Shown: in pieces, positions 1 through 54,024 of the stretch | Layout of the letters: each line of letters starts with the position of its first letter | Position numbering within the stretch: the first letter of the stretch is position 1 | IMG/VR virus record: IMGVR_UViG_3300045994_000081 | Coordinates: 1-54,024 of that record | Strand: one strand, 5' to 3' | From: a virus | Taxonomy: Duplodnaviria; Caudoviricetes | DNA: 54,024 nucleotides | Program-made: the position numbers and the translations under genes | Notes under the pieces: model-generated | What the model was told of the DNA's origin: nothing | What the model saw: only the letters and a program-made list of their open reading frames with translations | Database searches by the model: none

Positions 1-221
1 CACGATAAAGGTAATTCGGTTGGACCTGTAGAATGCGACCGTAAGTCACCAGCAGATGCATTTAATAGTATCGAGCTTGAATACCTTAATCGCTCACACG
101 ATTACAATGTGGAAGTCATTAAGGTTAAAGACCAAAGCAGCATTGAACAGCACGGTCTTCTAGTTGCACCAATCATTAAAATGCACGCCATAACGGAAGC
201 CAAGGTTGCACAGGCAACCGC
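1..221. repeat. Terminal direct repeat, copy 1 (circular assembly overlap)
   Basis: 1-221 matches 53804-54024 except T94 vs A53897; lies inside a coding region. Confidence 0.97.
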
Positions 222-2715
222 TCAACGTGAGCTGCAACGTGCGTTATATATTCGCAACCTTTACACGTTCAAACTTGGTCCTCAATACGGCAAATTGGAA
301 GCGATGGACATCGTTACAATTACGGATTCTGTACTTGGTTTAAACCGTCAACTTGTGCGCATTTTGGACATTACAGACGAGGTTGATTTTTCGCGTATTG
401 TCACCGCTGAGGAAATGCTTGTCGGAACTGCAAGCCCTGCAAAGTTCAGGACAGAAACGCCCGCAGGCTACGTCGTAAACTACAACGAAGCGCCAGGCAA
501 CGCAAACTCACCCGTAATATTTGAACCGCCGTTAGCGCTATCCGGAACTCCTCAAATGTGGTTAGCAACTTCGGGCGGTGCAAGCTGGGGAGGTGCGGAA
601 GTCTGGGTCAGCACAGATAACGCAACATACAAAAAAGTGGGCGTCGTTTGCGAATCAAGACACGGGGTTTCTAGCGCGTCCTTACCGTTCGGAACTGACC
701 CTGACGTGACAAACGCGCTTGCGGTAGATCTTTCGATAAGTAGTGGACAGCTTTCGTCAGGAACACTTGCAGACCGCGATCTTTATAATACGCTCTGCTA
801 TATAGGGGGCGAACTGGTAAGCTACCAGACCGCGACGCTTACGGGCGCCAATACCTACAGCTTAACGAGCTTGCGGCGCGGGGCGTATGGCTCCGCTATA
901 ACGGTTCATTCTAGCGGTAGCGCGTTTGCAAGGTTGGACAATAATGTTCTAAAGTACGCTTACGATCCGCTTATGGTTGGACAGCCGCTTTATGTGAAAT
1001 TGCGCTCGTTCAACAAGTACGGTTCCGCAGCGCAGGATCTGGCAGCGATAACTCCGTTCACTTACGCTATAGCAGGCGCACCCGTAGGAACGATTTCGGG
1101 TCTTGCGCTGGTACAAGCATGGACGGGCACCGCTTGCGCGATTAAGTGGACACCTTATCCGGGCGCGACCAGTTATAAGGTCGAAATCTGGATCGGTGCT
1201 TCTAAAGTAAGAACGACCGCTAACGTTACAACCTCGTCATTCCTTTACAGCTTTGAAGATAACAAAGCAGACGGAGGTCCGCACCGAAACGTAGAATTCC
1301 GCGTGTATGCAGTAAACTCGACCGGACAGTCTTCGTCCCCAGCGGTGCTATCCGTAACGAATTCCCAAATTGCAGCGCCTGCGGGCCTTTCAACAATGGT
1401 TGCAGGTAGCGCGATTGAACTTGCTGCAACAATGCCTACAGCCACCGATTACGCGGGAACTATGGTATTTGTCAGCACGACAAGCGGTGTAGACCCGAGC
1501 ACCCTGACACCCGTTTACGATGGGCCTGCAAACTTCTTCACAATTCCAGACTTAACTTCGGGCGTCACTTATTATTTCCACATGGTTCATTACGACATTT
1601 TCGGAAAGGACGCTTTAAACTACAGCTCAGAAGTATCCGCTGTTGCAAGTGCGTCAGGGGGAATTCCTACGGTAGCCAACGCCTCTACGCTAACCACACT
1701 GGCGAACCCTTCTTATTGGGCAGTGTACGATTTAACAACCAAGAAAATCTGGCGCTGGAATGCAGCTACGAACCTCTACACAAGCGCAGCGGATGGCGCA
1801 GACATTGTGGCCAATACTATCGCAGCGAATGCGCTTGCAGTTAGCGACCTGTCCGCTATTACCGCGAACCTTGGCACAATTACCGCCGGAAATATCACGC
1901 TAGATTACACGGGTTATATTCGCGGGGGAGCTAGTTCTTACGCAAGCGGAAACGGTTTCTGGATGGGGTACAACGGCGCAACCTATAAGTTCTCAATGGG
2001 CAATAGCTCCACGGGCAATATGTTTACATGGGACGGAACAAACTTAAGCATAGGTCTAGGAGGTACAACGCTCGGCATCAGCAGCGCAACCCAGCGTCTA
2101 AGCGTTAATGACGGAACCCGCGACCGTGTGCTTATAGGTAACTTAGGCGGTGGCGCTTACGGAATAAGATGCTACGATACGTCAGGTAATTTATTTCTAG
2201 ATACGGGGGGCGTGACCGGACTAGGCTCGTTTGCGTACCTGAACAGTCTGAGTCCTAGCAACATCGGAACCTATATGTCAAATCTTAGCGTAGACACGTT
2301 ACAGATTGCAAATCAAGCGGTCACGGTTCCGGTTGTAGTAGCAAGAGAAACGTCTATTACTTACAATCTGACGCAGGGTCAGAGCGCGGATATTATTAGC
2401 GCGTCAACGGTTGCAAGCGGTGCGCCAATCAGTATGACATTAAGCATTGCGCCCGGAAGCATACCGTCGTCAGGCGCGTGGTATTTTAAACTGACAAGAA
2501 ACGGGACAATATTAAGAGACCTTATTGCTCGCGTCAGTATTGACGGGTCAGGGTTCGCAACTGCGATACCTGTAATAATATTATTTTCAGATATACCTCC
2601 AGCGGGGACGACGGTATATAAATTGACTTTGTATAACTGGACAAACGCGCCTGGAGATTACACGAATTACACAGTTGCGCATTCTTACGCAATGTTCTTG
2701 GAGACTAAAAAATGA
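1..2715 (+). CDS. Central tail fibre / tail-tip host-specificity protein, 3' part (gene starts at 52958 and crosses the junction; ~1186 aa total)
   Basis: Frame of ORF 109..2715 is open from base 1 and continues the frame begun at ATG 52958; GTA-like tail-tip segment, FN3-like segments, 'LSAITANLGTITAG' fibre motif. Confidence 0.88.
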   Translation, partial: HDKGNSVGPVECDRKSPADAFNSIELEYLNRSHDYNVEVIKVKDQSSIEQHGLLVAPIIKMHAITEAKVAQATAQRELQRALYIRNLYTFKLGPQYGKLEAMDIVTITDSVLGLNRQLVRILDITDEVDFSRIVTAEEMLVGTASPAKFRTETPAGYVVNYNEAPGNANSPVIFEPPLALSGTPQMWLATSGGASWGGAEVWVSTDNATYKKVGVVCESRHGVSSASLPFGTDPDVTNALAVDLSISSGQLSSGTLADRDLYNTLCYIGGELVSYQTATLTGANTYSLTSLRRGAYGSAITVHSSGSAFARLDNNVLKYAYDPLMVGQPLYVKLRSFNKYGSAAQDLAAITPFTYAIAGAPVGTISGLALVQAWTGTACAIKWTPYPGATSYKVEIWIGASKVRTTANVTTSSFLYSFEDNKADGGPHRNVEFRVYAVNSTGQSSSPAVLSVTNSQIAAPAGLSTMVAGSAIELAATMPTATDYAGTMVFVSTTSGVDPSTLTPVYDGPANFFTIPDLTSGVTYYFHMVHYDIFGKDALNYSSEVSAVASASGGIPTVANASTLTTLANPSYWAVYDLTTKKIWRWNAATNLYTSAADGADIVANTIAANALAVSDLSAITANLGTITAGNITLDYTGYIRGGASSYASGNGFWMGYNGATYKFSMGNSSTGNMFTWDGTNLSIGLGGTTLGISSATQRLSVNDGTRDRVLIGNLGGGAYGIRCYDTSGNLFLDTGGVTGLGSFAYLNSLSPSNIGTYMSNLSVDTLQIANQAVTVPVVVARETSITYNLTQGQSADIISASTVASGAPISMTLSIAPGSIPSSGAWYFKLTRNGTILRDLIARVSIDGSGFATAIPVIILFSDIPPAGTTVYKLTLYNWTNAPGDYTNYTVAHSYAMFLETKK

Positions 2716-3125
2716 GTGTTTCAAACTTCGTAGTATGGAAGGATCTTCCGCTTCCTCAGGAAATTTTAAGATTCGGCACATGCCCTGAAAACATGGTTAA
2801 CATACAAGCGCAGGAAGGCGAAAAGGTAGCGAATTTTTCGGGATCCGACGGATATCATTATATTGACGTTGACGAAACGGGTGCGCCTTACTGCGCAGAA
2901 AGACAAGCTATGCAAGCGACAATAGACAAGACAGAAGGCACGGTTGCGGATACGTTCAAAATCAGCAATCTGCCAACAGGTGCAAGCGTGCATTTAGAAG
3001 GAACGATTTACCCTGTAAGCGGTAACACAGCCTCGTTGTCCTTCAACACGTCTGGCAGTTATAATGCAACCTGCGAAGCGTTTCCCTTCAAACCTATGTC
3101 CTTTCAAATCAAGGTAACTTTGTGA
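2712..3125 (+). CDS. Tail-fibre-associated hypothetical protein
   Basis: 137 aa, ATGA overlap with the fibre gene, beta-rich. Confidence 0.6.
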   Translation: MSVSNFVVWKDLPLPQEILRFGTCPENMVNIQAQEGEKVANFSGSDGYHYIDVDETGAPYCAERQAMQATIDKTEGTVADTFKISNLPTGASVHLEGTIYPVSGNTASLSFNTSGSYNATCEAFPFKPMSFQIKVTL

Positions 3126-3313
3126 CAATTATTAAACATCACAAAACGCACCAAGAACAGCGCAGAGCAGCAATGCCCAGCATTGAGGATCAGCTTTCCG
3201 CAATTTGGGCAGGCGGGGCTAAGATGGAAGAAATGCGGAAGCGTATAACCGCCATTCAAGGCACCTACCCCGAACCTAAAGAAAGCGACCCGAACCATGA
3301 GCGGAGACGATAG
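3122..3313 (+). CDS. Small tail-fibre assembly-like protein
   Basis: 63 aa; 'RRAAMPSIEDQLSAIW...IQGTYPEP' resembles 'R..eYP.i.eQLD.lw....K..yPK' peptides found after phage fibres. Confidence 0.6.
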   Translation: MTIIKHHKTHQEQRRAAMPSIEDQLSAIWAGGAKMEEMRKRITAIQGTYPEPKESDPNHERRR

Positions 3314-3746
3314 CATGGCAGTAGAATTCGCCCAAATGCAAGCGCAGTTACAAGCAATCGGAGACAGTGTAGAAGAGATTAAAAGCACCGTTGCCAAGAT
3401 TGTTGTACTCGACCGAAGCATGGCAGAAATCCTTATTAAGAACGGACATACCGAAAAGGATGTAGAAGCTCTTAAAACGTGGAAAGAGCGATCTTCAACG
3501 GAAAATATGACAGCGATGCAGGGTCATTTGGAACAGATTAATAAGGTAAACGGTAAGATTGAAGAAGTCCGCACACAGGGAAGAACAACAATCTTTATAG
3601 GCGGACTTGTGTTCATAATTGTGCAAGCGTGCGTGACAGCGGCGGTCAGCTGGACATTCGGTCACGTATCCAGCGCAGACACCACAATCAAGGTTCAGCA
3701 GTACAGAATCGAGCAGCTTGAAACTAAAGTGAAGGACGGTAAATGA
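3297..3746 (+). CDS. Coiled-coil, single-TM lysis-cassette protein (holin/antiholin-like)
   Basis: Coiled coil followed by hydrophobic IFIGGLVFIIVQACVTAAVSW; directly upstream of the endolysin candidate. Confidence 0.55.
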   Translation: MSGDDSMAVEFAQMQAQLQAIGDSVEEIKSTVAKIVVLDRSMAEILIKNGHTEKDVEALKTWKERSSTENMTAMQGHLEQINKVNGKIEEVRTQGRTTIFIGGLVFIIVQACVTAAVSWTFGHVSSADTTIKVQQYRIEQLETKVKDGK

Positions 3747-4234
3747 AGGTAACGATTACACGCTTGCACACAACCCCGACCGGAACGCCTGGCGGGCTAA
3801 TTAGCGAAAAGGGTTTCCGTTGTGATACACTGGAACTCCCTTGGCAGCATAACCGCTCAGGGGTGTCTTGTATTAACGCGGACACCTATAAGGGACGAAT
3901 CTGGTTCTCACCGCACCTGAACCGTAATGTGGTCAGGCTGGAAGATAAGCACGGTCGCAAGGACTGCCTTATTCATAACGGTAACTTTGCAGGCGACGTG
4001 ACGCAGGGTTACGAAACTCAGGTTCACGGTTGCACAGAAGTCGGTCACGGTTATGCAGAAATAGCAAGACCTGACGGAAAGTTGCAACACGGGATTTCAA
4101 ACAGCGTATCCGCGCTTGCAACGCTTATCGATCGTCTAGGCGCAGGGGAACATGAGTTTGTTTACGTTTGGGCAGACGGGTGCGCACCTTTAGACCTTGC
4201 TGACCACAATGGAGCAGAACGTGAGTCTGCGTGA
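3743..4234 (+). CDS. DUF5675-family protein (L,D-peptidase-like fold), putative endolysin
   Basis: Motifs CDTLELPW..N..GVSCI, LIHNGN, GC; lies between membrane proteins and spanins. Confidence 0.75.
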   Translation: MKVTITRLHTTPTGTPGGLISEKGFRCDTLELPWQHNRSGVSCINADTYKGRIWFSPHLNRNVVRLEDKHGRKDCLIHNGNFAGDVTQGYETQVHGCTEVGHGYAEIARPDGKLQHGISNSVSALATLIDRLGAGEHEFVYVWADGCAPLDLADHNGAERESA

Positions 4235-4466
4235 TGTGGTGCGCCAGTGCTTTACGGAGAGCGACAATATCACGCACGATTTGTATCGGTATCTGGCACT
4301 CTTCTCAATTATTAGCGGTATCGGTCTCCAAGTGTTTGCAGTCGGTTGGCACGGTCAGACCTTTGACATGCAACAATTCGGCATTGGAACAGGCGCGCTC
4401 TTCGCAGGGGTTGGAGTGGCGCTGGGACTTAAAAAGGACACAACTACAAAGGAGCAAGAAGCATGA
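4197..4466 (+). CDS. Putative holin (two TM segments)
   Basis: Two hydrophobic segments, charged C-terminus, lysis-cassette position; start uncertain. Confidence 0.65.
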   Translation: MLTTMEQNVSLRDVVRQCFTESDNITHDLYRYLALFSIISGIGLQVFAVGWHGQTFDMQQFGIGTGALFAGVGVALGLKKDTTTKEQEA

Positions 4467-4972
4467 ACCCTTATGCAATAATAGGAACGCTGGGACTGAT
4501 GCTCGCACTATGTGCAGTCAGCTTCGAAGGTGGACATCGCACGGGCGTGAACGCTCAGAAGGTAGCGGATCAGCAGGAGTTCGACCACATTAACGCAGAC
4601 ATTGCAAAACAGAAGTCTGACGCGAATACCTTGTACCGTGCAGCACAGGACAAGAATGTTGTACTTGCTGTTGAACGCGACGCTTTTAAAACAAAATTGG
4701 AGAAACAATATGTACTCGACAAGAAAAACATTGATGATCTTCGCGCTCGCTATGCTGGTGAGCGCCTGTTGTACGAACCCTCCCAAAGTGCAGGACGTGG
4801 GAACGGTGGTACTGGTACAACCTCCGGAGCGGGTAGCTCCAGTCCTGCCGGAAGCACCTTCTTACAGATTCCAGACGCGATTACAGCAGATCTTCGCTCC
4901 CTTACCTACGACGCAGACGAACTCGCTGCAAACTATAAAAAGTGCAGAGAGTACGCAATTGACGGGAAATAA
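4463..4972 (+). CDS. Inner-membrane spanin (Rz-like)
   Basis: N-terminal TM helix followed by coiled coil; contains an overlapped lipoprotein ORF. Confidence 0.8.
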   Translation: MNPYAIIGTLGLMLALCAVSFEGGHRTGVNAQKVADQQEFDHINADIAKQKSDANTLYRAAQDKNVVLAVERDAFKTKLEKQYVLDKKNIDDLRARYAGERLLYEPSQSAGRGNGGTGTTSGAGSSSPAGSTFLQIPDAITADLRSLTYDADELAANYKKCREYAIDGK

Positions 4973-4976
4973 TTAG
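4710..4976 (+). CDS. Outer-membrane spanin lipoprotein (Rz1-like), 88 aa, overlapped in Rz
   Basis: ATG 4710 with GGAGA upstream; signal MYSTRKTLMIFALAMLVSA-C lipobox; Pro-rich mature part; +1 frame inside Rz. Confidence 0.8.
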   Translation: MYSTRKTLMIFALAMLVSACCTNPPKVQDVGTVVLVQPPERVAPVLPEAPSYRFQTRLQQIFAPLPTTQTNSLQTIKSAESTQLTGNN

Positions 4977-5125
4977 CGGAACAGCTTGTCCAAAGCTTTC
5001 AAGGTAGAACGGGTCGTTGCTTTACGGACGACCCTTTTCATGACTGCCTTCGGTCCGCGTCTTATTGCGTTAATATCACCCAGTAAAGACGCAAGCTTGT
5101 AGAGCAGACTTCGAAGCGCGTTCAT
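4973..5125 (-). CDS. Small basic amphipathic protein, 50 aa (not in ORF track)
   Basis: MNALRSLLYKLASLLGDINAIRRGPKAVMKRVVRKATTRSTLKALDKLFR; ATGA overlap with stop of 5122..5391. Confidence 0.7.
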   Translation of the reverse strand: MNALRSLLYKLASLLGDINAIRRGPKAVMKRVVRKATTRSTLKALDKLFR

Positions 5126-5391
5126 CCAGGCCACACCGTTTGCATGTGGTCATTCACGTAAGCGCCTATACACACGTTCAAGATTCTTCCGCTTCCTACA
5201 ACAGACACCGCGTGAACAAGCGGATAATGACCGCAATGCACATTTTTCACATCCCTTGCGACAATTGCAGGGGACTGACGTTTGCCTTCGCTGTACTTAA
5301 CGTGAGTTGAGAGTGGTCTGGAATATCCTTCGCGTTTCCAGGCTAGAGATTGTTTGAAAAGCGACAAAGGGAAGATATAAGTTTTAGGCAT
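5122..5391 (-). CDS. Hypothetical protein
   Basis: 89 aa, AAGGAG SD upstream. Confidence 0.6.
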   Translation of the reverse strand: MPKTYIFPLSLFKQSLAWKREGYSRPLSTHVKYSEGKRQSPAIVARDVKNVHCGHYPLVHAVSVVGSGRILNVCIGAYVNDHMQTVWPG

Positions 5392-5493
5392 GTGAAACTC
5401 CTTTTAAAATGTAAAATTCCGCACTGGGAACTGTGCTTGCACGCATTGGACAGCGGGTGGCATACGTTTACCGCACCGCACACCCGCAACGCC

Positions 5494-5784
5494 TTACAGC
5501 GGCTTTACAAGGATCACCCATTCCCAGCATTCAGGTTCACTGCCTGCGCGAAACTTACCAGTGCAGAAGGTGATCGCTTCGCAGTTAAAGTCCGAAGGGG
5601 TGACTGAGCGGTTGCGGTGATCGGTTGCACGGGTAGCAACTTGAACAGAAGTGTCATCCCGACGCGCTGGCATTTTAACTTCGGGAACCTTATCTCCAAA
5701 CGACCCGTAGTGCTGCACGTTAATATGACCGAGACACGCGCCTTCGCGTTTACCTGTAGAGGGGTTGAATTTGAATACTTGCAT
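5494..5784 (-). CDS. Hypothetical protein
   Basis: Start reassigned to ATG 5784 after AAGGAGAATAAA. Confidence 0.65.
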   Translation of the reverse strand: MQVFKFNPSTGKREGACLGHINVQHYGSFGDKVPEVKMPARRDDTSVQVATRATDHRNRSVTPSDFNCEAITFCTGKFRAGSEPECWEWVILVKPL

Positions 5785-5785
5785 T

Positions 5786-6028
5786 TTATTCTCCTTCGAA
5801 AAATTTATCAGCTTCTTTTTCCAAAGCCAACATCGCGGGAACATCTGCAACGGTTATGCTAGAAAGAGAAAAACAAGCGTTTACAACTCCCTGCATCTGA
5901 CGCATCAGGATAATACGTCTTGCACACTCCGACCCAGTCCGTTTATAACCGAAACGATTTATCTGATTATGGGTGGCAGCATGTTCGTTGAATCCTTCTA
6001 CAAATTTGGTTAATTGACTAGCATTCAT
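5786..6028 (-). CDS. Hypothetical early protein
   Basis: Start reassigned to ATG 6028 after AAGGAGAACAAA; directly downstream of a promoter. Confidence 0.65.
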   Translation of the reverse strand: MNASQLTKFVEGFNEHAATHNQINRFGYKRTGSECARRIILMRQMQGVVNACFSLSSITVADVPAMLALEKEADKFFEGE

Positions 6029-6065
6029 TTTGTTCTCCTTCACGTTTGTTTAACTACATGACTGC

Positions 6066-6094
6066 ATTGTAAGGAGTTAGATTGAACAGTGCAA
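6066..6094 (-). promoter_or_regulatory. Sigma70-type promoter
   Basis: TTGCAC-N17-TACAAT on the minus strand. Confidence 0.7.
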
Positions 6095-6098
6095 GCGG

Positions 6099-8156
6099 TT
6101 AATCAAAATATTTTAATTCTTTTTCCAAAATCTTATGGGACTCCGCAATATAAACGTCATAGTTGATATTAGATGGTATTTCCTTAGGAAGCGTCATGAG
6201 AGGTACTGCACCGTCAGACTTCGGAACCTTCTTACCGCTGCTTGCGTAGATAATTACGTCCTCGTCCCCTTGCCCGTAATACCAGCGGATAGTCTTTCCA
6301 AGGAACTCCCCGTTCTTAACGCCTCCACCTTTCACTGTACGCACGTGAACGAAACGCTTTATATCCTTGCACGCCATAATCGTTGTTTCTATAGGTGTAC
6401 CCGCACGCAGAAACTCGACAACCGCGTCAGAGCATATAAGTCCCGCTGGATTTTTAGACAACCTGCTATTCCCGTTCGAGCCCTTCTCGCTATAAGCACC
6501 CTTCACCTTAAATGTACCGTCGGGCTTCAGCGCAATGTAGTTATTCACGTCCCTGCTGAAAAGACCCGTATATTTAGTCTCTTCCGTCACAAAGTCCGTA
6601 TCCTTCTCCCACTGTCTGACTATTGCGTCAACTTCGTGCTCGCGGTCTGCGTGTACCTTTACAACAATTCCGTCGGTGTTTGCGCTGACCACATTAAGTC
6701 CGCACAGTTCGAGACGTTCGATAAGCATCAACAGCGCAAGCTGACCGGTCACAGTTACCTGAATCAACAGGTCTGGGCTATATAGTACGCTGTACGGGGA
6801 ACCCAGCTTTCCGAACGACCCGTTAATGGTAATCTTTAGCGAATCCGCAATTACCTTCCAGAACTTTTCGCCCGCTTTGTCCCCTCGTTGCTTGCACGCT
6901 TTCGCTTCGTGTTTTGCGTGCAACCGCTTCGACACAATCTCGGCGTAAGCTTTCAGGAAGTTATACCCAAGGTGAACAGGGAATAAGTTTTGGTTCAGTA
7001 TTATTTTAGGATAGTAGGACTCAACGTCGATATCCTTTAAAACGTATCCGCCCGTCGCTCTGTGCTTGGCACTCTTCTCAGAGCTATGCAACCCGCCAAT
7101 TCCCATCACATAAGTAGACCCCGCGATCGGAACCTTCAACCCGCTTAACTCAGGGGGCATACCGACCGCACCGTCGTCGCTTACAACAAAGTCCGCATGT
7201 CTTACCACGTCAAGAACCCAGTTCATCAGTTCTGTGTTGTATTTCAAGAAGTGGGGGATTTTGTATTTGTAGCGCGTGCCTATGTCAATTTGCGGACGCT
7301 GGGGTCGCAACCCGTTCAGCTTACCTACAGCTTCGGACAGTACCGCTTCCGCAATCTGCGCATCTGACTTAGAACGCAGGTCAACCCCGTATTCCTTACT
7401 CATCTCTTCGCGAAGCGTAATCTGTTCCTTTAACTCCTCGCGAAGTGCTTCCGTGTTGTCTAAGTCGTTCAAGCAGTACCAGCGCACAATCGCAATCTGT
7501 TCAGGGCTCAACCATGTGCCAGGTGGAAAAGGCAGGTCTTGCATTCTTTTACAGTGCATCCGACCGCTGTATAGCTTTAGGCTCGCACTAAGGGGTGGCA
7601 CCTCGATCAGATCAATGTGATCAATGCCTTTTAGTGCTTTAACCTTGCGTCGCTTTAAAACGTCTGTCCCTCGCAATTGCTCAACAATTATTTCGTTCGT
7701 TGCTTGCACAAGATCCAGATTCGTTTTACCAGCAAGCGCCAGCGCGGTTATAGGCATATCGAAGATGATACCGTTAAAAGACACGATACAAAAGTTTCGG
7801 ATAATCCATTCCATCTTGGCGGTGTTTATGAATACGTCGGTTTCCTCGTGTCTCTCAAAGTAAACAATCTTTCCGGTCGTCTTACACTTAAACGCAGCAA
7901 GGAAGTAATTAGGATAGACTTCCGTATCGTAAATCATTTCAGAACGCTTATCGTTTGCAAGGCTAGAGCGCCATACGTCTGCAAGTTCCAAGTCCGTCAT
8001 CCGGGGGACGTCGAACGCTAACGCTTCTTCCAGTCCTGGCAGGTAATCAGGTGAAAGCCAGGTCGGTTCAGGTGGCGTGCATTTAGGCTTTTCAGCTTTC
8101 GCAGCTTTCACAACGGGCTGATCCCGCCAAAATATTCCAAGTGCGTCGGATCTCAC
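6099..8156 (-). CDS. DNA polymerase, family-B-like, with 3'-5' exonuclease
   Basis: Exo motifs DTEVY, FNG..FD, YCLND; pol motifs DVESYYP, KITINGSFG, NTDG. Confidence 0.9.
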   Translation of the reverse strand: MRSDALGIFWRDQPVVKAAKAEKPKCTPPEPTWLSPDYLPGLEEALAFDVPRMTDLELADVWRSSLANDKRSEMIYDTEVYPNYFLAAFKCKTTGKIVYFERHEETDVFINTAKMEWIIRNFCIVSFNGIIFDMPITALALAGKTNLDLVQATNEIIVEQLRGTDVLKRRKVKALKGIDHIDLIEVPPLSASLKLYSGRMHCKRMQDLPFPPGTWLSPEQIAIVRWYCLNDLDNTEALREELKEQITLREEMSKEYGVDLRSKSDAQIAEAVLSEAVGKLNGLRPQRPQIDIGTRYKYKIPHFLKYNTELMNWVLDVVRHADFVVSDDGAVGMPPELSGLKVPIAGSTYVMGIGGLHSSEKSAKHRATGGYVLKDIDVESYYPKIILNQNLFPVHLGYNFLKAYAEIVSKRLHAKHEAKACKQRGDKAGEKFWKVIADSLKITINGSFGKLGSPYSVLYSPDLLIQVTVTGQLALLMLIERLELCGLNVVSANTDGIVVKVHADREHEVDAIVRQWEKDTDFVTEETKYTGLFSRDVNNYIALKPDGTFKVKGAYSEKGSNGNSRLSKNPAGLICSDAVVEFLRAGTPIETTIMACKDIKRFVHVRTVKGGGVKNGEFLGKTIRWYYGQGDEDVIIYASSGKKVPKSDGAVPLMTLPKEIPSNINYDVYIAESHKILEKELKYFD

Positions 8157-9106
8157 ATTCTCATCCCTACAATTGCACCGCGTAAATTTTCACCGTAAAA
8201 CATGCACGGGGACGGATAAGTGCTCCAGTCTATTTTCTGCGCAACACCTTTCAAGTTCATGAGCATTTCGATATTATAAATTCCGTCCCATTGAAGGTCT
8301 GGAATTTCGTAGCTTGCGCCTTCGTTTAGATCGTCATGCGTGCGCACCCAGCCTGAACCAATGACCACACGCCCGCTCTTGTCACAAAACCCTTTCAGCT
8401 TTTCAAGTGCGATAAACAACCGTTCGTCCATAAGAACCGGATGCGCTTCCGCACTTAGCACCCGCGCAAGGTCAGGCCAGTCTGTTGCGAATAGCTGGGT
8501 TCTTATCCAGCGTCCGTCGCTGTAATGGAATGTCACATTACCTTCGGTCATTTGGGCATGGGTAGGCGCTTCACCAATTCTTATCATTTCTTTTATTGCA
8601 GCGCGGGGAATATTGACAGGGTGCGGAAATGCAGCTCCGATCCAGTATTCTACCAGCATCACATTATTCGTTGCGAATGCACTCTTGTCTTTAATCAGAA
8701 CCCCATTGCTCCAAGGTCGAGACGCATCGTCCCCAACGAAAGGCCATAACACCTTAAACGCTTCCAGAATTCTAGCACCGTCAATCTCAACGTGTTCACC
8801 TTCAGGCTCAACGTGTGGGGTGTCGCCTTCAATACACTCTACAAACGCCTTAAACGCTCCAGAGCGTACCGACAAGCGTCCAGCGGGTGTCATGCTCAAC
8901 TGTACGGTTTCGTCGCAGTTGGAAATCGCTTTAACCATGGACTCAGCTTTCGGGGTGCATTCTATGTCCAGCGGTATCGGGCTGCACAGCGCCAGCATTC
9001 CGTTATAACCGCGTACGATACCCTTTTCAATGCGGAAGTGCGTAAGTGAAGCGACAAGGTCTTTACGGGCAACAGCGCCCTGAACGAACTTTAAGGCTGC
9101 AAGCAT
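8153..9106 (-). CDS. Sliding clamp (DNA polymerase III beta-like)
   Basis: 317 aa; repeated beta-clamp-like segments ('AFATNN', 'VNIPR', 'DWPD'); coupled to the polymerase gene. Confidence 0.75.
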   Translation of the reverse strand: MLAALKFVQGAVARKDLVASLTHFRIEKGIVRGYNGMLALCSPIPLDIECTPKAESMVKAISNCDETVQLSMTPAGRLSVRSGAFKAFVECIEGDTPHVEPEGEHVEIDGARILEAFKVLWPFVGDDASRPWSNGVLIKDKSAFATNNVMLVEYWIGAAFPHPVNIPRAAIKEMIRIGEAPTHAQMTEGNVTFHYSDGRWIRTQLFATDWPDLARVLSAEAHPVLMDERLFIALEKLKGFCDKSGRVVIGSGWVRTHDDLNEGASYEIPDLQWDGIYNIEMLMNLKGVAQKIDWSTYPSPCMFYGENLRGAIVGMRM

Positions 9107-10033
9107 TTAAAATAGCTCCTGAACAATAGATTTGAATTTTGTGTAATCGTTCTGCTCGTTCATCATCTCGCCAAGACGACCGTAAGCCCATAGATTATAC
9201 ACCGCACGGGATTCGTAAACTGTAGACAGACGTTCGTAGTTGAAACCGTTGTCTTCCAGCATTTTCATGACGTAAGCTTTTTCTATATCTGTCAGCGTGC
9301 TCAAGTGCTGTCCCGCGTCGTGTCTGCTAGGACTTTTATCTGACACGGAAATCGGGCCGTGATCAGGTGTGATAATACCGCCGAACGCAGCGGTCTGAAT
9401 CCATGAGCTAGAGTCCACACTCCACCACGGATATTTTTCCATAATTGGAACCGCTGTAATACCGAACGCATGAACTTTAAGCCTAGGTCTGCCACTTCCG
9501 TCAACAAGATATTTATCCCACATTCTATCCAACCATGTGGACAATTGCGCACTGGACCTGCCTACCATCCCGCCCAAAGTAATGTAATCGTAATTGGCAA
9601 CGTACCATTCAAGATATCTTTCGTCTTCGCCCACATGGAAGCAAGGAAGCGGTTTCGCGCCAAGGTATTCCATGTGAAGCTGGTTCCGGTAAGTTTGCAG
9701 CGGGTCACCAATACCGTCCAAAACAGACGCCATCACAACCCCGTCTTCAACGCGCCAGATATCCAGGTTACGCTTTATATATTCACAATAAGTGGGTAAG
9801 TCAATTGTGACTCCTAGCGTATGCGCGGAGAACGCGCCTGAGTCTAGAAAGACCTTCGCGCCGTTTTCCCTCATATTGTCAACGTACCGTTGCGCGCCAA
9901 TATAGTGATAAGACTCGAGGATATTCGGGATGTTATTATTCACAATTTCGCACTCGCGCTCGTTGAGCTTAAGATAGCGATTTTGGTTCTTCATATAGTT
10001 ATTTGTATAGACTGCGGCGGTGTATAGGTTCAC
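9107..10033 (-). CDS. dpdA: TGT-like 7-deazaguanine DNA transglycosylase (DpdA family)
   Basis: TGT-type motifs FLDSGAFS, PCFH.GE, LGG, HAFG, SVDSSSW; adjacent to preQ0 synthesis genes. Confidence 0.8.
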   Translation of the reverse strand: MNLYTAAVYTNNYMKNQNRYLKLNERECEIVNNNIPNILESYHYIGAQRYVDNMRENGAKVFLDSGAFSAHTLGVTIDLPTYCEYIKRNLDIWRVEDGVVMASVLDGIGDPLQTYRNQLHMEYLGAKPLPCFHVGEDERYLEWYVANYDYITLGGMVGRSSAQLSTWLDRMWDKYLVDGSGRPRLKVHAFGITAVPIMEKYPWWSVDSSSWIQTAAFGGIITPDHGPISVSDKSPSRHDAGQHLSTLTDIEKAYVMKMLEDNGFNYERLSTVYESRAVYNLWAYGRLGEMMNEQNDYTKFKSIVQELF

Positions 10034-10054
10034 AAGTTGCTCCTTTCATACGTT

Positions 10055-10083
10055 AGTATAACACCGCAATGAATAGACGATAA
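10055..10083 (-). promoter_or_regulatory. Possible promoter for dpdA-clamp-pol
   Basis: TTATCG-N17-TATACT with TG upstream of the -10. Confidence 0.45.
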
Positions 10084-10112
10084 CGGACGTATTTAAGTTC
10101 ATACGTCCGTTA
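10081..10112. terminator. Stem-loop between folE and dpdA
   Basis: 12-bp inverted repeat TAACGGACGTAT / ATACGTCCGTTA. Confidence 0.6.
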
Positions 10113-10118
10113 GATAGT

Positions 10119-11051
10119 TTACTTAGACAGACTTAAGAATTCAGACCGAGCTTGCGCGTCATCTTTAATCGCACCGCGAAGACTTGTGGTCACAGTGTGA
10201 TGGCCTTGTTGACAAACTCCTCGCGATTCCATGCACAGGTGACGAGCTTTTATAATTACGCCAACACCGATGGGATTCAGGTGTTCTACCAGCGCGTCTG
10301 CAATCTGGTCGGTCAGTCTTTCCTGCACTTGCAATCGGCGCGCGAACATGTCAGCAAGTCGAGACAGCTTGCTGAGTCCCACAATTTTCCCGTTCGGTAT
10401 GTAGGCGATAGACACGGTTCCAATAATAGGCGCGATGTGGTGTTCGCAATGGCTATAGATTGGGATGTCTTTTACCAGTACCATCTGATCATAATTTTCA
10501 GCACCGTCTTCGAATACCTTCAACAGCGTTTTCGCGTCTTTACCGTACCCGCTGAACCAGTGCTTCCAGGCTTTAACCACACGAGCAGGCGTCTCAGCTA
10601 GACCTTCCCGCTCTGGATTTTCACCTATGAACTGCATCATACGGACAACCGCGTCCGTCGCGCTTTCGTCTTCACCCTTGCTGGTGACTTCCCATGGAAA
10701 CACAATCCAGACGTTCTTGTAGACTTCGCTCGTAGTCTTATCAATAAGCGCAAAGAAAGGAATGCCAGGGTATTCATCGCAATACTTGCGCATGGTAGAA
10801 CCGCTGTCGATCAGGTCGTCTACAAAGATATCCGCGTCGAGAGGGTCTTCCGCCATCTTGCACTGGATCGCATAACGACTCAACGCATTACCCAGCAGAT
10901 AAGCGACCGGAATTCCGCCACGAGGTACGGCGTAAATCTTTATGATTGTCGTACCGCTTCCCGCACGGGTAGACAGTACATATTCTGAAATAGTTGATGC
11001 AAGACTTGCCGCAAGGGATACGACTTCTTTGTGGGTCAATTTCGTTTTCAT
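10119..11051 (-). CDS. folE: Fusion of type I phosphoribosyltransferase domain and GTP cyclohydrolase I
   Basis: N-term AVPRGG, IFVDDLIDSGST (PRPP loop), WIVFPWE; C-term ETPARV, SHCEHH, GLSKL, RRLQVQERLT, HLCMESRG. Confidence 0.92.
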   Translation of the reverse strand: MKTKLTHKEVVSLAASLASTISEYVLSTRAGSGTTIIKIYAVPRGGIPVAYLLGNALSRYAIQCKMAEDPLDADIFVDDLIDSGSTMRKYCDEYPGIPFFALIDKTTSEVYKNVWIVFPWEVTSKGEDESATDAVVRMMQFIGENPEREGLAETPARVVKAWKHWFSGYGKDAKTLLKVFEDGAENYDQMVLVKDIPIYSHCEHHIAPIIGTVSIAYIPNGKIVGLSKLSRLADMFARRLQVQERLTDQIADALVEHLNPIGVGVIIKARHLCMESRGVCQQGHHTVTTSLRGAIKDDAQARSEFLSLSK

Positions 11052-11060
11052 TCGGTTTCC

Positions 11061-11555
11061 TTAAAAAGTATAAGACGCGCTGCATTTTGCAGTCTCGTCA
11101 ATTGTAACGCTTTCAAGCATGACGCCTGTTCCCGCCAACTGTTGCGGACCAATTACGTTCACAAGATACTGCGCCATATTTTCCGCAGTCGGGTTGAACG
11201 GCAGCCATACAATAGAATCGTTCGTATAGTCTTCCGGTCCAATGTCTTTCCGAACAGAAAACTCACGCGCCATGCAATCTGAAATCCGATCCATAACGTC
11301 ATCATCTTCCCATGCCAGGAACTTGTGATCCCAGTTGTCTTCTAACCACATACACAGGCGTTCCTTAACAACGCCAAAGTCAATAACGCGACCAACACTG
11401 TCAAGCTGTTTCCACTGGTCGTCAATACAGTCCGCAACGCAAGTGAAATGGATTCGATAGTTGTGGCCGTGTAAGTGTCTGCATTTATTTTCGTGACCTA
11501 CAACGCGGTGTCCTGCGCTTATGTCATGGTATCGTTCTACGCGGTGAGTTCCCAT
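11061..11555 (-). CDS. queD: 6-carboxy-5,6,7,8-tetrahydropterin synthase
   Basis: AGHR, CRHLHGHNY, DFG, WDH, NPTAEN, ET motifs. Confidence 0.93.
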   Translation of the reverse strand: MGTHRVERYHDISAGHRVVGHENKCRHLHGHNYRIHFTCVADCIDDQWKQLDSVGRVIDFGVVKERLCMWLEDNWDHKFLAWEDDDVMDRISDCMAREFSVRKDIGPEDYTNDSIVWLPFNPTAENMAQYLVNVIGPQQLAGTGVMLESVTIDETAKCSASYTF

Positions 11556-12271
11556 TACTTACTCCAATCTTTCAGCTGTTCAAGTACAGGATTAAACATT
11601 CGTGGCCATAGTTCAGGATACATAGAGAAGCCCGCGTTTACAAAACCTTCCGCCTGACTTTTAAGATACTGCTCTTTGGTAGGCAGAATTACAAAATCGG
11701 TTATCAGTCCCGCTTGTTTTGCCCAAGGTCCGACAACAGAAGCGACCTTATAATTTCGCATATTGTGTCTGAAATTAAAAAGGACGTATTTGTAAGGGTG
11801 CGCGGTAAGAAACTCTTTCATTCGTCTTATGCCTACTTGAATATAAAGATCGTCGTGTTTCTTTTCACCGTGCGCGTCATAGTTAAGATACGGGAATTGC
11901 CCTTCTGCTTCTATTGGGATAAGACCGCCATTTGAATGAATTACAAGGTCCGCGTATTTTTCAAAATGCTCAAGATATACTTTCCACTTTCTGCTGAGGC
12001 TATAAGGTCTTGTCGCGGTGCAAAGGCTGAACAGTACCACGTTATGCCCTTTGGTATGGCCCTGAATAACGGATTGAAACGCTCGCTCCATTACCTCGGA
12101 ATTCAGAACGTCAGGGTCGTGTCCTTGGATGCCAGAAAGCGGACCCCAGTCTGCTTCAGGCACAAGCAAAGACCCGCCCTGCAAAATAGTCTTATCCGCA
12201 CGACCTTTCGTACCTTGCCATTCTACTTTTCTCGTCTTGCCTCTGTAAGGGAATTCTCTGAACTGTTTCAT
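11555..12271 (-). CDS. arcS: Archaeosine synthase (ArcS) core-like protein (DUF5591-like)
   Basis: LCTATRPYSLS matches the ArcS PC...KPYS.S motif; GLIPIEAEGQFPYLNYD matches G.vP.E.E..yP...YD; sits between queC and queD. Confidence 0.7.
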   Translation of the reverse strand: MKQFREFPYRGKTRKVEWQGTKGRADKTILQGGSLLVPEADWGPLSGIQGHDPDVLNSEVMERAFQSVIQGHTKGHNVVLFSLCTATRPYSLSRKWKVYLEHFEKYADLVIHSNGGLIPIEAEGQFPYLNYDAHGEKKHDDLYIQVGIRRMKEFLTAHPYKYVLFNFRHNMRNYKVASVVGPWAKQAGLITDFVILPTKEQYLKSQAEGFVNAGFSMYPELWPRMFNPVLEQLKDWSK

Positions 12272-12287
12272 TTGAAGTTATCTCTTT

Positions 12288-13043
12288 CTAGATAGAATTG
12301 TAATTATCGGTAGAAGGCAACGCCATCAGTCCTTCGTTCACGGCACGCACTACAAGCGGATCAGGTAAACCTGCTTGTTCAAAGCCATCCGCACGAAGTA
12401 CGTTGGCATGATTCATATCCGTAGGCGGGTACTTTCCGTCATAGCTTGTATGCGTATAAGCAAGCGCGTCCCAGCATTGCCAGTCTTTATGCGCAAGTCT
12501 TACCGTAGACGCTTTGTCCAGATACATTAAAGGCGTCCAGATGTAAATATAGCCTTTTTCGTTGCGGTTGTAGCCCAACGCTTCGTTAATGTACTTTTCA
12601 GCAGCGTTTATAAACGTATCTCGACAGTCAGAATAATTTGCGTTATCCATCTGACAGACGCCCGTCACCAATGTGGTCATTCCCAAAGCCTCAGCGCGGT
12701 TTGCGGCAATGGTAAGAAACAGCGCGTTTCGCATTGGGACAAAAGTCAGTTCGCGTCGATTGCCAATTAGCGTGTCCATCTGAACCGCGTTCTCATACTG
12801 CTCAAGCGCGTTTTCGCTGGTAAGCGGTGACATCGATATTAAGCAATTGGGAACCTTGATAACTTCGTGGGTCACGCCTGCAAGCTCCGCAACCTTGGCA
12901 GCAGCTTTGATTTCAATAGCGTGTCGCTGCCCGTAATCAAAGGTAATTGCATGAACATTTAAGGCGCCAAAGCGTGCGCAAGCAAGGAAAAGACAGGTTG
13001 TAGAATCCTGTCCGCCTGAAAGTATTACAAGAGCTTTTTCCAT
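12288..13043 (-). CDS. queC: 7-cyano-7-deazaguanine (preQ0) synthase
   Basis: LSGGQDST PP-loop, FDYGQRH..E, TFVPMRN, YSDCR, TPLM. Confidence 0.92.
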   Translation of the reverse strand: MEKALVILSGGQDSTTCLFLACARFGALNVHAITFDYGQRHAIEIKAAAKVAELAGVTHEVIKVPNCLISMSPLTSENALEQYENAVQMDTLIGNRRELTFVPMRNALFLTIAANRAEALGMTTLVTGVCQMDNANYSDCRDTFINAAEKYINEALGYNRNEKGYIYIWTPLMYLDKASTVRLAHKDWQCWDALAYTHTSYDGKYPPTDMNHANVLRADGFEQAGLPDPLVVRAVNEGLMALPSTDNYNSI

Positions 13044-13765
13044 TATTCAACTCCTAATAGTTTGTGGATTTGCAATTGCAGCGTGTACCCGTGCGTCATA
13101 CACGAGTCAACAACCGCTTGCAGGTTTAGCGCGTTAAGTTGCGCGTCTTTATAGTCCGCGGGCTGCAAGTATATAGGACCAAAGAAATCCTCAGGGGGTC
13201 TTGCAACGCCACCCTCGGAGCAAGGGTGTTCAAGTACATATTCGGGAAGACCGTCGTCCGCAACGTCACCCGCGCTTAGGACGTACTTATACGCGGATAT
13301 CAAAGGTGCAAGCTGACCATTAATCTTTCCAGTCTTAGGACTGCACACTACGAATAGGGCATCCGAGCGGGAGAAGTCTAAGCTCGCCCATTCGTAAAAG
13401 GACAGGGCAGGGGGTGGAAATGTGCCGTTCGTTTCGATCTGTACGGTGTAATCGTTTGCAAGAAGCAACTTACAAAGCTCGGTTATATTCTGGCGGAACG
13501 GTTCACCGCCAGTTATGACCACAAGGCACGCAGCATTCCGCAGCATCCGCACACCTTGCAGAATATCAATTGGTGTCGCGTTATAGCGGTTCACAGTGTA
13601 TTCAGTATCGCATTCAGGACATTGTAGGTTGCACCCTGCAAGACGTACAAATACAGCGGGACGACCTGCAAAAGGACCTTCGCCCTGAATGGTATAAAAG
13701 ATGGAATGTACGCTAAGGACGCCAAACTCATTGTTGACGTGTTTTTCAGGAAGTTGGTTGTTCAT
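13043..13765 (-). CDS. queE: 7-carboxy-7-deazaguanine synthase (radical SAM)
   Basis: IFYTIQGEG, GCNLQCPECDT (CxxxCxxC), TGGEP, IETNG, SPK, LQIHK. Confidence 0.93.
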   Translation of the reverse strand: MNNQLPEKHVNNEFGVLSVHSIFYTIQGEGPFAGRPAVFVRLAGCNLQCPECDTEYTVNRYNATPIDILQGVRMLRNAACLVVITGGEPFRQNITELCKLLLANDYTVQIETNGTFPPPALSFYEWASLDFSRSDALFVVCSPKTGKINGQLAPLISAYKYVLSAGDVADDGLPEYVLEHPCSEGGVARPPEDFFGPIYLQPADYKDAQLNALNLQAVVDSCMTHGYTLQLQIHKLLGVE

Positions 13766-13783
13766 TATAAATTCCGTAAAGTT

Positions 13784-13805
13784 GCAAGCGCGTCTCCGCG
13801 CTTGC
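13784..13805 (-). terminator. Stem-loop (GAGA tetraloop) upstream of queE
   Basis: GCAAGCGCG-N4-CGCGCTTGC. Confidence 0.55.
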
Positions 13806-13841
13806 GGTTTCGGGTAAACCTTGAAGGTTTAATAGAAAGAG

Positions 13842-14405
13842 TTATTGTGCAGCTTGTTCACCTTCGGTCGTTGCTGGTACAGCAGGTTCAGCAGGTACAA
13901 CGATCTTGGCAACACGTCCTTCAACGCCGTTGTATTTCTTCCAGCGAGCGTATTCGCAGCGGACGTTGGCTTCGTTGAGGCCCAGTTTACGAGCTTCTTC
14001 CAGCGCATTAGAAACCGGAACAGGTTGACGCAGCTCGCCGCTCAGACGGTCGAACATTGCCCAGGCTTGACCGCAAAGACCAGCAGCGCCAGGACGACGG
14101 ACGCCGTTTTGTTCTGGCCCGCGTTTGGCTTCTTTTGCAGCCTTGGCAGCAGCAGAGGCGTCAGCCTTTGCAGCAGTTGAGGCAGCGGTAGCAGCTTTCT
14201 TGTCTTCAATTGCTTTAGCTTTTTCAGCTTCTTTTGCAGCCTTTGCAGTGATCTTTTCTTCAGCCTTTACAGCGTCAGCAGCCTTCTTGGCATCAGCCTT
14301 TGCAGCCTTTTCTTCAGCTTTCTTTGCGTTCAGTGCGTCAGCTTGTGCAGCCTTTGCAGCGGCCAGTTCTGCAGCGATTTGTTCAGCGGTCTTTTGGTTT
14401 TCCAT
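13842..14405 (-). CDS. Ala/Lys-rich protein with conserved C-terminal domain (paralogue of 15232..15936)
   Basis: AK-rich helix followed by QNGVRRP..GLCGQAW..FD...NVRCEYARWKKYNG. Confidence 0.75.
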   Translation of the reverse strand: MENQKTAEQIAAELAAAKAAQADALNAKKAEEKAAKADAKKAADAVKAEEKITAKAAKEAEKAKAIEDKKAATAASTAAKADASAAAKAAKEAKRGPEQNGVRRPGAAGLCGQAWAMFDRLSGELRQPVPVSNALEEARKLGLNEANVRCEYARWKKYNGVEGRVAKIVVPAEPAVPATTEGEQAAQ

Positions 14406-14458
14406 TTTGTTCTCCAGTGTAAGTTTCTAAATAAAGTTGTCGTGTAGCGGACGTCCAA

Positions 14459-14487
14459 ATAATACAAGCGAAAGGTTTGATGTACAA
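14459..14487 (-). promoter_or_regulatory. Sigma70-type promoter
   Basis: TTGTAC-N17-TATTAT; overlaps ACAAGCG direct repeats. Confidence 0.6.
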
Positions 14488-14510
14488 GCGTTTATTTCAC
14501 AAGCGACCCG

Positions 14511-14948
14511 TCAAACTTCCCAAGGTCTTTTTATGCCCTCCATAGGTTTAATTAAGAACGAGGTGCCTACGGGGCTGTTTTGCGCGTCGTTTGCGGGTGC
14601 CTGTACCTTTGCCGCGACCGCTGTACGCGGTGCGCTTGCATGTGGTAAAGAATGCGCGGGTGCTGGGTTAAAGAGGGTCTGTTGCGCAGGGTTTCCACAC
14701 GGTTTAGCTTTACACAAGCGAGCAACAGCTTTCAGCATACTTTCGCGGTCGCCTAAAATGGTTCCCATTACCATCCCCGTGTTCCGATACAACAGTTTCA
14801 GCTCCAAAAGGGTAAAGGTACGAAACGCATTCTCGTCGCTTAGATCCAGCTTAACAAAGGGGAGTTTAGAATGCGCTTCCATAGCAGACCACTGATCCGC
14901 GTAAGTACAGACAAGCGTCATATTATAACGGTCAATAACGGCGTACAT
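14511..14948 (-). CDS. Hypothetical protein
   Basis: 145 aa ORF in operon orientation. Confidence 0.6.
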   Translation of the reverse strand: MYAVIDRYNMTLVCTYADQWSAMEAHSKLPFVKLDLSDENAFRTFTLLELKLLYRNTGMVMGTILGDRESMLKAVARLCKAKPCGNPAQQTLFNPAPAHSLPHASAPRTAVAAKVQAPANDAQNSPVGTSFLIKPMEGIKRPWEV

Positions 14949-14949
14949 G

Positions 14950-15192
14950 TTATTGCCCCGCTTTCGTGTACTGGGTGCAGACGCTATGCACGTCAGGAAT
15001 CCAGTTGGTCGTACCTTTTCCAGAGGCGGTCACAATATAAGTCGTTTCCACCTTGTTTGCTGTGCAGATCCACTGATCTTTGCGAAGTCCGAATTTTTCA
15101 GCGTGTGCGTCGTCGTAAAGGATATATCCTAAAAGAAGGACAAGCGCAACGCATCCCAAAATAATCAACCAATCCACGTTAAGTCTGTTCAT
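14950..15192 (-). CDS. Small single-TM membrane protein
   Basis: WLIILGCVALVLLLGYIL; strong SD. Confidence 0.7.
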   Translation of the reverse strand: MNRLNVDWLIILGCVALVLLLGYILYDDAHAEKFGLRKDQWICTANKVETTYIVTASGKGTTNWIPDVHSVCTQYTKAGQ

Positions 15193-15208
15193 TTTATTCT
15201 CCTTAAAT

Positions 15209-15224
15209 GCGCCCCGAAGGGCGC
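15209..15224 (-). terminator. cUUCGg hairpin after 15232..15936
   Basis: GCGCCC-TTCG-GGGCGC-ATTT on the minus strand. Confidence 0.6.
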
Positions 15225-15231
15225 GTCTGGT

Positions 15232-15936
15232 TTACTTGCTAACGCGACCGGAAATCCCGTGGAACTTGCGCCAAGCGTAATATTCGCACGCTACATTATT
15301 CTTATTCCAACCGTTAGCGTCTGCAAGCGCAGGAAGTTCTTTAGCAGTTACAGCGCCATCTCTTGCTTGAATAACATCCAGTGCATCCCATACCGCACCG
15401 CACAGCGTACCAGCAGAGCGACGGACTACGCCGTTTTGTTTTTCGCGTCCTTTTTCAATTGCGTATCCCTTTGAAACATTTTCGCGGGTACGTCCTGCGC
15501 CTTGTCCTGCGCGGCTGGTAAAAGGTTTACCGTTTAAGAAGTATTCGTGTTCACAATGGTTGCAATACAACGCAACTTCTTTTTCAGGGTGATTGTAAGT
15601 CTGGTCTTCTTTTATACCGCAATTAGGGCAGCAGCTTCCGTCTTGTGGGTGCGCTGGAACTTCCTTAACTGGTGCAGCTTGTTCAGCAACCTTAACACCG
15701 TTTTCACTGACCTTTTTACCATCACGCACAACAGTCACCGTCACAGCGACAGGAGCTTCTTTTTCAACTTTGACGTTATCTGCGTCATCTTGAATGCGTT
15801 CTGCAGCGTCTACATCAAAACCCCACTTTCCGTCTGTACCTTCTACCAGCAGCATTTCAGCAGCTTGCAGAGCAGCGACGCCAATTTTAGAAAGAGCGCG
15901 TTTAGCGTTAGACTTATTGGAAGCGAATTTTAACAT
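15232..15936 (-). CDS. Zn-ribbon protein with conserved C-terminal domain (paralogue of 13842..14405)
   Basis: CPNC...CNHC; QNGVVRR..GTLCGAVWDALD...NVACEYYAWRKFHG. Confidence 0.75.
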   Translation of the reverse strand: MLKFASNKSNAKRALSKIGVAALQAAEMLLVEGTDGKWGFDVDAAERIQDDADNVKVEKEAPVAVTVTVVRDGKKVSENGVKVAEQAAPVKEVPAHPQDGSCCPNCGIKEDQTYNHPEKEVALYCNHCEHEYFLNGKPFTSRAGQGAGRTRENVSKGYAIEKGREKQNGVVRRSAGTLCGAVWDALDVIQARDGAVTAKELPALADANGWNKNNVACEYYAWRKFHGISGRVSK

Positions 15937-15989
15937 TTTGTTCTCCTAGTGATTGGTTGTAAGTTGGATGCGCTGCACCCATGACCAGC

Positions 15990-16018
15990 ACTATAGCGAT
16001 GAACTTTACGTCGTGCAA
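15990..16018 (-). promoter_or_regulatory. Sigma70-type promoter
   Basis: TTGCAC-N17-TATAGT. Confidence 0.7.
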
Positions 16019-16047
16019 GCGATTTTTGAATTATTTCTAAATTATTT

Positions 16048-17835
16048 TTAAAACGGAATATCGTCGTCAAATACAAAGCTGTTGACAGGGATGGACCCGT
16101 TCGGTTCAGGCTCCAGAAGAATAGGCTTGTTTGGAACCCGTGCTTGAACGGTAGGCGCAGCACTTTCGTCAGGTGCTTGCGTACCGAATGCGCTTCCGTC
16201 ATAACAGTAAGCAAGAATTTCAGGGTACTTCTTATTGACCCAGACTCGCAGGTGACTTGACGCTTTCAACTGCTCCGCCATGCTTAATGCAAGCGCGGTC
16301 GATTGTGGTAAGGGAGCGTCACATCTATCTTTCCACCAGTGTCGTGCCTTGCGGTGCGCGAACCCTTCATGCTCTACGCATACAAACTCTTCAAACATGC
16401 GCAGACCGCAATAATAGCTCACCTTCATCATTGCGGGTCGGTCTTGCTTTTCGTGGCGCTGGTAGGTTACATGATCAACCTTGAAAATTTCTACAATCGG
16501 GTCGTCTTCCTTTATTAGCTCGTCGCTGCTGGCTTTGTTCTTTATCTTTACGGCAAAGGTAAATTCCGCTCCGCAATAAACGCAGTGAGTGACACTTGCG
16601 TGATTATAGGTCGCACAGCTTCCGCACAGCTTGACGGGCGCTTCCCCGCCTTTCTGTCCCTTCTTACGCGGAATGACTGGGTCATTAATAGGTCCGAGGC
16701 GTCGGGTATTACCTGCAAAGTCCAAAACTAGACAGTTTTGCTTCGGACCGTTCGCAATAGACATCAAACGTCCCTCAATGCTGTCAAGGTCGAACCCGTC
16801 GCTGTAAACTGGTCGCGTTCCGCGTCCTAGCATCTGCACCCATAGAACAGGCGACGCGGTAGGACGCAACACCACAATCAAGTCTATTGCTGGGAAGTCG
16901 AATCCTGTAGTTAAGACGTTATTGTTCACAGCGGCGCGATACTTACCTGCTTTGAAATCAAGAATACCCTGATCGCGTTCAGCGTCCTTCATTTTGCTAT
17001 GTATGACCACAGTAGGGATTCCCATGTCGTTCAGCATAGCTGCCACGTTTATCGCGTGCTGCACACCAGACGCGAATATCAACCAGTGTAAGCGGTCTAC
17101 GCCTTTCTCCATCGTCTCCTTCAGTGCGCTATGCGTTATTTCATCACGGTCTACGCATAGTTGCAACTCTGACGCAATAAACTCCCCGCCTCGCATGTGA
17201 ACGCCGCTGGTGTCCATCATTAGTTCCGTATGCTTCGGAATAAGGGTAGACAGGTATCCTTCTGCTATAAGTCTATTAAAAGCGTGCAGAGACGTGATAT
17301 CAAAGCAGACGTCAGTAAATATACCGTCTTCCGTAATACGACCCTGACCCAGCCGCCATCCTGTTGCAGTAAGACCGATCACCTTTAGATGCGGGTTCAC
17401 TTCTAACAGTGCGTTCAGGAATGTACGGTACAAGGTCTCTTCGTTAGGACTTACCAGATGCGCTTCGTCAATAATAACAAGGTCTACCCGTCCGAACGCT
17501 TCTGCCTTCTTTGCAACCGAAGCAATTCCCGCAAAGATAATGCGGTGAAGTATGTCACGTCGGTTCAAACCTGCAGAATGCACGCCAGCAGGGGCTTGAG
17601 GCCACAGGTCTAGAAGCTTTAGATAATTCTGTTCAACCAGTTCCTTCACATGCGTAAGGATAAGGACTTTCTGGTTCGACCATTGTTTATAGATACTTTC
17701 AAGAAAAAGCGCGATTACAACCGCCTTCCCCGTACCTGTAGGCATGAGGATTAAGGGGTTCCCCTTTTGGGTCTTAAAGTATTCGTAAATACTTTCAATA
17801 GCGTCGGCTTGATACTGGCGAGGGCGGATTTTCAT
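16048..17835 (-). CDS. SF2 DEAH helicase (RadD/YejH-like) with Zn finger
   Basis: RQYQ, PTGTGK, DEAH, TAT, LTTGFD, QMLGRGTR, CGSC..CVYC; start at ATG 17835 (ATGA overlap). Confidence 0.92.
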   Translation of the reverse strand: MKIRPRQYQADAIESIYEYFKTQKGNPLILMPTGTGKAVVIALFLESIYKQWSNQKVLILTHVKELVEQNYLKLLDLWPQAPAGVHSAGLNRRDILHRIIFAGIASVAKKAEAFGRVDLVIIDEAHLVSPNEETLYRTFLNALLEVNPHLKVIGLTATGWRLGQGRITEDGIFTDVCFDITSLHAFNRLIAEGYLSTLIPKHTELMMDTSGVHMRGGEFIASELQLCVDRDEITHSALKETMEKGVDRLHWLIFASGVQHAINVAAMLNDMGIPTVVIHSKMKDAERDQGILDFKAGKYRAAVNNNVLTTGFDFPAIDLIVVLRPTASPVLWVQMLGRGTRPVYSDGFDLDSIEGRLMSIANGPKQNCLVLDFAGNTRRLGPINDPVIPRKKGQKGGEAPVKLCGSCATYNHASVTHCVYCGAEFTFAVKIKNKASSDELIKEDDPIVEIFKVDHVTYQRHEKQDRPAMMKVSYYCGLRMFEEFVCVEHEGFAHRKARHWWKDRCDAPLPQSTALALSMAEQLKASSHLRVWVNKKYPEILAYCYDGSAFGTQAPDESAAPTVQARVPNKPILLEPEPNGSIPVNSFVFDDDIPF

Positions 17836-18770
17836 CTGCAAAACACTTCCATTCTGTTGTAAGAATCACATCCTTTGTATTGCGCGTCCGCAGAAAGCAA
17901 GAACAACTGATTCCCGTTAAACGCAACGCGGTTTGGCTCGTTGCAATACCATTGACCGTCCGCAAGCGCCACGCTGTAGGCGCACGTACGGCAGTTCCGT
18001 TCAGGTGGCTTCTTGCTGTGGCAGATACTCTTGTGGTCACACCACTTGCAGCCAAACCAGCCTGGAGATTCGCTTATCTTTTTCGGTATGCCGTCACCAA
18101 GAATAATTTGGTGAGCGCGGTCTGAAAACTGTTCACCTATAGTGCTATCAAGTACCAGTATTTCAAAATGAAACTCGTCTGTATCTTTGCAGACTGCGCC
18201 ATATAGCGCGTACATAAGCCCCATCTTTCTCATGTACGTTTGCATCTGAACGTAATGCTCAAACTTTGCACCCCTAACGCCTTCCGATTTCAGCTTCTTA
18301 AATGATGCAGCGTTATGAGTTTTGAATTCTAATAATACGGGCGTACCCGCTGGGACATCTGGAATTCCTATAGCTACCCCGTCCCCGCTTCCGCCAAAGT
18401 GTCCGCCTAGCTCACTAATGCGGAATTGTTTACCGTTTTCGTCCTGCTGAAACACTTGAACGCCTATACACAGCAATGCAGCAATGAAACGACCTTCTTC
18501 AAGGTGACCGCGATTAAACAGCCTTAGGATACGACCTCCGAAATGAGGTTTCGTCGCCCAGCGGAACCCGTACCAGATAGCGCGAGCGCATTCTCCACCG
18601 ATTACGGATGCGCCTAAGTGGGTGCGAAATGGATTAGTTTCAATTCCGCGGTAAGCGTCACCGATATGAGGCAATACTTTTTGCAGGTGCTGACGGAATG
18701 ACGCGCCTTGATCGCTTTCGATCTGCTCGTCAATTGCGTCAAGGGTCCTTGTTGCAAGGGTAAATGTCAT
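17832..18770 (-). CDS. Cas4/RecB-like PD-(D/E)XK exonuclease
   Basis: GASVIG.ECARAIWY, GSGDG, LEFKT, QMQTYM, CKWCDHKSIC. Confidence 0.85.
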   Translation of the reverse strand: MTFTLATRTLDAIDEQIESDQGASFRQHLQKVLPHIGDAYRGIETNPFRTHLGASVIGGECARAIWYGFRWATKPHFGGRILRLFNRGHLEEGRFIAALLCIGVQVFQQDENGKQFRISELGGHFGGSGDGVAIGIPDVPAGTPVLLEFKTHNAASFKKLKSEGVRGAKFEHYVQMQTYMRKMGLMYALYGAVCKDTDEFHFEILVLDSTIGEQFSDRAHQIILGDGIPKKISESPGWFGCKWCDHKSICHSKKPPERNCRTCAYSVALADGQWYCNEPNRVAFNGNQLFLLSADAQYKGCDSYNRMEVFCR

Positions 18771-19165
18771 GCGTATCTCCGGTAGAATACGTGAGCGCCC
18801 CAGCGCCCCGCATATTGCATATTATACGACCAATAAGGTCTGACGTCGTAGCGGTGATAGAAAAGTGCGCCCCGTGTTGCGTCGCTTGTTCTAGTCGCGC
18901 TCAAGGCAGCTTGCAAACTCTGCGCCCACGCCTTTTCATTAAAATCAGGAACGAACTTAGACAGTACTTTCCCATCACGGGTTTCCTTGTTCGTCCAACT
19001 GAATTGCTTCTTTGCAAACACAATATCGCAAAGGTCTTTGTTCTGTAGTTTACCGCGATTGATAGTTACTTGTGCAACCGCGACCATTGCGTCAAAAGGT
19101 TCGCTCCGCGCTTCTTTATACACGTTAAGCGCAAGGCATAGAAACGCGGAGGCGAAGATTGCCAT
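18767..19165 (-). CDS. SleB/Hydrolase_2-family cell wall hydrolase
   Basis: CLALNVYKEARSE, VAQVTINR, QFSW, GALFY, HVFY; start reassigned to ATG 19165. Confidence 0.88.
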   Translation of the reverse strand: MAIFASAFLCLALNVYKEARSEPFDAMVAVAQVTINRGKLQNKDLCDIVFAKKQFSWTNKETRDGKVLSKFVPDFNEKAWAQSLQAALSATRTSDATRGALFYHRYDVRPYWSYNMQYAGRWGAHVFYRRYA

Positions 19166-19359
19166 CACTTGCGTCCGTTGTATTTTGCAGCGCGTGCAAG
19201 AACGTCCCGGCAAGGTGCGCACAGGTCATTTATAAGGCGCTCGCTAGGTTCATCGCAGCGGGTACAGTCACCGCGTGTTCCTACCGGTAAAACGTATTCG
19301 GTTTTGATAGTGCTTTCGTATTTTTCAATGTCAAGTTGCGCGCGATCTGCATCATCCAT
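19165..19359 (-). CDS. DksA/TraR-like C4 zinc-finger protein
   Basis: MDDADRAQ N-terminus; CTRC...CAPC. Confidence 0.8.
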   Translation of the reverse strand: MDDADRAQLDIEKYESTIKTEYVLPVGTRGDCTRCDEPSERLINDLCAPCRDVLARAAKYNGRK

Positions 19360-19376
19360 GCTATTCCCTTTCGTTA

Positions 19377-19400
19377 AAACGGGGTCCGTAGACCCCGTTT
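19377..19400 (-). terminator. cUACGg hairpin after the MazG-like gene
   Basis: AAACGGGGTC-N4-GACCCCGTTT. Confidence 0.65.
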
Positions 19401-19402
19401 AT

Positions 19403-19981
19403 TTACTTCTTGTCTTTGCGTTCGATTGCCGCAGCGTCGCTATACTTTTCGGGATAGCGTTTCTGAAGCTTGGCGATGTTAGCTGCCAGGGTAAATTGAA
19501 CAAACGGAATATCGTGAATGTCTGAAATCAAACCGATCGTTGTAACGTAAAGGGACAGCTTGCGCTTGAGCTCTACAACGTCCATTTCCTTACCGTACAC
19601 AACACCAGCCTTGACCACAGTAAGCACTCCGCCCGCAAACGCGCTTAGGCACATTACCAGCGCAGGCGGGTTACGTCTCAATACCGCTGCCGCCAGTTCG
19701 TTGCTCAAGTCGCTTGCTTCTGCAGGTTCAAGAATCAGGTCTTCAAAATTCCAGCTCATAACGCTGCACATCAGCGCCGCAAACCATGCGCAGTCACCCA
19801 GCTCTTCGCTCAGGTTATCCATCACGTAAGGCAGGTTGAGCCACGCGGCAACAATGGTTTCAGAAAGTTCACCAGCCTCTGAACCGATACCCAGTGCAGC
19901 GTGAACGAGGTTGTTTTCAATGCTGCCCATGTCTTTAGCGGTACGCAGAGCGAGCGCCTGATATTCTTCAATTTTTTGCAT
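19403..19981 (-). CDS. MazG-like nucleotide pyrophosphohydrolase
   Basis: EYQALALRT, ALGIGSEAGE, EELGDCAWF, NIAKLQKRYP. Confidence 0.85.
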   Translation of the reverse strand: MQKIEEYQALALRTAKDMGSIENNLVHAALGIGSEAGELSETIVAAWLNLPYVMDNLSEELGDCAWFAALMCSVMSWNFEDLILEPAEASDLSNELAAAVLRRNPPALVMCLSAFAGGVLTVVKAGVVYGKEMDVVELKRKLSLYVTTIGLISDIHDIPFVQFTLAANIAKLQKRYPEKYSDAAAIERKDKK

Positions 19982-20231
19982 TTTGTTTCTCCAGTAGGTT
20001 CAACGCAGCTTTTTGAAGTGCGTTCATTTGTTGTTTAGAATAAGGTGCAACAGGTTGTTCGTTAATGACTTCCATCAACTCCCCGCGAAGTCCAATTCTT
20101 ACTTGCGAACCAGCACGCGGAACCATTATAGGATGAAGTGCTTCGCCTTTATACATATGACGGATTGCACGCGCCATCACTGTAGGGTGAACGGCAAAGG
20201 TGTTTGGAAGGATTACAGCTTGCTTTGACAT
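19968..20231 (-). CDS. Hypothetical protein
   Basis: 87 aa, AAGGAG SD. Confidence 0.65.
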   Translation of the reverse strand: MSKQAVILPNTFAVHPTVMARAIRHMYKGEALHPIMVPRAGSQVRIGLRGELMEVINEQPVAPYSKQQMNALQKAALNLLEKQNAKN

Positions 20232-20241
20232 TTGTGCTCCT

Positions 20242-20269
20242 TAAACGCGGAACAGAAGTCCCGCGTTTA
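20242..20269. terminator. Intergenic stem-loop
   Basis: TAAACGCGG...CCGCGTTTA. Confidence 0.5.
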
Positions 20270-20273
20270 TTGT

Positions 20274-20492
20274 TTACAGTACGTCGCGCACTTTTTGAAC
20301 CAAAGGCGCAATGACGCTCGTTGCGTAGGAACCCAGCGTGGTGAGCATGGTTTCCATTTCATCCAGCACAGCGTGAGCAGGATGAGGAGGTGTTGTTTCT
20401 ACCAGCGCAACGGTATCACCGTTCGTTGTTTCAGTTGTTTCGTTGATACCGTTGTCTTGCGTGTTTTCAGATGGTTCCATGTTGTTCTCCAA
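20274..20492 (-). CDS. Small acidic hypothetical protein
   Basis: 72 aa; start probably the ATG after GGAGAACAAC. Confidence 0.6.
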   Translation of the reverse strand: MENNMEPSENTQDNGINETTETTNGDTVALVETTPPHPAHAVLDEMETMLTTLGSYATSVIAPLVQKVRDVL

Positions 20493-20498
20493 TTACGT

Positions 20499-20524
20499 TA
20501 AAAGCAGAGCGGCGAACCGCCCTG
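20499..20524 (-). terminator. Rho-independent terminator after SSB
   Basis: CAGGGCGG-TTCG-CCGCTCTG-CTTTT on the minus strand. Confidence 0.7.
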
Positions 20525-20546
20525 ATTGACCGTCAAGTCAATGTGG

Positions 20547-21335
20547 TTACTGTTGGCCCCAAGGAGGAGGCGCGTTCTGGAATTGCGGTTGCTGTTGCAC
20601 AGGTTGTTGAACAGTCTGTTGAGGTTGCGTGAACTGTTGCTGTGGAGCGGGTTGACCTGGCGCCGCAAACTGTGGCATCGGTGCAAACTGGGGCTGAGCA
20701 ACTTGCGCAGGTGGTGCGAATTGCGCTTGCTGGGGAGCTTGCTGTTGCTGGGGAGCTGCCCAAGGTTGTGCAGCGGCAGGCGGTTGCCAAGCGCCGGGAG
20801 GTGTTGCCAAAGGTTGCTGTGGCGCTTGTTGCTGCTGAGGTGAGAACTGTTGTGCAGGCGGTGCAAACTGGGGCTGACCGAAACCAGCAGGCACGCCAGC
20901 GGGTGCGGACGCAGCGCCAGCAGGACTGTCAGTTACTTCGTTGATGTTCTTGTAAGCGGTCAGGTCGTTGCTTGCTTCGTAGTCGTCTGTCGCTTTACGG
21001 ACTTTCGCTTTAACCTTCAAAGGACGTCCATGCAACTGTTGCGAATCCTGCACTTGCAGCACGCCAACCGCGTGGCAGATTGCAGACAAATCCTTGTAAG
21101 CGATTTCCTGTGCAACAGGGTTCTGATTACGAATATTCAAACGGCTGAACAACTTGCGACCAACGTATTGACCGTCCAACACGTTAAAACGGATTTCCAG
21201 ATACTGGCCTGCTCCATCTTTGGTGGGTTTCAGCGTGCTTTCGTCCATTGCGACGTTGTACCAGCCCGCGGGAAGTGCTTCTGTAACACCTGTTGACGGC
21301 GCAACTTGATTGGCATCAAAATTCAATAAACCCAT
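20547..21335 (-). CDS. ssDNA-binding protein (DUF669-like) with long Pro/Gln tail
   Basis: LPAGWY, K.TKDG.GQYL...F.VLDG.Y.GRKLF, ICHAVG; downstream of the Sak4-like ATPase. Confidence 0.8.
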   Translation of the reverse strand: MGLLNFDANQVAPSTGVTEALPAGWYNVAMDESTLKPTKDGAGQYLEIRFNVLDGQYVGRKLFSRLNIRNQNPVAQEIAYKDLSAICHAVGVLQVQDSQQLHGRPLKVKAKVRKATDDYEASNDLTAYKNINEVTDSPAGAASAPAGVPAGFGQPQFAPPAQQFSPQQQQAPQQPLATPPGAWQPPAAAQPWAAPQQQQAPQQAQFAPPAQVAQPQFAPMPQFAAPGQPAPQQQFTQPQQTVQQPVQQQPQFQNAPPPWGQQ

Positions 21336-21349
21336 GGTGATTCTCCTTG

Positions 21350-22030
21350 TTAGTTAGACAAAATTTTATTAAAAACATGCGTCAGATTTGGCGGTTCTAC
21401 CGCATCCAAACAACCGCTTCTATCCTTCGCTTGATACTGCAAATCAGGTTGAGTTTGCAAGAACCGATAGCTTTCACCAGCGGGCGTCTTGTTAATCCCA
21501 AGTCTGAACACTTCGTCAAAAAAGTAAGGCAGCTTGACAGCTAACTTGCTTCCTGGCATTGCGGGTCCGTATTTTACAGACCCAGTCAATTCATCTTTAT
21601 TCGGTTCCATCTTAGCTGCCATGTAAACATTCTTACCAGCAAGGTCTCGATACGAACGAATAACACTTTCCATCTTTTCAATAAGCTCGCCATAAGCTTG
21701 GCGCGGGTCTTTTACCTGACGCTTCGCATTGTTGAGCACCACTTCTGCAACCTCGGACAGCGAGTCGATACAAACGGTTTGAAACTGTCTAGCTTCCGCG
21801 CTGTTTTGCAACCACTGGTGAGCGTCAACAAGGTCTTGAACCGTTGTTATCTCAATCATCGGAATGCGCATTTTACGCAAGCTCAACTCCCCGCTTTCCG
21901 CACTAAGTATAATAGGGCTTGGCGCAGTAGAACACAACACCGTCTTTCCAATACCCGCGTCACTGTAAACAAGAACCTTCACACCGTTCGCAGCAGAAGC
22001 CTGATCGGTTGTGGTAAATTTAAGCGCCAT
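21350..22030 (-). CDS. Sak4-like AAA (AAA_24) ssDNA-annealing ATPase
   Basis: YSDAGIGKT, AESG, IDSLSE, YFFDEV, AKDRSG. Confidence 0.85.
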   Translation of the reverse strand: MALKFTTTDQASAANGVKVLVYSDAGIGKTVLCSTAPSPIILSAESGELSLRKMRIPMIEITTVQDLVDAHQWLQNSAEARQFQTVCIDSLSEVAEVVLNNAKRQVKDPRQAYGELIEKMESVIRSYRDLAGKNVYMAAKMEPNKDELTGSVKYGPAMPGSKLAVKLPYFFDEVFRLGINKTPAGESYRFLQTQPDLQYQAKDRSGCLDAVEPPNLTHVFNKILSN

Positions 22031-22065
22031 CTGTTTCTCCTTTAAGTGCTTATATTATAACGGGT

Positions 22066-22359
22066 TCAACTGTTCTGAGCTAGTTCGACGCGAAGGACGG
22101 AACTACAATTGGGACACTTCTGCGCAAATGTCAGCTTAGAAGCGTTTGCAAGAAATTCTTCCCTTTCTATTATTTCGTCGCTCCTTTCGTCCATTTTGTC
22201 CATTTCGTCCTTATTGCCTGCATAAAAGGTAAACCGCTCAAGCAACATCTTCAAAGGACCTTGTATGTCAGGAAAGTAATGTTCAACGTGCCTTACCAGT
22301 TCATCGTCGCTTATGTTGTGCGCAGGTAAAGGGACGTTTGTATCAGCAATTAGTTTCAT
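22066..22359 (-). CDS. Hypothetical protein
   Basis: 97 aa, ATGA overlap with ligase, CPNC. Confidence 0.6.
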   Translation of the reverse strand: MKLIADTNVPLPAHNISDDELVRHVEHYFPDIQGPLKMLLERFTFYAGNKDEMDKMDERSDEIIEREEFLANASKLTFAQKCPNCSSVLRVELAQNS

Positions 22360-23285
22360 AAGTCGCTTTCAATTTTAATAGATTTGAAGGTAGGAAAACG
22401 AGGTTCATCTTTCATACCTTTTGGAAAGAACTTAAACTTGATAATCTTGCGCAGCAACTGATCAGGGTTCCGCATATAGTAAATGCGCTCAGGGTGTTTC
22501 ATGCTGCCTGCGCTTACCGTGACAATCTGGTCTTTTTCAATCAGTACACTTCCATCACGGTCAAGTACCTGTTTCAAGCTTCTAACCTTGAGCGTGCCAA
22601 CCATACCGTTCGGAACCATGTTCTCCTTACGGCTTGAGCGGAACGTCTTCCCAAGTTCGTTCGTCTGCGCTTCGTTACCATTTATTTCCCCTTCAACAAT
22701 ACCTACAACTTCACCCTCTTCTTCAATGAAGCGTTTAAGACGTAACAGTCCGCCTTCTTTAACTGTAGAACGACCCTGCTTGAACTTACCGTTAAGGTCT
22801 CGTTTGATAAGACCTTCATACCCCATATCTAACCACATTGATTCATATGCCAACAGCTCTTGCAGGTTGTTTACAACGAACATGGGTACGAGCTTTATAT
22901 GAGGATTATTAAGAGATTGTACCTTGTTCATCAACGCAATATAGCGTTCCCCGTAAGGCAGAGAAATTGTGTCTTCGGTTATGTAGTCAAAGCAATGCCA
23001 CACCGTATAAGGTTCACCCATAATTGTGCCAACCGCGCTTGTCGTTATCCTGCACAAGTCAGGGTGACATTCCTGTTCAGCAGCAAGCTCACCGTCAAGT
23101 CCAAAATAATGCTCACCGCTATAATAGTTCGTTGTATAGCGGTTCTTGTGCGCTTTAAGGCTGCGACCAGTAAGCCACCCGTCTAAGTTACAACCGCGAA
23201 CCCCGTCAATCTTTGGTTGCACACCACAAGGGAAGACCAGTTTATCTTCAACAAGGTCTTCCGCCAGCATCGGTTTTGTGCTCAT
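22356..23285 (-). CDS. ATP-dependent DNA ligase
   Basis: KPMLA, QPKIDGVR (KxDG), LDGEL, FD, EGLIKR, LRLK, PRFPTF; start reassigned to ATG 23285. Confidence 0.9.
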   Translation of the reverse strand: MSTKPMLAEDLVEDKLVFPCGVQPKIDGVRGCNLDGWLTGRSLKAHKNRYTTNYYSGEHYFGLDGELAAEQECHPDLCRITTSAVGTIMGEPYTVWHCFDYITEDTISLPYGERYIALMNKVQSLNNPHIKLVPMFVVNNLQELLAYESMWLDMGYEGLIKRDLNGKFKQGRSTVKEGGLLRLKRFIEEEGEVVGIVEGEINGNEAQTNELGKTFRSSRKENMVPNGMVGTLKVRSLKQVLDRDGSVLIEKDQIVTVSAGSMKHPERIYYMRNPDQLLRKIIKFKFFPKGMKDEPRFPTFKSIKIESDL

Positions 23286-24124
23286 ACCGCCATCTCCGCT
23301 TTGATAGACGGGTGACACTTATAGTCATAAAGCTTAATGTCCGCAGGTGTCATCGTTTCGATAAATGTCAAAGGGTCCATCCATTCAGGATTTCCCTTTT
23401 CGACGGAAACAACCGGAAGTTCGTAAGGAACCCGCGTCAGCTGTTCTTCTACCTGTTCCAAGTGGTTGACGTAAATATGCACGTCCGCAAGAAACATAAT
23501 CAGCTTAGAAGGAAGAAACCCCGTTGCAGAGCAAATGATTTCCAACAGAAGCGCATAAGACGCAATGTTGAACGGTATGCCCAGAAACAGGTCGCAGCTC
23601 CGCTGATACATGCAAAGACTGATAGTTGATTCTTTCTTGTCCACCAGTAACTGAAACATCACGTGACAGGGTGGAAGCGCCATTTGGTCCAGCTCTGGAG
23701 GGTTCCAAGCGGAAACAATAATACGACGGGAATCGGGGTTTGTCCTGACGTTGCGTATCAATTCCGCAAGCTGGTCAACCCCTCCAAAGTTGCGCCACTG
23801 CGCACCGTAAATTCTGCCCAGATCGTCGTGTTCCTTACGGTTAGGATTTTCAAGCCACGTGGTGTTCGCGTTCGCGTTCGCATCCCAAATACTGCAACCC
23901 AGATTTCGGAATTCTGCTGCATTTGTGCAACCGCGCAGGAAGGCAAGAAGCTCACCCTTGACCGAACCGAACGCCAACTTCTTTGTGGTCATTGCAGGAA
24001 AGCCTTCTTTCATATCGAACTCAAGCATTGCACCTTCAATCATTAGCGTGTCGATACCCGTGCGGTTCTGTTTGCGCTTACCGTTTGCTAATACGTTGGC
24101 AAGTAAATCAAGATACTGTTTCAT
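23282..24124 (-). CDS. thyA: Thymidylate synthase
   Basis: MKQYLDLL, RTG, TTKK, DLGRIYGAQWR, SRR, ALPPCH, YQRSCDLFLGIPFN, HIY; start reassigned to ATG 24124. Confidence 0.96.
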   Translation of the reverse strand: MKQYLDLLANVLANGKRKQNRTGIDTLMIEGAMLEFDMKEGFPAMTTKKLAFGSVKGELLAFLRGCTNAAEFRNLGCSIWDANANANTTWLENPNRKEHDDLGRIYGAQWRNFGGVDQLAELIRNVRTNPDSRRIIVSAWNPPELDQMALPPCHVMFQLLVDKKESTISLCMYQRSCDLFLGIPFNIASYALLLEIICSATGFLPSKLIMFLADVHIYVNHLEQVEEQLTRVPYELPVVSVEKGNPEWMDPLTFIETMTPADIKLYDYKCHPSIKAEMAV

Positions 24125-24338
24125 TGTGCTCATCCTTTTTGAAGAAATCGGTTTCAAAAACAGTCCGTCCAAGCTTACCGTAGTGACTGTCAGACAGCTT
24201 ACCGAGGTTCTGCGTGGATTGGATGCTTTTATGAAGCTTGCCGCTGTCAATAATCTTTTGCAGCACAGGATTCATCTTAACAACGTCGATATCCCGTACC
24301 ATCTTATCAAAGCTTTCAGGGTCTTTGTTATCAATCAT
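24108..24338 (-). CDS. Hypothetical protein
   Basis: 76 aa, ATGA overlap with the upstream gene. Confidence 0.55.
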   Translation of the reverse strand: MIDNKDPESFDKMVRDIDVVKMNPVLQKIIDSGKLHKSIQSTQNLGKLSDSHYGKLGRTVFETDFFKKDEHNETVS

Positions 24339-24787
24339 ACCGCTTCCTCTTTCGCTTTCTTTTTAGCAGGAAGCACAACCTCAAGCGACGGGCTTCCAGG
24401 CTTGATAATAAGCGCATTGTCGAACAGAGACATCTGCTCTTCTGTCAACATGCGATATTCAGCTACAACCAGACTAGGCGTATATTTTACCATCTTATCG
24501 GAGTTGATACCGTGTTCTTTAAACTGCTCTTTGTAAGCATTAAACACGCCAATATCAATATCACGGGTGAGTTTGTAAGTACCCTTAATCACCCAGTCCT
24601 GCGCCAGCGGAGCGGTGTTAGTACCTTCTACAGGAGCTGGGAAAAAGAACTTGAAAATCTTAGTACGGAGCAGCATTTCTGAAGCCTTAATCCGTGCAAG
24701 ATCGGCTTTCAATTTATACCATGTATCAAGGTCATTCTGCGTGACCGTGTTGTCAGGTATTTCAGTATGAGCAGGTGTCTGAAGCAT
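24335..24787 (-). CDS. Conserved phage hypothetical protein (replication module)
   Basis: EMLLR..IF..FFP.P.EGTN...KPGSPSLE; start at ATG 24787 after AAGGAA. Confidence 0.7.
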   Translation of the reverse strand: MLQTPAHTEIPDNTVTQNDLDTWYKLKADLARIKASEMLLRTKIFKFFFPAPVEGTNTAPLAQDWVIKGTYKLTRDIDIGVFNAYKEQFKEHGINSDKMVKYTPSLVVAEYRMLTEEQMSLFDNALIIKPGSPSLEVVLPAKKKAKEEAV

Positions 24788-24818
24788 TTCTATTTCCTTG
24801 TTTGTTTGCAATGGTTAA

Positions 24819-24847
24819 ACTATACAGTAGGCACAATACATCTACAA
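24819..24847 (-). promoter_or_regulatory. Sigma70-type promoter
   Basis: TTGTAG-N17-TATAGT. Confidence 0.6.
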
Positions 24848-24855
24848 CAGGATGT

Positions 24856-27165
24856 CTATATAGGCAAGTGTATCACTCTAAACGCCCGACCGTGATATCC
24901 GTAAGACTCGACAAGCTTCTCACGTCCTACTTCCTGAATGTACCCGTTATCTACCAGCGACTTCAACGCGGTATCCATTGCATAGGTTGCACCGTTATGA
25001 TGCGAGGAGAACGAGTGAACGCGCTGGGTTCGGTTCTGCAATACCGAGCGTGGAACAATACCCGCGTTCTTCATTGCTTCAGGAATGTTATAGCTCGGTA
25101 TATTAGCCCCGCGTATAAAGTCAGCAATTACGGATATCAGTTTACGTTCACGCGGTGCGTCACCATTACCAACGTCACCCCCTGCAATGCGTCTAGACAT
25201 AACTGCAATATCACGTCTTATCAAATCCATCGCCCATCCGACGTGCGTTCTATCCATTACAGGGAATGAAGGGTTATCACATACCGCCAACAGTGCTGCA
25301 ATCCGCAAGAGCTTTAAATGGGCACGGTTCCACATCTGTCTCCAGCCCTCGTCCGTTGTACTGTTAATCTGACGGTCACATTCCTTGTCGAAGTCATACA
25401 GCAGTTTCGCAGCTTCACCATCACGCTCAACTTTTGTAAATATAGGTTGACCCGCTTGTGTCACCAACTGCGCCAGCAGGTTCTTTAAGTCATTGTGCAG
25501 CGGGGGCGCTTCGTCCGTTCGTAGCTCAGGTCTGTCCCCGTTGTATTCGACAATAGTAAAGCGGGAAAGAAATCCATCGTCCATCATGCTTTCGGTTAAA
25601 GACTCATAAAACGTGTTCGGGGTCGTTTCGCCTATCATGCTATATGCAACCCCATTGACCGAAGCGACGTTCTTTTCCTTATCGCTATATCCCATACCGC
25701 CCACAATACTCTCAGCACCAGACTTCTGATAAAGGTTCGTCATAACCGTGCGTAACTGTTGCATCGGACCTTCCCGACCGTCCTCCATTGCCAAGCGTTT
25801 AAGCTTACGTCCGAACTCACCGCTGATATTGCAGAAGCACTGGTTTTCAGAAACACCCTTTACAAGTGCAGGACCTGACGCGAAGTCTGCGTAAGACACG
25901 TGACGCATAATACTCGGAACCGACATCATCATTTCACCCACTACTTTGGAAATGTTGCTGTGCATAGCTTCCTTACCTACAGCAGACCGCGCAACCAATA
26001 CAATATAGAGGTTCAACCCGCTCTGAGGTAACTGGTACGAGCGCCCACAGATACCCGCTATAAGTCCCAGCGCAGCAACGATTGATATTTCCTTAACAGG
26101 ACGAGGTGAAGTCTGGAACATGTGGTAAGCAAGTATCCCCAGCCAGCCCGGAGGCCAATCTATACCCGCTTCAACTTCAGGCGGTGGCGCAGAATGCAGA
26201 CCACACGAGACAGGCTCGCCCACAGTCGCCCCGTCACCCGCGCTTGATACTTGCATACCAGCAAGCAACGCAGCAGCGCACGCCGCCCCATGCGTCTGCA
26301 CAAGTTCCTCACGTCCCTGTCTACCCCGTACGATTTTTAATGTCCGTTTTAAGTAAACGTCGTTCTTAATAGCCTTCTCACGTTTACCAAGACCAGTCAT
26401 GCGGAATAACCTCATACACTGTTCATTATTAGGACTGTGAAAACAAAACATAGACATAAGCGCCAAGTCTGCTTCCGACTGGGACGGATAACCCATTGCG
26501 CTCCAATCACCCTTGCACAAGTCGTTAAACTTTTCACCGTTTATTGCGCTGAGTAACTTTTCAACAATTTCACCGTCGTCGTACTTAGCGTCATGCTCTT
26601 CAAGCTCAAGCTTTGAATCCGTGCTTTCCATTTCCTTAGCAAGAACATCCAACCACTTCTGACCGTCTACTATAGGTGAAGCAATTACCGCGTCACCCGT
26701 GCAGACCATGAAACGCGCTTGCGAATACAGCTCAACCCCGTCACGTCTTAACCCAGCACCAATGCCGCCCAACACAATTACATGCAACCCCTTACCGCTG
26801 CTCGACCGCTCAGTATAAGAGTTGAACGTCTGCGCAATCTGCCAATAACGGTTTAAAGCTTCCGCGCTAGACCACTTTGCAGGGTCTGAACAGTTGTCCT
26901 GATCCTTAACGTCCATGTCTATAAAGGTGAACGGGTCGTCCGCTGCAATGACATATCCAACCCCGTACCCGCCTCCCAAGTGTTTAGCAGTTTCCAGAGC
27001 AGTCTCAAAGTCTGTCCAGTCATTCGGTTCAGTAACACTAGCCATCCGCGTCATGTCCGCAACGTAAGGAGCCTTATACGTCCCCTTCGGGTCTAACCCT
27101 GCAACGCACCACTGAGCCCTTGCCCTAACTTCTTCCGGTAAATTTAAGAGACGTGAATACTTCAT
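24856..27165 (-). CDS. Primase-polymerase/helicase (NrS-1-like AEP N-terminus, DUF3987-like C-terminus)
   Basis: FIDMD, YTERSSSGKGLH, ELYSQARF, SQSEADLAL; ARSAVGKE, SGPAL, GFLSRF. Confidence 0.85.
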   Translation of the reverse strand: MKYSRLLNLPEEVRARAQWCVAGLDPKGTYKAPYVADMTRMASVTEPNDWTDFETALETAKHLGGGYGVGYVIAADDPFTFIDMDVKDQDNCSDPAKWSSAEALNRYWQIAQTFNSYTERSSSGKGLHVIVLGGIGAGLRRDGVELYSQARFMVCTGDAVIASPIVDGQKWLDVLAKEMESTDSKLELEEHDAKYDDGEIVEKLLSAINGEKFNDLCKGDWSAMGYPSQSEADLALMSMFCFHSPNNEQCMRLFRMTGLGKREKAIKNDVYLKRTLKIVRGRQGREELVQTHGAACAAALLAGMQVSSAGDGATVGEPVSCGLHSAPPPEVEAGIDWPPGWLGILAYHMFQTSPRPVKEISIVAALGLIAGICGRSYQLPQSGLNLYIVLVARSAVGKEAMHSNISKVVGEMMMSVPSIMRHVSYADFASGPALVKGVSENQCFCNISGEFGRKLKRLAMEDGREGPMQQLRTVMTNLYQKSGAESIVGGMGYSDKEKNVASVNGVAYSMIGETTPNTFYESLTESMMDDGFLSRFTIVEYNGDRPELRTDEAPPLHNDLKNLLAQLVTQAGQPIFTKVERDGEAAKLLYDFDKECDRQINSTTDEGWRQMWNRAHLKLLRIAALLAVCDNPSFPVMDRTHVGWAMDLIRRDIAVMSRRIAGGDVGNGDAPRERKLISVIADFIRGANIPSYNIPEAMKNAGIVPRSVLQNRTQRVHSFSSHHNGATYAMDTALKSLVDNGYIQEVGREKLVESYGYHGRAFRVIHLPI

Positions 27166-27374
27166 GCTTCATCCCGTTTCTTTTTCCATGCTGCGATATA
27201 AGGTGCAACCTCTTCACGCTCCCACATAGTAAGGTGACCCCCGTCTATATAAATAGGGTAGGGCAGCCACCCGCGTGTTCTACCGTAAGTAAGCGCCGCG
27301 CGGGTGATACCGAGGGCAGCTTGCAACTGAGTGGAGGTGATATATTTTTCTTCAAATCGTTTCTGCGCCGACAT
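27162..27374 (-). CDS. Small HTH DNA-binding protein (AlpA/Xis-like)
   Basis: YITSTQLQAALGITRAAL....RGWLPYP....WEREEV. Confidence 0.75.
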   Translation of the reverse strand: MSAQKRFEEKYITSTQLQAALGITRAALTYGRTRGWLPYPIYIDGGHLTMWEREEVAPYIAAWKKKRDEA

Positions 27375-27440
27375 AAGAACTCCGGTTATTTGCTAAAGGA
27401 AAATACTATATATTGATCTGCTTTACGACTGCAATATAAT

Positions 27441-27986
27441 CTACTTTTGAGTTATTTTCAACGCCGCGTGTCTGGCGTGCAATTCCGCAATTTCAGTATC
27501 GCAAGCAAGTATCAATTCTTTCTTTTTTCGTATTGCAGCTTTCCACAACGTGTGAGCCTCAAGCACAGCGATTTCGTGTGCAACCTGTGCGTCGGACTTT
27601 GCTGCTTTACTGACCACATTAACAGGTTGCGCTTGTGCAGTTTCCAAATGACGAAACTCGCTTATATAAAGGTAACGAACCCGCTCCAAACTACTTATCC
27701 AGTGTCCGGTTTCTTTGCTGCGACGTCCGAAGTGCTGTTTTAAGAAGTTAACTGCCTCAGGACGCACTGTTTCAAGAAACGTAGCAACCTCGGAAGACGA
27801 ATTAAGTGCAGCTGATATTTCAGGTCTGAACACCCTGCGATCTGTATTAGGCAAGGGCCAGCCGTCCTCACCCAGCAGATCATTTGGCAGTTTTTTATCG
27901 TCCGTTTCTGCTTGTGGGACGTTTTGAGTTAGCGGATTTTCACCTGTTATTGGTGCAGGAGTACCGCTGAAGAACGATGTGAGCAT
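27441..27986 (-). CDS. Hypothetical protein adjacent to the putative origin
   Basis: 181 aa, AGAGG SD, C-terminal coiled coil. Confidence 0.65.
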   Translation of the reverse strand: MLTSFFSGTPAPITGENPLTQNVPQAETDDKKLPNDLLGEDGWPLPNTDRRVFRPEISAALNSSSEVATFLETVRPEAVNFLKQHFGRRSKETGHWISSLERVRYLYISEFRHLETAQAQPVNVVSKAAKSDAQVAHEIAVLEAHTLWKAAIRKKKELILACDTEIAELHARHAALKITQK

Positions 27987-27994
27987 AGTGACCT

Positions 27995-28314
27995 CTTTAG
28001 TTAATTAGCTTTAGCACTTTAGCAGCTTTAGCATAGAATTTTTTGAGTTCTGTAAAAGATATTTATTTTTTGTAAAAAGTTGCTTAAATAGTAAGCACTA
28101 AAGCTGCTAAAGCTTGCTAAAGGCTAAAGCAGAAAACGTGCTTTAGTAACTTTAGCGATATTTTGCTTATACACCCTGCAACCCATGTATATTTTTAATA
28201 TATATAAAGCCAAAAAACAGGGGGGGGGTGATTACTAAAGCTAATAAAATATTGTTATAAGTACTTAATTAATAAAGCTTTTTTTTGTATTATATAACAT
28301 TAGTAACTCTTTAG
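27995..28314. repeat. Iteron-like CTTTAG/CTAAAG array in AT-rich DNA; putative replication origin
   Basis: 12 copies: forward 27995, 28009, 28017, 28026, 28141, 28150, 28309; reverse 28098, 28107, 28117, 28124, 28235. Confidence 0.7.
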
Positions 28315-28384
28315 CATTATAGCAGGTCTATTTTTATTGGTGAAATATACGAACTCTCTCAAACCCTTATACTATATGGGGGCC

Positions 28385-28416
28385 TCATAGGGTGCCGCCC
28401 GGGCGGCTTCATAGGG
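28385..28416. repeat. GC palindrome flanked by direct repeats
   Basis: GCCGCCCGGGCGGC (28394-28407) between two TCATAGGG copies (28385, 28409). Confidence 0.6.
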
Positions 28417-28525
28417 GCGGCGCGCCTTAGCAGGGGTTTTTCAGCGTTTATTTAGTCAAGTCTTAAAAGTACCGCGCAAGCGCAGCAACCTGGCACCGTT
28501 CCAATGTGGTTATTAAACTCATCAA

Positions 28526-28565
28526 GTGTACTTCTAAGCGCGAACGGGGTAATATACGTTTCATG
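28526..28565 (+). promoter_or_regulatory. Putative rightward early promoter
   Basis: -10 TAATAT (28550-55) followed by N5-TCATG as in other promoters; weak -35. Confidence 0.45.
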
Positions 28566-28845
28566 CACAGCACACAACAAACACGCAGCCTTTGTCTATA
28601 GCGGATTGCTGAAACTATAGACGCGGTCTTTTAATTGCTCTACGAACTGAGCAAGGATAAAGAACAAAAGGACATCCCAGCGCATAGGGGACATGACTAG
28701 ATAATTATTGCGCCTTAACCGTTGCACATGTAATCGAACAGAACTGCACATTGTAAGGAAGGACGCTTCCTGTATTTTGTAGAATAAGGGGTCTGTATAA
28801 GACGTCCGCTGGACGACCCCTTGCTCTGCACCCCTTAACTCAACA
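28561..28845 (+). ncRNA. Candidate structured ncRNA or long 5' leader
   Basis: No ORF in the track; hairpins at 28594-28622, 28635-28654, 28675-28691, 28756-28771, 28786-28822. Confidence 0.35.
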
Positions 28846-28855
28846 GGAGTAAAAT

Positions 28856-29704
28856 ATGAGCACAGAACAAGCGCCTGGTCAGCGTAAACACAACCACTAT
28901 TTTAAGCCCTGCCCTTACGACGAAATTGACGTATATCGCTTGCTTGAATTGTTTCAAGTAACGGATCAATCTATCGGACACGCGGTGAAGAAACTGCTCG
29001 TTGCTGGTGGTCGCGGTGCAGGTAAGAACATTGACAAAGACATTGCGGAAGCGATTGACACTTTGCAGCGTTGGCAGGAAATGAGACGCGAAGATTTGAG
29101 CGTGTTGATTTACGCAGAACCCGCACCCGCCAAACCTTCGCCACCTGCACCAGCTTTCAAATTATACAATGACGGTCAGATACGCGAAGTGAAGACTGAA
29201 GGCGATTCCGCAATAGGTATATGCGAGGGGCGCCAGGTTTTTATCAATTCCGTATTATTCCACAAAGAAACAGGTCGTCCGCTTTTGGCTTTTCCGATTG
29301 CGAATGTCGATATGTTTTTTACGGAATATACATGGACGAAACGCGTTGCAATTCCTGAACCTTCACATGTGGTCAATAACCCAGCTCCTAGGACAGGATG
29401 GGCAAAGTGGACTATTCCAGCGGAAGAGCTTCAAATCGAATCCGTGCCGAATCATCCGTCAGCTTTTGGCACGTCCTCAAAAGCTTTTATCAAAGCGTCG
29501 CATATTCCGACCGGAATTTCTTATACATGCACAGACGGACGCAGTCAACACGCTAACCGCGCAAAAGCAATTGAACAGTTGACGTTTCATGTTGCAGATT
29601 ATCTTAAAGCGCTTGACCGCATTAAGTTCCTTAGCGACATGTCGGAACAGGACAAACGTGACGCAATTGATAAACTGAAAGAACACTACGGGGTGATAAA
29701 TTGA
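28856..29704 (+). CDS. Multi-domain protein: conserved phage N-terminal domain plus C-terminal peptide-release-factor-like domain lacking GGQ
   Basis: N-term IDVYRLLELF.VTD....HAVKKLLVAGGRG; C-term EELQIES...HIPTGISYTCTDGRSQHANRAKA. Confidence 0.75.
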   Translation: MSTEQAPGQRKHNHYFKPCPYDEIDVYRLLELFQVTDQSIGHAVKKLLVAGGRGAGKNIDKDIAEAIDTLQRWQEMRREDLSVLIYAEPAPAKPSPPAPAFKLYNDGQIREVKTEGDSAIGICEGRQVFINSVLFHKETGRPLLAFPIANVDMFFTEYTWTKRVAIPEPSHVVNNPAPRTGWAKWTIPAEELQIESVPNHPSAFGTSSKAFIKASHIPTGISYTCTDGRSQHANRAKAIEQLTFHVADYLKALDRIKFLSDMSEQDKRDAIDKLKEHYGVIN

Positions 29705-30156
29705 TACTGTTGAAACTTCATTTTAACTGGGACACGAGTGCGCAGATTAAGGCACTGAGTCCTGAACGATACGCGGAGTTTGTTGCACAGTTTCCTGACA
29801 TCGGGTTGAAGCCCGAATACCCGAAGGAAGGTGAATACGTTTACTGTTCTGACATCTTTGCAACGATGGAAGAACTGGAGGCAATTACCGCTTACGGGGT
29901 GGAGCCAAACGTCAAGAAAGTTAAAGGCTTGCATTACCAGAATGGAATACCTGCACCCGCGTCCCCTGCGAACAACATTACAATCACGAACGTGCATGTG
30001 CCTAATGCAGCACTGTTCGAAGTAACGAAAGTTAACTGGCTGGAAGATACCTGTACGGAAAACCTTCAACGTCAGCTTGATGCTGGGTGGCGGATACTTG
30101 CGGTCTGCCCTAGCAACGATGCAAGACGTCCTGACTATATACTGGGGATGAAATGA
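29701..30156 (+). CDS. Hypothetical protein
   Basis: 151 aa; LEDTCTENLQ..LDAGWRILAVCP...RRPDYILG. Confidence 0.65.
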   Translation: MILLKLHFNWDTSAQIKALSPERYAEFVAQFPDIGLKPEYPKEGEYVYCSDIFATMEELEAITAYGVEPNVKKVKGLHYQNGIPAPASPANNITITNVHVPNAALFEVTKVNWLEDTCTENLQRQLDAGWRILAVCPSNDARRPDYILGMK

Positions 30157-30368
30157 AAGACTGTGATAGCTGTAAATGGAGTGACGACCACGGATGTGAC
30201 GCTTGCAGCACTTGCAAGATTGAAGCTAACGGGGACGGGACAAACTGGGAAGCGGGTGAAGGTATAGAAGTCGACGCTGAAGGCATTTGCCCCGCGTGTT
30301 CTGGAAGCGGTGAGGGTATGCACGAAGGAACCACTTGCCGCGCTTGCAAAGGAAAGGGCGAATTGTGA
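30153..30368 (+). CDS. Cys-rich protein with DnaJ-type CxxCxGxG zinc finger
   Basis: CPACSGSG, CRACKGKG. Confidence 0.7.
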   Translation: MKDCDSCKWSDDHGCDACSTCKIEANGDGTNWEAGEGIEVDAEGICPACSGSGEGMHEGTTCRACKGKGEL

Positions 30369-30682
30369 AAACGGCACTGAGTGACTTCCGCGGATTACTG
30401 GTAAACGAGTTTGCAGAATTCCTGAACGAAACTATGGACGACGCAGGTCTGTTGTGTACCTGCATGAACTGTCACCATTTTGATGAACCGTCAGAGTGTT
30501 GTGCGTTTGCTGGTTCACGTCCGCCAGCTCGCGTCATTGCGTTCGGGTGTCCTGCATTTAAGGAACGAGAGCAGGTGATAACGGTCAGCGGTACGACAAA
30601 TCCTGTTCAAGACGAGCCCGCTCCTGTCAAGCTTGTACCTGCATTAAGGTTGATGAACTACGATGACGATATACCGTTCTAA
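30365..30682 (+). CDS. Cys-rich protein ending in DDDIPF
   Basis: GTG 30365; CMNCHHF..C...RPPARVIAFGC; C-terminus NYDDDIPF. Confidence 0.7.
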   Translation: MKTALSDFRGLLVNEFAEFLNETMDDAGLLCTCMNCHHFDEPSECCAFAGSRPPARVIAFGCPAFKEREQVITVSGTTNPVQDEPAPVKLVPALRLMNYDDDIPF

Positions 30683-30712
30683 ATTTATTTTCCAAAATAG
30701 TTGATTAAATGC

Positions 30713-30740
30713 TTGCGTGATTTGTTCAGGTCGGTATAAT
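30713..30740 (+). promoter_or_regulatory. Sigma70-type promoter
   Basis: TTGCGT-N16-TATAAT followed by N5-TCATG. Confidence 0.65.
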
Positions 30741-30780
30741 ACGAGTCATGCATCACTTAACCCACTACTAGGAGAACAAC

Positions 30781-30939
30781 ATGAACTTCCATGATACCGT
30801 ACAGCGCGCCATAGAAATCTACAAAGCGCAAGTCAAAAAGAATCTTTGTTTTGCAGCATCTGACGCGAACGACGAAGCGGGCGGCGAGTGGAACGTCAGC
30901 GCAGTTCAAACCGCTGCCCACAAAATCATTTTTGCGTAA
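30781..30939 (+). CDS. Small early protein, 52 aa (not in ORF track)
   Basis: AGGAGAACAAC-ATG; MNFHDTVQRAIEIYKAQ...AAHKIIFA. Confidence 0.65.
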   Translation: MNFHDTVQRAIEIYKAQVKKNLCFAASDANDEAGGEWNVSAVQTAAHKIIFA

Positions 30940-30949
30940 GGAGCACAAC

Positions 30950-31624
30950 ATGTCAGACCTTTCAAACATCTTTGCGCGCATCCAGAAATGTATGCGCCTT
31001 GCTGGTAGCGATAACCCGCACGAAGCAGAAGCGGCTGAACGCCAAGCTCGTAAGCTGATGGATAAATACAGCCTGACTGAGGGCGACCTTGCTGCTCACG
31101 GGATTACGAACCAGACTGTTCACTGCCCTATTGCTACCCGCAACAAACTGCCCGTCACGCTTGCGACCTTAATCAACCTGATTGTGAAAGCGTTCGGGGT
31201 GAAAGCAGTTACCGAAGCAGAGATGCGGGAAACTCAACCATCATATGTGGTTAGGTACTTCGGACCAGCTGACCGCGTAGAACTTGCTGCCTATACGCAC
31301 GTCGTAATCTACCGCGCAATGGAAGCAGCGTGGAAAGTTTACTTGAAGGAGAATGCAGACCGAAAAGGTGAACGCGGTGCTCGTGCAGGGTTTCAACTCG
31401 GATTTCTGGAATCGATACGAAGTCAGATAGACGAACTGGCAATGACCGACACTGAACGCACAGGAATTGAACTGGTAAAAGACGCGCATTACGGGGTGGC
31501 TTTGTGCAAGGGTAAAGCCAACAACATGCAAGTGAGCGCCAGTGCCTGCAACAGCGGAAAGAATGCTGGCGCGGGGTTTAATTTACGCAGGCCAGTAGGC
31601 GCAGATCGCGTGCGTCTTAACTAA
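30950..31624 (+). CDS. DUF2786-domain protein
   Basis: RIQKCMRLAGSDNPHEAEAAERQARKLMDKY; start at ATG 30950 after AAGGAG. Confidence 0.8.
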   Translation: MSDLSNIFARIQKCMRLAGSDNPHEAEAAERQARKLMDKYSLTEGDLAAHGITNQTVHCPIATRNKLPVTLATLINLIVKAFGVKAVTEAEMRETQPSYVVRYFGPADRVELAAYTHVVIYRAMEAAWKVYLKENADRKGERGARAGFQLGFLESIRSQIDELAMTDTERTGIELVKDAHYGVALCKGKANNMQVSASACNSGKNAGAGFNLRRPVGADRVRLN

Positions 31625-31634
31625 ATCGCTATAA

Positions 31635-31663
31635 TTAAGCAACCGTGAGACGCGGTTGCTTAA
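31635..31663. terminator. Stem-loop immediately before the denV RBS
   Basis: TTAAGCAACCG / CGGTTGCTTAA. Confidence 0.55.
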
Positions 31664-31676
31664 AGGAGATAAACAA

Positions 31677-32135
31677 ATGACAAGAATTAACCTTGTTCCG
31701 CCCGAGGAACTTATGGATCAACATCTGTTTGCAGAGTTTCGTGAAATTAAAATGATACCGAAGTCTTTGAGACGCAGCTTGCTTGCAAGCGAGAAGCGCG
31801 ATGAAGACTTGTACGACTTTTGGAAGCGTATTCCTAAGGAGTACACCTTGAACAAAGGACACGTTTCGTTCTTTTACGACAAGGGTGCGTACCTTGCGGA
31901 TCGCTATAATGTACTAAGACACGAGCTGCGAAGGCGCGGTTATAAGTTTGACGAGAACGCACTGATGGATCCAAAGTGCGTATTTGCAAGTCTTGACCAC
32001 AACTTCAACAATCACTATATCCCGTCAGAACATGCACTTGCGCTTGTTCGTGCTAGAATAGCGGAGCGTATTTCACAGCGTCCAAACTGGTATCGCTACA
32101 ATGGAAAACTTATAGGAGAAACGGACAATGGCTAA
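31677..32135 (+). CDS. denV: Pyrimidine-dimer DNA glycosylase (T4 endonuclease V-like)
   Basis: MTRINLV..EEL.DQHL.AEFREI, YTLNKGHVSFFYDK, RIAERISQRPNWYRY. Confidence 0.93.
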   Translation: MTRINLVPPEELMDQHLFAEFREIKMIPKSLRRSLLASEKRDEDLYDFWKRIPKEYTLNKGHVSFFYDKGAYLADRYNVLRHELRRRGYKFDENALMDPKCVFASLDHNFNNHYIPSEHALALVRARIAERISQRPNWYRYNGKLIGETDNG

Positions 32136-32340
32136 ACACGTCTATCATATCAGCGCAACGAAGTACAATACGGAAGGAAAAGCGGTCAGACACTTCGACG
32201 GGATCGCGGTGTCTTATGCGCGTATTATGAGTCCTGACGATTACCAGCGCCTTAAAGCGGAAGCGTTCAAAGGGGACAATCTTGTGCAGTGGTGCATCAA
32301 CAATCTGTCTTATTTAGGAGAAGACGATGGAAGCGTATAA
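32128..32340 (+). CDS. Hypothetical protein
   Basis: 70 aa with SD. Confidence 0.6.
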   Translation: MAKHVYHISATKYNTEGKAVRHFDGIAVSYARIMSPDDYQRLKAEAFKGDNLVQWCINNLSYLGEDDGSV

Positions 32341-32425
32341 GGCAATCTGTATCATTCTGACGGTTGCGGTTGTCCTTCCAATGGGTGCGTTTATTATCGG
32401 ACTTCTGGAAGGACTGTTAAAATGA
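32327..32425 (+). CDS. 32-aa single-TM peptide (not in ORF track)
   Basis: AGGAG SD; MEAYKAICIILTVAVVLPMGAFIIGLLEGLLK; ATGA overlap with the next gene. Confidence 0.55.
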   Translation: MEAYKAICIILTVAVVLPMGAFIIGLLEGLLK

Positions 32426-32637
32426 GTCAGTCTCACGCTCAAAGTATTCTTGAAGCGTTGACGAACACGGTTGTCGGTTTTGCGCTTGCGTTCGTAACGA
32501 ATGGGGTCATGCTTGCGTCGGTTGGAGTTGCTGCAAGCGTTACACAGAACGCGGCGATTGTTGGCGGACATACTGTGGTCAGTCTGGTCCGCTCGTATAT
32601 AATAAGAAGATACTTTAACAGAAAGGCGTCAAAATGA
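32422..32637 (+). CDS. Small two-TM membrane protein
   Basis: QS..QSILEALTNTVVG...SLVRSYIIRRYFN, a pattern common in phage membrane proteins. Confidence 0.75.
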   Translation: MSQSHAQSILEALTNTVVGFALAFVTNGVMLASVGVAASVTQNAAIVGGHTVVSLVRSYIIRRYFNRKASK

Positions 32638-32987
32638 AATACGAAGCAAACTGCGAACGACGTGCAAGGCGCGGGGCTTACCGCATGTTCAACGGTAAGA
32701 ACGCAAATGAGATTCATGAGTTTACGGGACTGATGTGTTTTGTGTGGCCTGACGGACATCTTATCTTGCGCAACCCTGACGGAAGCTTGTTTACCTTCGG
32801 ACCTGAAAAGACTGCAATGTCTTTGGAAGCGGGTGACGTTGTTATGTACGGCGAAGACGATGAATTGCGCTTGCTCAAGGCTAAGGACTTTGAACGGAAA
32901 TACCGCTTGCTTCAGTCTAGACCTGTTCGTTACCATAGCATGACATTGGGCAACCGCACTTTCAACCGTATCACATTGGAGAAATAG
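32634..32987 (+). CDS. Hypothetical protein
   Basis: 117 aa, ATGA overlap; 'GDVV...DFERKY' motif. Confidence 0.6.
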   Translation: MKYEANCERRARRGAYRMFNGKNANEIHEFTGLMCFVWPDGHLILRNPDGSLFTFGPEKTAMSLEAGDVVMYGEDDELRLLKAKDFERKYRLLQSRPVRYHSMTLGNRTFNRITLEK

Positions 32988-33092
32988 ATGAAAACTTTTA
33001 TTAAAGACTGGGTCGTTCCTTTGGGCTTGGGCGCGTTAATGGGTCTGTTCTTTGCTTGGATGCTTTATGTAGGCGTTCCGAATCATGGCTAG
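32988..33092 (+). CDS. 34-aa single-TM peptide (not in ORF track)
   Basis: GGAGA SD; MKTFIKDWVVPLGLGALMGLFFAWMLYVGVPNHG. Confidence 0.55.
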   Translation: MKTFIKDWVVPLGLGALMGLFFAWMLYVGVPNHG

Positions 33093-33342
33093 TCCGGGCA
33101 CCCCGTTTTCAAGAGCTCTGCGCGAGTTTATCATCGCGCTTCCTAAAGAACGGACGTTCCACGTTCACAACCTTGCACCGATTATCAGTGCGCACGGTTC
33201 AACGCAAAACTGCGCACAGGTACACTTGACTCGGTACGCAGACAAGGGCTATATTAAACGGGTAGGTGAAGTTCCTAACCCTGTGAAAGGACGTAAACCG
33301 TCCGCACGTTATAAAGTAATATCATTTCCGGAGAGCGAATAA
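33085..33342 (+). CDS. Putative winged-helix DNA-binding protein
   Basis: 85 aa; HLTRYADKGYIKRVG...GRKPSARY. Confidence 0.55.
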   Translation: MASPGTPFSRALREFIIALPKERTFHVHNLAPIISAHGSTQNCAQVHLTRYADKGYIKRVGEVPNPVKGRKPSARYKVISFPESE

Positions 33343-33801
33343 ATGGTCATTCACGTTGTCAACAAAGGTAAAACAGGCGAGCGAGAAGTATGCACATTGC
33401 TCAACGCGCAACTCGTTCACATTAAGGAACGCAATCCGCTAGACGCTCGCACGCTAGAGCTTCTGGACGGACTTGTGCAGCGCAACCAAAATCAGTCCGC
33501 AGTAGGCGGAGGTGATATTAACCTGCTCGGTCTTAGCATTGAGGTAAAACGCTGCGAAACACTTGAGGTCGAAAAGTGGTGGAAGCAAGCGTCTACCAGT
33601 GCAGCGCGCAACCAAGACCGACCCGTGCTGATATACCGTCAGAACCGCAAGGCGTGGACTGTGGTTATGGACGGTATGCTCCCGCTGGACAAGGGTATCG
33701 AAGTCAAAGCGCGTGTCACCATTACCCTTGAAGCTTTTATAGGCTGGTTTCACCTGTATGCAACAGGACAAATCCTTGCAGGGAACTTGACCCGTGTATA
33801 A
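33343..33801 (+). CDS. Holliday-junction-resolvase-like PD-(D/E)XK endonuclease
   Basis: KGKTGERE, GGDI, IEVKR, WWKQA, PVLIYRQNR..W. Confidence 0.8.
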   Translation: MVIHVVNKGKTGEREVCTLLNAQLVHIKERNPLDARTLELLDGLVQRNQNQSAVGGGDINLLGLSIEVKRCETLEVEKWWKQASTSAARNQDRPVLIYRQNRKAWTVVMDGMLPLDKGIEVKARVTITLEAFIGWFHLYATGQILAGNLTRV

Positions 33802-33919
33802 ATGGGCAAGACGAAGCGGACTGATGGCGCTGTATCTGGCAGGGTTCGCAATGGGTACGAAGTGGAGCGGATGGATTGTGTTCGCTTGCTTCTTTTGGGC
33901 ATTTCTCGCGCTGGATTAA
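33794..33919 (+). CDS. 41-aa hydrophobic peptide (not in ORF track)
   Basis: GTG start; MYKWARRSGLMALYLAGFAMGTKWSGWIVFACFFWAFLALD. Confidence 0.4.
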   Translation: MYKWARRSGLMALYLAGFAMGTKWSGWIVFACFFWAFLALD

Positions 33920-33925
33920 CAACGC

Positions 33926-33955
33926 TTGCTAGAACTACAAGGCTTCGTTTATGCT
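33926..33955 (+). promoter_or_regulatory. Possible promoter for the packaging/structural operon
   Basis: TTGCTA-N18-TATGCT upstream of terS. Confidence 0.4.
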
Positions 33956-33982
33956 TAAGGCACGTTTCTAAAAGGACATAAC

Positions 33983-34468
33983 GTGCAACCCGATCCGCAA
34001 CTGCTAGACGAATGGACTAGAAAGTCAATGGCACAACCGTTGACCGATGGCGAGCGAGCATTGCGCGTCAAGTTTGTTCGCGAGTACCTTGTAGACTACG
34101 ATGCAAGGCTTGCAGCTATGCGGTGCGGGTTCATGTCTACCTTTGCTGAAGATTACGCGAATAAGTTCATGCTCGAACCTATTGTGCAACAGCTGATAAA
34201 AGAGTACGAGCATGACAGCGGGATAGATAACCAAGACGACCGCGATAAGCAGACGGTCAAGGCTACACTTAGACGTGAAATGCAGCAAGGTTCTCCAGCC
34301 AGCAGGGTGTCCGCTGCGAATACAATGGCGAAGCTTTTGGGAATGGAAGCGCCCGTCAAGACGGTTGCTGAAGTGACAATGAAATCAGCTGTTCAGTTTT
34401 ACTTACCGCACAACGGACGTGACCCATTGCCCGAAGGTTCCACGCTACAAACGCAGGAAGCTTTATAG
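33983..34468 (+). CDS. terS: Terminase small subunit
   Basis: KFVREYLVDYDARLAAMRCGF; directly upstream of terL. Confidence 0.85.
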   Translation: MQPDPQLLDEWTRKSMAQPLTDGERALRVKFVREYLVDYDARLAAMRCGFMSTFAEDYANKFMLEPIVQQLIKEYEHDSGIDNQDDRDKQTVKATLRREMQQGSPASRVSAANTMAKLLGMEAPVKTVAEVTMKSAVQFYLPHNGRDPLPEGSTLQTQEAL

Positions 34469-35931
34469 TGCGTATCGGACCTCAGTCAGGCCCACAAGAA
34501 CAGTTTTTAGCCGCAAGCGCAGACATCGCAATCTACGGGGGTGCGGCGGGTTCTGGTAAAACGTGGGCGGAATTGCTTGAACCTTTAAGGCATGTGACCA
34601 CGAATAAGGATTTCGCAGCGGTATTCTTTCGTCGTACAACCGTCCAGATCCGCAACGTAGGCGGCTTGTGGGACGCGTCCATGCGGTTGTATCCGCTGGT
34701 AGGCGCATCGCCCACCGCGCACGTTTTAGAGTGGCACTGGCCTGAAGGCGGTAAGGTCAAGATGGCGCACTTAGAACACGAGTCCACCGTGTTCGATTGG
34801 CAAGGGTCTGAAATACCGCTTATCCTGTTTGACGAGCTTACGCACTTCACCCAAAACCAGTTCTTCTACATGCTGTCACGAAACCGCTCAATGTGCGGTA
34901 TCAAGCCTTATGTCAGAGCGACCTGCAACCCTGACGCGGATAGCTGGGTTGCAAAGTTTATTGCGTGGTGGATAGACCAAGAAACCGGATTCCCGATACC
35001 CGAACGAAGCGGGATTGTGCGCTGGTTCATACGTCTAAACGACGTTGTGATATGGGGCGATTCGCGGGAAGAACTTGTGGTTAAATACGGGGACGCAGGC
35101 TTACCAGCGGAAGACCCTTCACAACCTCAGCCTAAGTCCGTCACCTTTGTACCTGGCAAGCTATCTGACAACCCTGCACTGATGAAAGCTGACCCTGGCT
35201 ACCTTGCAAACTTGAAGGCGCTACCAGTTGTAGAACAGGCGCGTCTATTGGGAGGTAACTGGAAGATAAGACCTGCGGCTGGTCTGTACTTTAAGAGATC
35301 GTGGTGTGAGATTGTTGACGTACTTCCGCATGACCTTGAAGTGGTTCGTTACTGGGACTTAGCTGCAACCGAGAAGACAGACAGCAATGACCCTGACTGG
35401 ACTGTGGGCGTCAAACTTGGAAAGAGTAGGGCGACGGGTGTATATTATGTGGCAGATGTGCGTCGAGACCGCTTGAGTCCTTTGGGCGTGGAACTGTTAA
35501 TTGAAAATACTGCAAGCCTGGACGATTACGCGGTGACAATAGGTATTCCGCAAGACCCAGGACAGGCAGGTAAGTCACAGTCTCAAGCATTTATAAGACG
35601 GATGGCAAAGTACACAATCCGCGCATTTCGAGAAGCTGGGCAGGGCGATAAGATTGTTCGTTTCGGTCCATTTAGTGCGCAAGCGCAAGGCGGGAACGTA
35701 AAGATATTGCGAGGAGCTTGGAACGAAGATTATTTTACTGCGCTTGAAGCATTCCCATCCAGCGCACACGACGACGATGTAGACGGTACGTCAGGCGCTT
35801 ACCGTATGCTGACAAACAGTAATACCGGACTTCTTGACTATTATAGGGAAGCGGCGGAGAAGGTTGAAAAAGAACGTGCAGCGTCCGCAGGTACAAACAA
35901 AGCGAGCGCATTTATTCAGGCTTTCAGTTAA
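34468..35931 (+). CDS. terL: Terminase large subunit
   Basis: PQSGPQ, YGGAAGSGKT, FDELTHF, ATCNP, WDLAAT, HDDDVD. Confidence 0.95.
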   Translation: MRIGPQSGPQEQFLAASADIAIYGGAAGSGKTWAELLEPLRHVTTNKDFAAVFFRRTTVQIRNVGGLWDASMRLYPLVGASPTAHVLEWHWPEGGKVKMAHLEHESTVFDWQGSEIPLILFDELTHFTQNQFFYMLSRNRSMCGIKPYVRATCNPDADSWVAKFIAWWIDQETGFPIPERSGIVRWFIRLNDVVIWGDSREELVVKYGDAGLPAEDPSQPQPKSVTFVPGKLSDNPALMKADPGYLANLKALPVVEQARLLGGNWKIRPAAGLYFKRSWCEIVDVLPHDLEVVRYWDLAATEKTDSNDPDWTVGVKLGKSRATGVYYVADVRRDRLSPLGVELLIENTASLDDYAVTIGIPQDPGQAGKSQSQAFIRRMAKYTIRAFREAGQGDKIVRFGPFSAQAQGGNVKILRGAWNEDYFTALEAFPSSAHDDDVDGTSGAYRMLTNSNTGLLDYYREAAEKVEKERAASAGTNKASAFIQAFS

Positions 35932-35940
35932 GGATTAACA

Positions 35941-38208
35941 ATGACAAACGTAAAGACTCCGATAGACAAGAATTTTGCGGATCGGCTTGCTGGTGCCTGG
36001 AACGTACTCACCGGAAAAGCGTCTACCGCTCAAGTGGATGATGGCGGCGCATGGTTCGGACCGCTTAATCCGCCAACGCCTACGGTGACAGGTGAAGCTC
36101 AGGTTGCAAGCGTAACAGGACGCCAGTTCGACTTTCCTACGGGCTACAACTTACGTCAACGCCCTCGCAGCGGTGACGCAGTTACCTTTGATCAGATGCG
36201 TGCGCTTGCTGACAACTGCGATATTCTGCGTCTGGTAATCGAAACACGAAAAGACCAGTTGTCTAAAATGAAGTTCCACATTAAACCGATTGAGGAAGAG
36301 GACAAGGTTGACGACCGCTGCAAGGAAGTTGAAAGCTTCTTTAAGCTTCCCGACGGTGAGAACAGTTGGAACGATTGGTTGCGTCAGTTGCTGGAAGAAC
36401 AGTTGGTGACAGACGCTGCAACCATTTACCCGCGAATGACGAACGCTGGTAAACCTTATCGCATGGAACTGATGGACGGCACAACTATCAAGCGCGTTCT
36501 AGACCATCGCGGTCGTACCCCTGACGCACCTTTGCCAGCGTACCAACAAGTTCTGAAAGGAATGACCGCTGTTGACTATACGGCGGACGAACTTATTTAC
36601 GCACCGCGCAACAAGCGCGTGAGCAAGGTTTATGGCTATAGTCCGGTAGAGCAAATTATTATGACGGTTAATATTGCAATCCGTCGCCAGTTGCATCAAT
36701 TGCAATACTATACCGAAGGAAGCAGACCTGACTTGCTGTTTCAAGTTCCTGCAGATTGGAATAACGAAGCAATCACCGCGTTTAATGAGTGGTGGGCAAC
36801 CACGTTGAGCGGGGACACCGCTTCACGCAGGAAAGGACAGTTCGTTCCTAATGGCGTGACACCTATCAACCTGAAAGAAGACATTCTTAAAGATGCTTAT
36901 GACGAGTGGCTTGCGCGGATTGTTTGTTATTGCTTCAGCGTACCGCCTACGCCGTTTGTGGCACAGATGAACAAAGCGACCGCACAGACTGCACAGGATG
37001 CAGCACTTGAGGAAGGTCTATTTCCTATCATGCTTTGGATTAAAGGCACGATGGACAAGATTATCTGGAAATACTTTGGCTATACAGATTTGGAATTCGG
37101 GTGGCAAGACCAAGAAGCAACTAACCCAAAAGACCAGAACGCAATGGATGACGTTAATGTCAAGAACGGGACTGCGACGCTTAACGAAGTTCGATTGAAG
37201 CGCGGGGATAAGAGCTTAGGACCTTTAGGCGATAAGCCCATGGTATTAACGGGACAGGGGTATGTATTGATCACAGGTGCGCCGCCTGTTGTAGCGCCCC
37301 CAGTAATGCAAAATTCCCCAACTGAAGGCGGGAACAACCCTGCTCCAACCGAACCCACCGCAAAAGACGAAACCGAAGAACCTGCACCCGCTGAACCTGA
37401 GCCCGGAACGACAAAGATTGCAAAGGCAGCAAGCAATGTGACCACAATAGACCGTTCCCAACAAGAACCGATTATTAACGACACCGCATCTAAGCTAAAG
37501 AAGCAATTCAAGAAGCTAGCGGATGCGGTTGCGTCACATGTGGTCAACAAAGTAGGCAAGGACGCAGGTAATATTATCGATCCGTTTGCAGACTTTACAT
37601 GGACAGGTTGGAGCGACGTTCAAGACTTGTTTGGCACGCAATTGGTCGCAGCGGGTACGCTAGGAGCGACGCAGGCTTACGCACAAATAAACCTTGATGA
37701 TCCATCAACCTTAGATCTTGCAAACGCGGACGCAATTCAATATTCCAAAGAACGATCCGCAGAGCTTGTTGGCAAGCGTATAAAAGCAGACGGAACAGTG
37801 ATAGATAACCCGAACCCCATATACAGCATGGAGGACGCGACGCGGGAAATGTTGCGTGCAGATGTTACCGCTGCAATGGAACAGGGCTTAAGTAACGATA
37901 AACTGGCGTCTATTCTTAAGGAAAATTACGCATTTAGCGATGAACGGGCTGAGACAATTGCACGAACAGAGACGGCGCTTGCGGACTGCAATGGGAATCT
38001 TGTACTATACCGTCGCAGTGAGCAGGTTGACTCTAAAAAGTGGATCGTAGGGGCAGACTGTTGCGATGAATGCGCAGCGTTAGACGGTGAAGTTGTGGGA
38101 CTTGAAGAGAAGTTTAGCAACGGAACAGAAGCGCCCCCAGCTCACCCGAATTGCAGATGTGATTTCATTCCAGTACTTAACGAAGACAAGGGCGGCGAAG
38201 ATGCTTAG
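35941..38208 (+). CDS. Portal protein fused to a MuF/SPP1-gp7-like minor head domain
   Basis: Portal motifs (YGYSPVEQ, TLNEVR...G); Pro/Glu linker; IARTETA, KKW, CDEC..LDG, PPAHPNCRC. Confidence 0.88.
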   Translation: MTNVKTPIDKNFADRLAGAWNVLTGKASTAQVDDGGAWFGPLNPPTPTVTGEAQVASVTGRQFDFPTGYNLRQRPRSGDAVTFDQMRALADNCDILRLVIETRKDQLSKMKFHIKPIEEEDKVDDRCKEVESFFKLPDGENSWNDWLRQLLEEQLVTDAATIYPRMTNAGKPYRMELMDGTTIKRVLDHRGRTPDAPLPAYQQVLKGMTAVDYTADELIYAPRNKRVSKVYGYSPVEQIIMTVNIAIRRQLHQLQYYTEGSRPDLLFQVPADWNNEAITAFNEWWATTLSGDTASRRKGQFVPNGVTPINLKEDILKDAYDEWLARIVCYCFSVPPTPFVAQMNKATAQTAQDAALEEGLFPIMLWIKGTMDKIIWKYFGYTDLEFGWQDQEATNPKDQNAMDDVNVKNGTATLNEVRLKRGDKSLGPLGDKPMVLTGQGYVLITGAPPVVAPPVMQNSPTEGGNNPAPTEPTAKDETEEPAPAEPEPGTTKIAKAASNVTTIDRSQQEPIINDTASKLKKQFKKLADAVASHVVNKVGKDAGNIIDPFADFTWTGWSDVQDLFGTQLVAAGTLGATQAYAQINLDDPSTLDLANADAIQYSKERSAELVGKRIKADGTVIDNPNPIYSMEDATREMLRADVTAAMEQGLSNDKLASILKENYAFSDERAETIARTETALADCNGNLVLYRRSEQVDSKKWIVGADCCDECAALDGEVVGLEEKFSNGTEAPPAHPNCRCDFIPVLNEDKGGEDA

Positions 38209-39616
38209 AGCAGCGATACAGGTTCGAAAGGGTAAGGCCCTTGTGCAAAGTACCCTGACCCAGTTTTTTGACATCCGTAAGGTAGACGAAGAGGCTCGCA
38301 TGGTCTGGGGCTATGCGTCCACTGAAGCGGTAGACTGTCAAGGTGAGGTTATTACCAAAGACGCAATGAAGGCAGCGTGGACGGACTATATGAAGTTCGC
38401 TAACGTGCGCGAGATGCATCAGCCTTCCGCGGTAGGTCTTGTTAAAGAATACGAATTTGACGATGTAGGCGTTATGATAGGCGCTTACATTGTCGATGAC
38501 AACGCATGGAAGAAAGTTGTTGAAAAGGTCTACAAGGGTTTCAGCGTAGGCGGCAAGAAGCTTCCAGGCGGGTATGACCCTGCAACAAAAATTATCAGCG
38601 CGTTAGCGTTGAGCGAAATCAGTCTTGTGGACAGACCTGCTAATCCAGAGGCGCTGGTCACAATGTGGAAAGCAGATAACTTGGAGAGCTTTATGAATCC
38701 CGATGAAAATACACCAGTTGACAAACTGGCAGAACTGTTGACGAAGGGTGTTATTACACCGGAGCGTCTGTTGCAATTGATCGACGCAGACGTGAACAAG
38801 GTTGCCGAACCTGTAGTTCCTGCAACCGTTGAAAAAGCAGCTATTCAAAAGTCCTTTAGTTTGTTGTCCGCAACAGGCGATGAAGTTAAGAAGGGACTTT
38901 ATACTCTGTCATGGTTCGCGGACTTGTTGCAGAGCTTGGCTTGGCTTCAAAACGAATGCGCATGGGAAGCAGAATACGAAGAAGACGCAAGTCCACTTCC
39001 TGTCCAGCTTGCAAGCGCAGTCGCTAACCTTTCAACCTTGCTGCTGGCAATGGCGAAAGAAGAAGTTGAAGAACTGGTTGAAAGCTTAAAGCTTCCGGAC
39101 GATATGGATGCGCTGTCAATAATGACCGCGCTTGTTGCTAACTGTGACACCGCAAAAGACCTGACAAAGTTTAGCGAAATCCGAAACGTGCTTAAAGCAG
39201 GTAGCCGCAACAGCTCCGCAGACCAAGAGCTTATTCAAAAGGCACATGACGCACTGAACGAGCTGGGTGCAGTTTGTAAAGCTGCTGAACCTGACGTAGA
39301 CGACACCGCTGCGAAGTTGGCTAAGGCTGCTGAAACTGGTTCAATCGCTAAGGCGCTGGGCGACTTCGAAAAGATGGCTGGCGAACTGGGTTCTTTGCGT
39401 AAGAGCTTCGACACGCTTCAAGGCGATCACGCAACCTTGCAAAAGAAGTTTGACGAAATGCCTGTTCCGTCAAAGGGTGTTTTGAAAACTGTAGGTAAAG
39501 GCGACGATGTAGCTGACACGATTAACAAGGCAGACGTTGATACCGTTTACAAGTCAGACGGAACAGAAGATACCCTTGCAACCGCAATCAAGAAAGTACA
39601 CGCGAACCGAGTGTAA
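38201..39616 (+). CDS. Prohead protease with scaffold-like C-terminal region
   Basis: VWGYAS..VD.QGE, REMH, GFSVGG, EISLVDRPANP; start reassigned to ATG 38201. Confidence 0.88.
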   Translation: MLRAAIQVRKGKALVQSTLTQFFDIRKVDEEARMVWGYASTEAVDCQGEVITKDAMKAAWTDYMKFANVREMHQPSAVGLVKEYEFDDVGVMIGAYIVDDNAWKKVVEKVYKGFSVGGKKLPGGYDPATKIISALALSEISLVDRPANPEALVTMWKADNLESFMNPDENTPVDKLAELLTKGVITPERLLQLIDADVNKVAEPVVPATVEKAAIQKSFSLLSATGDEVKKGLYTLSWFADLLQSLAWLQNECAWEAEYEEDASPLPVQLASAVANLSTLLLAMAKEEVEELVESLKLPDDMDALSIMTALVANCDTAKDLTKFSEIRNVLKAGSRNSSADQELIQKAHDALNELGAVCKAAEPDVDDTAAKLAKAAETGSIAKALGDFEKMAGELGSLRKSFDTLQGDHATLQKKFDEMPVPSKGVLKTVGKGDDVADTINKADVDTVYKSDGTEDTLATAIKKVHANRV

Positions 39617-39677
39617 TCGGGCGCTTTATAGTAGGGCTTGAAGGCGTCCGCCTAGAGCATTTTAAAGGAGAAGTAAA

Positions 39678-41150
39678 ATGGGAAATCCAACGCAAGACAC
39701 TCTGGCTCTTATCAAAGCTGCTTACGGCACCGATGACATCAGCAAATCGATCACAACCGCCACGGGTCTGGTAGCTTATGACCTGCAAGCTCCTGCGAAG
39801 AACCTGTATCCAGTGTTCACACCGTTGCGCAATAAAATCCCTCGCGTAGGCGGCGGGAAAGGTGTTGCAACTAACTGGAAAACAATCACGTCGATCGTTG
39901 GTTCAGGCCACGATAATTCGGGCTGGATTCCAGAAGGTCAACGCTCCGGTCGTATGTCGTACACTACAGCTCCAAAGGCTGCAAACTATGTCACTATGGG
40001 CGAAGAAGACAGCGTTACATTTGAAGCAGTGAACGCGGGTAAGACATTTGAAGACGTTCGTGCCTCCATGGCTGCTCGCTTGCTGCAAAAGATGATGTTG
40101 AAAGAAGAAAACGCGATTCTGGGCGGCAATGGTTCGCTTCAGTTGGGTGTTGCAAATACTCCTGTTCTTTCTGTTGCAGGTACTACAGGCGCCCTGCCTG
40201 CGCTGACCTACAGCGTGATCGCAGTTGCGCTGACCCAAGAAGGCTATTACAACTCCAGCATCACCGGCGGGATTGCAATTGCTAAGACGGTGACTGGCGC
40301 AGATGGCGCGACGTATGTGGTCAAGGGTGGTTCGTCCAACAAGTCCGCAGCAGTTACACAAGCGGTCACACTGGGTCAAATCCTTACCGCAACCGTTCCG
40401 CTCACTGACGGTGCTATTGCTTACGCATGGTTCACTGGCGCAGCTGGCAGCGAAACTCTGCAGAAGATTACAACAACCAATCAGGTGACCTTCTCTGCTC
40501 CGCTGTCTACAGGCAATCAAGCCGCAACCGCAATCACCGCCGACAACTCTGCTAATCCTGGCCTTGCATACGACGGATTGATGACAGCAGCTTTGAACCC
40601 TGCCAATTCAGCCTACGTTGCGAAGCTTGCAGCAGGCGCGACGTTGACAGCTTCCGGTCGCGGTTCGGTTGTGGAAATTGACACAATGTTCCAAAAGATG
40701 TGGGACAGTTACCAGTTGAGCCCGTCTGTTATCTATTGCAACAGCCAGGAAATCGCTGGTATCACCAACAAGGTAATGACGTCTGCAACAGGTACTCTGC
40801 TCCGTTACAACCAAGACGGAACGAAAGGCGATCCATATGCGATTGTTGCTGGTGGTGTTGTGTCCAGTTACTTCAACCCGTACATGCCAGACGGTGGTGC
40901 AATCATTCCGGTGAAGATCCATCCTAAGGTTCCGCCCGGTACGATTATTGCGTGGTGCGAAAGCCTGCCAATGTATTACCAGAACAACGAGGTAGAGAAC
41001 GTGGCGGAAATTAAAACCCGTCAAGACTATTACCAAATTGACTGGGCAATTCGTACCCGTCAATACGAGACCGGCGTTTACGCGGAATCCGTGTTGGCGA
41101 TCTACGCACCTTTCGCGCTGGGTATCATTACCAACATCACAGCGGGTTAA
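39678..41150 (+). CDS. Major capsid protein with an inserted beta-rich domain
   Basis: Follows the protease; YDLQAPAK..YPVFTPLRN.IPR, EENAILGG; strong RBS and downstream terminator. Confidence 0.88.
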   Translation: MGNPTQDTLALIKAAYGTDDISKSITTATGLVAYDLQAPAKNLYPVFTPLRNKIPRVGGGKGVATNWKTITSIVGSGHDNSGWIPEGQRSGRMSYTTAPKAANYVTMGEEDSVTFEAVNAGKTFEDVRASMAARLLQKMMLKEENAILGGNGSLQLGVANTPVLSVAGTTGALPALTYSVIAVALTQEGYYNSSITGGIAIAKTVTGADGATYVVKGGSSNKSAAVTQAVTLGQILTATVPLTDGAIAYAWFTGAAGSETLQKITTTNQVTFSAPLSTGNQAATAITADNSANPGLAYDGLMTAALNPANSAYVAKLAAGATLTASGRGSVVEIDTMFQKMWDSYQLSPSVIYCNSQEIAGITNKVMTSATGTLLRYNQDGTKGDPYAIVAGGVVSSYFNPYMPDGGAIIPVKIHPKVPPGTIIAWCESLPMYYQNNEVENVAEIKTRQDYYQIDWAIRTRQYETGVYAESVLAIYAPFALGIITNITAG

Positions 41151-41155
41151 TGAAT

Positions 41156-41183
41156 AGCGCGGGGCGAAAGCTCCGCGCTTTCT
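41156..41183 (+). terminator. Terminator-like hairpin after the capsid gene
   Basis: AGCGCGGGGC-GAAA-GCTCCGCGCT-TTCT. Confidence 0.7.
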
Positions 41184-41195
41184 AAGGAGATTCAG

Positions 41196-41420
41196 ATGGA
41201 AATTAAATACAAGGTATTCTCTGCAAACAGTCAAAAGCTTGACGCAGAAGTTACATTACCCGACAACACGAAAGCAACGGTTCAGGTCGAAGGTTTTGTC
41301 GTGCAGCTCACAACTGAAGACCATGGCACCGTTCGCCTTCAGTTTATTGGTGCAGATGTTGAAACAGCGAAAGCGACCTTTGTTGAAGGTGCTGCAATTA
41401 CTGCAACATTCGGGGCGTAG
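41196..41420 (+). CDS. Small virion-module protein
   Basis: 74 aa, AAGGAG SD. Confidence 0.7.
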   Translation: MEIKYKVFSANSQKLDAEVTLPDNTKATVQVEGFVVQLTTEDHGTVRLQFIGADVETAKATFVEGAAITATFGA

Positions 41421-41421
41421 T

Positions 41422-41610
41422 ATGGAACAAGCTCTCCGCGCTGGTAACACGCCCAAAGAAATAACCGTCAGCGCAATCATTACCCGCGCAAACGGTAAAG
41501 TAGAGAACCTTGGAACTGTTTCGTATTGGCATCGAAGCATCTTCAAGCGCGCTCTGTACATAATCAAGAAGCATTTCAAAGGGGAACGCTATGCTTTCAT
41601 CCGTCCTTAG
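41422..41610 (+). CDS. Small virion-module protein
   Basis: ATG 41422; AIITRANGKVENLGTVSYWH. Confidence 0.6.
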   Translation: MEQALRAGNTPKEITVSAIITRANGKVENLGTVSYWHRSIFKRALYIIKKHFKGERYAFIRP

Positions 41611-42007
41611 CTTTAAATTTATCTGCGTCGCGCTTGCAACCGTATTCGCGAACGCTGGTAAAGCAATCACTACGAACCGTCTTAAGGGTTCAGGTACTGA
41701 GCCAAATTATTGCGCCTGGGGTACGGGCGCGGGAACGGCTGCAATCACTGACACAACCTTGTTCACCGAGTCCGCACAGGAATCCCGTGTTGCAGGTACA
41801 AGCGCGCAGGTGACCACAACGGTGACGAACGATACTTATCAGGTGGTCGGGACGCTTACCTGTGCAACGGCAGGCAAGACCATTACAAACGCAGGCCTGT
41901 TCGACGCGTCTACGACCGGTAACATGTTCATCAAAGGGGACTTTACGGGTATCGCGCTCAACATTGGTGATTCTATTCAGTTCACCTTCCAAACGCAGTT
42001 CAGCTAA
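41591..42007 (+). CDS. Collar/head-fibre base-like structural protein
   Basis: AWGTG....DTTLFTE...R, ITNAGLFDA...GNM, GDSIQFT. Confidence 0.65.
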   Translation: MLSSVLSFKFICVALATVFANAGKAITTNRLKGSGTEPNYCAWGTGAGTAAITDTTLFTESAQESRVAGTSAQVTTTVTNDTYQVVGTLTCATAGKTITNAGLFDASTTGNMFIKGDFTGIALNIGDSIQFTFQTQFS

Positions 42008-42018
42008 TAAGGCTGACG

Positions 42019-45000
42019 GTGCGTATCTTAACTCCATCGGGTTATCAGGAACCCCAGTCACTAAAGGCTGGGGAACTTGTATGCGCGTTCGATGCGAACG
42101 GTGTTGCAATACAAAATACAATTAACTTGATTGAGCGGGTCACCCCGTCAAGTTATGATTACGAAGATTATCACTTTGAAGAAGTAGACGGTACGCCTGG
42201 ATTCCGTGCGGGACGCGGATGGATATGGTACTTAATCAACGGGAAATACCCGCTGTTTCAAGACCAAAGTATCTGGCGCAACGGCCAAGACGTATGTCAC
42301 GTCTCTGACCTTATTGCTGGTGACATGCTGTACGATGACGCGGACAACCTTTTCACGGTAGATACCGTGGTCAAGCTTGACAATGCGCTTGCCCCACAAA
42401 AATGGACGCGCTTTGAAATCAGCGGAGATCATAGCTACATTGTTGACGGAATAGCAGTTCACAACGCTTCTAGATACTGGACCACTGGGAACGGTACTTG
42501 GAGCAGCAGCGCGACCGCAAACTGGTCTGCATCTAGCGGAGGAACTGGCGGTGCCAGTGCGCCAACCAGTGCAGACGATGTCAACTTTGACACCCTATCC
42601 AGTTCAGGAAATTATACGGTTACACATACAGGAGCGAAGTCTGTCCGCAGCGTGACAATTGGAAACCCGCTGACGGGTGCGGTCACCTTCGCAAGCTCAG
42701 GAGCGACAACCGTCTACGGTTCTTTTATAAATAATACGACTGCTGGCGTGTTTAACTGGACAGGACTTACGACATTCGCGGCAACGACAACCGGATGGAC
42801 TATAGGCTCGTTTAACGGGTCGTCTGTCACGTTTAACGGTACAGGAGGCGGATGGACTGTAGGCGGATTGACGTGCGCAGCATCCACAGCAGTTCTGACC
42901 CTTACAAACGGAACGCCTACGGGTATGACAGTTACCCTGCAGACAAACAGTCTCGCGCCTATTGTAGGAAACTGGAACGGAAGTTCCGCCTTCGCAAATC
43001 TGACTTATCAACCTTTCACTTTTGGAAACCTTGCGATGACGTTTGCGCAAGGTTTTACTGTTACCGGAACAATGGCTGTATATAGCTCTTCCGGAAATCC
43101 TATGAACCTTGCAACTCTTGTTCAGTTTGCAAGTCCAACGCTTGGCACTGCTATCTCGATATCCGTCGGAACTTTCAATTGTGCTTACGGTGCGATTTTC
43201 AGAGATGTTAATCTTACAGTAACGGGCGGAAGTTACGCATATATAGGAGACGCGGGCGGTAATACATTCACCGGAATGAGCGCGACTACACCTATCACCG
43301 CGTATATGGTCGGAACTGGAAATCACAATTTTTATTTAGAGGCGACGAACTATTGGTTCACCGCAAGTGGAGGAAGTACCGCGTCGTCCCGCGCTCCAGT
43401 TCTTCCACAAGACAGCGCAATAATAGACGCAAATAGCGGAACAGGAACGATCACCCAAAATATCCCAAGGCTCGGAAATCTTAACTGCACAGGGTTCACG
43501 GGGACGCTTACGACGTCTACCGTTTGCGAATTCTACGGGTCTATCATACTTGGAACAGGTATGACGTTGACAGCGTCTACTCAAGCTTATACATATAGAG
43601 GCAGAGGCTCTTCTACGTTCACATGTAACGGAAAGTCATGGTCTAAAGCAATTGCGGTTGATTGCAAGACAGGGACTTTGACGCTTGGAAGTAACTTCGT
43701 TTCTTCTGCGTCTATTAGTCTGACACGCGGTACGATTAATGACGGCGGATATAATATAACGCCAGGCTCGTTCACTTTTAATTACGGAGCAACCTTCTAC
43801 AAATCCGGAAATTTAATGTTACAAAGCGTCGCGGGTACGGTAACGCTGTCATGTGTGACATATGACAGCGCGGGCGCCATTTATCTGAGCACAGCTTGTA
43901 CGCTAGACACGTCAAATACGTCTAACCTTTATCCGTTATTTAGTATTATCTTATCCGCAGGTACGACTACATTCGCATGGAACGTATTTGTCATAAGTTT
44001 ATACGCTCCAATGAATACAACAATCAATATTTCTACTCAGCTATACGTTACGAATTGGAATGTGAACGGGGCGCCTACAGACTACACGGACCCACTGAAT
44101 CCTATTACACAATACAGTCAGATTACTGGCGTAGGCGCACAGCGTCCTATATACGATAGACTTGGAAATCCCGTTACATTCTATTCTAACTGGGTAGGAG
44201 TAACGAACATCAACGCAGGCGGGTCAGGCGGGATGCTTATTGTAGATCAAAATTCAATTATATCTACGGGATGCGCTTCTGTTTACAAACGATGGATATC
44301 TACGTTGACGCTTACTAGTGCGCACGCCGCGTCAAGCGTGCTTCGCAGCAGTAACTATAAGAAGATATTGACTAGAACTGTAAATAGCGCGCTTACGCTG
44401 GGTTATTTTATGTCATCCCATAGACAAGCATTGACAGCGGTTGCGAACGCGGCGCCTGTGCTGTTTGAACACGCGCTGCACCGGGCAGCGCGTGCGGTTA
44501 ATGTGGTTACTAGCGCGGTTTCTACCCGCTTGCGCCTTGTAGGGTTACGCCTTACAAGTTCACCCGCGTTTAAACTGATAAAACAGGTTGCCCGAAAGAT
44601 TACCGCAACAGAAACAACGTCGGTTCTTCATGTCTTGCAGATAAGAACCTTGCTTTTAAAAAACGTCCAAGCGTTTCAAAATATAGGTTTTAAAATTGCG
44701 AAGACTTTGAAACAATCTGTAACGTCTTCACTGTATATTCCCCGCAAAATTGGCGCAAGGTCTATCGCTTATGCGCATGAATACGTGAGCTTTATAAAGC
44801 GAGCGGATATTAAGTTATCGGTCTTAATAGTGTCTGCGATGTTTACAGCGTTTGCTTTAAAGTTGACTCTGAAATATCACGTAACATCGATTCTTACTCA
44901 CCGTCATTTTATTAAGAAAGCGTTGACCGCTGTTGCTACAAAGTTGACCACAATAAGTCCTATAAAAGGCCACTTATTGCAGTTCCACATCACGGTGACA

Positions 45001-45306
45001 AGTGTTCCGCGTTTGTATAAAGGCCTTAAGCATTCGTTCCTAACCTTTGTCACCGTTCACGCAAGTTACACGCCAAGGTTCTTTATAAAATCTACTGCGA
45101 ATAGTGTTGCAAGTGTGAAGCGTTCGTTCTTTATTAAACTAAAGATATTGAGAACTGTTCCAACCTTAATAAGAGTGAACGTCAGAATATGGGTTTTAAA
45201 TTTTGTGCTTACGCTGAAGGATGCTGCTCGTTATAATGCGACAATCTCTAACGCTTCAAAGTACGGTTTGAAGCTATTCGACAACGCGGTGAAAAAGTTA
45301 AAATGA
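42019..45306 (+). CDS. Large fibre/adhesin-like virion protein with N-terminal Hint domain
   Basis: aa 1-149 Hint-like ending VHN; then RYW..G.GTWS...NWSASSGG.GGASAP...DDV.FD, Gly/Thr beta-rich body, basic repetitive C-terminal third; between capsid and connector genes. Confidence 0.75.
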   Translation: MRILTPSGYQEPQSLKAGELVCAFDANGVAIQNTINLIERVTPSSYDYEDYHFEEVDGTPGFRAGRGWIWYLINGKYPLFQDQSIWRNGQDVCHVSDLIAGDMLYDDADNLFTVDTVVKLDNALAPQKWTRFEISGDHSYIVDGIAVHNASRYWTTGNGTWSSSATANWSASSGGTGGASAPTSADDVNFDTLSSSGNYTVTHTGAKSVRSVTIGNPLTGAVTFASSGATTVYGSFINNTTAGVFNWTGLTTFAATTTGWTIGSFNGSSVTFNGTGGGWTVGGLTCAASTAVLTLTNGTPTGMTVTLQTNSLAPIVGNWNGSSAFANLTYQPFTFGNLAMTFAQGFTVTGTMAVYSSSGNPMNLATLVQFASPTLGTAISISVGTFNCAYGAIFRDVNLTVTGGSYAYIGDAGGNTFTGMSATTPITAYMVGTGNHNFYLEATNYWFTASGGSTASSRAPVLPQDSAIIDANSGTGTITQNIPRLGNLNCTGFTGTLTTSTVCEFYGSIILGTGMTLTASTQAYTYRGRGSSTFTCNGKSWSKAIAVDCKTGTLTLGSNFVSSASISLTRGTINDGGYNITPGSFTFNYGATFYKSGNLMLQSVAGTVTLSCVTYDSAGAIYLSTACTLDTSNTSNLYPLFSIILSAGTTTFAWNVFVISLYAPMNTTINISTQLYVTNWNVNGAPTDYTDPLNPITQYSQITGVGAQRPIYDRLGNPVTFYSNWVGVTNINAGGSGGMLIVDQNSIISTGCASVYKRWISTLTLTSAHAASSVLRSSNYKKILTRTVNSALTLGYFMSSHRQALTAVANAAPVLFEHALHRAARAVNVVTSAVSTRLRLVGLRLTSSPAFKLIKQVARKITATETTSVLHVLQIRTLLLKNVQAFQNIGFKIAKTLKQSVTSSLYIPRKIGARSIAYAHEYVSFIKRADIKLSVLIVSAMFTAFALKLTLKYHVTSILTHRHFIKKALTAVATKLTTISPIKGHLLQFHITVTSVPRLYKGLKHSFLTFVTVHASYTPRFFIKSTANSVASVKRSFFIKLKILRTVPTLIRVNVRIWVLNFVLTLKDAARYNATISNASKYGLKLFDNAVKKLK

Positions 45307-45587
45307 ACGCTTATGATTTAGGTGACATCGTTCTACTTACCGCCAGCTTTTCTACAGTTGGCGGTTTACCCGTGACCCCTGATACTGTAGATTTTAAAAT
45401 AAAAAGACCTGACGGAGTTGTTGAACTATTCCACTATCCTGCAACCGTAATTTCACCCGCGCTGGGAACTTACACGGTAGATTATGTTCCGTCACAAAGT
45501 GGAACGCACCTTTATCGTGCGGAAGCAACAGGCACAGGTCAGTCCGGTAGCGAAGGTGACTTCTATATCAGAGACTCTAACTTTTAA
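45303..45587 (+). CDS. Small Ig-like (BppU-like) fibre attachment protein
   Basis: GDIVLLTASF...G..V.P..V..KIKRPDG...GTY. Confidence 0.55.
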   Translation: MNAYDLGDIVLLTASFSTVGGLPVTPDTVDFKIKRPDGVVELFHYPATVISPALGTYTVDYVPSQSGTHLYRAEATGTGQSGSEGDFYIRDSNF

Positions 45588-45595
45588 GGACTGTC

Positions 45596-46135
45596 ATGTT
45601 AATAACTGTTCAACAGGCTAGAGAATTTTGCAACGGTAAACCTGAAAGTGATGCGGTATTCGCAACCCTTGCAAAGGGTGTGAGCGATGCTGTTGAGTCC
45701 TATATGAGCGTCAACGTCCTTGCGAAAGACTACGCTCAGAAGTTTAACGGTGCGGGAAAGACAAAACTGTTTCTTACCAACAGACCCGTCAACTCGGTTG
45801 CGTCGCTTACGATTAACGGACGTCCTATTCCACCGTCCACCGGCGACGGTGTTGCGGGTTACGTTGCGGATTCAAACCAAATTTATTTGACAGGCTATAC
45901 GTTCGAAAAGGGCGTTCAGAATGTTCATGTAAGCTACAACGCAGGTCTTGCAACCGTACCTTATGACCTCGAAATGGCGTGTCTCAAATGGGTGTCTTTC
46001 CTGTATAAGGAAATGCCACGCGAAGGACAATCCAGCAAGACGCTTGCAGGTGAGACGGTTACTTATACGGTGACGGATTTACCTGCAAGCGTTCGCGCAA
46101 TTCTTGACGCTTACCGCAATAGGATTCCAGCGTGA
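45596..46135 (+). CDS. Head-tail connector (gp6-like)
   Basis: PVNSV.SL, VSYNAG...VPYDLEMAC, ILDAYR. Confidence 0.8.
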   Translation: MLITVQQAREFCNGKPESDAVFATLAKGVSDAVESYMSVNVLAKDYAQKFNGAGKTKLFLTNRPVNSVASLTINGRPIPPSTGDGVAGYVADSNQIYLTGYTFEKGVQNVHVSYNAGLATVPYDLEMACLKWVSFLYKEMPREGQSSKTLAGETVTYTVTDLPASVRAILDAYRNRIPA

Positions 46136-46617
46136 TTACCGCGGAAGTCAGATACGGTAAGGTTCAACAGCGACTTGGAAAGATCGCTCAAAACGTACAG
46201 AAGCGCGTTGAAAAAGCGGTCACTGTAGAAGCGTTGAACCTTGTCGGATACGTTAAAGCAAACAAGCTTTCAGATCAGGTTTTGAAGGTAAGAACCGGAC
46301 GCTTGCGCCGTTCTATAACTGCAAAGTTTGAAGGCGAAGGAAGCGGGAACTTTCGTGCAAAGGTAGGAACGAACGTAAGATACGCAAGAGCGCATGAAGA
46401 AGGCTTTTCGGGTAGCGTGCAGGTTCCAGAGCATTCAAGACGTCAGACAGTAGCATGGGGAAAAATCATGCGAGAGCCTAAGGTCGTTACGGTAAGGGCG
46501 CACAGTATGCAAATGAATATCGAAGCGCGTCCGTTCTTGCGTCCGTCTCTTACCGAGAACCTTGACCGTATAAAAGGGAACATCCGTAAAGCGTTGACGG
46601 AAGGATTGAAATCATGA
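46132..46617 (+). CDS. HK97 gp10-like neck / tail-completion protein
   Basis: VRTGRLRRSI, VGTNVRYA..HE.G, ARPFLRPS. Confidence 0.8.
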   Translation: MITAEVRYGKVQQRLGKIAQNVQKRVEKAVTVEALNLVGYVKANKLSDQVLKVRTGRLRRSITAKFEGEGSGNFRAKVGTNVRYARAHEEGFSGSVQVPEHSRRQTVAWGKIMREPKVVTVRAHSMQMNIEARPFLRPSLTENLDRIKGNIRKALTEGLKS

Positions 46618-47042
46618 ATCTTGCAAGCCGCGAAACCGCTTATCTTGCGTTATTTGCAAGACTGCAAAACATTACAGGAATTAAGAACTGCACGCGCAAG
46701 CTTACGCACTGGCAAGACTCTCCTATGGAAAACCAGCCTGTTCTTTATATGGAACAAGGAGGCGAGGTAAGAAACCCCGTGCAGGGTCTGCCAGCAAGGC
46801 TAGTGCTGGAGGCAAACTTGTGGTTATACGTGAGCACACAAGGCGACCCAGTCGGACCAGTGCTCAACCCGTTGCTGGACGCAATAGGTGACACGCTTGA
46901 ACCTATTGTCGCGCAGAACAATAGACAGACTTTGGGCGGCGTCGTTCATCATTGCTGGATTGAAGGACAGACGCAAGTGTTCGAAGGTAACTTAGGGGAA
47001 GAAGCGGTTGCAATAATCCCCGTCAAAATGTTAGTCACTTAA
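46614..47042 (+). CDS. Tail terminator
   Basis: Position before the tail tube gene; QTLGGVVHHCWIEG. Confidence 0.7.
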   Translation: MNLASRETAYLALFARLQNITGIKNCTRKLTHWQDSPMENQPVLYMEQGGEVRNPVQGLPARLVLEANLWLYVSTQGDPVGPVLNPLLDAIGDTLEPIVAQNNRQTLGGVVHHCWIEGQTQVFEGNLGEEAVAIIPVKMLVT

Positions 47043-47054
47043 AGGAGAAGTAAA

Positions 47055-47822
47055 ATGAGTCAATTTTTATTCGGTTCGGGTGTATTTTGGGGGACTCCTC
47101 TTAATGACTCAAATGGCAACGCTATCGTAAATCCAACCCCTGTTCAGCTGGGTGTAATGCAGGACATCAGCATGGACATCAGCTTCGATACGAAGCAACT
47201 GTACGGACGTTTTCAGTTCCCAGTTGCTATCGGTCGCGGTAAGGGCAAGATGACAGGTAAGGCAAAGACTGCGCAAGTAAACGCATCCGCGTTGAACAGT
47301 TTGTTCTTCGGTCAGACCTTGGCAAATGGCCTTGTTGATAACTACGCAGATGTCATTGGTAGCGCAATTCCTGCCACGCCTTTCGCGGTTACGGTGACAC
47401 CCCCGAACGCAGGTGTCTGGGCTTATGATTTAGGGGTGCGTGACGCAAACGGCTTACCGATGACGAAGGTTGCAGCTACACCAACGACGGGTCAATACAC
47501 GGTAGGAAGTGGCGGTGTTTATACCTTTGCAGCGGCAGACGTGGGTCTTACGGTCTACATCAGTTATCAATACACTGCAACAAGCACAACCGCCAAGAAG
47601 TCTACGGTTCGAAACGCACTGATGGGCGCGACACCTACTTTCCAAGGGGACTTGTATATTCCGTTCAATGGTAAGACCCTCGTAATGACGATTCCTAAAT
47701 GCGTCACAACGAAATGGGCAATGGCAACAAAACTGGATGACTTTACGATTCCAGAGTTTGACTTCGACGGGTTTGCGGATGCGGCGGGTAATGCCCTATA
47801 CTGGGCAGCGTCGGACAACTAA
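47055..47822 (+). CDS. Major tail tube protein
   Basis: FGSG, KQLYG..QFPVAIGRGK, DDFTIPEFDF; strong RBS and terminator. Confidence 0.8.
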   Translation: MSQFLFGSGVFWGTPLNDSNGNAIVNPTPVQLGVMQDISMDISFDTKQLYGRFQFPVAIGRGKGKMTGKAKTAQVNASALNSLFFGQTLANGLVDNYADVIGSAIPATPFAVTVTPPNAGVWAYDLGVRDANGLPMTKVAATPTTGQYTVGSGGVYTFAAADVGLTVYISYQYTATSTTAKKSTVRNALMGATPTFQGDLYIPFNGKTLVMTIPKCVTTKWAMATKLDDFTIPEFDFDGFADAAGNALYWAASDN

Positions 47823-47828
47823 CCACAA

Positions 47829-47848
47829 TGGGCGGCTTCGGTCGCCCA
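47829..47848 (+). terminator. cUUCGg hairpin after the tail tube gene
   Basis: TGGGCGGC-TTCG-GTCGCCCA. Confidence 0.65.
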
Positions 47849-47867
47849 ATTACTTTAAGGAATTGAA

Positions 47868-48194
47868 ATGGATAACCCAGTACCTCGCGTCAAAGGACAA
47901 AAGATTACACTTCTGGAAACAGAGTACATTTTGCCTCCGCTTCCCCTTACTTACATGGACGATATTCAGCCTTTGCTGGACGGTGGTACAACGCAGAACA
48001 AGGCATACGTTGGCGCACTTATTAGCGCAGTTCACTTGAGCTTATTGCGCAACTATCCAGACATGAATCGTTCTGTAGTTGCTGATAATTTGGATATGAC
48101 GAACTACGCGGACATCGTTAATGCGTTCATGGTTACTAACAAATTCACAGCCTCTTCTGAAGTTAAATCGGGGGAGCTGAAGGCGAGCGAATAA
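47868..48194 (+). CDS. Tail assembly chaperone (gpG-like)
   Basis: Between tail tube and tape measure; slippery G GGG GAG near the 3' end. Confidence 0.8.
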   Translation: MDNPVPRVKGQKITLLETEYILPPLPLTYMDDIQPLLDGGTTQNKAYVGALISAVHLSLLRNYPDMNRSVVADNLDMTNYADIVNAFMVTNKFTASSEVKSGELKASE

Positions 48195-48475
48195 GCTGGG
48201 ACGAAGTGATTGCCTTCGTAGCTCTAAACACCGGATGGACTATAGACTACGTTGGCGAGAACATCGATTTGCCTCGTCTCATGCTGCTGAATAAACAATG
48301 GCGTCAAGCGCCCCCTGTTAGATTAGTCCTTGCAACTTACGCGGGTTATAAACCGCCAGAAGACGAGAGCAAAGTCAAAGCAGAATCGGAAGCGCAGGTT
48401 CAGGAATTGTTTACAGGCGCACCCGCTTACAAGTTCACCCCTCCAAAGGTAAGGATGATGGAAAATGGCAACTGA
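48167..48475 (+). CDS. Tail assembly chaperone extension (gpT-like), reached by -1 frameshift
   Basis: -1 frame open from 48167 (after TAA 48164) through GGAEGERISWDEVIAF... to 48475. Confidence 0.7.
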   Translation: MGGAEGERISWDEVIAFVALNTGWTIDYVGENIDLPRLMLLNKQWRQAPPVRLVLATYAGYKPPEDESKVKAESEAQVQELFTGAPAYKFTPPKVRMMENGN

Positions 48476-51092
48476 TCAAGATTTAGAAATCATTATTGGT
48501 GCCAATACCGAACACCTCAAACCGCAAATGGACGCGGGTGCGGATACGGTACAAAAGGCAGGTGACAAGATGGCGGACGCTATGAAAAAAGCGTCCGCTG
48601 AAATCACTTCCGCAATGCAGAAAGCAAGCGCAGACACTAAAGCAGCGTCCGAAGTCACACAAGGCAACTTGGAAAAGGTGTCACAAGCTGTAGGCAATAT
48701 GAGCAACGAGATGAAGACCGGATTTGCAGGTATTCAGGAGCATATAGGCGCAATGGGCGGCGCGGTGTCTAAGCTGGTAGGTATTATCGGAATGATTGGC
48801 GCAGCGGTCGCGGGTGGTAGCGCGATGAAGGAAATGGTTGCGGACACCAGCAAGTTCACAGGGGAAGCAAACTCCCTTGGAAAAGCACTGAACATTAGTA
48901 CAACTGAAGCCAGTGCGTTGAATGTTGCACTGGGTGACGTTTATAGCAGCGCAGACCAGTTTAAAGGCGCAGCGGGTATGCTTGCGCGTCAGCTTAAGAC
49001 AAACGAGAGCGGACTTAACGACATGGGCCTTAAAACCCGTGACGCTAACAGTGAACTGCGCAACATGAAAGACATGATGTTCGACGCCATAACGGTGGCG
49101 AACGGATACAAGGAAGGTATTGACAGAACCCTTGCCATGCAATCCATGTTCGGACGTGGCGCGGCAGAAATGGGTTCGCTTCTCAAGCTTAACAATCAAG
49201 TTCTGGAAGACGCAAAACAGAAACAAAAAGAACTAGGACTTGTGGTAGGCGTTGAAAACGTAGAAGCCAACAAAGCGTACAAAGCAGCGGTGAACGACGC
49301 AGGTGACGTGCTTGACGCAATGAAGAAGTCAATAGGCGACGCGCTTATGCCTGTTCTAACTTCTATGTCAAACTGGTTTGCGTCAGTAGGGCCTGAAGCA
49401 GCAATGATAATCAAAGGGGCGATCGGAGGTCTTACCGCTGCATTCTGGGCGCTGAAGAACGGTGTTGTGATGGTATGGGAAACGATCAATGCACTTGTGG
49501 TCACTGTTGCAGAACCGATACGCGCATTATCAGCATCAATTGCGAAAGCAATCACAGGGGACTTTGAAGGTGCAAAGAACGAACTTGCAGGGGTAGGCGA
49601 CGTCATGTCTGGTGCGTGGAGCAACGCGATGGACAAGATGGAAGCAAGCTCTAATGACACGTCAAAAAAGATTTCAGAACTGTTCATGCCTGTAACTGCA
49701 ACAGCAGATCCGAGCGGTAAAGGTAAAGGATTCGATGACGCCGCAGCGGCAGCCGCTTCGGCGAAAAAGGCTGCAAGTTTAATGAAGGATTACGAACTTG
49801 AGCTTGCAGTAACGAAAGACCACTTTGCAAACTTGAACCGTGAAAAAGGCACGTTCGTTGAGTTCAGTAAAGCTCAGGAACTTGCGTTCTGGAACGACAA
49901 GCTTTCAACTATTATAAAAGGGACGGACGACTACAAAACAATCGAGCTGAAAGCGCATACGATTACGGACCAAATGCGTAAAGACAGCTTCGACACCGAA
50001 CTGGTGGGCTTGAAAGCTCAAGCGGTTGAGTTTAAGAACAACGCGGAAGAGCGTCTGCGTGTGGTTAAGGAATACGCCAACAAAATAGGCGAGGCTTACC
50101 AGCACGAAGGCAAGCTGTACGAAGAAGCAAAGAAGGCGGTTCTTGCAACAGAACAGCAGGTAGAAACGCAGCGCGACCAAATCAAAGCCGAAATTCGCAA
50201 CCGTCAACGCGATGCGGAAAAGGCGGATTTGGACTTGGAATCTAACAACGCAAAATATCGGGAGCGTATTGGACTGCAAAGTACGATGACCACATTGCAG
50301 CAAGAACAGCAGTTCGAGCAACGTAGATACGAAATTCAAAGCCAAGCTATTGCAGAGCGTAAGGGTATGCTAGACCCAACGCACGACCCCATTGAGTTTG
50401 AAAAGGTCACCAGTGAAATAGAAAAGATGGAAAGTGCGCATCAACTCAAAATGCAACAGCTCGCACAACAGACTTACGAAGCTGAAATGAAGAACTATAC
50501 AGATCTATTCAAAAACATAGGCTCTGGAATGGGGAACGTCATTAAGGGCGTATTGAGCGGAACCGCGTCTATCACGCAAGGTATGCAGCAAATGATGATG
50601 GCGGTACTGAATGCGATGACGCAGATGCTTGCGAACATGGCAGCTAAATGGATCACCCAAAAGCTGACAGAACTTGTACTGGGTAAGACAACCGCTGCAA
50701 GTGAGATCGGTGCCAACGCTGGGGTCGCTGGTAGCGCAGCGATGGCCAGCACCGCTGCGATTCCAATAGTTGGCCCAGCACTTGCACCCGCTGCCGGTGC
50801 TGCCGCGTTTAGCGGTGCGATGTCTTATATGTCAGTTCTGTCTGCTCGTAACGGTATGGACATTCCTGCAGGCGTGAACCCGCTCACCCAGTTGCACGAA
50901 AAGGAAATGGTTCTGCCTGCAAAACAAGCGGAGACAATTCGCAATATGGACGGAAATAATTCCGCTATAAATCTGCATATCAACGCGGTAGATTCACAAA
51001 GCGTTAAATCTTTGTTTATGCGCGAAGGTAGCTCTCTTGTAGACAGTATGAGCGCACAGTTCCGAAATAACCGTACAGTGAGATCGATATGA
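48465..51092 (+). CDS. Tape measure protein
   Basis: 875 aa, Ala/Met-rich helical; C-terminal LHEKEMVLP...LHINAVD motif. Confidence 0.9.
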   Translation: MATDQDLEIIIGANTEHLKPQMDAGADTVQKAGDKMADAMKKASAEITSAMQKASADTKAASEVTQGNLEKVSQAVGNMSNEMKTGFAGIQEHIGAMGGAVSKLVGIIGMIGAAVAGGSAMKEMVADTSKFTGEANSLGKALNISTTEASALNVALGDVYSSADQFKGAAGMLARQLKTNESGLNDMGLKTRDANSELRNMKDMMFDAITVANGYKEGIDRTLAMQSMFGRGAAEMGSLLKLNNQVLEDAKQKQKELGLVVGVENVEANKAYKAAVNDAGDVLDAMKKSIGDALMPVLTSMSNWFASVGPEAAMIIKGAIGGLTAAFWALKNGVVMVWETINALVVTVAEPIRALSASIAKAITGDFEGAKNELAGVGDVMSGAWSNAMDKMEASSNDTSKKISELFMPVTATADPSGKGKGFDDAAAAAASAKKAASLMKDYELELAVTKDHFANLNREKGTFVEFSKAQELAFWNDKLSTIIKGTDDYKTIELKAHTITDQMRKDSFDTELVGLKAQAVEFKNNAEERLRVVKEYANKIGEAYQHEGKLYEEAKKAVLATEQQVETQRDQIKAEIRNRQRDAEKADLDLESNNAKYRERIGLQSTMTTLQQEQQFEQRRYEIQSQAIAERKGMLDPTHDPIEFEKVTSEIEKMESAHQLKMQQLAQQTYEAEMKNYTDLFKNIGSGMGNVIKGVLSGTASITQGMQQMMMAVLNAMTQMLANMAAKWITQKLTELVLGKTTAASEIGANAGVAGSAAMASTAAIPIVGPALAPAAGAAAFSGAMSYMSVLSARNGMDIPAGVNPLTQLHEKEMVLPAKQAETIRNMDGNNSAINLHINAVDSQSVKSLFMREGSSLVDSMSAQFRNNRTVRSI

Positions 51093-51694
51093 GCGACGCA
51101 GTATTTCCAAATCTTCCAGGCATTGCGTGGAGCCTTATTAAAAGTCCAAAGTTCTCAACTACGATTCACACTTCCGCATCAGGAAGAGAAACGCGGGTCG
51201 CGCTTATGTCCTATCCCCATTATACAATGGGCTTGAATTACGACGTACTTCGCGCAGATGCTACCAAAGAACTTCAGCAGCTTATGGACTTCTTTTTAGC
51301 GCGTAAAGGTGCGTTCGACAACTTCCTTTATCAAGACCCTGACGACTGCGCAGTAACGAATCAGCAGTTCGGAACAGGTGACGGAGCGACCGCACGCTTT
51401 CCGCTTGTTCGTGCAGTTTACGCAGGCGGATTTTTAGAACCTGTGATGAACCTTAACGGTGCGCCATCAATTTCCAAAGCGGGTACACTACTGACGACGG
51501 GATACACCGTAAGCGCATTGGGCGTCGTTACGTTTAGCTCTGCGCCAACGGTCGGACAAGCTTTAACGTGGACAGGCGGGTACTATTTCAGATGCCGTTT
51601 TGTAAACGACCAGATGGACTTCGATGAGTTTATGTATCAATTGTGGCAGCTTAAAAAGTGCGACCTGATAGGTTCTTTGGGAAACAAAATATGA
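51089..51694 (+). CDS. Distal tail protein (DUF2460/TIGR02217-like)
   Basis: FSTTI..SASGRETR, FFLARKGAFDNF...DP.D, GTGDG...F.L. Confidence 0.85.
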   Translation: MSDAVFPNLPGIAWSLIKSPKFSTTIHTSASGRETRVALMSYPHYTMGLNYDVLRADATKELQQLMDFFLARKGAFDNFLYQDPDDCAVTNQQFGTGDGATARFPLVRAVYAGGFLEPVMNLNGAPSISKAGTLLTTGYTVSALGVVTFSSAPTVGQALTWTGGYYFRCRFVNDQMDFDEFMYQLWQLKKCDLIGSLGNKI

Positions 51695-52542
51695 AAACTT
51701 CTAACCTTGTATTGGACGCATTGCTTGCAACAGGGTTCTTCGTTGTGGCGGAAGTCTATACGCTTGTCCTTCTTAGCGGAACCGCTTACCGTTTCACAAC
51801 AAGTGATATAGACCTTACTTATGGCGCAACCACTTGGAGAGCAGACGGACCTTTGTTCGAGCGCAGCACCGTCAAGCAAAGTGTAGGCGCAGCGGTCGAC
51901 AATATTACCGTTTCAATCTTCACGTCTTTGCTTGATACAATAGGCGGAATATCTTACCCGCAATTTGCAGTTCAGGGCGGATTAGACGGCGCGACAATCC
52001 TAATAGAACGCGCTTACGCGGCGTCATGGGGTCAACCTATTGCGGGAAGGTTGCATGTTTTTGAAGGGCGTGTAAGTGATGCAAAACCCTCCCGCTTCGG
52101 AGTGGTATGTTCTGTAAAAGCAGAGAACGAACTTCTTAACGCGCAAATGCCCCGCAACATTTACGACCCTGGCTGCATTCATACGCTTTATGATACAGGT
52201 TGCACGGTAAGCCGAAGCGCGTTGACGGTAAGCGGTGCGGTGAATGGCACAAGCTCCGGAAGTAATGTGGTCACAAACGTAAGGGCAGCGACAGCCTATT
52301 ACGCGCAAGGTGTTATCGCATTCACGTCAGGCCCTAACAACGGGGAACGACGCACCGTTAAAAGCTTCTCAGGTGGCGTAGTTGTGCCTATACGCGCTTT
52401 CCGGTCGGTTCCTACTATAGGAGACACGTTTATCATATATCCTGGCTGCAATCGCTTGCAAAGTACCTGCACAATCAAGTTTTCAAACCTTCCGAATTTC
52501 AGGGGGTATCCATATATCCCAGTACCGGAGACCGCAATATGA
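51691..52542 (+). CDS. Baseplate hub protein (DUF2163/TIGR02218-like)
   Basis: C.HTLYDTGC, GPNNG, GDTF..YPGC.....C..KFSN..NFRGYPYIP; start ATG 51691. Confidence 0.88.
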   Translation: MKTSNLVLDALLATGFFVVAEVYTLVLLSGTAYRFTTSDIDLTYGATTWRADGPLFERSTVKQSVGAAVDNITVSIFTSLLDTIGGISYPQFAVQGGLDGATILIERAYAASWGQPIAGRLHVFEGRVSDAKPSRFGVVCSVKAENELLNAQMPRNIYDPGCIHTLYDTGCTVSRSALTVSGAVNGTSSGSNVVTNVRAATAYYAQGVIAFTSGPNNGERRTVKSFSGGVVVPIRAFRSVPTIGDTFIIYPGCNRLQSTCTIKFSNLPNFRGYPYIPVPETAI

Positions 52543-52961
52543 CACCCGAAAAGATTGTTGAAGAAGCAAGAACTTGGCTCAAAACTCCTTGGATTCATGA
52601 AGCACGGATTAAGGGCGCAGGGGTAGACTGTGCAAACTTCTTGATAGGCGTCTACGCAGAGGTAGGACTTATTGAACCGTTTACTCCCGCACATTATCCG
52701 CCAGACTGGATGTTGCATCAAGAAGGCGAACTGTTCTTGCAGTACCTTCTTAAATACACGGTAAAGGTTGACAACATACAGCCTGGAGATGTCGTTATGT
52801 ATAAGTTCGGTCGCACGGAATCTCACGGTGCAATCGTTACAAAGTGGCCTGAAATAATACACGCATACAGACCCGAGCAGATGGTCGTTTACGGGAACGG
52901 GGAATCGCTTGCGATGAAGGACAGACTTGCAGGTATTTATCGACACAAGGATTTCAAATGA
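52539..52961 (+). CDS. NlpC/P60 tail-associated peptidase
   Basis: EARTWL.TPW.H, GVDC, PGDV, SHGAI, IIHA. Confidence 0.9.
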   Translation: MTPEKIVEEARTWLKTPWIHEARIKGAGVDCANFLIGVYAEVGLIEPFTPAHYPPDWMLHQEGELFLQYLLKYTVKVDNIQPGDVVMYKFGRTESHGAIVTKWPEIIHAYRPEQMVVYGNGESLAMKDRLAGIYRHKDFK

Positions 52962-54024
52962 GTGGTCTTATAGGTAGCAAGCCAAGCGCAGCAGCGCCAA
53001 ATTTACTCTCAGGAATGACAATACAGACCAGTTCTTACGGTCTTCCTATTCCCATTCTTTACGGTAAGACACGCATCTGCGGAAATTTAATCTGGTATTC
53101 AAACTTTCAAGCTATACAAAGCGGTTCGCAGGGTGGCGGTAAAGGAGGCGGCGGCGGAGGAGGAAGCGCGACGTATAACTATTATGCGGCACTTATGTTC
53201 TCTCTATGCGAAGGACCGATAAGCGGGATTTCACAGTGCTGGGCGACTAAGACAAAAGACACTCCTGGCAATACCGGATTTTCGGACGTGTTTGCGGGCA
53301 ATTACCCAGAAACGACATGGGGCTTCCTGACCACAAATTATCCCGCCAAAGCAGTCGCGTATAACGGAACCGCTCGGATTGCAAGCGCAGCGTTCCCACT
53401 AGGAACAAGCGGTCAAATTCCAAACTTGACATATGAAACAAGCAAGATGAGCTATAGCCCAGCGGGTGACGCAAGGGTCGATCTTGTTATTACTGATTTT
53501 CTGACAAGCGTCCATTATGGCGTACCGTCTTTCAATAGCTCAAGACTGGGAGACTTGTCTTTGCTGCAAGCTGCAACCGTTGCGAACGATATTTTTATCA
53601 GTCCGTACTTAGACGCGCAGACGCCCGCAATTGCGTGGCTTTCTGACTGGGCAAGGATTGCGAATTGTGGAATGGTATGGTCCGAAGGTAAGCTGAAATT
53701 CATTCCCTTTTGGGATAGCGCAGCAACCGGAACCGCGTTCCCGCTGGTATCTTTTACGCCAGACCTTACTCCTCAATACGACTTGACGGACGAAGACTTT
53801 CTACACGATAAAGGTAATTCGGTTGGACCTGTAGAATGCGACCGTAAGTCACCAGCAGATGCATTTAATAGTATCGAGCTTGAATACCTTAATCGCACAC
53901 ACGATTACAATGTGGAAGTCATTAAGGTTAAAGACCAAAGCAGCATTGAACAGCACGGTCTTCTAGTTGCACCAATCATTAAAATGCACGCCATAACGGA
54001 AGCCAAGGTTGCACAGGCAACCGC
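52958..54024 (+). CDS. Central tail fibre / tail-tip protein, 5' part (continues at base 1)
   Basis: ATG 52958 (ATGA overlap): MSGLIG...QTSSYGLPIPILYGKTRICGNLIW...GGKGGGG...CEGPI; runs off the window end, so absent from the ORF track. Confidence 0.88.
   Translation, partial: MSGLIGSKPSAAAPNLLSGMTIQTSSYGLPIPILYGKTRICGNLIWYSNFQAIQSGSQGGGKGGGGGGGSATYNYYAALMFSLCEGPISGISQCWATKTKDTPGNTGFSDVFAGNYPETTWGFLTTNYPAKAVAYNGTARIASAAFPLGTSGQIPNLTYETSKMSYSPAGDARVDLVITDFLTSVHYGVPSFNSSRLGDLSLLQAATVANDIFISPYLDAQTPAIAWLSDWARIANCGMVWSEGKLKFIPFWDSAATGTAFPLVSFTPDLTPQYDLTDEDFLHDKGNSVGPVECDRKSPADAFNSIELEYLNRTHDYNVEVIKVKDQSSIEQHGLLVAPIIKMHAITEAKVAQAT
53804..54024. repeat. Terminal direct repeat, copy 2
   Basis: Matches 1-221 with a single mismatch. 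Confidence 0.97.

Follow-up and report, generated by a model that had tools for sequence, protein, structure and literature searches.

Domain 3 is the part of a release factor that reaches the peptidyl-transferase centre; in its GGQ motif, hydrolysis keeps much of its rate when the glutamine side chain is exchanged, but is abolished when the glycines are. In the available part of one source, the methylated glutamine side chain of release factors is described as being in van der Waals contact with the nucleotides U2506, A2451 and A2452 (PMC5799190). The characterised GGQ-domain factors all anchor themselves via a codon-recognition domain, an rRNA-recognition domain or an mRNA-channel tail, as far as described in the available part of another source (PMC12829566), and in the same part ArfB/ICT1/mtRF-R and PrfH, i.e. 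small GGQ-type domains acting outside canonical termination, keep the GGQ together with a basic tail or an rRNA-recognition domain. Balon is a release-factor relative which has no GGQ and sits in the ribosomal A site as a non-catalytic factor (available part of PMC10901736); it has the archaeo-eukaryotic aeRF1/Pelota fold, not the bacterial RF-1 domain, and is a cellular hibernation factor instead of a viral protein.

The gene P0001 (28856..29704, + strand, stop codon included) was delimited from the ORF list and its translation in the window, which is the whole 54,024-nucleotide stretch of phage DNA analysed, and encodes a three-module protein of 282 aa. Its release factor (RF)-like part shares with RF1/RF2 the fold and the motifs H-x-P-T-G and R-S-Q-H-x-N-R/K-x-x-A, but differs from them by the absence of GGQ, by a loop two residues shorter, and by the absence of a PCRF/codon-recognition domain. 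The protein likewise resembles ArfB/ICT1/mtRF-R and PrfH in fold and sequence matches, but has neither their GGQ nor their basic tail or rRNA-recognition domain.

The reading frame of P0001 is intact and has a good ribosome-binding site, with AGGAG located 8–12 nt upstream of the ATG, and the GC percentage of the gene is 46.6, compared to 48.4 for the window. The gene, a putative early gene by the sequence-only reading, heads a rightward block leading into RusA, terminase and structural genes, and the replication block runs in the opposite direction. Promoter and terminator scanning of positions 27000–31000 returned counts equal to those of shuffled sequences. In the profile scan of the window, P0001 was the sole match both to the RF-like profile and to the N-domain profile. 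No full-length relatives were found among 1.84 billion representatives or in IMG/VR, where the five loci returned were all N-module matches only, and the syntenic gene of PaMx25 (gp63) was without similarity to P0001. Among sequencing runs, no RNA data set was listed as containing this stretch, and the single DNA run that contains it may be the source sample.

The release-factor domain of P0001

Residues 186–257 (29411..29626, + strand) are a genuine, GGQ-less homologue of domain 3 of class I release factors, well beyond chance. This likeness had been claimed in the sequence-only reading for positions 29408–29600, corresponding to residues 185–249, and the peptide quoted there is present in the sequence as written: IPAEELQIES begins at I187, the loop VPNHPSAFGTSSKA comprises residues 197–210, and FIKASHIPTGISYTCTDGRSQHANRAKAIEQL residues 211–242. 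Two of the checks suggested in that reading, a Pfam RF-1 search and structure prediction, agreed with the claim. Pfam RF-1 (PF00472) was matched with an E-value of 1.1e-6 by residues 209–249 on profile positions 33–72 of 116, although the score of 29 bits is under the curated cut-off of 35 bits. The PHROG matches were phrog_20323 (E=3.9e-7), phrog_35727 (E=3.6e-5) and phrog_19918 (E=5.3e-5), and the phmmer query against PDB chains returned RF1 (E=6.4e-5) followed by RF2 and PrfH.

The NCBIfam models prfA (E=4.7e-7), prfB (E=1.4e-5) and prfH (E=1.2e-4) were all matched far under their cut-offs, prfA and prfB covering residues 211–250 only, and PrfH (TIGR03072) residues 211–249 only, not the full length, with 21.7 bits compared to a cut-off of 166.65. 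The NCBIfam ArfB model had no match in P0001. Against a profile of GGQ-less phage domains, built of 33 non-redundant representatives with P0001 excluded, the protein scored 66.4 bits (E=5.9e-23), when the best of 500 shuffles of P0001 reached 4.8 bits.

The domain follows the order of a strand, the loop (aa 197–210), the strand IKASH, the turn IPTG, a further strand, and the RSQHANR helix. In the AlphaFold2 model the domain was predicted with high confidence (pLDDT 93–96), with strands at 192–197, 211–216 and 221–225 and a helix at 231–257. The Foldseek top matches listed for PDB were all class I release factors or their paralogues (RF1, RF2, mtRF1, mtRF-R, PrfH), e.g. 6c4h_v with a TM-score of 0.76 by target and an rmsd of 2.7 Å over 63 columns.

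The GGQ-less phage family and the replaced loop

P0001 is no isolated case: it is a member of a phage family of wide distribution, covered by phrog_20323 and the related phrog_35727 and phrog_19918 and composed of stand-alone or fused RF-1 domains. The majority of the family is without GGQ (34 of the 50 representatives at 70% identity), including all four translated members from cultured phages, i.e. Pseudomonas phage 73 ORF037, Skulduggery gp63, Vibrio phage K412 0281, and Iggy “release factor 1”; further examples of the family are the Otagovirus and Vibrio phage “RF-1 domain” proteins. All ten family members tested exceeded the Pfam RF-1 cut-off, at 36.7–44.3 bits, and the RF-1 scores among the P0001 relatives ranged from 36.7 to 47.6 bits. 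Domain-only members of 64–78 aa exist, and elsewhere the RF-like domain occurs, with unrelated flanks, as one of many cassettes in mosaic phage proteins. P0001 has in common with these proteins the loss of the glutamine and its hydrophobic replacement, and differs from them by having lost both glycines, by carrying an orphan middle region and a DUF3310-like module in fusion with the domain, and by having no full-length relative.

Among the 34 GGQ-less representatives, H, P and N of the conserved core were present in 100%, G and A in 97%, T and R in 91%, S and a second H in 88%, and Q in 79% of the sequences, a set of residues that is conserved in the GGQ group as well. H-x-P-T-G and R-S-Q-H-x-N were kept across the family, and the non-catalytic core of the GGQ-less members thus appears to be under purifying selection. 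At the Q position, the kept glycine is usually followed by F, M, W or L and in other cases by I or H, with loop variants such as GAGGM, MGGF, KGGM and GSGW, and by this alignment the choice of residue there is not random. In a tree of the domains, the free topology takes three changes for the GGQ-less state, and a single GGQ-less clade costs 11.5 log-likelihood units (p-AU 0.309, with only 66 columns in the alignment), by which such a clade is neither supported nor rejected.

Annotation pipelines have labelled the family genes as “release factor”, “peptide chain release factor” or “peptidyl-tRNA hydrolase”. With the catalytic motif missing, these labels are probably wrong for most of the family genes, and for P0001 in particular. 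A literature search on GGQ-less release factors of phages, supplementary files being outside its scope, returned nothing relevant. The genome-collection scan with P0127 produced two loci only, both in Thermoanaerobaculia MAGs with 43% identity. The C-terminus of the Iggy protein gave a BLASTP E-value of 0.077 against P0086 and no Pfam match, which does not establish a likeness to MazG.

The loop replacing GGQ in P0001 (aa 197–210; 29444..29485, + strand) was located by alignments including hmmalign, where S202-A203-F204 aligned with G-G-Q of the release factors. The absence of GGQ noted in the sequence-only reading thereby stands: neither the loop nor the three forward frames of 29301–29700 contain GGQ. 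The loop is 14 residues long, compared to 16 in 13 of the 16 GGQ-bearing representatives, and the same length of 14 was found in 12 of the 34 GGQ-less ones. A203 is the last loop position common to the query and both groups before F204; a glycine occupies it in 71% of the GGQ-less and 100% of the GGQ representatives, and at the following position F is the commonest residue in the GGQ-less group (32%). The P0001 domain is likely catalytically dead, and because both glycines are gone, it would not hydrolyse peptidyl-tRNA in the manner of release factors.

A module that still works as a hydrolase or another enzyme on peptidyl- or aminoacyl-tRNA, by different loop chemistry, is favoured by three mini members that keep GGQ and by relatives with GG followed by M or F; given the tolerance of release factors to glutamine substitution, the GGM and GGF members would be plausible enzymes. 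For P0001, with S-A-F, neither glycine and a shortened loop, this explanation is extremely unlikely.

Around the loop the scaffold has been retained. P0001 keeps H216, P218, T219, G220, R229, S230, Q231, H232, N234 and A238, ten residues which are invariant in real release factors, and nine of the ten most conserved family positions. Its departures from the family consensus are G203A, G211F, R213K and T215S; VRITH has turned into IKASH, and the glycine ahead of this strand, found in 82% of the family, is F in P0001. The net charge of the domain is −1, compared to means of +0.9 in the family and +2.25 in GGQ domains, and the protein is among the more divergent members, with a branch length of 1.45 against a median of 0.49. 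This divergence fits relaxed constraint as well as changed function.

The RF-like segment of P0001 could be in decay, a cassette that hardly functions, or does not function at all, by itself and is merely a passenger of a mosaic gene. The long branch and the four consensus departures are in line with such decay, as are the missing full-length relatives in both collections and the complete loss of RSQH in some N-module fusions (P0071, P0075). Against decay stand the intact frame and good ribosome-binding site, the nine conserved positions, the 66.4-bit profile score and the confidently predicted fold, and we consider this explanation unlikely.

Modules flanking the release-factor domain

The N-terminal helical module (aa 1–85; 28856..29110, + strand), defined by phrog_2452, its homologues and AlphaFold2, carries the motif KHxHYFK...DVYRVL...HAxKKLLVAGGRGAGKD...EAIDTLxRWQEM. 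Fusion to a conserved phage N-terminal domain had been recognised from the sequence, and phrog_2452 was indeed matched by residues 4–80 with an E-value of 4.3e-26. The 165 homologues obtained (E≤0.001, 60–79% identity) aligned over the N-module stretch alone, which lies terminally, at either the N or the C end, in proteins that differ in length, and by this distribution it is a promiscuous phage module. AlphaFold2 predicted helices at 26–32, 38–52 and 59–85 with a pLDDT of about 90.

In ESM Atlas the module was placed near DUF3310 clusters (feature score 0.93–0.94, structure TM 0.58–0.86). SK1 ORF26, which we take to be SaV, carries DUF3310 with an E-value of 1.1e-8. Alignment of 18 N-module proteins by hhalign gave weak matches to SK1 ORF26 (residues 16–73, E=0.022) and to the nucleotide kinase T7 gp1.7 (residues 123–179, E=0.038), falling inside the Pfam DUF3310 stretches 7–64 and 122–184, respectively. 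The alignment was in register and shared the motifs HYFK and KxLxxAGxxxxK...D with the DUF3310 proteins. However, the Pfam DUF3310 model (PF11753) remained unmatched by P0001 at E-values up to 10, and by a 44-member alignment, about 29 of them with the N-module, at E-values up to 1. The N-module is probably a divergent DUF3310 of the SaV / T7 gp1.7 type, as these weak alignments suggest. A recurrent DUF3310-like fusion would offer a handle on a second large family without known function (SaV, T7 gp1.7).

Other fusion partners of the N-module are a PNKP-type phosphatase, a pyrophosphohydrolase of MazG/PRA-PH type, and a PaaA2 antitoxin motif. An RF-like domain was not found within 5 kb in any of the 90 IMG/VR loci with the N-module, and none of 17 further loci, 11 of them with an RF-like ORF, had an N-module ORF; the fusion of the two is uncommon.

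The partner domains, together with the DUF3310 of SK1 ORF26, raise the question of phage defence, in which the DUF3310-like module would resemble the early proteins sensed by abortive-infection systems such as AbiV, and the RF-like module would serve as bait, or protect ribosomes from defence nucleases or rescue them. In the available parts of the sources, SaV is described as early, toxic and the escape locus for AbiV (PMC8306868), AbiV as a system directed at protein synthesis, probably by degrading rRNA (PMC13064643), and PrfH as a release-factor paralogue rescuing ribotoxin-damaged ribosomes (PMC12829566), a combination which would suit a defence interface. Ribosome rescue, however, needs the catalysis that P0001 lacks, the DUF3310 assignment is weak (hhalign E-values of 0.022 and 0.038, Pfam matching 0 of 29 members), and this phage is without known defence system or host. 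We regard a role at the defence interface as decidedly improbable.

The middle region (aa 86–185; 29111..29410, + strand), delimited by phmmer and AlphaFold2, consists of a proline-rich linker followed by a beta-rich stretch. When aa 86–282 were queried by phmmer against the 1.84 billion representatives, 17 matches including the query were returned, and 15 of the 16 non-query matches aligned to the RF-like part only. The exception, P0122, aligned to query residues 7–67 (aa 92–152) in five stretches with 26% identity, and apart from this match no relatives of the middle region were found in that search; ESM Atlas gave no usable match. The AlphaFold2 model has strands at 111–147, and a pLDDT below 50 at 86–108 and 147–180.

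The C-terminal tail (aa 258–282; 29627..29701, + strand) is helical, with a helix predicted by AlphaFold2 at 264–278, and slightly acidic. Because it contains four K+R compared to six D+E, it is unlike the basic tail of ArfB type. RF-1 was the sole Pfam match of P0001 at E-values up to 10, with no PCRF domain and no codon-recognition domain of the kind bearing a PxT or SPF motif, and no second ribosome-anchoring element of either kind, i.e. codon-recognition domain or basic C-terminal tail, was detectable in the protein.

A lack of anchoring would be expected if the release-factor fold were re-used off the ribosome, as an RNA- or protein-binding adaptor with an inherited scaffold. Plant plastid PrfB3 has reportedly lost its catalytic motifs and stabilises an mRNA, which would be an analogue of such re-use. 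The appearance of the domain as a cassette among unrelated flanks points in the same direction, as does the fast evolution of the RF-like members fused to the N-module (P0071, P0074 and P0031, with branch lengths over 2). A new partner would, however, be expected to reshape the scaffold, and what P0001 has kept is precisely the set of residues that do not vary among release factors bound to the ribosome; off-ribosome re-use appears rather unlikely, if still worth serious consideration.

A putative docking module for the large ribosomal subunit

Across the family the ribosome-facing scaffold is conserved and the catalytic glutamine has repeatedly given way to a hydrophobic residue, a pattern indicative of selection for a non-canonical activity in or close to the peptidyl-transferase centre. 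The roles suggested for P0001 in the sequence-only reading, namely A-site occupancy, readthrough, blocking of ribosome rescue and decoy functions, are likewise putative. On the basis of homology, the predicted structure and analogy, we tentatively favour the RF-like part of P0001 as a putative non-hydrolytic module docking on the large ribosomal subunit, a reading with somewhat less than an even chance of being correct. The module would dock at the domain 3 site, on the A-site side of the 50S subunit beside the peptidyl-transferase centre, with F204 in the position from which the methylated glutamine contacts U2506, A2451 and residue 2452. Docked in this way, it could be a competitor of RF1/RF2, rescue factors or acceptor ends on a fraction of the ribosomes, which might alter translation during infection, and the DUF3310-like N-module and the orphan middle region may supply targeting or a second activity.

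Docking is favoured by the release-factor homology and fold, the conserved scaffold, the non-random residue at the Q site, the autonomous mini members, and the precedent of Balon. Against it stand the missing second anchor element, a domain not more basic than real release-factor domains, the divergence of P0001, and the rarity of the N-module fusion. If ribosome binding is true, the family would provide compact and genetically diverse natural probes or inhibitors of termination and rescue, and would represent a new phage route for manipulating host translation.

To our knowledge, PrmC is the only non-ribosomal partner of domain 3, and the solved complex 2b3t was among the fold matches. The module could accordingly be pictured as binding PrmC, or another factor recognising domain 3, in the role of decoy or inhibitor, with a hydrophobic residue inserted in the glutamine pocket; in the family, a glycine is kept and the Q site next to it is hydrophobic. 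P0001 itself has lost both loop-shaping glycines, and as host release factors would already be methylated at infection, a benefit within one lytic cycle is uncertain; altogether we consider a decoy very unlikely. Co-folding of E. coli PrmC with residues 183–282 gave a score of 0.77, but one unrelated control reached 0.62, and as a solved RF1-PrmC complex exists, the high score could reflect likeness to that complex; the result speaks neither for nor against a decoy.

The docking reading may be extended, speculatively, to phage “anti-release” mini-factors, i.e. free-standing copies of domain 3 in which Phe, Met, Trp or Leu has repeatedly taken the place of the glutamine. Such proteins would sit as a plug in the A-site cleft of the peptidyl-transferase centre, leaving the nascent chain unhydrolysed, and on chosen ribosomes would bar release factors, rescue factors or defence toxins; P0001 would be such a plug tethered to a module of SaV/gp1.7 type. 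In this general form the proposal is unlikely to hold. The proposed A-site plug may be likened to an aminoacyl side chain, or to an antibiotic binding to the peptidyl-transferase centre.

Release factor domain 3 without GGQ in P0001

The gene at window 28856..29704 (+) encodes P0001 (282 aa), in which a conserved phage N-terminal module is joined to a release factor domain-3 fold that has lost its GGQ, retains the conserved scaffold, and belongs to a phage family. The peptide placed by the sequence-only reading at window 29408-29600, and likened there to domain 3 of class I release factors, was recovered in the ORF list and the translation, and the homology was confirmed by Pfam, phmmer against PDB, NCBIfam, a left-out profile, and AlphaFold2/Foldseek. 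Pfam RF-1 matched residues 209-249 with an E-value of 1.1e-6 (29 bits, under the curated cut-off of 35), and phmmer against all PDB chains returned RF1 first (E=6.4e-5), followed by RF2 and PrfH. NCBIfam prfA, prfB and prfH matched the same 40 residues, far under their full-length cut-offs. Against a profile of 33 non-redundant GGQ-less relatives, from which P0001 was left out, P0001 scored 66.4 bits (E=5.9e-23); 500 shuffles of P0001 peaked at 4.8 bits.

The AlphaFold2 model of P0001, computed from a 44-row alignment with no templates, had pLDDT values of 93-96 across residues 188-257 and comprised, in the RF-like domain (aa 186-257), three strands and a 27-residue helix. Among the top Foldseek matches listed against PDB, only RF1, RF2, mtRF1/1a, mtRF-R or PrfH were present; the best E-value (1.9e-3) was modest owing to the small size of the domain. 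Superposition of the modelled domain with the RF2 PTC fragment (6c4h_v, 63 residues) gave a TM score of 0.76 and rmsd of 2.7 Å.

The reported lack of GGQ also held: S202-A203-F204 were aligned in its place, the loop was shorter (14 residues, vs 16 in 13 of the 16 GGQ-bearing representatives), and translation of the three forward frames across the RF-like region gave no GGQ. Since both glycines are lost, P0001 is with fair confidence predicted to be non-hydrolytic on peptidyl-tRNA, and residual catalysis by the module is highly improbable.

Extent and conservation of the GGQ-less phage family

Searches with the C-terminal 197 residues of P0001, and then with a profile from ten GGQ-less domains, yielded hundreds of proteins of 58-465 aa, with RF-1 as the sole domain seen by Pfam; all ten family members tested passed the Pfam RF-1 cut-off. 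GGQ was absent in 34 and present in 16 of 50 representatives (one-model alignment, 70% identity clusters), proportions that are skewed towards GGQ-less because the search profile came from GGQ-less sequences. The ordinary release-factor clade (support 98/98) held 13 of the 16 GGQ representatives. The remaining three, P0260, P0328 and P0315, are metagenome mini-proteins of 68-70 aa, consisting of nothing but domain 3 with an intact GGQ, and in the tree they lie interspersed with GGQ-less phage-type domains, beside the SGQ form P0326, which suggests that the family started as a free-standing GGQ domain. P0289, one of the 34, clustered with genuine release factors and is possibly itself a damaged release factor.

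All four translated members from cultured phages were GGQ-less: ORF037 of Pseudomonas phage 73 (immediately after primase, annotated "putative peptidyl-tRNA hydrolase"), Skulduggery gp63, Vibrio phage K412 0281, and a 356-aa "peptide chain release factor 1" (28376-29446, - strand) of Pseudomonas phage Iggy (MN029011), a relative of the window phage. The Iggy protein carries the RF-1 domain at residues ca. 13-90, followed by a long C-terminal part (phrog_3956, phrog_30401).

Residues invariant in real release factors were kept at an equal level in the 34 GGQ-less representatives, i.e. H216, P218 and N234 in 100%, G220 and A238 in 97%, T219 and R229 in 91%, S230 and H232 in 88%, and Q231 in 79%. 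P0001 itself keeps all ten core residues, departs from the family elsewhere (G203A, G211F, R213K, T215S), and has a long tree branch (1.45 vs median 0.49); plain decay of its RF-like module is considered unlikely.

The GGQ-less loops were usually one or two residues shorter, and 71% of the representatives retained the loop glycine, with F, M, W, L, I or H then occupying the glutamine site (e.g. MGGF, TGGF, KGGM, PGGM, GSGF, GSGW, TSGL). Intermediate loops were also seen: GGQH, then SGQH, then SGLH. Being so recurrent, the hydrophobic replacement looks selected rather than decayed. The methylated glutamine of release factors is described as packing by van der Waals contacts on U2506, A2451 and A2452 (PMC5799190), and the same pocket could plausibly accommodate a hydrophobic side chain. 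That the module instead inhibits PrmC is very unlikely. In Otagovirus-type phages the loop is full-length and reads GAGGM, as in five IMG/VR loci (L101-L103, L106, L107) where glutamine to methionine is the sole change; these members are the best candidates for asking whether the replacement alters rather than abolishes catalysis.

Release-factor relatives without GGQ occur in other lineages, and plant PrfB3 is one. Balon is described as another (PMC10901736). With such relatives known, and the phage RF-1 domain already catalogued (phrog_20323, phrog_35727, phrog_19918) and auto-annotated, the domain is not a new kind. The literature searched, outside subscription journals and supplements, contained no description of systematic glutamine loss in phage RF-1 domains, of its hydrophobic replacement, or of an RF-1 domain fused to a DUF3310-like module. 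The family-wide pattern is of more interest than the single divergent P0001.

N-terminal module, middle region, and possible roles

The N-terminal module (aa 1-85), noted earlier as conserved in phages, had 165 homologues (60-79% identity); it is helical and very well conserved. It occurs at either terminus of proteins of widely varying length, and frequently alone in IMG/VR as a protein of 75-100 aa. Domains fused to it include, in P0003, P0017, P0078 and P0086, a PNKP-type HAD phosphatase, a PaaA2 antitoxin-like motif and a PRA-PH/MazG-type pyrophosphohydrolase, and BFVD matches place the module in proteins annotated as phosphodiesterase or DNA ligase; the common theme is nucleotide or nucleic-acid-end chemistry. 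The combination with an RF-like domain was clear in seven of 120 listed proteins, P0001 included, and weak in four more, five of the seven having been in the counting profile. A LAEEFGEL stretch in the C-terminal part of the Iggy RF-like protein shows weak similarity (E=0.077) to the PRA-PH/MazG region that P0086 carries fused to the N-module, and an unproven three-way fusion link between N-module, RF-like and MazG-like domains could exist.

In ESM Atlas the module adjoins DUF3310 clusters (0.93-0.94), and hhalign placed it in register with the DUF3310 stretches of SK1 ORF26 (E=0.022), presumably SaV, and of T7 gp1.7 (E=0.038), a nucleotide kinase among DUF3310 proteins. As the Pfam DUF3310 model gave no match, the module is termed DUF3310-like, not DUF3310. 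SaV is described as an early, toxic lactococcal phage protein, mutation of which lets phages escape AbiV (PMC8306868; PMC13064643), and cytotoxic mycobacteriophage proteins are listed among DUF3310 proteins (PMC10700055); a defence-interface role tied to the SaV-like module is quite unlikely for P0001.

The RF-like module might, tentatively, dock at the A site of the large subunit, next to the peptidyl-transferase centre, and would thereby interfere with release, with rescue or with the binding of acceptor ends. The chief argument against such docking is that all characterised GGQ-domain factors, as described in PMC12829566, use a second anchoring element, and none was recognisable in the Pfam domains or tail composition of P0001. 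A role as an off-ribosome adaptor is somewhat unlikely.

Residues 86-185 were poorly modelled by AlphaFold2, and neither the C-terminal sequence search nor ESM Atlas detected relatives, bar P0122 (407 aa). This protein alone among the matches of the C-terminal search aligned there, in five stretches over query residues 7-67 at 26% identity (E=7.6e-6), probably through low-complexity or proline-rich sequence.

Genome setting

The 54,024 bp record (86% estimated completeness in IMG/VR) resembles Pseudomonas phages PaMx25, assigned to Queuovirinae by its own record, and Iggy in gene content and order. The leftward block encodes DNA polymerase, a clamp-like processivity factor, DpdA-like transglycosylase, FolE, QueC, helicase, Cas4-type exonuclease, ligase, ThyX, and a primase 48-49% identical to those of PaMx25 and NP1. 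The P0001 gene (46.6% GC, close to 48.4% for the window; AGGAG 8-12 nt 5′ of its ATG) is the first of the rightward block, followed by small ORFs, a DenV-like glycosylase, RusA, terminase subunits and structural genes. Consensus promoter and terminator scans around it gave site counts no higher than shuffled sequence. An inverted repeat, GGGGTC...GACCCC (28789-28821), ca. 35 nt 5′ of the gene start and within the 870-bp gap separating the divergent blocks, could be a regulatory hairpin or phage promoter element.

Shortly 3′ of the gene, two small cysteine-rich ORFs with several CxxC pairs were found on the + strand, of 71 aa (30153-30368) and 115 aa (30335-30682; phrog_23504 match); the corresponding PaMx25 block encodes a "Znf domain-containing protein". 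On the - strand, a 7-deazaguanine DNA-modification cluster (9107-13765) contains the DpdA-like transglycosylase (9107-10033), a FolE fusion (10119-11051) and a QueC-like gene (12288-13043), its order agreeing with that in Iggy (DpdA, FolE, QueD, QueC, QueE).
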